This document shows positions 1 to 64,000 of a DNA stretch of 64,000 bases, piece by piece. The stretch lies in NCBI RefSeq assembly GCF_032191835.1, contig NC_083225.1, positions 149,978,001-150,042,000 on the forward strand, in the 5' to 3' direction. The notes beneath the pieces are model-generated. The model had not been told where the DNA came from and ran no database searches. It saw only the letters and a program-made list of their open reading frames with translations. The stretch is from Heteronotia binoei. Its lineage: Eukaryota. Positions within the stretch are counted from its first letter, which is position 1. Each line of letters starts with the position of its first letter. Both the position numbers and the translations under genes were made by a program.

Positions 1-1348
1 ATTGGAGTTCAGTATCTGGGAAGTGATTCTGCAGTAAACACTAGTGATTCATAGGTGTGTAACTAGAGAAGAATAACACATAACTAGGGAAGAACTGCCA
101 GTTCCAGCAATACCTTTCCACCTGGTTATGTTAAGTATTACAACTTGAGAAATACCCTTGAGGATGAGGCTAATGTGCATTTGAATTTGACTGGTTCAGA
201 TAGCCTGAATCCTTATCAAAGTAGTCTGGTTGCATAAGCTTTGCAAGTAGCATTTCCATAAGCATTTTCCACATTCCTATATAAAATAACTTAAAAACTG
301 AGCATGATCAGGAGCACCAAATGAATATATGGAGTGACTTGTACTGTAAAATGTTGTTGCATCACAATTGATTTGGAGTTAAGGGCTTGTATCCTATGAA
401 GGAGTTCCAAGATTCTTGCTGATACCTCCTTCCTGCTGACTTACCCTTCATATAGAGAAGAGAGGCACCTTTCCACTCCAGGAGCAGAATTTCAGAGAAT
501 ATTCTGGGCTGTAGTGGGAAAGAGACAGCTGGAAAGCCCTGTTCTGTGGACAGAAATCTCCAGTGGATCCAAGGCTTGGTTCACACATACGCTTTGTATC
601 TTTTCATGACTGGTAACTGAATATATAAAGGAATTTGAAAGGTTGAATTTCATATGTGAATGATATGATATCTTAGGTAGTAACTCATATCATTCACTTA
701 GGCAAGCCATAACTTTCATTTGCTGTCCTTCTGATAAGTATTATGTTTCAGCTAATTTCCAAACTTGTTTCATCATCCAAGATTCCCCCACCCCCTTTTT
801 TTAATTGAATGACAAGCCAGGTGAATAATGCCCATTTCCCTTAATTGCAAATATGGATGTCAGACCTATGAAGACTGAAGGCTATCTTTTTTCGCAAATT
901 TTTATTAGACACAATTTTATTAGACATAAATGCCACCGTGGTGGCCCTGATGGCAGAAAAGCAGGGTATAAATTTTGTAAATATAATAAATGCACATGTG
1001 TTGGCATTTCCAGTACTGGTGCCATAGAGTGTAAAAAATTATCTTTTTCTGTTCAGTCTGCTTAAATATCAGCATTGGTGCCTTGTTGCACCTTACAATA
1101 TTTTGTTTCTAGATATTGTTTTTTTAATGTGGCTAAATCTTCACAGTGCAGATTAAGATGTGAACAATATTACTAGAGACTGACAAAAGTTATGTAATTA
1201 AAAATTGAGAACACCCAGCCATATTTTTGTATCTCTTATTTTTTATTTATGTCTCTGAGAAGATCTAGCCTGGTTTCTATTCTGGAGGAACAGAAGCTGA
1301 TCTTTCCATTACTGTTCAGAGGCAGTATACCTCTGTATACATGTAAAT

Positions 1349-1468
1349 CAGGGCTCTTTTTTTTAGCAGGAACACAAAGGAACGCAGTTCCAGCTGGCTT
1401 GGCATCAGGGTGTGTGGCCTAATATGCAAATGAGTTCCCTCTGGGCTTTTCCTACAAAAAAAGCCCTG
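1349..1468. mobile_element. Non-autonomous hAT-type MITE (CAGGGCTTTTTT...AAAAAAGCCCTG family)
   Basis: TIRs CAGGGCTCTTTT / AAAAAAAGCCCTG. The internal GGTGTGTGGCCTAATATGCAAATGAGTTCC block is shared with copies at about 5.1, 25.2, 35.2 and 46.7 kb. Confidence 0.8.
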
Positions 1469-1926
1469 CCTGTAATGCAGGTTCAGTAACCTTGATGATG
1501 GCATTTCCAAAGTCTACACATTGGCTTTCTCCTCCTGTTGAACAACAGACCCTTTTTGCCATTTTAAAATTGGCCTCATATAACAAAGCAGACATCTGGA
1601 ATTGTAGAGAAAATACTAATACGCTTAAAAAATGACTCACAGGAGAAGATAATGTGCTGCTTCCTCCAGCATACAGCAGAGCTGGACTAAGTTTCTGGGT
1701 CTAGATTGATTCCACAGGAGGATACGTGAAACAAAGCAATGACAATTAGCAAACCATGTGGCTCCAACTTAGCACATCTGCTAATGTTGTTTAAAATCTT
1801 CATTCCTGTGCATGCATTGAATCAGCATAAGAACCAAATAGTGGCCAAAGTGCATGAAGGGGTACAGAATTTGTGTCCAGTGATCATCACGTGGTATTAT
1901 CTGGGGCTCAACACTTCGCTGTTGCT

Positions 1927-1985
1927 GGTCAGCTGACTCACTTCTATCGGGAAAGAAGATGCAGAGCAATCAGAACTTTGACCTC
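1927..1985 (+). promoter_or_regulatory. Candidate APOV1 proximal promoter: ERE-like GGTCA-GC-TGACT (1927-1938) overlapping TGACTCA, and an HNF4/COUP-TF-type DR1 AGAACTTTGACCTC (1972-1985)
   Basis: The motifs are read directly, about 70-130 bp upstream of the exon-1 donor. The DR1 reads GAGGTCAAAGTTCT on the minus strand. Function is inferred from the liver-specific, estrogen-induced chicken gene. Confidence 0.45.
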
Positions 1986-2009
1986 TTGACTGCTTCCATA
2001 TCTAGTCTG

Positions 2010-2057
2010 AGGCAGCTGGTGTTTCAGAATCAAAAGCTACACCAACCACAACGAGAG
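2010..2057 (+). other. APOV1: APOV1 exon 1 (5'UTR, non-coding; 5' end approximate)
   Basis: Strong donor GAG|GTAAGA at 2057/2058 upstream of the acceptor at 3175. Chicken apoVLDL-II has four exons with a short non-coding first exon. Confidence 0.65.
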
Positions 2058-2589
2058 GTAAGAGAAAAATCTCTGTCTGAATAGGATATATCAAATAACA
2101 AGGGGTTGGCAAGTGGCATCTTTAAACTGACTTAGGAGATGAGTGCTCCATTTACGCAGATGTTCCACGGTATCTAAGAGCTGCAATTGTAAAAACCACA
2201 GTATTCTTTATGGGGTAGTTTTGAAAACAGCGCAGAATGAAAACCAAGGAGAACCTTGACAGTTTCTGCTAGTATTTTTTTTTTTAATAAACTTTTTAAA
2301 TGTGCAGTTTTATGCTCTGTCAAAATGTATCTAATACTTTCTTGGGCAATTTTACCTCAGACCCAAAGACGCACAGTAGATATAAGTAGTTGAAATTTTA
2401 AAAAAGATTGTAGGTAGGCACAGAAAAATAATACCTTCATCTTTTTTGGTAGCAGTTGGAAAGTCACTGAAAAAAATATTAGCAAAGTGACTGAACTGGT
2501 TCAGCTGTGTTTAGTTTATCAGTAACCAGGCTCAGTGATGACAGTAAATTGTACATTCCAGTGTTAATGCTAGGTCCTCCCTGTGAGGG

Positions 2590-2755
2590 CCCCCAGCAGC
2601 TTACATTGTTCTCCATTTTATCCTCACAATCATATGGAGTAATTTAGGCTGAAAGTGTGTGACTGGCCCAAGGTAACCCAATGAACTTCCCAGGCAGAGT
2701 GGAGGTTTGAATCCGGATATCCCAAGCCCCACTCGCTACACCACACTGGCTCTCA
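2590..2755 (-). mobile_element. tRNA-derived SINE (Squam3/MIR-like), degenerate
   Basis: The minus strand reads GAGAGCCAGTGTGGTGTAGC...GGATTCAAACC (A/B-box-like head), followed by a CTTGGGCCAGTCACAC...CCTA core. Confidence 0.7.
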
Positions 2756-3224
2756 ATTTTGGAAACTATTTCAAAATTTATTTTGAAAACTATTTTTAAA
2801 ATGTTTAAAGTCTGAAAGTGTTCTGTGTGTCTTGCAGTTCTATTTCTCAATAATGTAGTTTTTCAGAATTTAGAACTTAGTACGCTCTAGCAAAGATCGA
2901 GCATCCCCACTAAATTACATATTAGCCAAGTAGGTTTGTTTGAGAGATATGTACCATTTTCTTATCTCTCTTAACTGATGTTCACAACTAAGTGGGGGGG
3001 GGGGGAGTTTTGTATCTATTAAATAAAAACAGTTGAAGGACAAAAATGTACTTGCCACATTCAGTACCCTGTAGGTAAGTGTGGGATGTCTTGTCTGCAT
3101 ACCTTCTTGTCTATACCAACGCGGTATTCGATATTTGTTTTCTTTCCAAATGAGTTTAATATTTTCTTCTTGCAGGACTTAAGAAACTGTATCATCGAGC
3201 TGCACTGAGGCTGTGTTAGAAATC

Positions 3225-3282
3225 ATGCTTTGCTCCAAAGCAGTTGTCTGTCTGATTCTTCTGCTTGGCAGTACACTGACTG
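3225..3282 (+). CDS. APOV1: Apovitellenin-1 (apoVLDL-II), first coding exon: signal peptide MLCSKAVVCLILLLGSTLT (exon starts at 3176 with 5'UTR)
   Basis: Acceptor TTTTCTTCTTGCAG|3176, ATG at 3225, phase-1 donor ACTG|GTAATA. It joins the next exon in frame. The joined CDS is 315 nt = 104 aa + stop. Confidence 0.9.
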
Positions 3283-3679
3283 GTAATATCAAAGATCCTT
3301 AAGGTTACCTTCAGTATACTTTGCTTGCTAAGCATAAGTTCACCCTCACTAAAAATAGGACCTAACATTAACACTGGAATGTGCAATTTACTGTCATCAC
3401 TGAGCCTGGTTACTGATAAACTAAACACAGCTGAACCAGTTCAATCCCTTTCCTAATAATCCCTAAAATCGAGTTTGCCTTTTTCTCTGCTGCAGCACAC
3501 TGGGTTGACGCTTTCATTGAGTGACGTGAGGCAGAATTTGCCATTTTAGGCTCTACTGTTGCTATGTAATTTTAGTTTTTAATATTTTAAATTGGTTTTT
3601 GTTTTTATGATGTAACCCCCCCTCCGAGCCTGTTCTACGGGAAGAGCAGGCTAAAAATCAAATTTAAAAATACCCACTA

Positions 3680-3912
3680 CAACTACAAGATCTTTTTTTC
3701 CCTCTCAGACTCAGCAAATTTAGGCCCTATTAGTCTATAGTTGAAGTTGGGGGGGGGGGGGGGTGTCCCAATGCACATCACCTTACACTTGCCAACATTT
3801 AGCTTCATTTGCCACATTATTGTCCATTCAACCAATTTGCGGAGATTCCCTTGGAGCTCTTCATGGTCAGCTGTGGTTTTCCTCATTCTGAATAATTTTG
3901 CGTCGTCTGCAA
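3680..3912 (-). mobile_element. CR1 LINE reverse-transcriptase fragment, degenerate, in APOV1 intron 2
   Basis: Translation EELQGNLRKLVEWTIMWQMKLNVGKCKVMCIG matches the CR1 RT in this window (EELQRDLLRLGEWASTWQMRFNVAKCKVMHIG). Confidence 0.9.
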
Positions 3913-4677
3913 AATTTGGCCACTATACAATTCACCCTATTTTGTGTTCTATATATTAGAAAGTAATGTTTTAGACTTTTGTCATAGGTCAGGATCAAGC
4001 AGTGTTGAGGCCATAAAGGTAACATAAGTGGCCCTATAGCATTATCAAAAAAGGATTTAGGATGGTGGGGAGGCTGCATTTACTGGCACCATATATCTGA
4101 AGTCCTAAACTGTGGTTTATTGAGATTTTGCATAGATCTAATTTTGCTTTGCTAAATTCTACATAGCGAATTTGGTGCTACAAAGGGACTTCTACCCAGA
4201 TCTAAACACCAGATTGCCAAACTGCTTCCTAATGTAGAGTTGTAGCAGTTCACTACTGATTCAGGTGGTAAGGCATTCTCTTATCTCATAGTGTGATTAT
4301 GCTCGCTGTTCACCCACCTGCTGCAGGTAAACCCCTGTACTTAAGAAACTAAAGAGCAGGAGAACATATGACCCTGCAGTGGCCTCTACAGTGATGCTCT
4401 AGAAATTTCTGAACACCTCTGTGGTCTTTACCATACAGATTTGGAGAAATTCTTAGAGCATCACCTGGAAGTGACATTGCATCCTCCCCAGGCACCACCC
4501 TCATAATCTCCTAGCATTTGCTAAGGGATGCCAGCACCATAACTGTGATAAATCCTAAGAAGGTTATGTCTCCAGGATGCTCCTGCAATATTTGGGAAAT
4601 ATTTGCATCTTCCTGTGAACTAAATTGTAGAAGAAAATTGGTTTGTCTTACTTTATTTTTTCCTTTGCCATCTGCAG

Positions 4678-4840
4678 AAGTTGGTGCTAAGGCCATCTCA
4701 AAGAGGCATGTCCGTCGTGACTGGTTGATCTTGCCTGATGCAATTGCATTTTATGTATATAAGGCTGTGGACACAATGTCCCCTAAATCTGCAGAGGTGG
4801 TGGCAAAAGCTGTTCAGACTCCACTAATTCTTGATACAAG
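4678..4840 (+). CDS. APOV1: Apovitellenin-1 exon 3: (E)VGAKAISKRHVRRDWLILPDAIAFYVYKAVDTMSPKSAEVVAKAVQTPLILDT(R)
   Basis: Acceptor CCATCTGCAG|, donor ACAAG|GTATGA. RRDWLILPDAIAFYVYKAV..MSP aligns to chicken apo[30 protein letters not shown] (recalled). Confidence 0.95.
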
Positions 4841-5106
4841 GTATGATGACAAAAGGAGTTTCTTCCTTTGTGGGACCTCTGAAAGATCATGATCAGGGAA
4901 TACAGGGATAAGTGTAATTTGAGTTTCACAGTAGCAGTGTTGTATATTTGGGATGCCTTTCTTCAAGGTAATAAGGCCAAGTCTCTGTGCTGGATCTGAT
5001 TGTGTGAAAATGTTTCTGATAGCCTCTGCCTCCATCACTGTGCTTCCCTTGCCTGAAACTATTAGGAAAATGAGGTGCATAGCATTTTTGAGAGAAGGGC
5101 TGCATG

Positions 5107-5310
5107 TGGGGCTTTTTTGGTAGAAAAAGCCCATCAGGGATCCATTTGCATATTAGGCCACACCTCTGATGTCACCATTGTTTCATATAGGGCTTTGTTG
5201 TAGAAAAAGCCCAGCAATAATTCATTTGCATATTAGACCACATCCCATGATGCCAAGTCAGCCAAAACTGCGTTCCTGTGCATTCCTGCTCAAAAACAAA
5301 AAAGTCCTGG
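5107..5310. mobile_element. Compound or partly duplicated hAT MITE (same family as 1349-1468) in APOV1 intron 3
   Basis: Two GGGCTTT...GTAGAAAAAGCCCA..CATTTGCATATTAG blocks, ending AAAAAAGTCCTG. Confidence 0.7.
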
Positions 5311-5815
5311 CTGTATGTAATCCTTACCAGCCACAATCTGCTACCTGGATTTCTATTTCTTTAGAATAAATACTGTGGATGCTGCTTAGTAGTCAGCAGC
5401 AGTGTCAAACAAACATAGAAGCAGGTAGCTGACAAATTATGTCAGATTTTCTTCTGGAGAAAGAAGAGGGCATTGTTTGACCACTGAAATGGCTACAGCT
5501 GCAGATTGTGTGACCCATGTGGATAAACAGCCACACAGTGTTCACAGTTAGAAATGGAACTGGGGGAAATAAAGTAAAAAGCTAGTTTTTGTTAGTCTAA
5601 AGGCATTTCAAAAACTTAACTATTTTAGGCCTTATCTCAACAAATTGCATAGAAATATGTCCTCTAGTACTAAGGAGGAGGATCCAAAACTGTATAAACC
5701 CTAGCAGATCTCTATCTCTCTAGTCGCAACCAACCTTAAATTCTGTTGGTGGTATTCTAGGTTTTTGGCTCCTGATCTTGTACTCTTGTTGAAGGAACAC
5801 TGAAGAATTAACAGA

Positions 5816-5853
5816 TTCTCCTGAAGAAGCCTGTTAGTGAAATGCATAGGGAA
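5816..5853 (+). ncRNA. Minimal type I hammerhead ribozyme-like motif (Penelope-type), partly decayed
   Basis: UUCUC-CUGAAGA-A-GCC-uguu-AGU-GAAA-UGCAUA-GGGAA. It has an intact core, a 5-bp stem I (UUCUC/GGGAA) and a palindromic AUGCAU stem III. Stem II is weak. Confidence 0.45.
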
Positions 5854-6077
5854 TTTTTAGTTGAGAATTTGCTCCATTTACTTGCCCCATTGGCCTCGAC
5901 CTTATTTTTTTACTCTAGTTTTTTCCACATTCACATCTGTCTTCCTGAGAATAGAATATAGAGGGAAATTCCAGAACCCTGTTACTATCCTACTGGTTTA
6001 TGCACACTAACACCTATATATAACAATTTCTGCTTGAGAATTAACGTATTGTCTCCTGTTGTGCCTGTGTCTTACAG

Positions 6078-6171
6078 GAATTTCCTGATACAGACTACAG
6101 CTCAAATCACTGTGAAAGCTGAAGAAGCATGGGCAAAAGTGGTGGAGAAAGTGTCTGGCTTCTGGCAGTAG
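6078..6171 (+). CDS. APOV1: Apovitellenin-1 last coding exon: (R)NFLIQTTAQITVKAEEAWAKVVEKVSGFWQ*
   Basis: Acceptor GTCTTACAG|, phase 2. RNFLIQTTAQIT aligns to chicken RNFLINETARLT. TAG at 6169-6171. Confidence 0.93.
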
Positions 6172-6504
6172 CAGAAGAAAGAACAAGAACAGCAATAAGG
6201 CCAGATCAAGCTTAGGGTTCTGTCATATGTATTTACCCTCTTGAGAAATCAATTGGGTGAACTTTCTCTATCATGCCACTAGAGGGAGAAAACAATCCAA
6301 CTTCAGTCAGGACAACCTCCAAAAGGCTTATTTGTTAAATCCATAAAATGCAAATATACGGAGGGTCACTCACTTCACATGTGATGGCTTGCACGATATC
6401 CAATGCAAGTGTTTGTTTTTGTTCTCCAATCTGTGCATTCATAGCAAAATACACTTTGCTTGCTACTTCAGAGACGATAGGCATACTTTCCCTTGATTAA
6501 CAAA

Positions 6505-6690
6505 ATAGGAGTCAAGTGCACCTTTAAGACCAACTTAGTTTTATTCAGAACGTAAGCTTTTGTATGCTCTCTAAGCACACTTCATCAGATGAGGAATCAG
6601 GTACAGTGAGCAAAGCCACACATAGCTGGTAGTCAGTGGCTCAGAATGCAAACTGGTACAAATTTAAGATCCAATGACAGTATAGTAAAA
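6505..6690 (-). mobile_element. Penelope-like element terminal (pLTR) fragment with inactivated hammerhead
   Basis: CACCTTTAAGACCAAC...AAGCTTTTGTATGC...CTTCATCAG. On the minus strand the core is CUGAUGA...AAAA (GAAA mutated). Confidence 0.7.
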
Positions 6691-6711
6691 TCTTAGACCA
6701 TTTTCACACAA

Positions 6712-6943
6712 AGCTTACCACGCGGTCACGTTCCTGTTCTCTCCACAGCGTCCGTCAGATTTCCCACTATCTGCGCCGGAGTTACTAGAAGTGCCACGGC
6801 TTTTGCATAGCAAACATAAACCGCTAAAACCCAGTTTATGTTTGCTACGCAAAAGCCGCGGCACTTCCTGTAACTCCAGCACAGATAGTGGGAAATCCGA
6901 CGGACGCTGCGGAGAGAACAGGAACGTGACTGCGTGGTAAGCT
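6712..6943. mobile_element. Near-perfect 230-bp palindrome, MITE-like (probably PIF/Harbinger-derived)
   Basis: Arms AGCTTACCACGCGGTCACGTTCCTGTTCTCTCC... / ...GGAGAGAACAGGAACGTGACTGCGTGGTAAGCT surround a short loop near 6821-6834. The element is CpG-rich. The superfamily assignment is inference. Confidence 0.75.
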
Positions 6944-7036
6944 GTGTGCAAAAACAGTATTAAATCTGTATTTAAGCCGCCCTGAGCCTGTTAGGGGAGG
7001 GCGGGATATAAATCTGATAAAATAAATAAATAAAAT

Positions 7037-7110
7037 TAAGCTGGTCTTAAAGGTGCAACTTGACTCCTATTTTGTTCTACTACTTCAGACCAACACAGCT
7101 GACTACTTGG
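7037..7110 (+). mobile_element. Penelope-like terminal fragment, inverted relative to 6505-6690
   Basis: CTGGTCTTAAAGGTGCAACTTGACTCCTATTTTGTT is the reverse complement of about 6508-6540. Confidence 0.7.
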
Positions 7111-7320
7111 ATCTTTTCCTTGATGAGTTCAAGGAGATGAGTTCTATGTAAGAAAGATGAGATTAGTTCCACATAAGAAAATTACACGAGTTTTACGTGA
7201 GAAAGTTATTACATATGAAGCAGCCATTAGGGGATGGCCCAGGCTAGCCTGCATGTGCATGTGCTCATCACACACACAGACTTCTGCAGAGCCTGATCCT
7301 AAACTTCTTTTTATGGGATT

Positions 7321-7517
7321 TGTATGGCATAGTGGTGAGAGTATCAGACAAGGATATGAGAAACCCAGGTTGAACCCCCACTCTGCCCCACACCCTCAGC
7401 CTCATCTATACCAGAGTGGCTCTTGGGAGCATAAAATGGAAAGAGGAGGAAAGATGTTGTAAGCCGCTTTGGATCCACATTGGTAAGAAAAGCAGGATAT
7501 AAATATCCAGATAAATA
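7321..7517 (+). mobile_element. Squam3/MIR-like tRNA SINE
   Basis: ATGGCATAGTGG...CCCAGGTTGAACCCCCACTC head and TGTAAGCCGCTTTGG...GCAGGATATAAAT tail. Confidence 0.65.
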
Positions 7518-7984
7518 ACACGCCTTATTCTGTGAAATCTGTATCTTGGAATGGTTCATTTAAAATGGGGAGAGAGGGACATGATTTGGTGCCTTAACTT
7601 TTAAGATTTTTTTTCAGCTTTATAAAATGTGATTTGTATTAAAATGGTTTTGAGATTTACTTAGTTTGTATTTTTACTTCCTAAGGTCCTTTAGGATGTC
7701 ATATTTTCATACTTCTTCAACCACAGAGGCCAGAAACTCTGAAACAAACAACCCAGAAACACTCAAAACTGTGGGGTTTCACATTGTGTAAGAGATACTG
7801 GCCAAACTTACATAGTTTCATTTCCCTGTTCTGGGTATTAGTCAATGCTGTTGTGCACCCAGATCCTGATTTGCTTTGATGTTGCTAACTTCAGAGCAAT
7901 GGGTTAAGTAGGCAGTGGTTCCTAAAGTGTGATGCCTTGTAAAAAGAAAAACTCAAACCTTATTGAATAAAGTATCCACAGTCA

Positions 7985-9273
7985 AGGTTAAAGAAGAAAG
8001 TGTCAAAGCAGGATTGCAGCTGAACATCAAAAAAGACAAAAGTAATGATTACTGGGGAGTTATACTATTTTAAGGCTGATGGTGAAGAAATTGAAATAGT
8101 TGGAGATATTCTATTCTGTCCCCAGGAAATCAGGGAAGGACAGCCTTGAAGGAGCTTAAAAAGATTCTTAAGTGCAATGATGTGTCACTAGCAACCAAGA
8201 TAATTCCTGCCATAGTCTTCCTCATTACTATGTTATAAGTGTGAAAGTTGGACAATGAATAAAGCTCAACAGGAAGAAAGTTGATTCCTTTAAAATGCGG
8301 CATTGGACAAGAATTTTACAGATACCATGGCCACCAAAAAATCCAAATAAGTGGGTTGTGATCAAATCAAGGTTGAACTCTCCCTAGAAACTAAAATGTA
8401 CAATTCTGGTCACCACACCTCAAAAAAGATATTATAGCATTTTTAAAAGTGCAGAAAACAGCAACTAGAATGATTTGGAACTCAACACTTTCCCTATGAA
8501 GAAAGGTTAAATCGCTTGGAGCTCTTTAGCTTGGAGAAACATCGACTGAAGGGTACCATGATAGAGGTTTACAAGATTATGCATGGGATAGAGAAGGTAG
8601 AGAAAGAAGTATTTTTCTCCCTTTCTCACAATACAAGAACTCGTGGGCACTCAATGAAATTGCTGAGCAGTCGGGTTAGAATGGATAAAAGGAAGTACTT
8701 CACCCAAAGGATGATTAACACATGGAATTCACTGCCGCAGGAGATGGTGGAAGCTACAAGCATAGATTGCTTTAACAGGGGATTGGATAAACATATAGAG
8801 CAGAGGTCCATCAGAGGCTATTAGCCATAGTGTATTGTTGGAACTCTCTGTCTGGGGCAGTGATGCTCTGTATTCTTAGTGCTTGGGGAGGGGGCAACAG
8901 TGAGATGGCTTCTAGTGTCCTGGCCCCACAGATGAACCTCCTGATGGAACCTGTGTTTTTTGGCCACTGTGTGACGCAGAGTGTTGGACTGGATGGGCCA
9001 TTGGCCTGCTCCAACATGGCTTCTCTTATGTTCTTATGAGTAAACTGAGGCTATTGTGTTTGGTCACTTTATGAGAAGACAAGAGTTATGGGAAAAGACA
9101 ATAATGCTAGGAAAAGCTGAAGGCAGCAGAAAAATAAGACCCAGTGGTTTAACTTTATAAAGGAAGCCATGGTCCCCATATTGTCAAGACCTGAGTAAGG
9201 CTAATAGGATATTTTGGAGGACATTAATTCATAAAGTTGCTATTATTCAGAAGTTTGTTGGCACTTAACACAC
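7985..9273 (+). mobile_element. RTE/BovB-like LINE 3' fragment, split by a CR1 insertion (RTE parts about 7985-8398 and 9039-9273)
   Basis: GCAGGATTGCAGCTGAACATC..., GTGAAAGTTGGACAATGAA, CTCTCCCTAGAAACTAAAATG | AGTAAACTGAGGCTA..., and 3' end GGCACTTAACACAC. Confidence 0.85.
8399..9038 (+). mobile_element. 5'-truncated CR1 LINE (end of ORF2 plus 3'UTR)
   Basis: ORF 8516-8824 is nearly identical to the C-terminus of the CR1 at 56.3-56.8 kb. The 3'UTR ends CCAACATGGCTTCTCTTATGTTCTTATG. Confidence 0.95.
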
Positions 9274-9619
9274 TCAGGTATCCATGCCCATTAAAATAAA
9301 GTTCAGTGGTAGCTGTACAGAGGTCTAGGGCAGGGGTGTCAAAAATCCAGCCCACGGGCCAGAACCATCCCACCCAAGGCTTTAATTAGGCCTGCAGGAC
9401 CCTTTTATTTCCCCTTCCTCCTCCTGTCCCCACCCTTTGAAGTTCAGAGGCTGTCTAAGTTCCTAGCTCCTTCTGCCTTGTCTTTGCTAACTGCAGCAGC
9501 AAGCAAAGCTGCAAAGAACATGCAGAGTGGATTTCCCATTAAGGTTTCTGCACACAAATAGATAGGGCCCAGAGATATTAATAGAAAATCCATATTTTGC
9601 CATCTTCTAGGCGTGGAGG

Positions 9620-9893
9620 TGGAGCAGGTGTCACTAGGGTGTGTGTACGGCGGAGCAGGTGTCACTAGGATGTGTGTATGGGAGAGGTATTTGTGAATTT
9701 CCTACATTGTGCAGGGGGTGGCACTAGATGACCCTGGAGGTGCCTTCCAATTCTATATAAGGGTTTCTAGTGTCCTGCCCCTACTGATGGACCTCCTGAT
9801 GGCACCTGGTTTTTTTGGCCACTGTGTGACACAGAGTGTTGGACTGAATGGGCCATTGGCCTGATCCAACATGGCTTCTCTTATGTTCTTATG
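9620..9893 (+). mobile_element. Two adjacent CR1 3'UTR fragments, with an internal tandem duplication of about 27 bp
   Basis: GGACTAGATGACCCTGGAGG-type tail followed by the CTTATGTTCTTATG tail. GGAGCAGGTGTCACTAGG(G/A)TGTGTGTA occurs twice. Confidence 0.8.
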
Positions 9894-9914
9894 ACAGATG
9901 GACTCACATTCTAG

Positions 9915-9992
9915 CTGTATCTGGAGAACTGAGCAGTGACTCATGAAAGCTCAAACCTGCCACAAATTTTATTAGCTTTTAAGGTGCTAGTC
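9915..9992 (+). mobile_element. Penelope-like terminal fragment with decayed hammerhead
   Basis: CTGGAGAACTGAGCAGTGACTCATGAAAGCTCA...TTTAAGGTGCTA. Confidence 0.65.
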
Positions 9993-11577
9993 TACAGTAA
10001 TTGTAAAGATGTGGCTTTTGGCAGGCCAGAAGAACATGATTATTCATGCTAATTGATGTGGGTCAGTGAATGATGTGTGTCTTTTGGGGAAAAATATACC
10101 TATGGAAGGTCAGGCTGTGGTGAATCAGGATGCAAAATTGGTGCATGCAGGAAGCCTGATCACCAGATGTACTCTTGTCACTTCTTTGGTTGGCCTAGGC
10201 AACAGAACTGGTCAATATTTTTTCTGTGACAGGATCAGCTAGGTATCAGTAAAATAAACTTCTCTGATGAAACCATAGTTAAAGTTTATTAGTACTGAAG
10301 AAGCAAGAGCCAATCTATGCATGAACAGCCTTGCCAGGAATGAGAGGTGAAAAAGTTGCAGTATGGTGGTAGTTATAGAGCATTTGTGTGGGTAAATTCT
10401 GGCGCTTCTCCCTCCCACCTTCAAGATGTTCAAACTCATTCCCACCAAGTATCATAACAGTGAGTGTATTCTCAGTCCAGTCCAAGGTCATGACAGTTAG
10501 GAAGAGATCTGCTCAAGGGTCTGGAAGCTGGTTGCGTTAGTAACATAATGGAGCAAGCGCAGGTTACACAAATTCTAAGTTAGCTGCAAAAGTAGAAACG
10601 TTCCCCTCCCCATCCATACAGACATCAGAAATACAATGCATTTTAAAAACAGAATGGTAGGCACCCCTGCTTGTTTTCTAATTCCCATTATTTTAGTGTC
10701 TTTCAAAAACACTCTACATGATTATGTTTTCTGGAATATGTGGACTTTCCCCCCTTTGTATGGTTTCTTTCCATCTTCTCCCACCAGGCTTGATTGCACC
10801 TCATTGAGACAGTTGGAAAATGCTTTTTGCCTTTTTTGAAAAAGAATCAAGCTACTGTTCATGAGAAAAAAACACCTTTCAAGCAATGAGTATTTCTCTG
10901 TTGCAATGTGATATTAGTCAATGCCTGTCTCCATGTTACAAGATTACTCATAGTTTGGCTGCAGTTGACTCAGATTTAATTCTGAGACCACTGCTATACT
11001 CTAGTCAGGGGGGAAACCCCCGATTCTCACTAAAATTTCTCACACTCTTCCATATTTCTTCCAACACATTCCTGTTGTATAGAACAGCTACATCTACTCT
11101 ATATGAAATACAGCCTCAGCTCAGACCTAGACAACAGCTCTGCTTGCTCTTGGTCACCACTGCCCCCCCAAGACACCTGAACACTAGGGGCTTTCTTGGA
11201 AATGGAAAAGGCCAGTCCCCCATTCTTGGATTCCTGACGGCTTTGATGCAGAGTAAGGAAAATGAACAGTGATATCCTCTGCTTTTAACCCTTCTTATCT
11301 GGTAAGAAGAAAGTCAATCATCTCCTTTGCTGGGAGGGAGCTGAGCTATGCTTGCACTCTTTACCATTAAGCAATGTGCAATGTCTCTTTTTTGATCTGC
11401 TTTCGCTAGTATCATTCATTATATTCTCCTCAGAGCACTGCAGATTGAGTTACATTCAGTGTACAGAGCTATGCATTTGATTTTTTTTTACCTGCTTTGC
11501 AGAGCTGGAAGAGACCCAGGGCTCCTGACTGTAATATGCCCAAAGCAAAGAACAGACACATTGTCTAATGTAATGCA

Positions 11578-11766
11578 CAGTGTGTTGGATTGGGAGACCC
11601 CGGTTCAAATCCCCATGAAAGCTTACTGGGTAAACTTGTGCTGGTCACACTTTCAGCCTAACCTAGGCTAGCTCACAGGGCTGTTGTGAGGATAAAACGA
11701 AGATTGGAAGAGCAATGTTGTAAACTGTTTTGGGTCCCTATTGAGGAGAAAAGCAAGGAATAAATC
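11578..11766 (+). mobile_element. Squam3/MIR-like SINE
   Basis: GGAGACCCCGGTTCAAATCCCCA B-box-like motif and CACAGGGCTGTTGTGAGGATAAA core. Confidence 0.7.
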
Positions 11767-13684
11767 TTGGAATTAATTGATTAAAGTTAATTAGTGGACC
11801 AAACTATATACTTCAAGGAAACGCAATATCACTGATGTTGCCAATGTGACATTGGAGAAATTCATTCAGATACTGTAGTCAGTCTGAGCTTGAAGATACA
11901 CAGAATCCTTCTGCCAGCAAATATGTAATTGAATATCTCTGTACAACACCCAATTCTTATTTCTTAAGAACTAGGTAATTCTTAAGATCACTGGCACAGT
12001 GAGGTAGGAGGGAGACATTCCTAACATTGAGAGACCACAACAGAGGCTTCTGTTGTGCTTTGTTCTTGTTTGCAGTGGCATCACATCATTTTGCCTACTA
12101 CAGTGCCAGCCGAAAGATTTAATTTCAAACCACTGCCCAAGTTTCAGTTGTGACCACACAAAAAAAATGCCATTCAGCTTGGTTTTCCTTTGCTTCATCT
12201 TGTGACTAAAAGAAGACATAAGCCACGTAATATGGACTTTTGTAGTCAGCATAAACACACTTTTATTTCTCATCTGGTAAAGCATGGCGTAAAATTTCAT
12301 TTGATCTGAAAAATATCTAAATATCAAGCATGCTGGAATCCTAAACAAATTGAGCAATAAACCTTACTAAAAATAGTGACTTACTTCCAAGTCATCATGA
12401 ATGGCAGCCAATTTTGTATAAAACTCTTTGGTGACACAGACAAATACACATCATTCAACTAAGAAGGCAATTATGCTAAATAATTTATTCTACCAAGATT
12501 GGACGGTATTGTGTGGTGTAAAACTAACTGGACAAGTTTGCAAGTTTGAAAAACTAGCCTTTTGTTTCTATTCTGTATTATTTAAGCATCTTTTAAATAT
12601 GTGTTTATTGCATTTAGGGAGTTCACAAGGCAGGGACAGAAGAGAGCAGGCTGACAGTTGAGTTGCGTATTACTCAGTTCCTCCATGTGATTTTGTATTT
12701 GGCCATGACCACACTGAGAAAGGATAGTGTGAATTAAATTTATCTTTTTACAGCAGTCACAAAATGACTGTTGTCTTATTGTTTATATAGCCAAGTTCAC
12801 ACCAAGGGCAGAAAGGCTGTTTAATTTGCAGAAGTTCTTGGTGGGTCATTGCCCTGAACGATTGCTGACAACAGGGAGCAAGCAGAGTCAAGCCCCATTG
12901 TAAGTTTTGTTTCCACCTAACAAAAATTGCCAGAAGCCCGACATTTACAATTAATGGTAACTTGTAAACTAATTTTATTCACATAATGAGATAATACTTA
13001 ATCTCTGTCTGAGTAACATGCAAGACTGAAAGAAACATCTACTTCTGACAGAATTCCCCAACATTGACTCTGAAGTCAACAGATTTGTTTTCTGTAGATC
13101 CCTTGTTTAAAAACAGTGCATAAGTAGAAATTTGAATTTCTAGTGGTTCATTTTGTAGTTTTCTACATCTTGAGAATATACAAATATCAAGTAATAATTA
13201 CTTAAACGCTTATAGAAAAAAAATTATTTATGTATTTTAGTTACAAAAGACTTCCCACCAACTAACATTATTCTAACACATTTATAATTTTTTATCATTC
13301 ATAATGTGAAGCAAAGAAGAGCAAACATTGAGAGGAAAATGAAGTGAAGGAGTTTGCAAGGATCAAACTATTCAGTATTACAACAAAAAATGAAAAAGAG
13401 AGGGAATTTATCATACAAATAACGCATTCTGAACTAATTTCTCTATGGTAATAGCATGTACAAATTTTCATTGCAAGCTCTCCCTTGAATTAAAAGAACA
13501 AGATCTGATTCAGGTCAGTTGCTCCGTAGTTCATAATAATTTCACTGACCTGCTTATGATCCTCTATGATTTCCTCTTATTAGTTTTTAAGTGGCCTTCA
13601 GGAACTTATCATTATAATAATTACAGAGTATATTCCAATAAAACCTCACATTTAACTATACAGTTAAAGGTAATTGACATGACA

Positions 13685-13805
13685 AAGTACTAGAACAAAC
13701 TACAAAAGCTTATACACAGAGTTAAACTTGGTTGGTCTTAAAGGTACTACTGGACTCAAACTTTGTTCTATTGCTTCAAAGAAACATGGCTGCCCACTTG
13801 AATTT
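13685..13805 (+). mobile_element. Penelope-like terminal fragment just downstream of GPR15
   Basis: AAAAGCTTATAC...GGTTGGTCTTAAAGGTACTACTGGACTCAAACTTTG. Confidence 0.65.
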
Positions 13806-13955
13806 ATGACCCATACTATGATGTTACAGTCCTTCTCTTATGGGTTCTCACTAATCCTTTATCTTTAAGTATGCTCATTTTGTTCTTTCACCTCCATCAT
13901 TTTTTTTACCCCTTCTGCCTTGTGTGGGGTGGATCTCTCAGAATTATGGCTCTTC

Positions 13956-15035
13956 TCAGAGCGACAGTGACCTCCTCCTCCTCCTAGATACATCTTCTCC
14001 ATGGACAGTCAAGGAGTAGCTGAGGCGTGTGTCTGTGGAATCGGAACTGGTGCCAAGGCTGCTGGCCTTCACGCATGGAAGCATGCATTGCATCATGGCC
14101 CTACGAATGTAGTCATCAAAAAAGTAGTAGATGAGAGGGTTTGTGCAGCTGTTGGCAAATGCAAAAGGGCCACTCAGTTCCATGCCCAGGTAGGCAACTT
14201 TGTAGGTAAGACAGAAAGGTGGCTTTAGTTCCTGAATGCCGGACACCACGGACAGAAATTTAAAAATGTTGTAAGGGGCCCAGGAGAACACAAAGGCAAT
14301 CACCACAATGAAGACAACTTTGATGGATTTCTTCAGCTTTTTGTTATGCTTTCCAGATTTCTTACAATGTATACAGAGTTTCCTGGTGATGGAGCAGTAA
14401 AACAGCAAGATGCTCAAGAGCGGTAAAAAGAAGGCCAAAATTATCTGCAAAAGTGACCCAATCTGATTAATGAACGTGGCTTTCTTGTCTTCACAGTATG
14501 TGTTGTCATTGTAGTTCCCCAGTTCTCTGGAGAGAAGGGTAGGCAATCCGAGCAGGCATGACAGAATCCAGACAGAGATGCAAAGGGTGACAGAATGGAG
14601 CTTTGTTCTGATCCTTCTGGCCACTGATGGATGCATGATGGCGAGATACCGGTCGGCACTCATACAAGTGAGAAGGAAAATACTGCAGTACATGTTGACT
14701 GAGATGATGTAGGAACTGCCTTTGCAGATGAACAAGCCTGACCTCCACAGCCCTGAGAATATCTCTTTGTCTACCCAAAAGGGCAAGGTGATAAGAAAAA
14801 CAAAATCAGAGGCTGCCAAATTGACAATGAAAATGTCAATCAGCCTCTGGATACGCCGCTTGAAGATCAGGGCTCCCATCAGAAGGGTGTTGCCAACAAT
14901 CCCTACCAGAAACACACTGGCATATAGAGCAGGCAGGAAAATATCTTTGTAAGGCAGCAGCACAGCTGGACAGTTGTTGTCTGCAGCCTCTGTGCTAAAA
15001 AAATCATCATAATAGTTGACAGTTGATCCTTCCAT
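13956..15035 (-). CDS. GPR15: G protein-coupled receptor 15 (class A chemoattractant receptor), single coding exon, 359 aa
   Basis: Seven TM segments with GN (TM1), NLAASD, ADRY, CWxP-like FSWAPY and NPLIY motifs. Tyr/acidic N-terminus NYYDDFF and C-terminal RRRRRSLSL. It lies next to CLDND1 as in human. The first ATG is at 15035; the ORF-track start at 15143 is a TTG. Confidence 0.97.
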   Translation of the reverse strand: MEGSTVNYYDDFFSTEAADNNCPAVLLPYKDIFLPALYASVFLVGIVGNTLLMGALIFKRRIQRLIDIFIVNLAASDFVFLITLPFWVDKEIFSGLWRSGLFICKGSSYIISVNMYCSIFLLTCMSADRYLAIMHPSVARRIRTKLHSVTLCISVWILSCLLGLPTLLSRELGNYNDNTYCEDKKATFINQIGSLLQIILAFFLPLLSILLFYCSITRKLCIHCKKSGKHNKKLKKSIKVVFIVVIAFVFSWAPYNIFKFLSVVSGIQELKPPFCLTYKVAYLGMELSGPFAFANSCTNPLIYYFFDDYIRRAMMQCMLPCVKASSLGTSSDSTDTRLSYSLTVHGEDVSRRRRRSLSL

Positions 15036-15774
15036 CTCTGAGTGATGCCTGTGAAGGAGTCTTCTGTATTGCTGTGTATTCTCAGTGCAACAGGCAACAG
15101 TTTTGATCTTTCCGTCCCCTTTTGATGACTTTACAGATGGCAAGGAAATCCTATAATGCAGAAGTCACAAACTGACCTCTCATTAGTACTGTAAATGCCT
15201 TGCAGAAAATGGGAGGGCCTGATTGCATTTGACCAATCTGCTTGTTTCATTCTAAATATACTTTAAATTTTATCTTCCTGCTGCATTTGACTATAAAAAA
15301 GCTTGGGGGTGATTTCCTTGAATTTTGAAAGATGAAGATAAGTTTCTTTGCAAATGAAATATTTCAAATGAGAAGATTTTGAGGTTACAGAGGTTGTAGA
15401 AAGCAGGAAGTTGTAAATTCTCCTTCTTTTGAGGAGTTATTGTCATTTAAATAACGGTTTACCTGTCCAGTATGTTGTTCTAAGACTGGGAGGAGGGTTG
15501 TTCCCACAGCTTGCAACTGGCATTTTACAGGGATTTTTTTTTTTAATCTAAAACAAGGCAGTTTTGTCTTGCCTCCTCAGCTTTGTTTGCAGTAAAAATT
15601 TATACTCTACATATATAGTTGTGGTACTGAGCTTCACTCTAGCCTTTAATATAACTTATTTTTATTGCTCTTAAAACAGTATCTTGCCTTTGAATTTTCT
15701 TGGAAGTTTGCTCTGTTTGCCCTATTATCATTTGCTTACCTTGTTTGTCTTTTTGTCAATCCATGCTATTTGTA

Positions 15775-16015
15775 ACTCTTCTTCAACACCACATTTCAAA
15801 TGAATCAGCTTTCTTCCTGGTAGCTTTCTTCATTGTCCAGTTTTCACACTCATACATAGTAATGGGGGGAATTATAGCATGAATTATCTTCATAGTGGTT
15901 GCCAGATAATTGCGTTTAAGAATAGTTTCTAGTTCCTTTGTGGCTATCCTTCCCAGTCTCAGTCTCCTTCTGATTTCTTGGTTGCAGTCTCCCTTTTGGT
16001 TGACGATGGAGCCAT
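15775..16015 (-). mobile_element. RTE/BovB-like LINE RT fragment
   Basis: GSIVNQKGDCNQEIRRRLRLGR...MYECENWTMKKA.RKKADSFEMWC. Confidence 0.9.
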
Positions 16016-16139
16016 GAAAAGCTATGATTGGTTTTAAAAGAAATGAGTGTGCCACATTTGATTTTTTTTAACATTTTAATTTGATTTTTAAGACATAACA
16101 GTTGTAAATAAAAATAAAAATAGTAAATATAAATGATCA

Positions 16140-18180
16140 GTAACACTTGACTGACAAGTTCAACAGGAGGCATCAGGCCTAGTGTCTTCCATGGTGGCAC
16201 TGGGGCTCTCCCAGCTTGTATTGGGTCTCAATGACTAAGCAAACCACATGCTGGATCTGATCTTTGGCACAGGGATGGATATGGATCTGACAGCAAAAGC
16301 TGAGGTGGTCAGATCATCTCAACCTGAAGGCCTGGTTGAGTGTCTCTGCCCTGCCATCTAGGCAGTGAGCAGATTTATGAAATCCTAGCTCTTGTCTGGC
16401 ACAATTGTTTAATTAGGTCTTTAATCACTCTGAGAACACAAAATGTTAGAAATTCAGCTATCAGCTATGTGGTTTTCATGAGCTTTTTTGAGGATAAAGT
16501 CTTGTTGCTCCACCACAACCTGGCCAGTGTCGATATAATTTGTGAACTGGAGGCCCCTTGGCTGCCTTTGGATTCTATATTTGACAACTTCAGCCAACTC
16601 TCACAGACCAATGTTGACAGGATTCTGGGTGCTGTCAGGCAGACTACATGCCTCTTAGACCCGTGTCCCTTGTGGTTGGTGAAGGCCAGTGGCAAAGGAA
16701 GTCAGGTTGCCCTGCTAGACATTATTAATCTATCCCTGGGTTCAGGGGTCTGCCTGGAGGGAATGAAAAAGGCTGTGGTTGAACAGCTCCTGAAGAAACC
16801 AGCTTTGGATTCCATGGAACCTTCCAATTACTGCTCAATCTCGAATCCTCTCTCTGATTTTGTTTAACATATGCACGCACCCCTTCACCAAATTGGTGCA
16901 GAGTTTCAGATTAGGTTATCACCAGTACACTGATGACACCCAGCTATATCTGTTGATGGGCGACCAGTGAGATACCACCCCAGCAAATCTGGCTGAGGAT
17001 CTGGAGGCTGTGGTGGGATGACTTAAACTGAGCTGACTGAGACTGAATCTGATTAAGATGGAGGTTCTATGGTTGGGGAAGGAGGGCTCAGAGTTGGGGG
17101 TCAGTGTTTCTTCTAAGCTTAGTGTGAGCTAGCTCAGTTTTTAAACCTCTGGCTCACACGTTTTTGTCTTAGCTCAGGAAGGATGGCCCTAGAGCAAAGT
17201 AATTTATGCAGTAGCCAAATTGCTCCCTCACAACTTTGATGCCAGCAACTCACGAAGTAGAATTTTTGCTAACAAGACTTAGAGGGAGCATTGGCTGAAG
17301 TGCTGACTCTCAGCTCTTGACGGTATGCCCTTGACACTGACACCAACTGTCAAGAGCCTGGGTGTGAATCTGGATGCCTCCTTATCAGTGGAGGCCCAGA
17401 TCGTAAATGTTGCCAGGCTGGCATTTTTCCAAGTATGCCAGGTCAGACATCTGGCCCCCTTACTTGTCTTGCTCTGACTTCGCCACTGTAATCCATGAAG
17501 TGGTCACCTCCAGACAGGACTACTATAATTCGCTCTATATGGGGCTACCCCCGAATTTGACCTGGAAACTCCAGCTGATCCAGAGTGCAGCAATGTGAGT
17601 CCTAATGGGTGCACCATGCACCGAACACATCCAACCTCCTGTACTTCATGAGCTGCACTGGCTTCCAATGGAGTATTGGTCAGGTTCAAGATTATAGTAT
17701 TATTAACCTTTAAAGCCCTATATGTTGAGCGACCCACATATCTTTGGGACCACCTCTCCTGGTATTCCTCCCCCCACCCAAAGGGCATTATGCTCTGCTG
17801 ATAAGAACCTGCTGGAGGTCCCCAGCTTGAGAGACCTCCTCTGTCCTCACCCCGGAAATTTTCAGCCCTGGCCCCAACCTGGTGGAACTCTCTGCCAATT
17901 AACACCACAGTTCTGTGGGGCTTGCAAGGCAGAAATGTTCTGCCAGGCATTTGATTGAGGACAGTAGTGGCTCATTCCTGCTTTCCCTGCCTCTCTTTCT
18001 TCTCCTGTCTTCCCTCCCCCACCCCAACCCCAGCAAGACAGCTTTACAGCCATTTGATTGGTATTAATTGTATTTTATGATTATAACCTTTTATTGTGTT
18101 TTATGAATATTTTGATGTACACCGCCCTGAGCCTTATCCTACAAAAGAAGGTAGTTTAAACACTGAGATAAAGGAATGAA
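16140..18180 (+). mobile_element. Fragmented L2-clade LINE (endonuclease and RT pieces plus 3' tail), interrupted by a MITE at 17102-17293
   Basis: HMLDLIF-like EN motif, LLKKPALDS..SNYCSISN, SLGVNLDASLS, VVTSRQDYYNSLYMGLP.NLTWKLQLIQSAA. Confidence 0.9.
17102..17293. mobile_element. hAT-type MITE nested in the L2
   Basis: TIRs CAGTGTTTCTTCTAAG / CTTAGAGGGAGCATTG. No clear TSD. Confidence 0.65.
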
Positions 18181-18204
18181 TGAATTTCCTATTCCATATA
18201 TGGA

Positions 18205-18455
18205 GACAAAGCAGGAATCAAGTATCACCTTTAAGACCAACCAATTTTTATTCAGAACGTAAGCTTTCGTACGCTCACTTAAGCATACTTCATCAGACGA
18301 AGGGATCAGGTATACCTTATCCCCTCGTCTGAAGGGTGCTTAAGAGAGCGCACGGAAGCTTACGTTCTGAATAAAAAATAAAAATCCTGAATAAAAAAAT
18401 TAAAATCCTGCTTTGTTCTACTGCTTCAGACCAACCCAGCTGCCCACTTTGATCT
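18205..18455. mobile_element. Penelope-like terminus with fold-back inverted duplication (arms about 18245-18306 and 18319-18377)
   Basis: The arms are reverse complements centred on the palindrome AGGTATACCT (18308-18317). Confidence 0.8.
18258..18299 (-). ncRNA. Intact minimal type I hammerhead ribozyme motif (Penelope-type, dimer-cleaving class)
   Basis: Minus strand: CGU-CUGAUGA-A-GUAUGC-uuaaguga-GCGUAC-GAAA-GCUU^ACG. It has a 3-bp stem I, a 6-bp stem II and a palindromic AGCU stem III. Confidence 0.65.
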
Positions 18456-19239
18456 ATATATATGGAGATAGTTTCTTTTTTTTCCTAAATGGAATGTAGA
18501 TTGTTCTTTGACACTTTGGTAAGAGCTTAACATCCACCACTATAAAGTAATAAAGTAGCCATTTGCCTCTTTTTTTTTTGTTTACTGTGGTGAAGTCTGC
18601 AATGTGAAAAAAAAAATAATTCACAGCAGTCTTAGAATGTTCCCCACCCTGCCCACTGGGGGAACTGATATCTCTTGTCTGGAGATGAATTGTAAATCTG
18701 GAGGCCCAGGAAACACAATTTAGGAAACCAAGTCTTTTAGGCTGCTGGAACTAGCTGCCTGGCCAATGGGATCCAGATGCTATCCCACTCTAAGGCATAG
18801 TTGAAAGTACCTCCAGTCACTGGGGATCTGGGACAGTAAACTTTGTCCACAGGTAAAGAGGGACAGAGGGAGTGTTCCCAGGGATTAAATCCCCTCTAGA
18901 ATTAGTCATGCCCCACCCCCTGCTGTTCAGGCTTTCAGTTGCTGTCCACATGACTGGATCTCTGTTGCCTGGAGATCAATTGTAATCCCAGGAGATCGCC
19001 ATCACCACTTGGAGGTTGGAAGCTCTAGCTGTACAAGAGCCACTTTTTATTGAGCTGACATATTTTACACATATCACTTATTTATTAAGAAACTAATTAC
19101 AAATTAAACAAAGGAACAATATTTATCGTGTTATAACAATAAACCCTCTGATAATGTATAGCCTTATGTGTTTTTGTTATATTTGTCATTTTGATTTACT
19201 CTAATGTGTAAAAAAATTATAAACAAACCTTACCAGCCA

Positions 19240-19480
19240 ATCGCAAAACTACAATATCCTATACAAGCCACCAGTTAACTGAGCAGACAGCTCTTTGAAG
19301 GAGATGCGTGTCTGTTACGCCTGCGGATATTCCTGCCCTCTTGGACGTCACACAGGGAACTACAATTCCCAAGATGCTCAGGAATAACACCGCCCATCTG
19401 CTTTTTCTTAGCGCGGTCGATATTGCTCGAACTACAAGTTCCAGGATGCTTAGCGAAAGAGTGTTCCGAGGAAGCATCTT
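19240..19480 (+). promoter_or_regulatory. CLDND1: CLDND1 CpG-rich promoter with two ZNF143/THAP11-type ACTACA..TCCCA motifs and a CRE-like GACGTCA
   Basis: AACTACAATTCCCAAGATGC (19358-19377), AACTACAAGTTCCAGGATGC (19430-19449), GACGTCA (19344-19350), CCAAT near 19237, and local CpG enrichment. Confidence 0.75.
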
Positions 19481-19574
19481 TCCCTCTTTCAACACCGAAT
19501 GATTGCTGAGAGTGGGAGGTGGAAACAGCGCCCTGCGTTTCGAAGGGGGCTGTATGTCAGGAGGAGGATGGGAG
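19480..19574 (+). other. CLDND1: CLDND1 non-coding first exon (5' end approximate)
   Basis: Consensus donor GAG|GTGAGT at 19574/19575 inside the CpG-rich region. Confidence 0.7.
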
Positions 19575-20298
19575 GTGAGTACCGATGGGCCTTGCTGGGT
19601 CGTGGGGAGCCCGTGGTGGGGACTGGGGGCAGAGCAGGGGAAGGGACGGAGAAGTGGCTTTTTGGAGGTGCCTAAGCTCCATGACCTACATTTTAATGGG
19701 CTACTACAGTCCTTATACAGAGTACCAAATGAACAGAAGAAATACCCTCCCATGCCATACTTCGGGTCATTGTTTCAGTCCAGCAATTCGATAGAGCACC
19801 CAGATGTTTATGTGCCTTTTTTGTATACCGATCCTAAAATAGAAGCATCCTACCTTTTCCCGTGTTTTTAAAATCGTATTTTTATATTGAATATAAAAGC
19901 ATCAAGCAAATACATGAATAAAGTGTGGGGATTAAGGGGACGGGTTTAGATGGAATAGGGAAATAGAGAGGTGGGTTTTGGTATACCACCTGATTGTGTA
20001 AAGGATTAAGCTGTCGCAAGACATATTTCTGTTATCTTATTTTTATTACACTTTCCCTGGAGATGATCCCTGGCTTATATGATTAGTAAGCAAAATACAC
20101 TTTAGAACGTGAATGGATTTTCTGTTCCAGCCTAGTGACAAACACATTCTTTCTCAGATGCCGGCTTTTTATCAAAGAAAGTGTTGTTTCCACGGTTGTT
20201 ATAAAAGTCTGGCTACAACAATGGGGCCATCCTGATAACATTCTCCAAAGGAAGGAAACAGTGGTCTGGCCCTTTATTGAACTGCTGCTTTATTGAAT

Positions 20299-20376
20299 TG
20301 CTGCTGGAAATTAACTTGTGTTAAAATCACACTGTAGGCTGACTTATACAGTAATGTTCTGCTGTATTTCTCAACA
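20299..20376 (+). repeat. 78-bp perfect dispersed direct repeat, copy 1 (copy 2 at 21328-21405)
   Basis: TGCTGCTGGAAATTAACTTGTG...GTATTTCTCAACA is identical in both copies. Confidence 0.95.
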
Positions 20377-20494
20377 GAAAAAAGTAATGGGTTACAAAAT
20401 GGTCAGTTGAAGACCCCCCCCCCCCCCCGCCTTGTGTTCCTGAAATCAAAATGAGCAGAAATCTGAACTTTTAGTTCCAAATGTACTTCATAAT

Positions 20495-20680
20495 CAGGAC
20501 CGGATCTACATGTGTTTTTTTTGGGGGGGGGGGATTAAAAAATGACATCCCCTTATGGGCCATTCTATCTTATGGTCCCATAGAATACAATAGACTCCAT
20601 ACCCAATTTGGCGCCACCGCCTCCATCAGCACCCAGGGCAAGCACCCCCCTCTGCCCCCCCCCCCCCAGATCCAGCCCTG
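20495..20680. mobile_element. hAT MITE with perfect 8-bp TSD
   Basis: TIRs CAGGACCGGATCT / AGATCCAGCCCTG, flanked by TTCATAAT on both sides. Confidence 0.92.
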
Positions 20681-21327
20681 TTCATAATGATACAACTTTA
20701 CTAGTAAAACTGGATTAACAAGAGGTTCAGAAACTTGGCTTCAGTATGAGAATGTATTTACTGATACTTTAAATACCTCGTGGTAGTCTTTTTTTCCTGC
20801 ATATCCTAAAATTTATTCAGTTTACATGATTGAATGATCTGCTGGTGCAAATTCATGAATGATGTATCCCTCATTTAAACTTGTTTTATACTAAAAGATA
20901 TAAGATTAGGTTATTCTATTTGGTTGTTGGCTATGCAATCTGTTTTTTGTAACCAAGATTGTGGAATAGATTGTATGTAAAATGAACATCATTAATTTGC
21001 ACAAACTGAAATTTGCTTCACCTTGCCACCCTCCCAAACTAATTAAAATCCACCCTTAATGCTGCTGTGTGCTCTGGGGACATTATTGTGGAAGCAATAC
21101 CTTGTTAAAGCTGCTGAGTTTTTCCATCTTTCTTCGCAGAAGAGCAATGTTAGGTAGTCACCCTGGTGGGAACAGATAAGCTCTGGGTGTTTTTGTTTGT
21201 TTGTTTTTTTGAGGTTGCTGTGATGAAAATAATCTTACATTGCAGAAATCCTGGGCATCCTTACTTGGCAGCAAATTTCTCTAAAGCAGATTAGGTTTAT
21301 TGCCAAATAATTGTGCTTGAATTGGGA

Positions 21328-21405
21328 TGCTGCTGGAAATTAACTTGTGTTAAAATCACACTGTAGGCTGACTTATACAGTAATGTTCTGCTGTATTTCT
21401 CAACA
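21328..21405 (+). repeat. 78-bp perfect dispersed direct repeat, copy 2
   Basis: Identical to 20299-20376, offset 1029 bp. Confidence 0.95.
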
Positions 21406-24400
21406 AGATCATGTTCTTATGCATGTTGTCTTGGGGAGGGAAGTATTGTGAGAACTCTGCAATGATACATGCAGTTTTTACACTGCCAAAAGATATTTTC
21501 TTCATCTGGTGACATGTGTGCATGAAAATGCTCACATGGGGAAGAAAAATCAGTGTGTGGAACATGAATCAACCTTTAGTTCCAAGAAAACTAGTGCTGA
21601 ACATTTTCATCTAAAAATAATTACGTAAGTTCATGAGAAGTGGAATGACTTATGAGCTACTAAACCAAGAGTACAATGTTTGACCTCAAAAAGATACTTT
21701 CCCACAGTTCTTTATTTACAAAGGAAAGCCGTCTTTCACTCAGCATTTATGCTGGAGGGCCATTGACTCATTTTTAGAGTGAAGTGTAGAGTTCACATGC
21801 TTACATTCTAATTTAATTCTTTCTCAGGCTATTTAAAAAAGGAGCTTTGCTAAATTTTGTAAAAACAAAAATCAAAGGATTGATTATCTACTCTAAGCTT
21901 GGCATATCAGTAATACCTAGTAGTATCAAGAAGGTGAGGTATGCCTTCCTTTCACCCTCGAAGTTTGCCTTTCTTTAGTCTTTCTCTGAGACATCAGCCA
22001 ACCACAACTGAAGATGCACTATTTAGTGTGCTGGTGCTGACAGGTTAACAAACTTTATGGGGGGGGGGGGTTAAGACCCTATGCTGTTCTCAGGTACAAA
22101 GTCTAACAAAATGTGAGCTCACACAGTCCTGGGTTTAGATCATTCCTATCCTTGTCTCATGTTTCAGGTTTTCAGTGCATGCAGATATAACCTATCACAG
22201 CAGTGATTACTGGATGATGGGGCAGTGAGGTGTCCTTGTGTATTGAAAATTCAGGACATAGCTTAGCATAGTGGGTTGTGATTTCAGAAGATCCTGGTTC
22301 AGATCTTGTCTCAGGGAGGCACTCTACAGCTGGACACAGGCAAGCCTTCCCCTTCCATCTGTACTTGTTCAGTTTATTTGAGTACATGATCTGCTGAAAA
22401 AGTATTAATACAAACAATAAAAACTACCATATACAATATCAAGATTTATGTGCCATTGTAATCCAGCATTCCAAATTCTCGCATACATTTCACAGTAGTA
22501 GGGTCAGTTATTTGAAGACTCAACCATCTGCTTTCATACTGCATATGCCATTATATGATATTTTGTTACAAGTAATTTCTTTAGAGGAATCTGAAAGGAA
22601 AAGAGAAGTGTAGAATTGCTCTGATCTTCCTGGGGAATTTATTAAAATCAGAGTAATATATTGGGAATGTATATAATTATTGTCGGGACTGTGGAATAAT
22701 ATGTGATTAACTGTCCCAACCTTTCCCGTTTGACAAGGGCAAACCTATAAGGAATGCAAAGATATCTGCCTTCCAGAAAAGCTGAGGGCAAGGCATTGAA
22801 ACGTGCCAAAGTGAAGGTTTTCAGGTACTTAGGAATCTCAAAGGCAGTGAGATAGTATGCAATATTGCAGTAGAGTACAGCTGTAAACAGGTCCTATGTA
22901 AGGGGGTGGGGAAAAGCCATACTCCTTTGACAGTTCTTTGACAGTAATTTTCCTTTGACAGTTCTTAGCCAGCTTGTCCATCTGCAATAAAGCTTCTTGT
23001 CCAGCCTTACAGGATTGTTACAAAGATTTGTAGCAACTGTTGTTAATAACTTCATCACACATCCAACCTCTACTGTCAATGCATGTTTTAGCTCACTATC
23101 ACAGTGAGGTGAATTGACTCTGCCTTGGTCACTGTATTTGAGGGGTGACTTCTCCCCTTAAAACAGGTCACCTGGTGTCTAGCATGTAGCATAGCTTGCT
23201 TGTTTGGTTATTTGTTTTGCTATGTCTATTTCTTGTCTATGCCACTTCCTCTGTAATAGACACAGGGTGATGATGACTTGGGAGTGAAGACTCAACACTT
23301 CCCTCGTGCACAAACTATTGGATGGATGAAACTTGATGATCAATTTCTCTGAAGAGCTCATGTTTTCCTGATTCAGAATGTGCAGATCACTAGTTCTTTG
23401 GAAGTCCAAGCCTATTAGTTACCATGATGCTGAAAAACATGCTTAAACATTGAACTTGTTGCCGTTTGAAAGGGTTTTGTCTGGTATGCTTAATGTCTGC
23501 ATAGATCTGGCATCAGAAGGTCCCTGACAGTCCTAGAACTGTAAGGCTTTGATTGTCCCCATACTGATATCGTCTGATGACAGTTCTTTAGCTTATAAGG
23601 GTTTCTGTTGAATAATAATTTTGCCATTGGACAGAATAATGGAATGGATCTAATTAAAAACAGACTTCATTATGGCTTGTGAATAGTCAAGGCACAACAA
23701 AAGATAGGTTTGCAGGAATGAAGTTTTATTTATACTTTGTTTAAAGAGCCATGGAAATAGCAGTCTTGAGGTAACCCAGCATCCTTGGTGGTTTCAGAAG
23801 GCTGTTTTTGTTCTCCCCTAAACTCATTTTACAGATGGTCCTTTAATTCACACCGATGCTATCGTTTTATTTCTGTTATTGGCTGCATATTCAAGTAATA
23901 AACAAATACTGGTTTATTTTCTCCCATTTGAACTACTACCATTTAGGTCTCCCACCACCATCAGTCCTTCAAATACAGTTACATTGTAGTTGCAAGCCTT
24001 ATAGTGTGATCCTTTGCATAGTTACTCCAGTCTAAACTCACTGAAATAAGTGGGTTTGACTTGTAGTTAACTGGGCATACATTGCATGATTGCAGTACAA
24101 TCCTAAACAGTCATACCCATCTATACACATAGAATGGTGTTACTCTCTTTAGGATTGCACTGTTAATGTCTTTTGGACTGTTTATAACATCAGCTTCCAG
24201 TCTTCTGGTATTATTAAGATAAGCTCTGACTGCCTCCACCCTTTATCTCTGTGCTCATCTCTTTAACCACCTGCTATTTCGCAAAGGCTTCTTTCCCATA
24301 CACTCCCTTTAATTCCTTTGCAGACTCCAGACAATGTTCAGGCTTTCACTTGTCTCTTCACTTTTACTTTCTTTTAAAAGAACTAGTCCTGCTTTTAGGT

Positions 24401-24884
24401 CAGCTTAATGCTCTGCCATGTGTTGCATTAACTTGCAGTTTACTTGCTCCACAGGTCAGTGATTATGAAGAACCAAGAACATTGCTGTGATACTTGAAAC
24501 GCATCTTCTTGGAGAGAAAGAAGGTATTTGAGGGTGTGGATTAAAACATGAAAGGATTTAATTGTTGGCCAGTATAGTGAGCCTGTCTACAACTCACTGC
24601 ATTCTGCTTCTGAAAGAGATGGTGACCAACTATGGCTAAGAACGTGAGCTAGGAAGTGACTGGGACAAATCTCAACAACTTCAAACACTCTGGGAGGCTT
24701 CAGGCAAGCCCTCATCTACAATGTAAAGATAATTCTCACACAACTAAAACAGGGCTTTTAAAGGGATTACTGAGATCAGATATGTGAAGTTTTTAAAAAA
24801 AACACCTTGAAGCAGTATGTAAATGTTAAGATGTGTCACTTTTTGTTGCATGTAATTGACATATTTCAATAGATTGTGTTTAAT

Positions 24885-25671
24885 CTATGTGCATGAACTG
24901 GTTCATGAGCCAAAATTTGGCATGAACTTGGCCCAATTCAGAGTCCCCAAACCCATGTTCAGGAAAGGTACCTTTCCCAAATATTTACTGGACTTTTGTC
25001 TGGTTTGGCTGTTTGGGTCATTTAAACCTAACAGCTGAGCAGTGCAAGTCCGCAGATCACCTATTAGGTTTAAATGGCTGTAAGCCATTTCAGCAGAGGA
25101 TTTTGCTTTCCCATGCTTGGAAGCGGTGGGAAGCTTAACAGATTGGTGAAGTGGCTGGAAATGGCTGAAACAGCCACCCCGCTGTTAGAGAGAAATGGTT
25201 TTTTTTTTTAGCAGGAATGCAGTTCCAGCTGGCTTTGTGTCAGGGGGTGTGGCTTAATATGAAAATGAGTTCCTGCTGGGCTTTTTTGTAGAAAAACAAT
25301 GTGCAAAACAATGGTGACATCAGGATGTGTGGCCTAATATGCAAATGAGTTCCAAAAAAGCCCTGCTGCCAGCCATTTAAAACTAACAGCGGGGCAGGTC
25401 TGCCTGTCAGCTGTTAGGTTTAAATGGCTGTGAGCCATTAAACCTGTCCATTTTGCTCCCCCCTGCTTTGAAGTGAGGGGAAGTTAAATGGACTGGTTAA
25501 ATAGCTGCCAGCCATTTAACCTCTCCCAGGCAATCCCCCTCTTTCTCCCAGCTGCAGCTCACCATGGCCAGGAGAAAGGGGGACCCAAGCTGGCTGGTTC
25601 AGTTTGGGATGTTTTTGGTTCAGTTCAGAGTTCCAAACCAAACCAGAATTTTAAGTTTGTGCTCATCCCTA
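24885..25671. mobile_element. Non-autonomous DNA transposon (ATGTGCATGAAC...GTTTGTGCTCATCCCTA) with a nested hAT MITE at about 25197-25365
   Basis: Terminal inverted motifs, internal repeated TTTAAATGGCTG/CAGCCATTT hairpin blocks, and the nested MITE ending AAAAAAGCCCTG. Confidence 0.65.
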
Positions 25672-26567
25672 CTGGTAATATTTTGAAAGTGTAGTTTTAG
25701 ATGTGAATAGTATGACAGAGCTTTATAGACACACATAAGAATTTACAAAATATAAGTTTTATGTATTTATTTTTAAAAGTTACACCTCACTTTACCTCTG
25801 CAAATTAAGAAGGCTGAAAGAATATCAAAAACTGCAAGGATGTAAATGTCTTAAGCAACCAGTTAAAACCAAATATAGAATTAAAATACGTAGTTAAAAT
25901 TCAACTCACCAAGTTTTTACAAAGCCATTTTGCCCTCTGGGAAAAAACCAGTCTTACAGACCTTCTTGAATGTGGTACATGAAGGTACCTGCTGCACCTG
26001 TTCTCATAGGCCATTCCAGAGGAATGAACTTACCACAGGAAAAGCTTGTTACATTACTGATGCCAAAATGCACAGACTATCTGAGGAGCATAATACAAGC
26101 CTGTTGCTTCTTCCTGTGTCATAGCTTAAGTAGCTTGACCAGTAGCTCTGCTGGGCTGTTAGCCCAGAAGGAATTATTGTTTATCCTGGCTGGCTTTTAC
26201 TACATGCATGTTCCAGATCTGAGGGACTAGGCAGTATTGACAGTAACATCCTTTGTGTGTTGTTTACGGCTGTTCTGTATTCATCAGTGCCATTGTTCTT
26301 ATTTTCAACGTTGATTGTTTTAGTGATCTCTTTGATTGTTTTTATTGGCCAGAATGGTAAAGTAAAAGATATGCTTTGGTTACTTGCATACTGAATTACA
26401 CACACATTGGAAGGGGAAAAGGGAAAGCAACAGGTGTTGTTTACCTGTTGGGAGGGTATGGCTGAAAGATAATTGGAAAGGCATAAGCCCTTATCAGACT
26501 TTGATTATTATTGTTCATTGCTTGACTCTTTCTCCCCTCTTCCCCTCCCATTGTCAACAGCAGTTGA

Positions 26568-26912
<345 letters not shown>

Positions 26913-28195
26913 TAAGTCACTCCTGTGTGTCGCATTAACCCGTTAGGTGCCATGTTGGTTTAACATGTTTAAGCTGCACATGCAAGCCAATGATCCTCAA
27001 CAGCAGTCCAGTTTTTCTTTGTACCCTGTGATTGTAATCAATTGGGTTACTGTGGGAGTATGGAATTGTCCCTAGAGATGCACAGCCATTATTTCTGTCA
27101 CATTTCCAGACCTCCCCACATTGACTTAAACTAGTTTGTAGAATCATTTGTTTCCTGTTTTATTCTTCAGCCACTGGAGCTAAATTCAACTGCAGATATT
27201 CTAGTACAAAAGAAGTTGGGGTGGGGGACTTTACACACCTCTTCTCTTCTTTTGACTGAAATGCAGAGAAATGTGGAAGTTTAAAATGCAAATATGGAAG
27301 GTGCAATTTATTCCTCCTGATGCAGTCAAATTTTAGTCAACTACAGCAAAAAAGATTTATTTTCTAAGCTCTGTTTTTGCATCTGGCTGATGGAGTCCAT
27401 GAGGGAAATGTTTTGTACCTCTGGTTCTGGAGGAGTTCTCATACTATGGAGCAAGTGCAGTGCAATCCTATGCAAAGTTACTTCGTTGGTTCAAATGTGA
27501 GATAGCCTAGGTTTGCACTGTTGGACTCCAGACAGCTTTCCATCTAAGTTGTACAAGCCATTTGCATTGACTTCTACTCCTGTATTTAAATTGACTTTTT
27601 AAAAAGCGGTGAAATTAGGGTGTCTTCTGCCTTTGCAGCTGGCTGATGGTGTCCATAATGTGTTTTCCGCCTCTAGTTACAGAGCAGTTTTCATATGCCA
27701 CAGAACAAAAACATCTTTATCCTGCCGTTCCACCAAGAAACTGAGGCTAGCATACTTTCTAATAAAGATTCTGCCTCACCATATCTGGTTATTTTTGAAT
27801 ATTGTGAGGAGGCACAATAAATATTCTTCATGGTGGGAAGAAAAAACAACCGCACAGTAGGTGGGGAGTAGATTTCCCCCACAAAGAGTTTTAAACTTCT
27901 CCTTTTCGCACTAAATATACTTTGCTTAATTTCAGCAAACTTCCTCTTGCAAATCTCTTTCTGACAGGTTCGATGAACACCAAGCATGGGTGTCAAGCAT
28001 TTTTATTTCATATTTGACATTGTTAAATGGACTAGTTTATATTTGAATTATTCAAACATATGTATTTTGCCCAGCTCTGCCCTATATCTTAACTATAGAT
28101 CAAGAGGGCTTGGACTATTGTCAAGCAGAAGGCAGAAAGCCACTTTCCAGGTAATCTGGTTATGAATAATGATAGTAAAACACATAAAACCCTAA

Positions 28196-28333
<138 letters not shown>

Positions 28334-28465
28334 TAGGATTTTTTTTTCCTTTAGTGGACAAAAAGTGGTGTTGGGAATGCAGCTTTATAAAGCCATTTAC
28401 AGAACTGTGCAATATTATTTTTGTACTTAGCATAGCTGAAAAGCTACAGTTCATGGGCTGTATGT

Positions 28466-28715
28466 GCCAGTTTGGTGTAGTGGTTAAGTGCGTGGACTTT
28501 GGGGGAAATGGGTTTGATTCCCCATTCCTCCATTTGCAGCTGCTGAAATGGCCTTGTGTTAGCCATAGCTCTTGAGAGCTGTCCTTGAAAGGTTAGCTTC
28601 TGTGAGAGCTCTCTTAGCCCCACCTACCTCACAGGGTGTCTGTTGTGTGTGGGGGGGAGGCAAAAGAATATTGTAAGCCACTCTGAGATTCAGAGTGAAG
28701 GGCGGGATATAAATC
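28466..28715 (+). mobile_element. Squam3-type tRNA SINE
   Basis: GCCAGTTTGGTGTAGTGGTTAAG...GGGTTTGATTCCCC...CCCCACCTACCTCACAGGGTGTCTGTTGT...GGGATATAAATC. Confidence 0.85.
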
Positions 28716-29025
28716 TTGTATGGCAAATAAGTTCTTGGAACTTCAGTTGAGTCTCCCACTGTTGTCATGGAGGCTGTGGCTCTTTCACACTGAGGCAGCA
28801 AGAGTTCCATAAAATATGGCATGGGAATACACTGTTCTCGGTATTTCCCTGCCCACCAGCTGTGGTCTTCAGCTTGCCCTCTTCTAGGTGTTCTCTCACT
28901 GCCTGGCATCATGCTTCATCTGAAATCACTCCCATTTTAAGAAACAGCTTCCCTGAGGGGCACTTTCAGTAGGTGATGTGTGGCTGTTTTATTCTTCATA
29001 GCTTTTAATACAGTTTAAATTGGAA

Positions 29026-29290
29026 ACAGAGTGGTAAAGCTGCAGTACTGCAGTCTAAGCTTTCTGTTCGATGCTGGTGGAAGCTGGGTTTTCAGGTAGC
29101 CAGCACGAGGTTGAATCAGCCTTCCGAGGTCGGTAAAATGAGTACCCAACTTGCTGGGGGGAAAGTGTAGATGACTGGGGAAGGCAATGGCAAACCACCC
29201 CGTAAAAAGTCTGCCGTGAAAATGTGATGCGACATCACCCCAGAGTCGGAAACAGCTGGTGCTTGCACAGGGGACTACTTTTACTTTTTT
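29026..29290 (+). mobile_element. Sauria SINE (Squam1)
   Basis: CAGAGTGGTAAAGCTGCAGTACTGCAG head, GGGGAAGGCAATGGCAAACCACCCC RTE-derived part, and GGGGACTACTTTTACTTT tail. Confidence 0.9.
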
Positions 29291-29371
29291 AAAAATTGGA
29301 GGTGTTTTATGATATTAAGAGTGAGTTGTGCTTTTATTGTTAAATTGGATGCTTTTAATTCTGTATTGTAA

Positions 29372-29629
<258 letters not shown>

Positions 29630-29689
29630 TGATCCCTTTGCTTTGTAATGAAATATAGGTGTCTTAATAATGGGGAGCCAAGAATCTGA

Positions 29690-29950
<261 letters not shown>

Positions 29951-30178
29951 TGGGATATTTTTAATTGCTGCTCAAACCTCTGACTTCCATGTTCAATTTC
30001 TCTCCCTCCCCCACTTCCTTTTAATTAGTCAGGTATCTGTTTTACAGAGTGCACGTTTCTTGCCAGTGGAAGTTAAATGGTCTGCAGGTGTTCAAGTTAA
30101 AAGACTTTTTGGAGGCCAAATAACCAGGAACAGCCTTTTTTTGCCGGGTGTCAAAAGATTTTAACAAATGTTTAACTC

Positions 30179-30182
30179 TTTT

Positions 30183-30266
<84 letters not shown>

Positions 30267-30270
30267 AAAA
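30179..30270. repeat. (TA)38 microsatellite within a perfect palindrome TTTTTAAA(TA)38TTTAAAAA in the CLDND1 3'UTR
   Basis: Read directly; TA run at 30187-30262. Confidence 0.95.
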
Positions 30271-30779
30271 ATTGGGTCTGACTTACCCCAAGCTACTGAT
30301 TTTTTTCCACAGCTAAAAAAATGCAGAGAACAGCATGAGAGAACAAGAAAGAAAATGTGATTATGTCAACTTTGACAGTATATAAGTACTGTAACGATTG
30401 GACGATGAATCAATGCAGCCCTTTTTTCACAGATCCAGCCACCATGGTATTTCCATATAGTTCATTGTTATATTTTCCCCTCTGCACCATATTCCTTATC
30501 AACGTTATGGCCCTGGTTTATTGCAGAAAGGCTGCTAACCAGCCATCAGCTTCCCAATTTCTGTGAACTGTCAGAATTGTTTTTCTATGTATTGAAGGAA
30601 CACCCACTATATTGTTTAATTTCTAATTTGATTACTCTGTGTATGTGTGTGTATATATATATATATATAAAAAAATCTGACTTTTAGAACCCTTATTTAT
30701 TTATGCAGTGCACTACATGATTGCATTTTTTTGTATAAGTATTACACCCTTGTCCCCTGGACTAAAACGTTTGTTAAAA

Positions 30780-30785
30780 AATAAA
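30780..30785 (+). terminator. CLDND1: Candidate CLDND1 polyadenylation signal AATAAA
   Basis: AATAAA about 830 nt after the stop, followed by a T-rich tract. Usage is not demonstrated. Confidence 0.5.
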
Positions 30786-33714
30786 CCTGAGCAAAGGCTT
30801 ATGACTTTTATTGGAGTTGCATGCGCTTGCATTAATGACACACAGAGCACAACTTCTTCTGAATCATTTCAAATGAGAAGCTTGATATCATCTTCTGTTC
30901 ATATTCTTTGTTCCTGATCTCTCCGAGCAGGGACCACTGTGGGAGAGGTCAGCTTGGCCTTAATACAATCTTTATTAGTGGTGACTAAGACAAAGAGGAT
31001 GCTTTTATTTTTAAGGAGATGCACTAACTTCTTAAGCAGATAGTACTAACTTGGAATTGTCCATGGTTGTAACCCCAGACCTACAAATAAATGGTTGGGA
31101 GGGAGATTCATTTGCCAAGTGCACAAAGCTCTGATTCAAATTGGAACTGCTGGAGAATGGGCTTCAGCCTCTCCCCCCCCACACACAAAAAAGGACTTTT
31201 CCCCAGTGTAAAATGGCCCCAGGAGGCACTGTTTGCTCATGTATCAATAGGCTATATATGCAATCCTTCAACAGGACAAAACACCCCCACCAGATTTGTT
31301 TCAGGTCAGGAAAACAGCACAGAGAAGATTGAAGCTGCTTCTTTCTGAATGCTGTGGTCCGGTCACATCTTTATGCACTTGAAAAATAACTTCTCAGCAG
31401 AGCGGCCTGGTACTGATTTATTCAAAGTCAGGTTGGGGAGCCCTGAGACAACACTTGGGAAATCATAATGTGTTGGAATTAGCCAGAAAGCACAGAATGA
31501 CCTGTTGGGGAAACCCCATCCAGTACTACAGATTCTGTGTAGATTACTCCTATATGGCAGGGAGAGGGGGGAGCAATTGTGCTGAATTTTTTTAAAAAAT
31601 ACCTTTCTTCATATGTAAAAGATGGGAAGGGGAAGGAGAGCTGGGGAAGTTGTGCATGAGACATGAATGATGGTAGGAGATGTTGTCCAAACGGTATCCC
31701 ATGATATATCCAAAGGTAGCTTTCAGGTGACATCTGACTCAGCTATGCAGCACTCACTTTGGGGGAATCACATTTTCTCCTGAATGTGGAGATGCAGTGG
31801 GATCCCTTGTAAGAAATGAGTAATACCTGTATGTTTATTGGGTAACAAAAGGGAGTGAGTAAAGGCTTGCAGAACTTGAGCAGAAGAATTTATGCAATTA
31901 CTCCCTGAGGCTCAAAACTGGGGTGTTCTCAGCAGCAATGTATCTGTTGGAGAAATATCATATCACTTCACTTTCATCACTTAACCACTTGAACTGCTTT
32001 ACAAAGTGACTCGAGTTTAACATAGCAGTGCTTTTTAGCAGTTCAAGAATGGACAGTTTGTAGGATTCCAAGCTCTGGGTTAGGAAATTCCTGATGGTTT
32101 GGATGGTGGAACCTGGGGATGCAGGGTTTGAGGAGGAGAGGGACCTCAGTGGGGTATAATGCAACAGAGTCCAAGCTTCAAAGCAGCTGTTTTCTCTCAG
32201 GGAAGTGATCTTGATCATCTGGAGATTTCCAGGAACTACCTGGTAGGTGGTAACCATAGCAGTTTGTCTCAGCAGAAAGACACAGCAGAAACATGGCATG
32301 AGCCAGGGTACTGCTGCATCTCATTTGCCTGTTTTCAGATTACTATGCTGCTGGGGTGAAAGCTGGTGGTCCTCCAACACTGACTAGATGTCAATGCAAG
32401 ATGAGTTTTCTTGACTTTTGTTCTGTGGCTGAAAACCAACAAATGGCATGCATTTTATCCTTTTACACGCATTGCTCATGCAGCAACTGTATAGAAAAGT
32501 CTCTGCTTGGTCAGCTTTATAAAGGAAGTTCCAATAACAATTCACCAAGAGAACAATTTCCCAAAAAGTTCCTAAAGATAACAGCTTTCATTTTCAGTCA
32601 AAGTTCATAGAGGTGACTATTTTCTTATAATGGGGTTTTCTGGATAAACTGCATGTTTTGATATCTTCATCAGATAGTCTTCCTCAGAACAAAGGAGACT
32701 GCTGCAAAATATTTATAAAGAATCATGCAATAACAACTTATAAGAATTTATACATAAATGAATGATATAGACATACATATCAGAAATACTTTTACACTCA
32801 CGGATGTATCCAAATGATAAACACAATAATATCAAGGCACCAATCCCAAACTTTTCAGAAGGGCAAAAGGTCTAAATCTTAGCGTTTTCTTGCAAGAGAA
32901 ATGTGACTCAAACAGAGAAGAATCCTATGATGAGAAAGATGATAAGGCAGGGTTAGCAAGACCAGAAATGAATAATACAGCGATACCTAGATAGAAGCAA
33001 AGAAAAAACCCCTTAAGCCTATGCAACTCAGTAGTATGCTTTGCTGACTGTTAGCTGATAAGGATGAAATTATAAAGTGGTTTTATTCTGTTGGTGCTGC
33101 TTTGGTTTGTGACCAGTGTGTTTGCATAGCACTATGAGAAAAGGTCTCTTCTGGCCCAACTTGGTTGTGCCTAGAAGTCTGTTTGAAACAGCATGATACA
33201 ATCATTCTCTACCCAGTAAATAGTCATGAGGCTCAGGATCCAACCTTTAATGCCAGTTTGAAACATGGGACTTCCACTTTCCCATGCATGTCAGTTTTCC
33301 ATTCCGCCTCCCACCTGCACACACTGTTTCTTTTCCCATTTTTCCTTTGTTACTTCTAACCCTTTGCTCCTCCCCGTAAACAAAACAGAACCCAAATGAA
33401 AAAAATGGTGAAGAGACTGGTGTGATCAGCCCTCAGCAGGGTGTTCCTTCATTACGCCCCCTCCAGTTGGAGATTTGGCATGAGTGACAAAAAGCTGGTA
33501 TGTGTCTTTTTGATCTCATTGCTTGTTGGTGGAAAGTGCTGCCCAATCACAGCCGCCCAGGCCCATGGCCACAGTGGGGCATCATGTGGCCATGCCCCCA
33601 ACTTTTCTTGCACATCTCATAAGGATAGCTAGTACAGATGCAGTGAGGTGCATCCATTGGAGACTGGCCCACCCCAACACCTCACTGAGCCTTCTTGGAG
33701 AACTGAAGAGGCAG

Positions 33715-33835
33715 TCAAGTGGCAGTGACTCATGAAAGCTCATACCCCACCCCAAATTTAGTCTTTAAGGTACTACTGGACTCTTACTCTTTTCTACTGC
33801 TACAAATAAAAATGGCTGCCCATCTTGGTCTATTT
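33715..33835 (+). mobile_element. Penelope-like terminal fragment
   Basis: CAGTGACTCATGAAAGCTCATACC...TAGTCTTTAAGGTACTACTGGACTC. Confidence 0.7.
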
Positions 33836-34864
33836 ATACCCTGCCTTTCTCTTGTGGGTCTCAAATCAAGAAAATCCATTAACAGCCCCCCTACAGGGGG
33901 CCTGCAGGTTATACCCCATTAAGTGTCCTATCAAGTACACAGCCTTATAGCCCCTCTTCAAAGCTTCTAAGAACAGTGCCCTTCTTACTTTAGCATGTAA
34001 AGACCACTCTGCACATCACCGAATTCCCACAGAAATGTCCTTCATGTAGGCATTCTGTCACACTGAAGCAGTCTTTTAAGAAGAGTAGTTTCCTTAAGCA
34101 ATGGCTTTGGATCCAACTAGCTTTTGGGCTATAGAAAAAATAAATACAAGGGTATATTTTGTCTACCAAAAAGACTACACTGGGCATTATGGGACCTCAA
34201 TGGACAAAAGGCAGGTGTGACGGGCTGGAGTAAAGAGGGGAATTTGGTGAGATGGAGAGAAAAAGCTGGCTGGATCCAACCCAAGTATCTTAATTATGAG
34301 GATGAAGAGGATCTCAAAGGTGTTCATCATTTTCTACTATGAGGGGCAGAGGAAGATTAGGTTCTTGTTTTTGAGAAGTCAACAGTATGGGTGGAGGTGA
34401 CTTTAAAACCAAGATGTTCCTATAATTGCAATACTGTGATCTGTGGTGCTGTCAACAGAAAAGGGTGTGTGTGTTTTGTGGCTGCTGTTTCAGTACTGGA
34501 AATGGTTTTCAAGCAACAGAAGTGGTGCATGCTTAATTGTATCAGTCCAACTATAGTTTGCCTATGGGCTGGACCTGCAGAGCTATTCCATAAAGAGCGG
34601 CACTTTCTTCCAGGGCAATGCTGATGCAAGAGGATCACTTGGTGCCTTTTTGCATCAGCAGAAGGCTCCTTATACCAAAGGGAAATGCTGCTGTTAGAGA
34701 AACAGTGCCATAGGAGCCACCTCCATGTCCCATGGAAAGCAATGGAACCAATGAGTCATGACTTACTTTAGCACCAACGGGAGCAATGGAACTTACACTG
34801 TAACCCAGCTACACAGTTCTAACTCCACTGAAGTCAGTGGGCTTAGAGTTTAACTTTACTTAGG

Positions 34865-35620
34865 ATTGCAGTTACATTCAGGTGGGTAGCCTTGTTGGTC
34901 TGAAGCTGCAGAACAAAGTTTGAGTCCAGTGGTACCTTTAAGACCAACAGTTTTATTCAAGGTATAAACTTTTGTGTGCATGCATACTTCTTCAGATACA
35001 AAGAAATGCAAGTTACCAGTCAACACAACATACCTATAGGTAGGGGGTGAGCAATAAATTAGAATACAACATAATGAAGATATTTAACAAAGAGGAATAA
35101 CAAGCCTAGTTTATATGGTTACCATTTGCTTGGGTTTAATTCCAAGGCAGAACATAGTGAAGGAAATAAATACTGACAAAATTGGAGACTGATGGGCAGC
35201 TGTATCCTTAATTGTGGAAAGCTGAGAGTATTAACTGAGGATCAGGGCTTTTTTTGAGCAGGAACGCAGCTCTGGCTGGCTTGGTGTCGGGGTGTGTGGC
35301 TATGCAAATTAGTTCCTGCTAGGCTTGTTCTACAAACAAAGCCCTGCTGAGGGTCATCATTGTGTCAGCTAGTTCATAACCCTCTCAGCTGTTTAAGATA
35401 TCTTGGCATCTGTTGACTTCAAATTCTGAGCCCTTATTCTCTCAGGAACAAGAAATCAGTTGTGATGCTTTTGCAAAGTTTTTTTGCTGACAAAAATCTC
35501 TTGAAAATGTTCAGAGCTGGATGATGTACCTTTGCTTAGAACATAGTCTGGTCCAGTAAATCAAACTTCACAGCAAGATGCAGAGAGCATAGTGATAGCC
35601 CCAGAGTTCATAGCAACTCT
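34865..35620 (-). mobile_element. Degenerate Penelope-like element (terminus with decayed hammerhead near 34965-34997; possible GIY-YIG remnant QQKNF), with a nested hAT MITE
   Basis: GAGTCCAGTGGTACCTTTAAGACCAAC terminus and ACTTCTTCAG. The extent of the body is uncertain. Confidence 0.5.
35243..35346. mobile_element. hAT MITE with 8-bp TSD (7/8)
   Basis: CAGGGCTTTTTT...AAAGCCCTG flanked by CTGAGGAT / CTGAGGGT. Confidence 0.88.
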
Positions 35621-36759
35621 GCAGTAACCTACCCATCAAAAAAGGGTATGCAGATAACATCCCCATGACAAGCAGACCCTCCATCCTAAGCCCTTCAGAG
35701 AAAGGATTTAGGGCTGTGCTGCAAGTATACTACAAGAAGCTATAGTGGAGCAGAGGAACCTAGTGTTTACCTTGACATTTTGCAAATGTTGTTATTGCTG
35801 ACAATATGAGTTGTGGTGAGGGAAAGGATAGTTTCTACTCTGCTTTTTTTTAATATATAGAAACCACCAGGGAAACCAAACTGTAGGGTTGTGACTTGTT
35901 GTGAACAGCACAGAAGAGATTAAAAGATAGCAGTCTCTAAGCAGAACACTTCCCGTTTTGTTTGACAGAAATGCTGCCCTGCTCAGAGGAAGGACAGGGT
36001 AACAGAATCATTAAAAGGTACAGGGAAAGCATTTCCTGGTTGCCCCTATAATTATATCTGTGAGTACATTTCAAAGGCCTTGCAACAGCAGGATCATGCC
36101 TGTGGTGATCCTGGAGATATTGCTATCCAATGTGTAATTCCCACCATGGCATGTTCTGTGGATTCCAAGAGACGTTAGAGGTGTGAAGATACAGAAACCA
36201 TCATAAAATAAAGTTCTTGTGCTTTGTTTGTTCCTTGAGGTCCTCAATAGAAATTCCTTTAAAAGTCATTGTAATATATTTCATTTGCAGCCACTTAAGC
36301 AAAAAAAAAAAAAATCCCCCATACTAAGCAATTACACTTTTTCAGTAGGGTAGAAAAATATCTTTCTGTTAACTTTGTAATACACAATAGTTGGTCCCCA
36401 GTTAGTTTGTATGATGGTATAATGGACCCCAACAAGATAAAATTTGGCCATAGTTGGTACTTGTTCCTAGCAATCTGACAAGTACTTGTATATTATATAA
36501 ACTTTTTATAGAAGCATTTGCAATTTTCTAAAAAATGGCATGAAAACTGGTGACCTTTTCCTCTTCAGGTTTCTAAAATCCTGTTGTCCTTCTTCCACTA
36601 GGTGGAAGTAGTGTCCAGTTAGTTGGCAAGGGGGTGGAATATTTCATTATGACTCCATAAGAACATTTCTGAGAGTTATCTCTCCCATCCTCTTCCCCCA
36701 AAGAAATCAGGGATCACTGCATGAATGATTGTCCGTCCCAACTATTCTAGCCACATACA

Positions 36760-37065
36760 TGATTGATCTCATCAGTAATTGCTGGTTTTGTTTTTCTTTA
36801 TTCCGCGCTATGGCTATTGTGAGGCTAGACTATTGTAATGCAGTCCATGTGGGTCTGCCATTAAAGACAATTTGGAAACTCTGATTGGTACAGAATGTCA
36901 CAGCCTGGCTATTATCTGGCATAGAGTGGAACATGCCTGTCACACCCTTTCTGCAGACCTTCCATTGGTTGCCAATAAGCTACTGGGTTCAGTTTAAGGT
37001 TCTGGTTACCACATACAACACCCTTTACAGCCTTGGACCCAGACATCTGCAAGACCATCTAGCCC
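36760..37065 (+). mobile_element. L2 LINE RT C-terminal fragment
   Basis: RLDYCNAVHVGLPLKTIWKL..VQNVTAWLLSG...LHWLPISYWVQFKVLV. Confidence 0.85.
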
Positions 37066-37655
37066 AGGGATGTCAAATATGCAGCCCAAGTCAGGCCCCA
37101 AGAGGGCTCCTATCAGGCTCCTGAGCAATTGGCTGTTGCTGTTTCCTTCCCCCTCTTGCTTCCTTATGCATCACAGCTTGCCTTGCCAGGCTTGCTCAAT
37201 AGCACAGGAGCTACAGTGCAAAGTCTTTATTTCTCTTTCTTCTCCATTGGCTGAGGCTCCTCCCTTGGGGAGGAAGGGGGGAGGAATAGTTTGCTTTGCC
37301 AGGCTCTCTCAATTGCACAGCAGAGCTACGGAGCCAAACCTCTCGTCCTTCTATTGGCTGAGGCTCCTCCTCACTCCTGAAAGAAAGAAAATTTTGCCCA
37401 GTTCTCTGGATCACACAGGAGAGATACAAAGAAAGCACCTTTAAGACCAATGACTGCTAATGTTTTAAGTATGTTTTATTTTAAGTTTTAAAAAAATCTT
37501 TAATTGTATTTGTGTCTTTTATAAAGTTTATATATCTACTACCTGGCATTACATTTTATGACACACATGGCCTGGCCTGTTGTAATGTGCAAAACAGAAA
37601 TGTTCAAGATAATTTTTTAACACAGGGATTGAATGGTAGTATGAGATAGCATTGT

Positions 37656-37888
37656 AGTCCAGCATGGCGTAGTGGTTAAGAGCAGCAGACTCTAACCTAG
37701 AGAGCTATGTTTGATTCTCCACTACACATAAAACCTACTGGGTGACCTTGGGCCAGTCACAGTTCTCTTAGAATGCTCTCAGCCACACCTACCTTCCCTG
37801 TTATAGGGAAAGGAAGGGAAAGACAATTGCAAGCCACTTTCTGACTCCTTAGGGTAGAAAAAAGTGGGGTATAAAAACCTACTCTTCT
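37656..37888 (+). mobile_element. Squam3-type tRNA SINE
   Basis: GGCGTAGTGGTTAAGAGC...TGGGTGACCTTGGGCCAGTCACAGTTCTC...GGGGTATAAAAACC. Confidence 0.85.
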
Positions 37889-38984
37889 ATTGCAATGATT
37901 ATTGTATGGATCACTTCCTCTTTTCACTTTGGCATGATGATGACAATGGAACTTCTAGCGCACCTTTCTCACTGTGACCCAAGACAGATTCCAAAATACA
38001 AAAAACAATTAAATCAGATCCCATTTCTCCATTATGATATGTCATACTTTAGATAATTTTAAATTTGGATTGTTCCCAGTTCTGTAATCCTAGCCCTACT
38101 GTATTGTTTATTGGAGGTCTTTGCTGTCTGATTGACTTGATTTTCATATTTTGGAATCTGTTTTTTGTCTCAGTGAGAAAGGTGGGGTATAAAATGAGTT
38201 AGTGATAAAGATAAATAATAGCTTCAAATCTTGACAAAGTTTAGACATTAGCACAGTGCCTGGTAGCATAAAGAGAACAGAAGAAAGGAAGAAATTGGGC
38301 TTCTCTTCAAAGGGAAAAAACATTTTCTAACTTTACTACACACACATGGAAACCCAGGGCTTTTGTGGGTACATGTTTGTATATATTCGTGTTACCCTAT
38401 TCACCTAAAATGATGGTTCTGTGTGTACTGGGAGGATCACAAATAGTGTGCTTTTCTGGTACACAAAGAATGGCAAAATCATGATGACTGAAAGGGGCTA
38501 ATGATTTTTCTAATTCTGATGGTGCACAGAAACATCATCCAAGGAAATACTGTCTCTTCTTTAAACTTTAAAATTATGCATTTGGATTACACTTAAATAG
38601 GGCAGCCAGAGTATTTCTAATTTTAACCCCTTTTGACTGTCTCATTTTTTGTAAGAGTACACAGGATGGTTTATGGGTTGTTTGCCAATTGGCATGCAGG
38701 CCTTTCTCCTCCCACCTTCTTTTCATCCAGCTGAGAGAATGAATGAAGATCCTTCTTTCATTGCTATCCAAGGAAGACCATATGTGCTAAAAGTGTGGAA
38801 GTTATCCCATGTTATTGCTGGGACACAGGATGAAATAATTTGTAGGGCAGTAATAGGCAGGTAGTGTGAGTTCTTTTGGAAAAGAAAACAGTTGAAATTT
38901 GATCATATCAACAGCAACTTTTCCACCCACCTCTCTTCTCATATTCTTTTTACCCAGCTGCCAGAGCTGGGAAGACAAGCTAGG

Positions 38985-39740
38985 GGTGAGGTCAGATGTT
39001 CAGAAAATCCCGCTACGGGCATGAGTGGAGTCCGGAAGCATGTCGGATTTTAAGCGGTTGTCCAAACGTCAGCATCTGCGAATGGTGGTTAGCTCGTTCG
39101 AGTCCCGCATTGAGACGACTAGGGCGCGGACTAATTTGATACTGCTTTAAATCCGGAACAAAATTCTTCTGATGGTTCCTGAGCGGAATTTCTCTGTTTG
39201 AACGCTCCATCATTGCGACTCGTCGGAAGCGCACCACCACTTCCTGTCCAAAGCCCCCTGCAAGTGATATCACTGCGCCAGTGAATGAGAGAGTGAATGT
39301 TGGCTCGATAAATTGTTTACCTGCCCCTATGTCTGGAAACAAAACTCACTTTTGAAACTAGATGTGAACTGATTTGAATTCCTGGGTTTTTTTCTGCTCG
39401 TGCTGGAAAAGTAGTGCCAACAGACTAGCAAAACTGTAAGTGATTCAACCCATTTAAAAGCGATGCGCATCCCCGCCCTCAAGAACGAGGTCATGGTGGG
39501 TGTGCGAGGTCTCTCATGGAGAAGGGAGGAGTCGCTGGATCTGCTCGACAGTGCAGATAGCGGGCATCACTGCACCTGCGCTAATGCAGATTGACGTCTC
39601 ATGAAACGAGGTCCGGTAGAGCACTCTGATCGACCAGCGATGGGATCCACATGGGATAGAACGGGAGCCTGGCTGTTGTCTGATCAGGAAATTGGTTGTG
39701 CGGATTATAATAGAGGCACGTTGCAGATGGAGGCCCGCCC
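38985..39740 (+). mobile_element. CpG-rich segment, probably a PIF/Harbinger-like transposon remnant with a degenerate Myb/SANT-like start
   Basis: Abrupt CpG enrichment. The + frame near 39500-39570 reads RGLSWRREESLDLL (SANT helix-1-like W..EE.LDLL), followed by a stop and drift. The second TIR was not found. Confidence 0.4.
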
Positions 39741-40384
39741 CCACCCTCAGATCACATGACTCAGACTCCCTGAGTCCTTAGCTTTTCTATTAACCCTTCC
39801 AATTCCGTCACACTGCTCTCATCACAACAGACAACATAGTGGAAGTTAACGTGATTTTGGTATTTTGAGACTTGCAGCATTAGAAAAAAAAATAAATGGG
39901 AAAATGGGAATATTTCTGTATTTAGCCATGTGTGTTTGGGGGGGGGGGGAGAAGAGGCCTGTGGCTGAAAATGCTGGAAGTTAGCGTGATTTTTTATGTT
40001 AAATAGTGAGTCCAGACAGCTCTCATCTCAACACAACTAGTTTATTAGCAAGAACAGCCATAAGCAAAACAGGCAATAACAATGAATTTACATATATTTG
40101 GAACAGACAAAACCACACTCCACAGGCAGGCATTGTCCAGTCCTGTGCTACTCTCCAGGATCCTTCATTTGCATGACTTTGTTACATGCCTAGCATCCCA
40201 ATTGGCTGGTTCCAATAGAATATCCAATCCCGGTGCAGGCTTCATAATCCTGGGTTGCAATGAGTGTCTGCCTCAACCTCCAGCAACAGAACAAAACCAC
40301 TAACTCAATACATAACATTTTATATCCTGACTGAAAGTTGCAACTTTAGAGAAAAAGAAATGGAATAACTCTCTCTCTTTGTAT

Positions 40385-40705
40385 ATAAGAGAAGCCATGT
40401 TGGATCAGGCCAATGGCCCATCCAGTTCAACACTCTGTGTCACACAGTGGCCCAAAAAAACCAGGCGCCAGGGAGGGGAGGAGGTGAACATATGAACATA
40501 TGAAGCTACTTTGCATTGAATCAGACTCTTGATCCATCAAAGTTAGTATTGTCTACTCAGACTGGCAGTGACTTTCCAGGGTCTCAAGCTGAGGTTTTTC
40601 ACACCTACTTGCCTGGGACCTTTTTAGTTGGAGATGCCAGGGATTGAACTTGGGACCTTCCACTTACCAAGCAGATGCTTTACCACTGAGCTACTGTCCC
40701 TCCCC
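40385..40705 (-). mobile_element. CR1 3'UTR fragment (40385-40470) plus Squam2-type tRNA SINE (40487-40705)
   Basis: Reverse complement of the CR1 tail. The SINE head reads GCTCAGTGGTAAAGCATCTGCTTGGTAAG...GTTCAATCCC and its tail CTTCATATGTTCATATGTT. Confidence 0.85.
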
Positions 40706-40757
40706 TAATAAAGTTTGTTCACCAAATATAGGAAGAAAAGTGATTCTGCTGTCCTGG

Positions 40758-41066
40758 TAGGATTGCCAAGTCCCTCTGCTGCTCGCAGTAAAAACTCTAT
40801 GGTACCATAGACTCTGGTACCAAAACTGGTTCTGTGAATGCTAGGGCAATTTAGATCTGTTCTAAAACTCTATGGTTTTACAGCAAATCCTAGATTGTCC
40901 CCAGTGTGACATGCCCAGCACCAGGTGATGTCATTGCACAAGGCATGTCACATAGCAACTGGGCTCTTTGGAGGTGGGGATCCCCCAGCCGCCTGCTCTG
41001 TGCCAGCAGGTTGGGGCCCCCCAAAACAGGGGATCTGCCATCCCCAGCAGGAGCTTGGCAGCCGTA
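40758..41066. mobile_element. Non-autonomous DNA transposon (TAGGGTTGCCA-type termini) carrying a 48-bp insertion
   Basis: Termini TAGGATTGCCAAG / CTTGGCAGCCGTA. The central AAAACTCTATGGT hairpin is related to the one at 62359-62400. Confidence 0.65.
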
Positions 41067-43068
41067 TGTCCTGGACTGTACTTCAACCAAACAAATGCTA
41101 CCATACTTTCAGCCAGGCTGTCCAAGAAACCAGGATTCTGTGATGTATTTGAAAGTTCATACTGAGTATCCATTGGCCTGTAGCCACAGTGGAGCATCTT
41201 GGGGATATGCCCAATTTTCCAGCCACACCCCATAAGTTTTCAGTTGGATAGGCAGGGAGGGAGGTCTTCTTCCTGATTCTCTAGCTGACTTCAGCTGCAG
41301 AAACAGGAAGAAAACCCTGCAAGCTGGCACCTCTCCAACAGTCAGATTTCTCTATGCTGCCCCCCCTCTCTCCCACCCCCTGGATTTCCCACCACCCAAG
41401 ATTTTCTGGCTATACCCAATTCTGTGGCTGAGAGACAGACTGGCCCAAACCTATCCAGTATGTTAGAGTAAGATGTTCTCCTACTCCAAGGTCAAGTAAC
41501 TTCTAGTTAGTGCTGAGGTCACATTGGAGCAGAGGGAGAGTTTTCCTGTGCAGTTCAAGAGCTCTGCTACTTCCACTGTGCCAACATAAGGATGCTTGCT
41601 AGATACAACTGCCAAATTTTAGAGAACTAGTTCATCATCCTATATGGCTCCACATAAGTTGTTCTTTTGTCCAGTCATCAGAGTATTCAATGCAGCTACC
41701 TAAACACCATAAAATGGACAGGTAAAACCATCCTTAGCATTCCACCTAGCTATAGAAACATGAAACCCTGAGGGATGGCTTCTCATGACACTTTATAAAC
41801 TAAAAAAAAAAAATGGCATAGGCTTTCAAAATTTATGAAGATGACTCCAACTCACAAAACCTTACACCACAATAATGTGTTAGTCTTTAGGGTACATTAA
41901 ATACACTCTGTTATTCTCACTGCAGCATGACTTAACATCACTACCTCCCCTTGAACCACAAAACTGGTTGTGTGAATGCTAGGGCAATTTAGATCTGTTC
42001 TCAAACATCACACTGTAAATGGCTTTTAGAACTGAGAGGAGTTTCAAAATCATTTCATGAGATGGCATCGAGATCTGCTGTTCAAAGGGGGAAAAATAGG
42101 CCTGCATTTCTGTTTGGTTAGTGCAAACTTCTTGTGTGAGTTTAAGTACCTCTTTGGAGTCAAGCTATGGTTTACATTTATGGCACTTCAGTTTGCAAAA
42201 TACTCTACAAAAGGTATTTGTGCTTTCAACGCCTGCTGGAAGTTCTACTGATTCAAAATTATTCCCATTTATGAGGAACTGAAATTGAGAAATGACAGTT
42301 TACCCACTGGTACACAGTGACCCCTTCTGGCAGATATGGAGTTTGAACCCAGGTTTCTCAGAGCCAACACTTACTCACCACTAAACCATTCTGGCTCTTA
42401 TCAATATTTTTCTGAATGTTGATAATGACCCAAACACTTTGTAGCTGTACTTGATATGGTAGAAATATAAGTGACAGGTGTTGCCTCATGCATCACAAGT
42501 CATATGTTGTTTTCCAAAGCCAACTGTCAGTAGTGACATGAAATGTAGCACATTTTGGCAACAGACATTTAAAATTTCAGCAAAATATATGAAAAGTACC
42601 CTTCATATTTTTAATCAATATTTATTTAAATCCTCCTTACTTCAAGGTGCATGTCATGCATGCCAAGGAATTTAAAATACTCCTGATAATAAATTATGTC
42701 AGTGGGTGGAAAGGTTAAAAAAAACACCCTCCCTGTTTGTATATTCAGACAAAACAAATTGGAACGGATCCAAGCCACTGTGGAAAAATGAGGTTCAGAT
42801 CACTCACTATTTGGATTTTGCTCTATTTATGGAATCCAAGTTGGAGTGAGATGTGGTCCAGTTTTCTCAGTTTTGCACATAACTAACAAAAGGGACACTG
42901 ATCTCTGGGAGATAAAAGGAAGAATGTAATAGTACACACTAGGCAGGTATGGTGGTAACAGAGAAGAAAGCTTCCTCCAATACTTTCATCATATGCCATA
43001 GCCCAGAGTTCCCCAATGTGGCCATCAAGCCTTTCAGAAAGTGGATGTGGCCACTGTAAAGCAGGGCT

Positions 43069-43872
43069 TGTGTAAGAACTGCACTTTCAAAAGCTTACAA
43101 GCGCTGTGTAAACAGATAAAGAACTGTGAAGGGTTAATTTTTCACAGAGATAGAGAGCCCTGAGTGATAGGCTGCTCCAAGAAATCTGATTGGTTAGGAT
43201 CAGTTTGATTTCAGCCCTAGATTAGAAGAGTCAAGTACTGACAAATTCAGAATTCAGCCCTGACTGAGAGCAGTTTAACAGAGACAGGCGAACTGGGAGA
43301 AAGCTGGCAAGGATGTTTGGGAAGTAGGCAAAGTCTCCCATTCAGGCCAAAAAAAGGGGATGGATCATCTCGAGAAAGAAGAAAATTCCCTGCCCAGTCA
43401 AACAGGGAGTTAGCTCTGAAGAATGCAGAGATCCCTGGTCTGGTGTGATTAGAAACTGCTTGTAGAAGCCTTGAGTCAGTTAAAAACTCAAGACTAGTAC
43501 TGGATAAAGATAAAGGGTTTGGGTACTGAAAAGAGTGCACCAGCCTTTTGGAAACTGAAAGAGTCAGAGAACACTCAAAGAAAATGTGCTGGAGTGTTTG
43601 AAAAACATTGGAACAGAAGCCTGAATAGTTTAAGAAACTCTCATTGACTTAAAACATAAGAGCCAAAGTCTGTGCATGTACTAGTTTTACTTCAGAAATT
43701 TCAACCCCTGATTCCACCAGACCTTTCCCCTCTGTATGAAATAAAACATTTTGTTATTTCTCAGTTTCAAAACTCCTTGAGTGCCAATTAAGTTATTTTA
43801 GTTAAAGTGAGCTCTGGATCCTTCCCTCAGGTTCCTGGGCTGAGCCAGGAGTGAAAATATTGTACTGTGACA
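43069..43872 (+). mobile_element. Probable solo LTR (about 800 bp)
   Basis: TG...CA ends (TGTGTAAG / TGTGACA), AATAAA at 43740, and an imperfect 5-bp TSD GGGCT / GGGCG. Confidence 0.5.
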
Positions 43873-45614
43873 GGGCGTGTTATCCTGAATGCTGCGTGTT
43901 GCCCCAAAAGTGGGCTTGTCTCCTATTTGAGTTGGGAGAATTAGTGAAAGAAACAAAGGCTTGCGAGAGGGAAGTAATGAGTGAGATTGGTATCAGTGTT
44001 TGTGGGGATTTTTCCTTAGAGAACTCTCAGAAATAACCAAGAAAGGGGTTGTTTTATTGAAAGGAAATAATTAAATAATTCACACATACAGAGGATATTG
44101 GAAACAAACACACAAGCTAGCAGAAATACATGTGTGAGAGGGAGTATAGCAGGGGGTTCAAAGGATGATAGCTGCCTGTCCAGAAGAGGCAAAGTCCAGC
44201 AGAAGAACATGATGTCCAGCATCCTGGATGTGCAGTTTGGATCCAGGAAAACACAGAGAGAGAGACTGAGCTCTGGGTGATATTTTGATAGGAAAAATGT
44301 GTCCTGAGGCAGTCTCACATTTGTGCCTCAAAATAATAACAAAAATGGCTTTCCCAGGATAAATAAAGATAGTTAAGAGGTATGATCTACCTGGTTACAG
44401 GTGGGACAGCCAGAGTTCTTCAGCAAAGAAGAAAAAACATTACTAGGATGGCCCAGTCAGTAAAGGGGGAAAAAAATGGAGAGAAGATCTTGCCTCTAAG
44501 GAAGGGAAGTGAATGGGGCTGTCATATCTTGCTATTGGCTTCTGTCATTCAAACACAAAGGTTTTTTCACTGAAGGATGAGAAGGACTAGTAAGCAGCTG
44601 GGCTGTCCTAATGTGTGGTTCCTTTCTCCCTTCAGGATTTTCTTTTTCCAGAAGCATGAGGAGGGAAGTATTTTTATTTATTTATTTTATTAGATTTGTA
44701 TCCCACCCTCCTTGTAGTGGGCTCAGTATTCTATTTGTCTCTGCCTCTGGAGGTAGCTGTTTTTAATTAGGCTCTCCCTCCTGTGGCAGCTGTGTTGGTG
44801 TGGTGCTCACCAATCCCTCACAAAATTTCAAAGATTCCTGTAGCCTTGGAAAGACTGGGGACTCCTGCTACAGACTTTCAAATGAATTAAATGATGCATT
44901 CAGTCATATTCACATAAGTCTGCTTTCCTGCTGCTACAGGGGCTTATAAAAGTAGCAGGTGGGACTGCCTAGCCATGGATCTAAACACTTTCTTGAGTAA
45001 TCTGGTCATGAACACCAGACAGTGCTTATATTCTAACAGTGAAGTCTTATATTCTGTCAGTGAAGTCAAACACATCTGAGTTACTTAAGTCTGGTGACTG
45101 GAGCTGTAAATAGGCAAGGCAAGATTTTCCTGCCTGGGGGTTAAAACCCCCCAAATTATAAAAGAAATGCCTGTAGCTTTAACAAACAGTGGCAGTTGCT
45201 AGGCAACCACAGCATTCCAGCTGAGGCTTAGTGAGTGAAAGCCAGGTGGAAGCAGCAGGGTCCTTTCCAGAGCTGTTTTGGCCTTTGAGGAAGGACTCAT
45301 TTGGGGCAGGATTGTCAAGTCTGACTCAGGAAATATCTGGGGTTTTAGCAGTGAAGTCGTGAGCAAGGTTGTGAGAAAAGTATGCTGGTGAATAGCTGAG
45401 AAGGAGAGAATGAGGCATGGAACAAGGAGAGGATATGTAGGTTGCCAGGAGGAGGGAAAGAGAAAATTGTTTAGGGAGGGTGATACAGGGGAAAGTGAAG
45501 TGCCCCCTCAGAAGTCTTTGAAGGTTCCCTGCCATGTAAGTGTACCTGGCCCAGTGGTCACCACCACAAAGCTGGACCAGAGTTTTCCAAGGTAAAGGCT
45601 GCTGAGGGCTAGAG

Positions 45615-45769
45615 CAGGGCCGGCCCTAAACTATCTGTCACCCTAGGCAAGGCTAACCTCTGGCAACCCTCACACTGACAACCACACGGGGGGCACCCAA
45701 TTTATTACCCCCAGAAGGCCAGCACCTTAGGTAATCACCTAGTTTGCCTAGTGGCAGGGCTGGCCCCTG
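45615..45769. mobile_element. hAT MITE with 8-bp TSD (7/8)
   Basis: CAGGGCCGGCCCT / AGGGCTGGCCCCTG flanked by GGCTAGAG / GGTTAGAG. Confidence 0.88.
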
Positions 45770-46736
45770 GGTTAGAGGGAAAACTGAAGACAGAGGCAAA
45801 AATAAATGTAGGTTGGATGGGAAGGAGAGAAGGAAGCAGGGAAAGAGGAGGGCCTATAGGGGTTTTCAAAACAAGGGAAAGAGGACATAGTGATAGAGGG
45901 GGAAATGAGATACATTCCACAAATCCTTGTGGATTTCTGCTTGCATTCTATAGTCCCATTATTGCATTTTGGCCTATGTAATTTTTACTGTTGATTTTCT
46001 TTAGGAAATGGAAAGAGAATTCATAACAGTTATACAGAATGTGCTGTATGTTCCCTCCACTCCCTTTTGTCCTCTCAGACACTATTTTTTCTGATCGCCT
46101 CATTAGTCAGTAGTGGTAGAACAAAGCTTGGGCCCAGTAGGATCTCAAATATCAATTAAATTTTTCAGGGTATAAGCTTTCATGAGTTAAAGCTCACTTC
46201 AAAAATAGAGGGCTTCTTTTATTTAATTTTGATCCTACTATAGATAGCAGTAACAAGATTTGCCACTAAATTGTGATTTGCCAACCTGATTCAAACCATT
46301 GTTTTAAACCATGGTTTATATTCAGTTACCTGTAAGTGCTTGTTGGTCTGATTCTGACATAGAGGGAAATTGTGTGGTTAGAAAATTTTTGTTTGTTTAT
46401 TAAAATATTCCTAATCTGCCTTTCCCACTGTAATGAGAAGGCATGATCTTTAACATAAGATGGTATGAGTAAGTGTGGCACACTCCTGTGGCACACTCCT
46501 GATCCTCCAACTCATGCTATGAGTGGTTGCATCTGTTGTTAAATCAAAAATTTGGTTCCAGATTAATTTTTCAGATATTATTCAGTCAAGATACAATATT
46601 TTTAACACAACGAAATCTTTTATACCACTGTGATTTCCATAATGTCTAATTTGGTGTTGATAAGATGACCTCTGAACTTAGCCTGTTTGCAAAAATAGTT
46701 CTGGAGGGCAGTGGGAGACATATAGGTGTTGCTACG

Positions 46737-46913
46737 CAGCCTTTTTTTTTAGCAGCAACTCCTTTGCATATTAGGCACACCCCAGATATAGCTAATTCTC
46801 CAAGAGCTTACAGTAGGCCCTGTACTAAATGCCCTGTAAACTCTTGGAGAATAGGCTACATCTGGGGTGTGTGGCCTAATATGCAAAGGAGTTCCTGCTA
46901 CAAAAAAGCCCTG
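46737..46913. mobile_element. Fully palindromic hAT MITE with 8-bp TSD (7/8)
   Basis: Arms TTTTTAGCAGCAACTCCTTTGCATATTAGG.. / ..CCTAATATGCAAAGGAGTTCCTGCTACAAAAAA; flanks TTGCTACG / TTGCTAAG. Confidence 0.88.
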
Positions 46914-49900
46914 TTGCTAAGCAACCACCCACTTGCTTCCAGTGGCTTCAAAACAGTTCTTTGAAGGGGAGGAAAACAGTAAGTAGCAGTGGTTTCTTCA
47001 AGAGTAGACTGGGAGGTTGTAACAGCCTTGGAAAAGTGCCACACCTTCTCCTATGACCACATCCCCCTCATCTGATGGAGGGCTACAAAGCCAAGTAAGG
47101 AGAAAGGAGGTGACAGCATGCTCTTCCTCACTGGCCACACCTCACCTGGGGTGGCAGGATGAAGCTGGGTGCTGCTGTGTCTATTCTCATTCTCACAAGT
47201 TGAAGCTAAGTGTTCTTGCTGCCTTCTCTGTGGAGGTAGGCTGGGCTCAGGGCAGCAGTCCATCAGGATTTGTCTCAGTAAATGACCAGTCTGCCCCTGC
47301 TTTGTGGCTTTCTCTTTTTGCCTCACATTTTGTCTTTTTTTACTGATAAGCCTTTCTTCTTTCCCCCTTTCTGCTTCTTTTTGACATCTGTTTTGAACTT
47401 TTAAAATATATATTTCTCACTGCCCCTTCTCAAAAGAGGGTATGAGTAAGTTTGTTTTCTCCGTGTGTGCATTTATTGGGTTGTTGTTATTGTTTTCATC
47501 TTGTGTTTGTATGGTCCAGTTGGCTGTTAACTTCCTTTCTACTTAGTGTCTTTCTTGCCACTGAGGCACTGCCCTCCCCATAAGCAAAACAAACAAAGAA
47601 CCCTACCTGTGTGTAAATACAAATGAAACTATTGAGCCAAGTCTGCAAGAATCTCACAGAACGTGTCTTCTTGTTTTGCCAGCTTCTAGTGAAGCCCTCT
47701 TGGATTCTATGAAATCAATCTTTGATGTACTATGATTGCCATTCCATGGTATTCATATACAGCCAACTCCTCCTCCTCCTCCTCCTCAAACATGAGTTTC
47801 TTTTAAACTCCAAAGGTAAGGTTCAGGTAGGTTTATTTTATGTATATAATTCTGAATCAAAGGCTATTGTAGTATATGTAAATATTTCCATTTTCATCTA
47901 ACATTTTCCCCCATCCTTGGGAGAAAAAAATTGTCATTTTTTCCTCTCCATATTCAAAGTTCCTAGAACTTTTAGTATTTATTTTGTTTTTGTTTTTCTG
48001 ATCACAGTTACACTGTGAAGGAACATTTCAGGACTGAGCAAGCAAAAGAGTTTACCAGTATCTTTGTTATTCTGCTTGCGCTTGAAGGTCCTCATAACAA
48101 TACTTGGCATTTTAATAGTACATCAGTGTACAGAGAACTTCACATATATTAACTTGCTGCAAGTCTTATAATAGCCTGGTAAGGTCAGCCAGTATTATAA
48201 TTCCAGATAGAAGTTTGCCTAAAACCATGCAATTTGTTAATGGATCACCAAGGGATCACCTCTCATTTTTCTAGCCACTACATGACACCATGATTACCAT
48301 ATAGGGTTGAAGATTTCTTGCTGTCTGCAACTGGAAGTGAATCAGTCCCTATGGTTTGGACCAAAGCAACAACAACAAAAAAATGTAATCCATCCCATCG
48401 AATTCTTCATGCCTCTCCCTCCGCTAGCACTGGTCAGGCAAGTGTTTGCCTTCCCAACAGCATTGGTGCTGAAAACCCAATTCTTTAATTAACATTTCAG
48501 GCAGTTTAAAACTACATTCTAATCTAAAGCATGTCATGAAACAGTAAATGTGAATAGTTTTTTACTAATGTGTTCAGTTAGCAATTGGAACACACAGTAC
48601 TGTTTAGTTAATCTAAAATTCACCTACCTAATGGAAATTTCTATATGAACCTAAGTCAAAGTGTGTCTTGTAGCAGTATTGAGCCAAGTAACATTGTCAT
48701 GGGATCAGTAGGAGTGCTGGCTGCTAATGAGAACTGCCAGTGGTCCACCCCAAGGAGAAATCCAGAAGTGTTATGAGACTCTGCAGCTTCTCTCACCCCA
48801 CAGATGGAACATTCCAGGAGTTCTCACTACAATCAGCATTGTCTCACTCCTGCTGGATGAGGGGTTTTTTTATGTATGTGAAGTTGCAGCCATTTAGTAT
48901 GGATTAATTAATCCAGAAAAACCACCAGTTGCTGGTTCTGTATTTGCAATACCTAATCCCACTCCAATCACAAACTTTGAAAAGTTGAAAAATCCATCCT
49001 TTTATCTCTGAATATGAGTCCAAATATGTGAGTAAAATGTCTTAAGGAGTAACTGGTAGGTTCTCTCCTATGGACATTATATTAAAGTGACATTTAAACT
49101 ATTTTCACTTGACACTAAAATTCTTGTATACTTTTTTGTGCTATGTAGAAATATCACTCAAGCCAGAGAGTGCTTTTTAAAAAACTGAATGTACATCTAG
49201 CCATTGTTTCCATTTGCATTTCATATATCTTTAAATATCTCAAATAAAGCCTTAAAACCGCAGCTCAAAAACAAGCATATACTAGTGCCAGAGTACATAT
49301 ACTAGTGACCCAAGATGGTATGCAGACATACACATTTATATCTCCATTGTCAGAGGATGCGTTAGGATGCGCATCACCCAACCACATAATATAAAAAGAA
49401 CATAAAAAGTGCCTTGCAGATTAGACCAAGATCCTTCTGACCTAGCATTCTCCTTTCACCTGCACCAGCCAATTTTCCCTACATGTTTACAAACAGGAAA
49501 TGCCCATTTTGCCTATCTTCAACAAATGGTAGTAAACTTGGAGTTTCCAGTTGACTATTGCAGATAATCCCCTGGATTATTCTCTATGTCAGATCTGTCC
49601 CCTTGATATTGTTGGAGCTGGACACTGGAGGGCACTACAGCTGTTATTTCCTTGAATGTGATGCCTCTTTTTGTCTTAAACTGGGAACTGCTCAACTGAC
49701 CCCTCCCCCCTCCACCACACCTATCTCTCTGCACATGTCTCTGCAGGTCTCTCCTGAAGATACAATGCCCCTATACTCTCATACACATGATGCTGGATTA
49801 GCCAACCATTTGTGATATAGAAAGTACTGTTTAGGTTAGGCTTCTTTCTGATCTTTTGACTGCAGCCTGAGTGTGAACTGGATCTACTTGAATAAATGTA

Positions 49901-50843
49901 AGGAGTTTTTTTGTTTTTGTTTTTGTTTGCAATATACTTCTTGGGAGACTTATTTACAGCACTCAGTGTTGTGCTTCTATCTCTGCACAAAACTCTGCTA
50001 TATTAACAAAATCTCCCAATAAATATAACTTCATGCTTTACAAGGCATTTAGCAATTTGTTCCTGATGCACATTAAAATGTAAAAATATGTCCATATATG
50101 ATTTTTGTATACATTTCCCAATTTAACGATGTATGCAGATCTCTCTTTTTTGGAATAGGGCACAAGTTCTTTTCCTTTTAAAATTCACATTAAGCTATTT
50201 GAGTTACAGGCATTTTCTTGGGGAAGGCGTTAAGGGGGTTTTATTGTATTCAATGTGGTTTTAATTTAAAATTGAGTTACAAGATAGGGTACGTGCTTTA
50301 ATAAACATTTCAATCAAAATTATTAATATTAATAATAATGAGGACCCCCTCCCTAACCATTTTGAGTAATCTCTGTACCTTAATTTGCTAACATCCCAGG
50401 GATTTAGAGGAAAGAATTTACAATTTGAATTTAGGGAGTTTTTAAAGAGTGCGTGTCTACTCAAAGTTGACTCAGTTTATAAAAGAACACAACAGGCAGC
50501 GCATAAACTTCAGCAGTGAAACTGCTTGGAGGGGTCATTTGGGGACTCTATGGAAACAGCTTAGGAAAGGAACTGCAGCTCAGTGGCTTTGGTATCTAAA
50601 CCTGTCCAAGAGACCGTGCCAGTCTAATTCCTCAAAGCAGCCCCTCCCAAAAAGATGACATGCAAATAGAGGCACTCTGAGCCCTGCTGGCAGAACGAAC
50701 CATCTTTAGAGAATTAAAGGACTTCCTTGGGCTCTGAATAGTAAGTGTTTGGAGCACCGAAAGAAGTGTCTCACCTTTAGCCATAGAGATATATATTTAG
50801 CTCTGAGGGCAGACTGTGGAATTGGAGGCCTAGAAAGATTGTT

Positions 50844-50849
50844 TATAAA
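50844..50849 (+). promoter_or_regulatory. Candidate TATA box of the PLA2 gene
   Basis: TATAAA 110 bp upstream of the signal-peptide ATG. Confidence 0.5.
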
Positions 50850-50953
50850 CACCCACTCCTGTGGCTCAGTTTTGCAGCAGAACGTCAGGCTGAACATAGA
50901 GAGCCAGGCTATGAGCGTGCAAGAAAGAGGGTTCACATCAAGCTGACCTCCAC

Positions 50954-50993
50954 ATGGAGCCCTGGCTGGTGATGCTGCTCTTTTTACAGGCAG
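50954..50993 (+). CDS. PLA2G10: Group X-like secreted phospholipase A2, exon 1: signal peptide MEPWLVMLLFLQA
   Basis: ATG plus hydrophobic stretch and a phase-1 donor CAG|GTGAGT. It joins 59930 in frame to give MEPWLVMLLFLQAVWNGVLG. Linkage across the 8.9-kb intron is inferred. Confidence 0.72.
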
Positions 50994-52144
50994 GTGAGTA
51001 TCAATCAAACGATGTCGCTGCTGACCTCTAAAACATCTACACTTCTGTGCTTTGTCCTCTCTTCCTCACAAGTTTCATTTTTGAATCTGACTCTATTATA
51101 CCCAGGCAAGGCAAGCCATATTTAAACAGGTGAGTATGCTGAACTCCCCCCCCCCCCTCTCTATATTTGACATCTTAGAACAATCCTGGGTGTCACTGGC
51201 TGACTTTCATAACAACTGCATTGTACAAGCACGTAAACATTGAAGAAATCTTCCATTGTGCTTGTACATTCTAAAACGTCCTAAGTGACGTAAAGTCTCA
51301 TCAAGTAAAGTGTTGTTTAAGTTAAGTAGGGCTTGTTCCAGGACATTACAGTGACATTCAGGCTGTTATAAAATACTTAACAGCTGCTTCAAAGGAATTA
51401 CCGTAGATCAGGAGAATGGCTTGGCCTTGGGTACTCTAGCATATTGTATAGAAAGTTTCCTTCTACTGTCAGATCATTGGTCTGTCTAGCTCAGAGTATT
51501 CTATCCTCTTAGCAAGAAAAAGAGGTCTCCAGGGTCTCAGACACCACTTTCTTCTGAGATCCTTTACCTAGCTGAACTGATGCCCTTGTGCAGGCAAAGC
51601 GCATACTCCTTCTGAGCCACAGCCCCTCTCTCATATTGGAATGACCTCTTAAAAAGAATAATTGACTGGTTTTCTTCTTTTTGGAAATATTATTTTGCCT
51701 CAACCCCATCTTTTAAAGTAAGTAATTTTTACATACTCCTGAGGTAATGGTAGGAGGGAAGGGGAGAAAGATTGCAGAGAAAGACAATCGCTCTTTTAAT
51801 AGTGCCATAGGAGCTGCCTCCCATAACAGTAGTTCCCCAAGATGGTGTGTGGATAGCAGAGCTACATTCTGAGAAACAGTCACTGAAAGATATTTTAATT
51901 GGTTGGAGATTCCTATATTCTGCCAATGTAAACTCCACAATGCCAGGAAAGCTGAGGTCATCCTGTATAACTCACCTGAAATGCCATAATATTTTAAGAA
52001 GTGCTAATTTAGCAACCTATGTAGCTAAACACGAAGGCCTGTATTTAAAAAAAAATCCTCTACAAATTTCAGGTTTTCTTAGCAGAATTGTCTTCAGCCA
52101 TGCAACATATAAAGAATACTCTAATGGGGTAGGCTAATCTGATG

Positions 52145-53262
52145 AGTGACAGTGTGGTGTAGAGTTTCCAGCTAGGATCTGAGAGACATGGATACAAATC
52201 TCCCCTGCTGTGAAGCTCCCTAGGTGACTCTGAACTAATCATATTCTCTCAGTCTAACCTACTAAACAGCATGATCGTTTGGTTGAGAAACAGAGAACCA
52301 TGTAGGTTGCCTTGAGCTCCTTGAAAGAAGGGCAGAATAAAGGTGAACTAAATGGATATCTTACTCTGTGAACAAATTCAGTTAATAATCAACACATCTT
52401 TGAAAACCAAAAAGGCAAGCTATCAGGCTGCAATCCTGGGGCACTTTCCTGGAAGTAAGCCCTATGGAACATTATGGACACTTCCCAGTAGATCTGTTTA
52501 GTGTTGCTCCCCTAGTCCACTGCCACAAAATTAAAAGAGAGTCTTGTGACAGCTTAAAGATGAACTGATTTATCATGCCATAAGTGTTTTTGGATTAGAG
52601 CTTATTTATCTATTTATACTCCACATTCCTTCGCAAAGGGGACCCAAAATGATGTGCTCCACATATTTATTGTATCTTCATAACAACCCTGTGAGAGGTT
52701 TGGCTAAGACAGAATGCTTGACCCAAGGTTACCCAGTGAGCTTCTATGGCATAAGGGGGATTTGAACCCCAAGCTTCCATTGTCTGTGGAATGGTTGCAG
52801 AAATAAGTCTGAAAACATGATAGCAATATATCCTATGATAGCAATACATCCTATAGTGATTACAAATATGAACCAAGGTAAGTGAAAATTCAAGAATCTC
52901 ATTATTATTAAATCAGCGATCATAATCTGAGGCAATCATGTTCCCTTCCTTCAAAGCACACACACATTTTATATGAGCAGTTTCAGGGTACATGTGTCAT
53001 AACAGGAAAGTTATTTACCTACTGTACGCTACTTATTTGGATATTTATACCCTGCTTTTATCCCCAGAGGAGCCAAAATGGCTTTCAACACCGTTCCTCC
53101 TCTCCAGTTGATTCTCACAACAGCCACCCTGTAAGGAAGGTTAGGCTGAGAGAGAATGACTGGCCCAAGGTCGGCCAGTAGCTTCAATGGCAGAGTGGGG
53201 ATTCACACCCAAGCCTCCCAGATCCTTGTCTGACAGTCTAAACACTACACCATACTGGCTCT
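52145..53262. mobile_element. Cluster of three Squam3/MIR-like SINE copies (about 52145-52340 +, 52615-52790 -, 53030-53262 -)
   Basis: Shared GACTGGCCCAAGGT / CCCTGTGAGAGGTTTGGCT core motifs and tRNA-like heads. Confidence 0.7.
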
Positions 53263-53480
53263 TTACTTCATTTGGTACATGAAGTGCATTCACAGTAGTT
53301 GCTCATCGTTTACCTTCCACCCTCTCCTGTGCCTATATATATAGTTAGGGCCAAATGCGATAAAATGCCTGCAACGTTTTCATGTATCGAAGATAAATTT
53401 AATGGTGACCATTTATACCAACAGCAATAGTGGTAATGCACTTACTAGACTTCCCAAGCCGATTTAACATCTGTAGTAAT

Positions 53481-53622
53481 AAGGAAGGAAAGGTCCCCTG
53501 TGCAAGCACCAGTCTTTTCTGACTCTGGGGTGACGTTGCTTTCACAACATTTTCACGGCAGACTTTTTATGGGGTGGTTTGCCATTGCCTTCCCCAGTCA
53601 TCTACACTTTCCCCCAGCAAGC
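53481..53622 (-). mobile_element. Sauria SINE 3' part
   Basis: Reverse complement of the 29.15-29.29 kb sequence (GGTCCCCTGTGCAAGCACCAG...GCCATTGCCTTCCCCAGTCATC). Confidence 0.9.
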
Positions 53623-55407
53623 AATAAAGGAATCCATAATTGTGACTGAGTCCTACTTTACAAAGCAGTTAGTTTTGCATATCGTTATCAGTTCATATTC
53701 AATGTGCCAAAAGATTCCTTTCTATTTATTGTGTTGAAAGAGCATTCCAGCTGAAATGCAGTCACTTTTATTCATTTATTTACTTCATTCATTGTCTACC
53801 TTTCTCGCTGAGACTCAAGGAGGATTGCAAAATAAACAGTTCACTCAGACAGCATAAGACATCCAATAAACAATGCAAACAGGACTAGAAAGAGAGAATT
53901 TTAAAAAACAAAACTGTTAGGAAACTATCTAAGTCTAAGGCATGACTTACCATAACCAATGTAGAGAGTGGGTAGGTACAAGTGCAGTAAAAGCAAGATT
54001 TATACAATAAATCCTAGTCCATTCTAAAACATCTTCCTAGACTGTTGCATTATATTGCAATTCTAATCCCTTTATAAAAACGATGTCTGGAACATTCTTG
54101 CTGATGGTCCATTTATGCTGAGTTCAAAGATGGATTCCTGCATACCAGGTATAATCCCAAAATATGAAGAGATGTTGTGGGATTTAAAAACAAAATTCTC
54201 CCACCTGCCAATCTGAGTTGCAGAAGTTGTGGCTCCTTTCATGTTGATGGCAGGCAGGAGTTCACAGCCCTTCAAGGCTGGCACAGCAAGTCCTTTCAGA
54301 AGGAATTGTCTCTTTGTAAAAGAGTAAGTGAGGAAATGTGATTCATACTTTTTCCTCTGAACTTTTCTAGACTGAGAGGTTTAGTTTGCAATGTGTAATC
54401 ATCGTGAACATACTCAGATTATGTGTGTTGTCAATGAAATGCTTAACTTTTGCCCACCTTGAATATTAATATGCTTTTCAGGACTGACTGCTAAAGGAAG
54501 GCATTCCATTATACTCTTTAAAAAGGAGGTGGGGGAAAAAGAAAGGATTTATCTGTTCATATAACATCTGAACCTCCCCTCACCCCAATTCCTTTTGAGT
54601 AATTTATTAACTATATCTCAGTCATGCTTTAATTGAATTGAGGTCCTCAGATGCTGACTGGCTTTGTAATATTAACATACCTGACAGTTATGATCCAGAT
54701 ACAGCTGCCATTGTTTCTTTCTGCCTTTCCTAACAATGAAGCTATTGTGCGTCTTAGGTTCCAAAAATTAGAGCTGAATACTGCGTTGTAGAAAGAAGCT
54801 GCAACATTTTCAGGAATGCATATTTGATCTGGACAGAATGTTCTGAAGAGTGGCAGTAGGTAGAAGTGCCCTATCTTTGGTTTGAGGGTTATGTTTGTTT
54901 TTGAAACAATGCTGCTGTGCAAGGCAGTGTTTAAAATTTTTCCAAAATCTTCCTGTTTGCAGTGCACAGTTACTACTATTTTTGAAATCTGTATAAATCT
55001 TGAATGCCTTAACTAGATACATTCGTGCTGTTTAAATCTTTATGTGTTGGATCAATAGAGGGGATTTGACTGAAGATTTTGTTTAATTAACACTTAAATT
55101 GTTTTAAAAATACAAAATGAAAGGGAAAACTGCGATAGAGCTTATAGTTTTACTGAAAAGTGTTTTGAACAGTTGCTTGTTCAACCATGTGCCAATATCC
55201 ACATTCATTTAAGCACTGTGCATTGATGAATGAAACAGCTTTTGCAGGCAGGGAAACAAGCTCAGACTGCCCATGAACAGTGACTTAATTGAATGAGCTG
55301 GATTTGTTTCTTATACACAGATCCTCATCATATTATACAGTTCTGCTGTAGTGATCTGAAATATGCAGGTCTGAACTTAGTTATTTGTTGCATCCTTTAA
55401 ACATTTT

Positions 55408-55430
55408 CTCTAACCCTAACCCTAACCTAA
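55408..55430. repeat. Short telomeric-type (TAACCC)n tract at the 5' junction of the CR1
   Basis: CTCTAACCCTAACCCTAACCTAA; the minus strand reads TTAGGTTAGGGTTAGGGTTAGAG. Confidence 0.75.
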
Positions 55431-56934
55431 AAATCTGTAATCTTTCATTGAAATCTGCCTCCGTTCCTGAGGACTGGAAGGTAGCAAATGTCACCCCCAT
55501 CTTTAAAAAGGGTTCCAGAGGAGATCCGGGAAATTACAGGCCAGTCAGTCTGACTTCAATACCGGAAAAGTTGGTAGAAAGCATTATCAAGGACAGAATG
55601 AGTAGGCACATTGATGAACACGGGTTATTGAGGAAGACTCAGCATGGGTTCTGTAAGGGAAGATCTTGCCTCACTAACCTGTTACATTTATTTGAGGGGA
55701 TGAACAAACATGTGGACAAAGGAGACCCGATAGATGTTGTTTACCTTGACTTCCAGAAAGCTTTTCATAAAATTCCTCATCAAAGGCTCCTTAGAAAGCT
55801 TGAGAGTCATGGAGTAAAAGGACAGGTCCTCTTGTGGATCAAAAACTGGCTGAGTAATAGGAAGCAGAGAGTGAGTATACATGGGCAGTCTTCGCAGTGG
55901 AGGACAGTAAGCAGTGCGGTGCCGCAGGGCTCGGTACTGGGTCCCATGCTCTTTAACTTGTTCATAAATGATTTAGAGTTGGGAGTGAGCAGTGAAGTGG
56001 CCAAGTTTGCGGATGACACTAAATTCTTCAGGGTGGTGAGAACCAGAGAGGATTGTGAGGAACTCCAAAGGGATCTGTTGAGGCTGGGTGAGTGGGCGTC
56101 AACGTGGCAGATGCGGTTCAATGTGGCCAAGTGCAAAGTAATGCACATTGGGGCCAAGAATCCCAGCTACAAATACAAGTTGATGGGGTGTGAACTGGCA
56201 GAGACTGACTAAGAGAGAGATCTTGGGGTCGTGGTAGATAACTCACTGAAAATGTCAAGACAGTGTGCGTTTGCAATAAAAAAGGCCAACGCCATGCTGG
56301 GAATTATTAGGAAGGGAATTGAAAACAAATCAGCATCATAATGCCCCTGTATAAATCAATGGTGCGGTCTCATTTGGAGTACTGTGTGCAGTTCTGGTCG
56401 CTGCACCTCAAAAAGGATATTATAGCATTGGAGAAAGTCCAGAAAAGGGCAACTAGAATGATTAAAGGGCTGGAACACTTTCCCTATGAAGAAAGGTTGA
56501 AACGCTTGGGACTCTCTAGCTTGGAGAAACGTCGACTGCGGGGTGACATGATAGAGGTTTACAGGATAATGCATGGGATGGAGAAAGTAGAGAAAGAGGT
56601 ACTTTTCTCCCTTTCTCACAATACAAGAACTCGTGGGCATTCGATGAAATTGCTGAGCAGACAGGTTAAAACGGATAAAAGGAAGTACTTCTTCACCCAA
56701 AGGGTGATTAACATGTGGAATTCACTGCCACAGGAGGTGGTGGCGGCCACAAGCATGGCCACCTTCAAGAGGGGTTTAGATAAAAATATGGAGCAGAGGT
56801 CCATCAGTGGCTATTAGCCACAGTGTGTGTATGTGTGTGTGTGTGTATATATAAATTTTTTGGCCACTGTGTGACACAGAGTGTTGGACTGGATGGGCCA
56901 TTGGCCTGATCCAACATGGCTTCTCTTATGTTCT
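55425..56934 (+). mobile_element. 5'-truncated CR1 LINE (RT domain, C-terminus, 3'UTR), disabled by a stop at 56210-56212 and a frameshift near 56335
   Basis: PEDWKVANVTPIFKKG..DPGNYRPVSLTS, QHGF.KGRSCLTNL, YLDFQKAF, VPQGSVLGP, KFADDTK. Tail CTCTTATGTTCT. Confidence 0.98.
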
Positions 56935-58110
56935 CCACCAGAACATCAGACTTATTCATTTGCAAGTGTTCTGAAAGAATTTTATCCAGGGTCCTTTTCC
57001 TGGAAAAAGAGGTGCTGGAACTCTCAAGAGGGAAATGAAAGAGAAACATACAGAAGTCCCTCATGAACTTTGAAACATTTTTTGAGAATTTTGTTTCCAC
57101 AAAAAGGTTCTGGAACTCTGTTCTGCCACGTTCCCCAGGGGGGAAAAAGCCATGGTTTTAACTATCTACCTCATACTGCTTCTTAATTTATTAGTTCTAA
57201 ACAGATTACTAAAATATACAAAAAGCTAGACCCCATTTGAATGGCTGCAAAAATCTTAACGCAGACGCATAAAGTTTCATAGCTAAAAGAGGGATAGATC
57301 TGCTATTATCTTCTAATAAAAGAGAAAAGAGAGAAAATAATTAGAATTAGAAAAGAGAGAAAAGAAAGAATCCCTACATACAGAAGCGATTTCCATCCGT
57401 AGAGCAGGACTTTTCTGCCTCCCCTTTGTGCTGCAGTCCCAAATATCTCCAGAAATGCTGTACCTCACCAATACCTTGGGGGCAGTTGTAGGTTTTGCAT
57501 TGTGGGAAGGAGGGGGGAGGAATAGCTGACAATTCCCCTTCTGTCTTTGTAGATCCTTTGTGGGATCCAGTTTATCAGAAATAATACACGTTCCTTGGAA
57601 CTATTGCTTTAAGAAGCAGTGAGACAAGTACATGCATATATACTGGAAACATCATATGGGGCACTGTGAGCTCCCTTGCATATTACACACACCAGTGGTC
57701 ATCACCCAAAAATGGTTAGAGGGGAAGGATGATGGTGTCTTCATGATGGTGCCTTCTGTGCACAGGCTTCTTGTTGCCTGCAGCTTTCTTAGGACACAGT
57801 CTTAGGAAATGTAAACCACTTTCATGGAAATTCTTGTGTACTATGCTGCTGCTACATTTAAAAATTGTGGATTGTGGTGGATGGATATTTAAATCTCATT
57901 TTTTAAAAAGTGCTACCTACCTCCTTCCCTTACCCCTACTGCCTCAGATCTCTTACCTGATTACTCCTTGGTGGTTAGGTATTCTTCAGAAGGGCAGAAA
58001 CAGAACCCTTTCTTCTTCAGCCACTGTCTGCAGCGTTCCTACTCAGGATTGAAGGTTCCCCAGATAATCTATATTGTCTAATACCAGTGTATCTTTTCCT
58101 CAGTCCCAGC

Positions 58111-58266
58111 CAGGCCTCGGATTCAGCGGGAGCTCACAGCAGCACAGCTCCTGAACCTTTCTGACAGTTCCACCTCCTCCTTCCTACCTTATCCATTGAA
58201 TAATAGGTGCAGCTGCATAACAATCCTGGATGAGCTCCACCACTTATTTTTCTACAAAACGACCCC
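58111..58266 (+). mobile_element. hAT MITE, copy A
   Basis: CAGGCCTCGGATTCAG...CTACAAAACGACCCC; TSD-like GTCCCAGC / TCCCAGC. Confidence 0.85.
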
Positions 58267-58578
58267 TCCCAGCACTTATGACCCAGTAGAGAGGGGCAGT
58301 TCCAAGCCACTATATGAGAGATTGGAATTTAAGGATAATTCTTTTGGCAGACATCCAAGCTTTAAAGAGTTTTTTCACCCAAGGGGGTTAATGCAGTTAA
58401 CCACAGTGTGAATGTTAAACCTGCCTTGGCCAGAATGTTTATTTGCAGTACAAATACTTCTCCACATTCTCTCTAATTTTAACAATATGTCCATTTAACA
58501 AATACAGCAGGCAGGGTTTAATTAAGATTTGCTGAGGCCTTAATCTATGTCAAGTTTTGTAAACCCCATAGAATTAAC

Positions 58579-58737
58579 CAGGAGTTGTTTTGTAGAAAAA
58601 TAGGTGGTGGAGCTCATCCAGGAATTGTTATGCAGCTGCACCTACTATTCAATGGACAAGGTGGGAAGGAGGAGGTGGAACTGTCAGAAAGGTTCAGGAG
58701 CTGTGCTCCTGTGAGCTCCCACTGAATCCAAGGCCTG
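58579..58737 (-). mobile_element. hAT MITE, copy B (inverted relative to A)
   Basis: CAGGAGTTGTTTTGTAG...GAATCCAAGGCCTG; TSD GAATTAAC / AAATTAAC. Confidence 0.88.
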
Positions 58738-58902
58738 AAATTAACATTAAAATGGTAATGGTCATTTTAGTAATTTTCATCCTTTTTTGTTGTTTAGGAC
58801 TCTCATAATCTGAGAACTTCAGCTGTAGGATTTTATTAGTTTTATATGATTGTATTCATTAGTCATTGTTGTCTATCACCCACAGCCCAGCGCTAGCCAG
58901 GA

Positions 58903-59300
58903 CAGAGTTGCCAATCCTCAGTTGAGGGCAGAGGATCCCCCAGTTTGGAGGCCCTCCCCTTGCTTCAGGGGCATCAGAAAGCAGGGGAAGGAGAGGGAAA
59001 TATCTGTTGGGCCCTCCATTATTCCCTATAGAGACCAATTCCCAGAGGGTATAATGGTGAATTGATCAGTGGGTATCTAGGGCTTGCTTTTTGAGGTAGA
59101 GGCACCAAATTTGCAGCATAGCATCCAGTGCACCTCCTCAAAACACCCTCCAAGTTTCAAAAAGAATGGACCAGGGGATCCAATTCTATGAGCCGCAAAA
59201 TAAAATGCCCCTATCTTTCATTATTTGCAATGGAGGGAAGACATTTAAAAGAGGTGCAGCCCCTTTAAATGTGATGGCCAGAACTCCCTTCAGAGTTCTA
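58903..59300. mobile_element. Non-autonomous DNA transposon fragment (GGGTTGCCA-terminus family)
   Basis: GAGTTGCCAATCCTCAGTTG start and TTTTTGAGGTAGAGGCACCAAATTTGCAGCATAGC block. Confidence 0.6.
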
Positions 59301-59929
59301 AAATAAATAAATTGTTTATTTAGCTTGTGTGCATGTGCTTGCACTTGTGCAGTCTTCTGAAAGCAGGAGAGAAGTAGGTACAAGAATGCTATCAGAGTTT
59401 GAGCTTTTGCTACATTTTAATGTTCAATTGAGGCTGATTGGGTAACAAGCCAAACCTTGGCAAACCACACGCCATCTTCTTGCTTATTTGCTAATGCATG
59501 GTGTCCGCTGACACCTGTCAACACCTTTCCTGGTACCCCCCAAGTGTTCTTAGAAAGTAGGCAGGGCCAAGTGGGTTCTTTGCCCAGCAAGATCACTAGA
59601 CATCTGATTGCACATCTTAAACAGTTTCTGGCTGCTCCCTGACATTTTTAGGTTCCTGTGACAGCCATTTTGTGGTTGCAACTACTACTCTGTGTCAGAA
59701 TTCAAAAGGTACCCCTATGCTAGTTTTTATGCATATTTTGGAAGCATTTGAAACTGTGGAGAAATATCAGATGCTGCGGACATAGATGCTTTAAGCAGAT
59801 CATGTAATCTTATGGGTTGTACTGAATTTCTGAAGGGCCACACATTCAGAAGGAAGTGGGAAAATGTAGAGATGGACTCAAATGATTTCAGTCAAATACA
59901 TTAAAAACCATATTCCCTTGCCTTTGCAG

Positions 59930-60095
59930 TTTGGAATGGCGTCCTTGGGAAAACCCATTCTTTGCACAAAAGAGGAATCCTTGAGTTAGCAGGAACCATA
60001 AAATGTAGCACAGGACGAATTCCTTTGGCATATCTGGGTTATGGATGCTACTGTGGCCTGGGAGGACATGGCTGGCCTAAAGATAAAACAGACTG
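59930..60095 (+). CDS. PLA2G10: Group X-like sPLA2 exon 2: (V)WNGVLGKTHSLHKR^GILELAGTIKCSTGRIPLAYLGYGCYCGLGGHGWPKDKTD(W)
   Basis: Acceptor CCTTTGCAG|, donor GACTG|GTAAGA. Dibasic propeptide site KR|GILELAG, Cys11 and Ca2+ loop YGCYCGLGG. Human group X reads RR|GILELAGTVGC...YGCFCGLGGHGQP. Confidence 0.95.
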
Positions 60096-60917
60096 GTAAG
60101 AACATCAGTGAATTCCCCAAGTGTGTGTCATGCTTGTCTTCCAGAAACAGAATTCCCTTTAAATGATGGCAGTTTTATCTAAAGAACAAGAGCAACCCTA
60201 TCAGCAATAGCCCAGCCAAGCAGCAAATGCACATAGTGGTGGGTAGCAAGAGGCAAGTGATGCAATAAGATTAGAACACAACCTGGCCTTTATTATGCTG
60301 GATAAAATTACTGTGTTGCTAAATTGAAGATGAAGTAGGAAACAAGGGATGCTGCTGTGCCCTCATTTAACTAACTTTAAAATCACTGGAGCTTTTCTAA
60401 GGATAAATGTGATTTAACTCTCATTTCACCGAGTGACACATCAGGGTCAGTCTTGCTGGTGCGCTTAGTTCTGTTTGCACAAAAGTTTTTCATAACCTGT
60501 CTGATCCTTCAATGCAAACCTAGGAGTACTGAGAAGGACATACAGTTTCTTGTACACTGTGCCAGTGATACACCTTCTGTGCTGTGTGTATCTTGCAAGC
60601 CTTTCTTGTTGCTGATTGTGCTTAAGATCTAAAAGAAAACAGGCAGAAGCCTTCTTGGGCTGCTTGCACTGTTGTACTGTCATATCTGACATAATCTTGT
60701 ATACTTTAGCTGAAGTAGGATGAATAACAGTATGATGAGTAGTTTCTCTAGACTAATGTGGCAGATGGCACACCTCTGTACTAGGTGCAGGAACAAGATA
60801 TGGTGTCAACATTACAATCACAAGTTTTCTCTGTAGGTGGCACAAGATCCAGGACACATACACACCTGAGGGTTCTCAAAAATGCCATATTTGCTAATGA
60901 ATTAGGTTCTCATGGAT

Positions 60918-62095
60918 ATTGCCCCCCCATTCGGAATAAAGAGACTGACAACAATGTGGGATAAAGGGCCACTTTATTTAAATAACGGCAATGGGAATAA
61001 ACATGGGGCCAGGTTGAGCCAGGGGTCACTTAAACGCAGACCACCTCCCCAACCTGAAACTGGGCGAGCCACAGGCCCCGGGAGTGAGCCGACTCAACGG
61101 CTCAAACCCGGCCGGCCAGGCACTAGATCCAGCTCACTGAGGTCCACCCTCCCCCGTGCCGTGCAGCCTGGGCTGTGGACCACTCCCTAGAGACTGGATC
61201 ACCAGGCTCCCTGGAGCCAACCTTGTGCCGTGCAGCTTAGGTCCCCCAGGGGCGCCTTGCACCCCCAAAGGTGCATTGCCATGTGAGCTCACCAAATGCC
61301 CCCAAAAGAACATGTTCCCAATGGTAAAACCGCCAGTGACCAACTAAAAGCAGCACCGCCGTAGCCAATTGCCAGCGCACCATCTACAGTGTAAGGTAGG
61401 CGAAAACACTCCCAAGCCAGCCAATTTGCTTGAAAGCGAAAAATTCCTACCTGGCCCCACAATCGGCGACCAGCCTGTGCCTACACTGCATGACGGGCGG
61501 GCGGCTGGGCCGACAAGCCCTGAACCGACTGCACAGGGAGGAGAGGGGCCAGCCTACTTAAGGCTGCCCCACCCACCAGGCAGTCAGGGCAAACCAAGTC
61601 TCCCTCTCCTTCAGGGGAGGCAAAGAACGGCACCCATCCTAAGGCGGCCGATTGGCCGCCCGGCTGGGTGGTGCCGAATTGCCCCCCCATTCGGAATAAA
61701 GAGACCGACAACAATGTGGGATAAAGGGCCACTTTATTTAAATAACGGCAATGGGAATAAACATGGGGCCAGGTTGAGCCAGGGGTCACTTAAACGCAGA
61801 CCACCTCCCCAACCTGAAACTGGGCGAGCCACAGGCCCCGGGAGTGAGCCGACTCAACGGCTCAAACCCAGCCGGCCAGGCACTAGATCCAGCTCACTGA
61901 GGTCCACCCTCCCCCGTGCCGTGCAGCCTGGGCTGTGGACCACTCCCTAGAGACTGGATCACCAGGCTCCCTGGAGCCAACCTTGTGCCGTGCAGCTTAG
62001 GTCCCCCAGGGGCGCCTTGCACCCCCAAAGGTGCATTGCCATGTGAGCTCACCAAATGCCCCCAAAAGAACATGTTCCCAATGGTAAAACCGCCA
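60918..62095 (-). mobile_element. Probable DIRS/Ngaro-type (tyrosine-recombinase retrotransposon) terminal remnant: 418-bp direct repeats (60918-61335, 61678-62095) with a 342-bp spacer
   Basis: The repeats are seen directly (period 760, 2 mismatches, both CpG transitions). The segment is GC/CpG-rich, has AATAAA on the minus strand and shows no TSD. The family assignment is inference. Confidence 0.55.
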
Positions 62096-62279
62096 AGGAC
62101 AGCGCCAAGCCTCTGCTTAGGCCACTGACCCCCCACCGGAGAGAACATGTTCCAGCCGTGAGAGACTGAGACCCCCAGTGTGGGCAGGAGTACCCCAATC
62201 CCAGGACCCAGCTCTCCACTCCGCTCATCTGGTCGGGGTGTGTGGGTGTGTGTGTGTGTACTTACAACAAAAAATCTGA

Positions 62280-62580
62280 CATGCCTACATGACTTCAGTG
62301 TAACCTGGAAGCGATGTAGGCATATCAGGGATATCAGAGTGACACTTTGGTTTGGGGAAAAAAACTCTATAGTAGAAGCTAATTCTACCATAGAGTTTTT
62401 GTCCAAAAACAGAATGTTGCTCTGGCATCCCTGATGTGCCGGTCACTTCTGGGTCACACCGGAAGTCACATGACCACATTGCTGAAACATTGTGTGAGAC
62501 TGTGCTCCCAGTAAGCCCACTCCCCATCCTCTGCTGGCTCCCTGGATGGACCCAGGAACCCTAACTGCCCCCTAAGCAAT
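62280..62580. mobile_element. Non-autonomous DNA transposon fragment with central hairpin AAAAACTCTATAGTAGAA-gct-aTTCTACCATAGAGTTTTT
   Basis: Hairpin at 62359-62400; end GGAACCCTA. Confidence 0.6.
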
Positions 62581-62986
62581 CCTAGAGCTCTGATTGTGGT
62601 CTATCAGAAATGTTTCTGGGAATAGACACATGCATTAACACAAAGATATGGCAGGATAAAAAGTAATAGTAAAGTATTAATTTTCACATGTTTTAAAAAA
62701 ACTGTACAATCCTTAAAATACATTGTGGAGTAACCACAGATGGCAATCCATATGCATATTACTGTTGCTTGATGCATTTATTTAATGCCTTATTCCAGAC
62801 AACTAATTACTTGTAACAACATTAAAAATTTCATGGGCTTTCACAGTGTCAATACAAACTCTTGCCAGAGTGCTGGAAAATTTTCTGTATAGAATGCTGT
62901 ACCTGTTATTCTTTTGGATGACCTTGTGCCAGTAGGGCCCTTAGAAGTGCTTGCAAATATAACAGATCTATCTGTGTTGCCTAAAG

Positions 62987-63093
62987 GTGCTGCCATGGTC
63001 ATGACTGCTGCTATGGCTTTGCAGAAGAGCAAGGATGCAATCCCAAGACAACTAGGTACAGATGGAGCTGTAGGCGCAACACTGTGGTATGTG
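62987..63093 (+). CDS. PLA2G10: Group X-like sPLA2 exon 3 (catalytic): (W)CCHGHDCCYGFAEEQGCNPKTTRYRWSCRRNTVVC(G); the last exon lies beyond the window
   Basis: Acceptor CCTAAAG|, donor TGTG|GTAAGG, 107 nt. The His48-Asp49 dyad in CCHGHDCC is intact. Confidence 0.95.
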
Positions 63094-63904
63094 GTAAGGA
63101 ACCAACTTTGATTTCGTTGTAGAGTTTAGATGTATATTATTCACAATATCATGGGAGGCATAAATTTAGGGAAGCCATTTTAGAGGTGGAGGAGGCAAAG
63201 CAATTTCAGAAGGAAGACTCATAGCAAGCATCAAGGGGCTTGTTCTTGCACATACTTCCATTTAAATGGTGAAAAAAATATGCCTTTACAAAAGCATTTG
63301 GTGTGGTTATTTTATACCTATATACCAGAATAATTGCAATTCCAGAGGGTAGATTTAATTCCCAGGTTTGCATATATAGCATTCTATATAGGTATAGAAT
63401 GCAGGTATAGCATTCGAGACAGAGATTGGGACCATGGTGAATGGGAAGAGGAGGCCTATGCCTTCCGCTCCATACCATTTTCTCTACCTGAAATGACCCT
63501 AGGAACCTGCAATTGGCCTTGCTGAAAAAGCTAAGCAAAGAGTGGTTCTTCAGGGCTATTTTGCTTATTTATTTATTATTTCAATTTATATACTGCTCCT
63601 CCCCCACAAAGTGGGACTTGCCAGTTCACAGGAATATTAAAAAAAGAGATAACAAATATAGTTAAACAGTATAAAATACAAAGTATAAAGAGCAAACATT
63701 TTGGTTTGGGAAAAAACGACAAGACAGAGGACATAGGCCCCCACACCAAGATCCTGGTCTAAATAAGGCCCTTGCACACCAGGGAGTTAAATTCTAAGCA
63801 CATCTGATCCACAGGACCCATGGAATAACATGAGGACTCGCAATATGTGAATTGTCCCTTAAATGGTATTCTTGATTCCCAAATTCCAGGATAAATCTAT
63901 AATG

Positions 63905-63985
63905 CAAAAAATGAGAAAATGAGAATGCAGAATGAGAAAATGGAATGCAGAAATGAGAAAATGGAATGCAGTAAATGAAAGCAGT
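63905..63985 (+). repeat. Short degenerate minisatellite (AATGAGAAAATGGAATGCAG-like units)
   Basis: About three imperfect units, read directly. Confidence 0.7.
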
Positions 63986-64000
63986 GATGTACCTTGACTG

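Follow-up and report, generated by a model that had tools for sequence, protein, structure and literature searches.

A second group X secreted phospholipase A2 gene in the gecko Heteronotia binoei and its probable origin by duplication on the sauropsid stem

The 64,000-nucleotide stretch of Heteronotia binoei DNA analysed here (the window, on contig C3) carries most of a gene for a group X secreted phospholipase A2 (sPLA2) downstream of a claudin-domain gene, and this location raises the question of whether it is the PLA2G10 of this lineage in a new place or a second gene, and if so, when the two separated and whether mammals ever had both. Group X sPLA2s are secreted pre-pro-enzymes activated by cleavage after the propeptide, which hydrolyse the sn-2 ester of phospholipids via a Ca2+/His48/Asp99 site to release fatty acids and lysolipids. 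We refer to the gene as Xb, and to a second group X gene found in the same genome as Xa. From comparison of the sequences we consider that Xb is probably a functional second group X sPLA2, produced when PLA2G10 was copied at the DNA level, introns kept, onto another chromosome, with this duplication most likely having occurred on the sauropsid stem.

Xb is a real and complete gene of four exons and 167 codons on the + strand. Exon 1 (50954-50993, 40 nt) provides the ATG and a hydrophobic leader making up most of the putative signal peptide, recognised by inspection and from its identity to the models of orthologues, and ends in a phase-1 donor; the exon 1/exon 2 junction agrees with orthologue models P0001, P0006 and P0017. 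Exon 2 (59930-60095, 166 nt; Pfam PF00068, E 4.6e-10) encodes the end of the signal peptide, a propeptide ending KR, the mature N-terminus GILELAG, Cys11 and the Ca2+ loop YCGLGG, and exon 3 (62987-63093, 107 nt) the CCxxHDCCY motif, the active-site helix with His48, Asp49 and Tyr52, and the beta-wing with the conserved Trp. These three exons were confirmed where the preliminary description had placed them, with GT-AG ends, in-frame joining and intron phases of 1, 2 and 1, and a profile built from 21 homologues scored exons 2 and 3 at 98.3 and 55.4 bits, far above the best of 30 shuffled windows (11.4). The last exon is present 351 bases beyond the window end (G000:C3:150042351-150042541, or 64351-64541 in continued window numbering, + strand), after an intron of 1,257 bases in all (63094..64000 inside the window). 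It is open, with an AG acceptor and a TAA stop, and encodes the Asp99 helix, the cysteine of the C-terminal extension and a 17-residue tail. A His-Asp dyad had been described within the first three exons, and an HD pair is present in exon 3, but this consists of His48 and the Ca2+ ligand Asp49, and Asp99, the other member of the dyad, is encoded beyond the window by exon 4 (standard sPLA2 numbering). All four catalytic residues, His48, Asp49, Tyr52 and Asp99, and the Ca2+ loop (Y-C-G-x-G) are intact.

The mature protein has the 16 group X cysteines (positions 11, 25, 27, 42, 43, 48, 49, 58, 69, 76, 83, 88, 90, 97, 115 and 122), among them Cys11, as in group I, and the C-terminal extension cysteine typical of group II, and a seventeenth, probably unpaired, at position 133 in the tail. 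Using the Euleptes orthologue (89% identical to Heteronotia binoei Xb) as query, the best PDB match was human group X (E 1.3e-51, compared with 4e-33 for group IIE), and 1LE6 (human group X) was the first fold match to its predicted structure. This orthologue also aligns gap-free with human group X and so has no group IB pancreatic loop, in contrast to the group IB copies on contig C11, which have a longer segment. Human PLA2G10 (PDB 1LE6, 6G5J) resembles Xb in its pre-pro layout, its dibasic propeptide end without a P4 Arg, 16 cysteines at matching positions, the Ca2+ loop, the His/Asp/Tyr residues and the conserved Trp; it differs in that the Xb core is more basic (+3), the Xb tail has 17 residues with an extra Cys, and Xb is about 52% identical to the mammalian group X rows. 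In our trees Xb falls inside the group X clade (97/97), separate from Xa, with group IB, group II and a family on contig C21 outside. Two models, P0163 and P0166, had been considered as group X and were rejected because each joins two tandem group II genes into one model.

The Xa gene, on contig C20 (38.07-38.09 Mb), is intact and lies tail-to-tail with a RING/SAM (BFAR-like) gene and 86 kb from PARN, which corresponds to the position of human PLA2G10. The check for another PLA2G10 near BFAR proposed earlier thus found one, and Xb, unlike human PLA2G10, is outside this neighbourhood, the position being occupied by the C20 gene. NTAN1, also named as a landmark, is on C20 as well but 19 Mb away, and is therefore uninformative as a synteny marker. 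Xa and Xb of Heteronotia binoei have the same cysteine positions, intron phases (1, 2, 1) and exon 3 length (107 nt), features which Xb shares with sauropsid PLA2G10 proper (chicken NP_001171686 and the C20 gene), but they are in separate clades and on separate chromosomes, and their mature parts share 56% identity.

On C3, the gene upstream of Xb is a claudin-domain gene (26574..29935, approximate coding-exon span, + strand; PF13903, below the curated cut-off) which, from its resemblance to the human sequence, is presumably CLDND1, and a single-exon GPCR further upstream (13959..15164, - strand; PF00001) is presumably GPR15, as named in the earlier description. CPOX, also suggested as a neighbour, had no motif match inside the window and is in fact at C3:148.46 Mb, some 1.5 Mb upstream. 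Downstream of Xb are an Ig V-set gene and a DHHC gene, RIOX2 is 16 Mb away, and a pattern test with five motifs gave no match to an olfactory-receptor cluster in the window plus 160 kb downstream. Gene order at Xb departs from the human order around CLDND1.

The sauropsid group X proteins divide into two clades with good support, both of which include squamates, turtles and birds (99/95 for Xa and 99/91 for Xb in the best-sampled tree), and together with the C20 copy these uphold the proposal of a second group X paralogue kept across the sauropsids. In chicken the two copies are on contigs of 196 Mb and 15 Mb; turtles also have both (contigs of 335-380 Mb and ~91 Mb), and snakes carry Xa and Xb genes distinct from the venom group I and II PLA2s. 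The duplication is therefore older than the turtle/bird/lizard split, and one restricted to squamates is rejected (p-AU 0.0005). No Xb was found in crocodilians or tuatara, and no second group X clade was found in amphibian orders, coelacanth, ray-finned fish or mammals (19 amphibian, 9 fish/coelacanth and 14 mammalian rows).

Dating relative to mammals was by four trees and AU tests (LG+G4 without a mixture model, ~130 columns). The best-sampled tree places Xa and Xb as sisters (77/88, a grouping not starred), and a loss in mammals, as proposed in the preliminary description, is consequently not required; if the duplication was on the sauropsid stem, mammals probably never had Xb. A possible but more doubtful reading is that the same gene, with the same function, arose on the amniote stem or earlier and was lost in mammals, possibly at a rearrangement beside CLDND1. 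A smaller tree groups mammals with Xa (53/84), and the AU tests reject neither this arrangement (p-AU 0.33) nor mammals with Xb (p-AU 0.075); an Asp after the last Cys at the C-terminus in 12/14 mammals is closer to the state in squamate and crocodilian Xa than to that in Xb, Xb retains states seen in coelacanth and caecilians, and its location coincides with the departure in gene order described above. Against this, the richer tree prefers Xa with Xb, the amphibian, fish and mammalian rows hold no second copy, at least one extra loss is needed, and the derived Xa residues are mostly absent from mammals (Phe after the CC pair in none of the 14 rows, Arg before the Ca2+ loop in two). With so few columns and a long mammalian branch, the trees do not give mammals a firm position.

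A difference between the two clades that may be functional is at the propeptide cleavage site, where R-X-K/R-R is found in 28/30 Xa rows and in none of the 33 Xb or 14 mammalian rows. The propeptide of Xb ends in the dibasic KR in Heteronotia binoei and all 13 squamate rows but in none of the 20 bird and turtle rows, where TR, with only one basic residue, precedes the mature protein. The clades can be told apart by R-X-R-R at the cleavage site, Phe following the CC pair and Arg preceding the Ca2+ loop in Xa, compared with KR/TR, His and Gly in Xb. From what is known of the family, Xb is predicted to be secreted as a pre-pro-enzyme and, once its propeptide is cleaved, to carry out Ca2+-dependent sn-2 hydrolysis. 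The KR/TR sites, compared with the full furin site of Xa, suggest that Xb may be activated later or extracellularly, for example in gut or reproductive mucosa, and differences in activation and tissue may be the reason both copies survived. It should be noted that furin matures mammalian group X even though its cleavage site has no P4 Arg (review PMC7603386), and a KR site in squamates does not by itself point to a different protease. A broader proposal, that Xb arose before mammals and reptiles separated, disappeared from mammals at a chromosomal breakpoint and is a separately activated (non-furin, extracellular) lipid-releasing enzyme of the sauropsid gut or oviduct, we regard as unlikely; were it true, single-gene models built on mouse sPLA2-X would miss half of the ancestral amniote system.

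Charge was rejected as a mark of the Xb clade as it holds for squamates only: in squamates Xb is the more basic of the two copies (in Heteronotia binoei its mature core carries a net charge of +3, compared with -2 for the C20 copy), but the core of bird Xb is acidic (median -2, n=17), and bird and turtle cores together range from acidic to neutral. We give very little credence to Xb being a duplicate that is silent or in decay, or one recruited for a venom-related role. The seventeenth cysteine, absent from the Euleptes orthologue, could be taken as a sign of decay, but the frame is open, the splice sites are canonical, the terminal branch is short (about 0.05), and 32/33 Xb rows have His48-Asp49-Tyr52, with only a truncated turtle model lacking it. 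The group I and II PLA2s of snake venoms share the fold and catalytic machinery of Xb but have cysteine sets that differ from group X, and Xb is outside the IB and II rows in our trees; with the Euleptes query they match much more weakly (E 1e-27 or worse, compared with 1e-51 for human group X), and Xb is common to non-venomous birds and turtles, including chickens, so the special relevance to venom once suggested is not supported. That Xb is the sole true PLA2G10 of the lineage, relocated, is hardly credible and is ruled out by the C20 copy. The N-terminus and CCHGHD motif of Xb look closer to the human protein than those of the C20 copy, and 'group 10 secretory phospholipase A2' is the name that Xb carries in an older Anolis annotation, but the C20 gene is intact, adjoins the BFAR-like and PARN genes, groups with chicken NP_001171686 (listed on chromosome 14, PMC4314415), and is no closer to mammals than Xb (median identity 52% each).

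With Xb taken as a second group X gene, orthology is corrected to two such genes in birds, turtles, lizards and snakes. Orthologues are already auto-annotated in many genomes under generic names such as 'phospholipase A2-like'; these reptile models and others called 'group 10 secretory phospholipase A2-like' fall in the Xb clade and are likely orthologues, as is chicken XP_024999459 / E1C202_CHICK ('phospholipase A2'; 99/95), and for birds and turtles the evidence for CLDND1 linkage is contig size. In at least one older annotation, that of Anolis, Xb is called simply group 10, and the copies can therefore be confused in comparative and transcriptome work. The symbol PLA2G10L probably denotes Xb. 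It occurs in the pathway lists of PMC8082553, with no match in the supplements of that paper. We found no treatment of the Xa/Xb paralogy in the literature, and the supplements of bioRxiv 583344, which were outside our search, might list group X genes; the origin and job of Xb seem to be unstudied. Xb brings neither new chemistry nor a new system, and it is common for paralogues to be missing from mammals, but the clade-wide difference in cleavage site offers a simple, testable idea for why both copies were retained.

Two passengers were found in the introns of Xb, a decayed LINE in intron 1 (reverse transcriptase, 55355..56814, + strand; PF00078, E 5e-35) and a near-identical direct duplication of ~424 bp in intron 2 (60919..62102, copies starting at 60919 and 61679). 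An RNA assembly from one run (share 0.06), compared with exons 2-4 plus flank and weighed neither for nor against expression of Xb, gave mostly repeat-derived contigs, with no splice junctions of Xb among the matches listed, and one 263-nt contig (4 differences in 246) located just 3' of the stop codon.

The three exons of the secreted group X phospholipase A2 gene lie on the forward strand where the preliminary description had placed them (exon 1, 50954-50993; exon 2, 59930-60095; exon 3, 62987-63093), with GT-AG ends and phases of 1, 2 and 1, and a profile built from 21 homologues gave 98.3 bits for exon 2 and 55.4 bits for exon 3, compared with a top score of 11.4 among 30 shuffled windows. 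The last exon, expected downstream, was found by a Pfam search of the H. binoei genome just outside the window (C3:150042351-150042541 on the same contig, 1,257 bases past exon 3) and joins the others in a frame of 167 codons. The mature part has 139 residues with 16 cysteines at group X positions, and a tail of 17 residues carries one additional cysteine. It should be noted that the HD motif reported in exon 3 is present but is not a catalytic His-Asp dyad, because the catalytic Asp99 is encoded by exon 4; we therefore take it to be His48 followed by the calcium ligand Asp49 (PLA2 numbering). Intron 2 also holds a near-identical direct duplication of ~424 bp with a spacing of 760 bp (window 60919-62102).

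Among the matches listed, the named protein nearest to the window gene is a Euleptes (gecko) model with 89% identity, which served as its stand-in in sequence and fold comparisons. Human group X (structure 1LE6 for the fold) was the best match of this model in both: the sequence alignment was gap-free with an E-value of 1.3e-51, compared with 4e-33 for group IIE and 2e-27 for the best venom enzyme, and 1LE6 came first among the fold matches of the predicted model (mean pLDDT 72). When group IB, group II and a divergent family served as outgroups, the phylogeny placed the window gene itself within group X (97/97), in a clade apart from another group X gene of the same genome on contig C20.

Three homologue searches, two of them limited to the best 120 of 211 and the best 120 of 351 matches, gave at least 171 distinct proteins; for the first tree 10 of 133 rows were dropped as truncated or aberrant and birds and fish were thinned, leaving 72 of 129 rows in use, and the rows of the later trees were picked by hand (39, 64, 49 and 41 rows). 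All trees contained two sauropsid group X clades. In the 49-row tree, Xb (99/91) comprised the window gene, squamates, turtles and birds, and Xa, or PLA2G10 proper (99/95), the C20 gene, squamates, tuatara, alligator, turtles and birds; forcing the squamate rows of the two clades together was rejected (p-AU 0.0005). Chicken has both, with Xb (XP_024999459) on a 196-Mb contig and Xa (NP_001171686) on a 15-Mb contig, the latter being assigned to chromosome 14 in a table of PMC4314415. Turtle Xb models are mostly on contigs of 335-380 Mb, and the proteins retrieved from crocodilians and tuatara were Xa alone. With squamates, turtles and birds in each clade, and both genes in chicken, the proposal of a second group X paralogue kept in sauropsids holds.

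No second group X clade was found for frogs, salamanders, caecilians, coelacanth, ray-finned fish or mammals in the 64-row tree, and on grounds of parsimony we somewhat favour a duplication on the sauropsid stem. An older duplication followed by loss in mammals, as the preliminary description supposed, can be entertained more tentatively: mammals joined Xa in the 39-row tree (53/84) and, like part of Xa, end in an acidic residue, whereas the richer 49-row tree joined Xa with Xb (77/88), with p-AU values of 0.33 for mammals with Xa and 0.075 for mammals with Xb, and the derived Xa residues are mostly absent in mammals. In trees with outgroups (the 72-row and 41-row trees) the long mammalian branch was pulled to the root.

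Searches of the genome with PF00068 and the Euleptes protein, in which counts of loci are lower bounds, identified at least one further intron-bearing group X-type gene (C20:38.07-38.09 Mb), which is intact with 153 codons. Its intron phases and the length of its exon 3 equal those of the window gene, so the Xa/Xb duplication is a DNA-level event and no retrocopy; the two mature proteins share 56% identity, and mammalian sequences are equally distant from both. The C20 gene lies tail-to-tail with a gene having a RING exon and an exon matching PDB 1v85 (which we take to be mouse BFAR), and a PARN exon is 86 kb away. These surroundings fit the BFAR/PARN neighbourhood of human PLA2G10, with two departures, PARN being on the opposite strand and a CLC-channel gene standing between it and the BFAR-like gene. 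NTAN1, suggested as a further landmark beside BFAR, shares the contig but is 19 Mb off. A lineage-specific relocation of a sole PLA2G10 to the window locus is refuted by this separate, intact gene beside BFAR-like and PARN. An alpha-galactosidase-like gene is immediately upstream of the C20 gene; together with the BFAR-like, CLC-channel and PARN genes it falls within C20:38.06-38.19 Mb.

Upstream of the window gene are a gene with a claudin domain that we read as CLDND1, a GPCR that we read as GPR15, and a gene resembling apovitellenin. CPOX had been named as a neighbour and is in fact 1.5 Mb distant; RIOX2 is 16 Mb away. Directly downstream and facing the PLA2 gene is a single V-set Ig membrane-protein gene (C3:150.047-150.052 Mb; L022:1262-1798, minus strand), with a DHHC gene ~130 kb further on, and a motif search of 160 kb downstream returned no olfactory-receptor motif. 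Compared with the human order around CLDND1, the window gene sits at a synteny break that fits gain or loss alike. Apovitellenin I is an egg-yolk lipoprotein family described from birds, and an exon resembling it is found here in a lizard, close to GPR15 (window 4515-4889, forward strand; PF05418, E 1e-22). Long reading frames further downstream resemble, by eye, gypsy-like and DIRS-like retrotransposon gag/pol (L054 and L057; C3:150.10-150.14 Mb).

Group X enzymes are secreted as pro-enzymes and, after the propeptide is cut, carry out Ca-dependent hydrolysis of phospholipid sn-2 esters; the window gene product would be expected to do the same. According to PMC7603386, furin-type convertases mature mammalian group X, which has the top phosphatidylcholine activity among mammalian sPLA2s and acts in testis, gut and airway. 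Among rows picked by hand from the representatives of 90%-identity clusters, with the clade of some bird rows taken from their name and contig size instead of from a tree, an R-X-K/R-R cut site was present in 28/30 Xa rows and 0/33 Xb rows; the Xb site is dibasic in squamates (13/13) and monobasic in birds and turtles (20/20), and that of mammals is dibasic without the P4 Arg (14/14). The median charge of the core in squamates is +2.5 for Xb (basic; n=12) and -2 for Xa (mostly acidic; n=11), while bird Xb is acidic, unlike squamate Xb. Xa and Xb may therefore differ in activation and tissue use, and we give even odds to this being the reason both copies were retained. The symbol PLA2G10L presumably denotes the Xb clade. 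PLA2G10L is among the differentially expressed genes of hen sperm-storage tissue in PMC8082553.

The window gene belongs to a known kind of sPLA2. Xb is already in many bird and reptile genomes as automatic models (e.g., 'phospholipase A2-like'), and an older Anolis model bears the plain group 10 name. A literature search covering mostly journals outside subscription returned no paper on the Xa/Xb paralogy; a term search of the main text of the Pla2g2 study bioRxiv 583344 gave no mention of group X, and PMC5721910 and PMC5799185 do no more than list PLA2G10. The suggested relevance to venom is not supported, and nothing in this analysis linked the window gene to venom. Overall, the original observation is confirmed and its interpretation partly supported.

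Other PLA2 genes were also noticed in the genome. In a single-exon secreted PLA2 (C21:173.414 Mb; L034:4299-4850, minus strand), 16 cysteines follow an order like that of group X and the propeptide ends in a dibasic site; this gene belongs to a separate clade (100/98) spanning shark to gecko, with sawshark, paddlefish, coelacanth, frog, caecilian and turtle proteins named by similarity only. Mammals or birds appeared in 0/10 of the clusters looked up from 150 listed matches, and judging from these sequences the clade may represent an ancient, as yet unnamed sPLA2 group that mammals lack; a literature search for 'type IE' found nothing. This gene may merit more attention. Two group IB-type genes lie 3 Mb apart on opposite strands (L029 and L031; C11:51.23 and 54.29 Mb), one of which is also on the small contig C393 (L004), probably as a duplicate assembly, and at least five group II/V-type genes are clustered at C18:18.78-18.85 Mb (L005-L008 and L010). 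Finally, we note that turtle and garter snake gene models (P0163 and P0166) each join a tandem pair of group II PLA2 genes in a single protein, and these are probably annotation artefacts.
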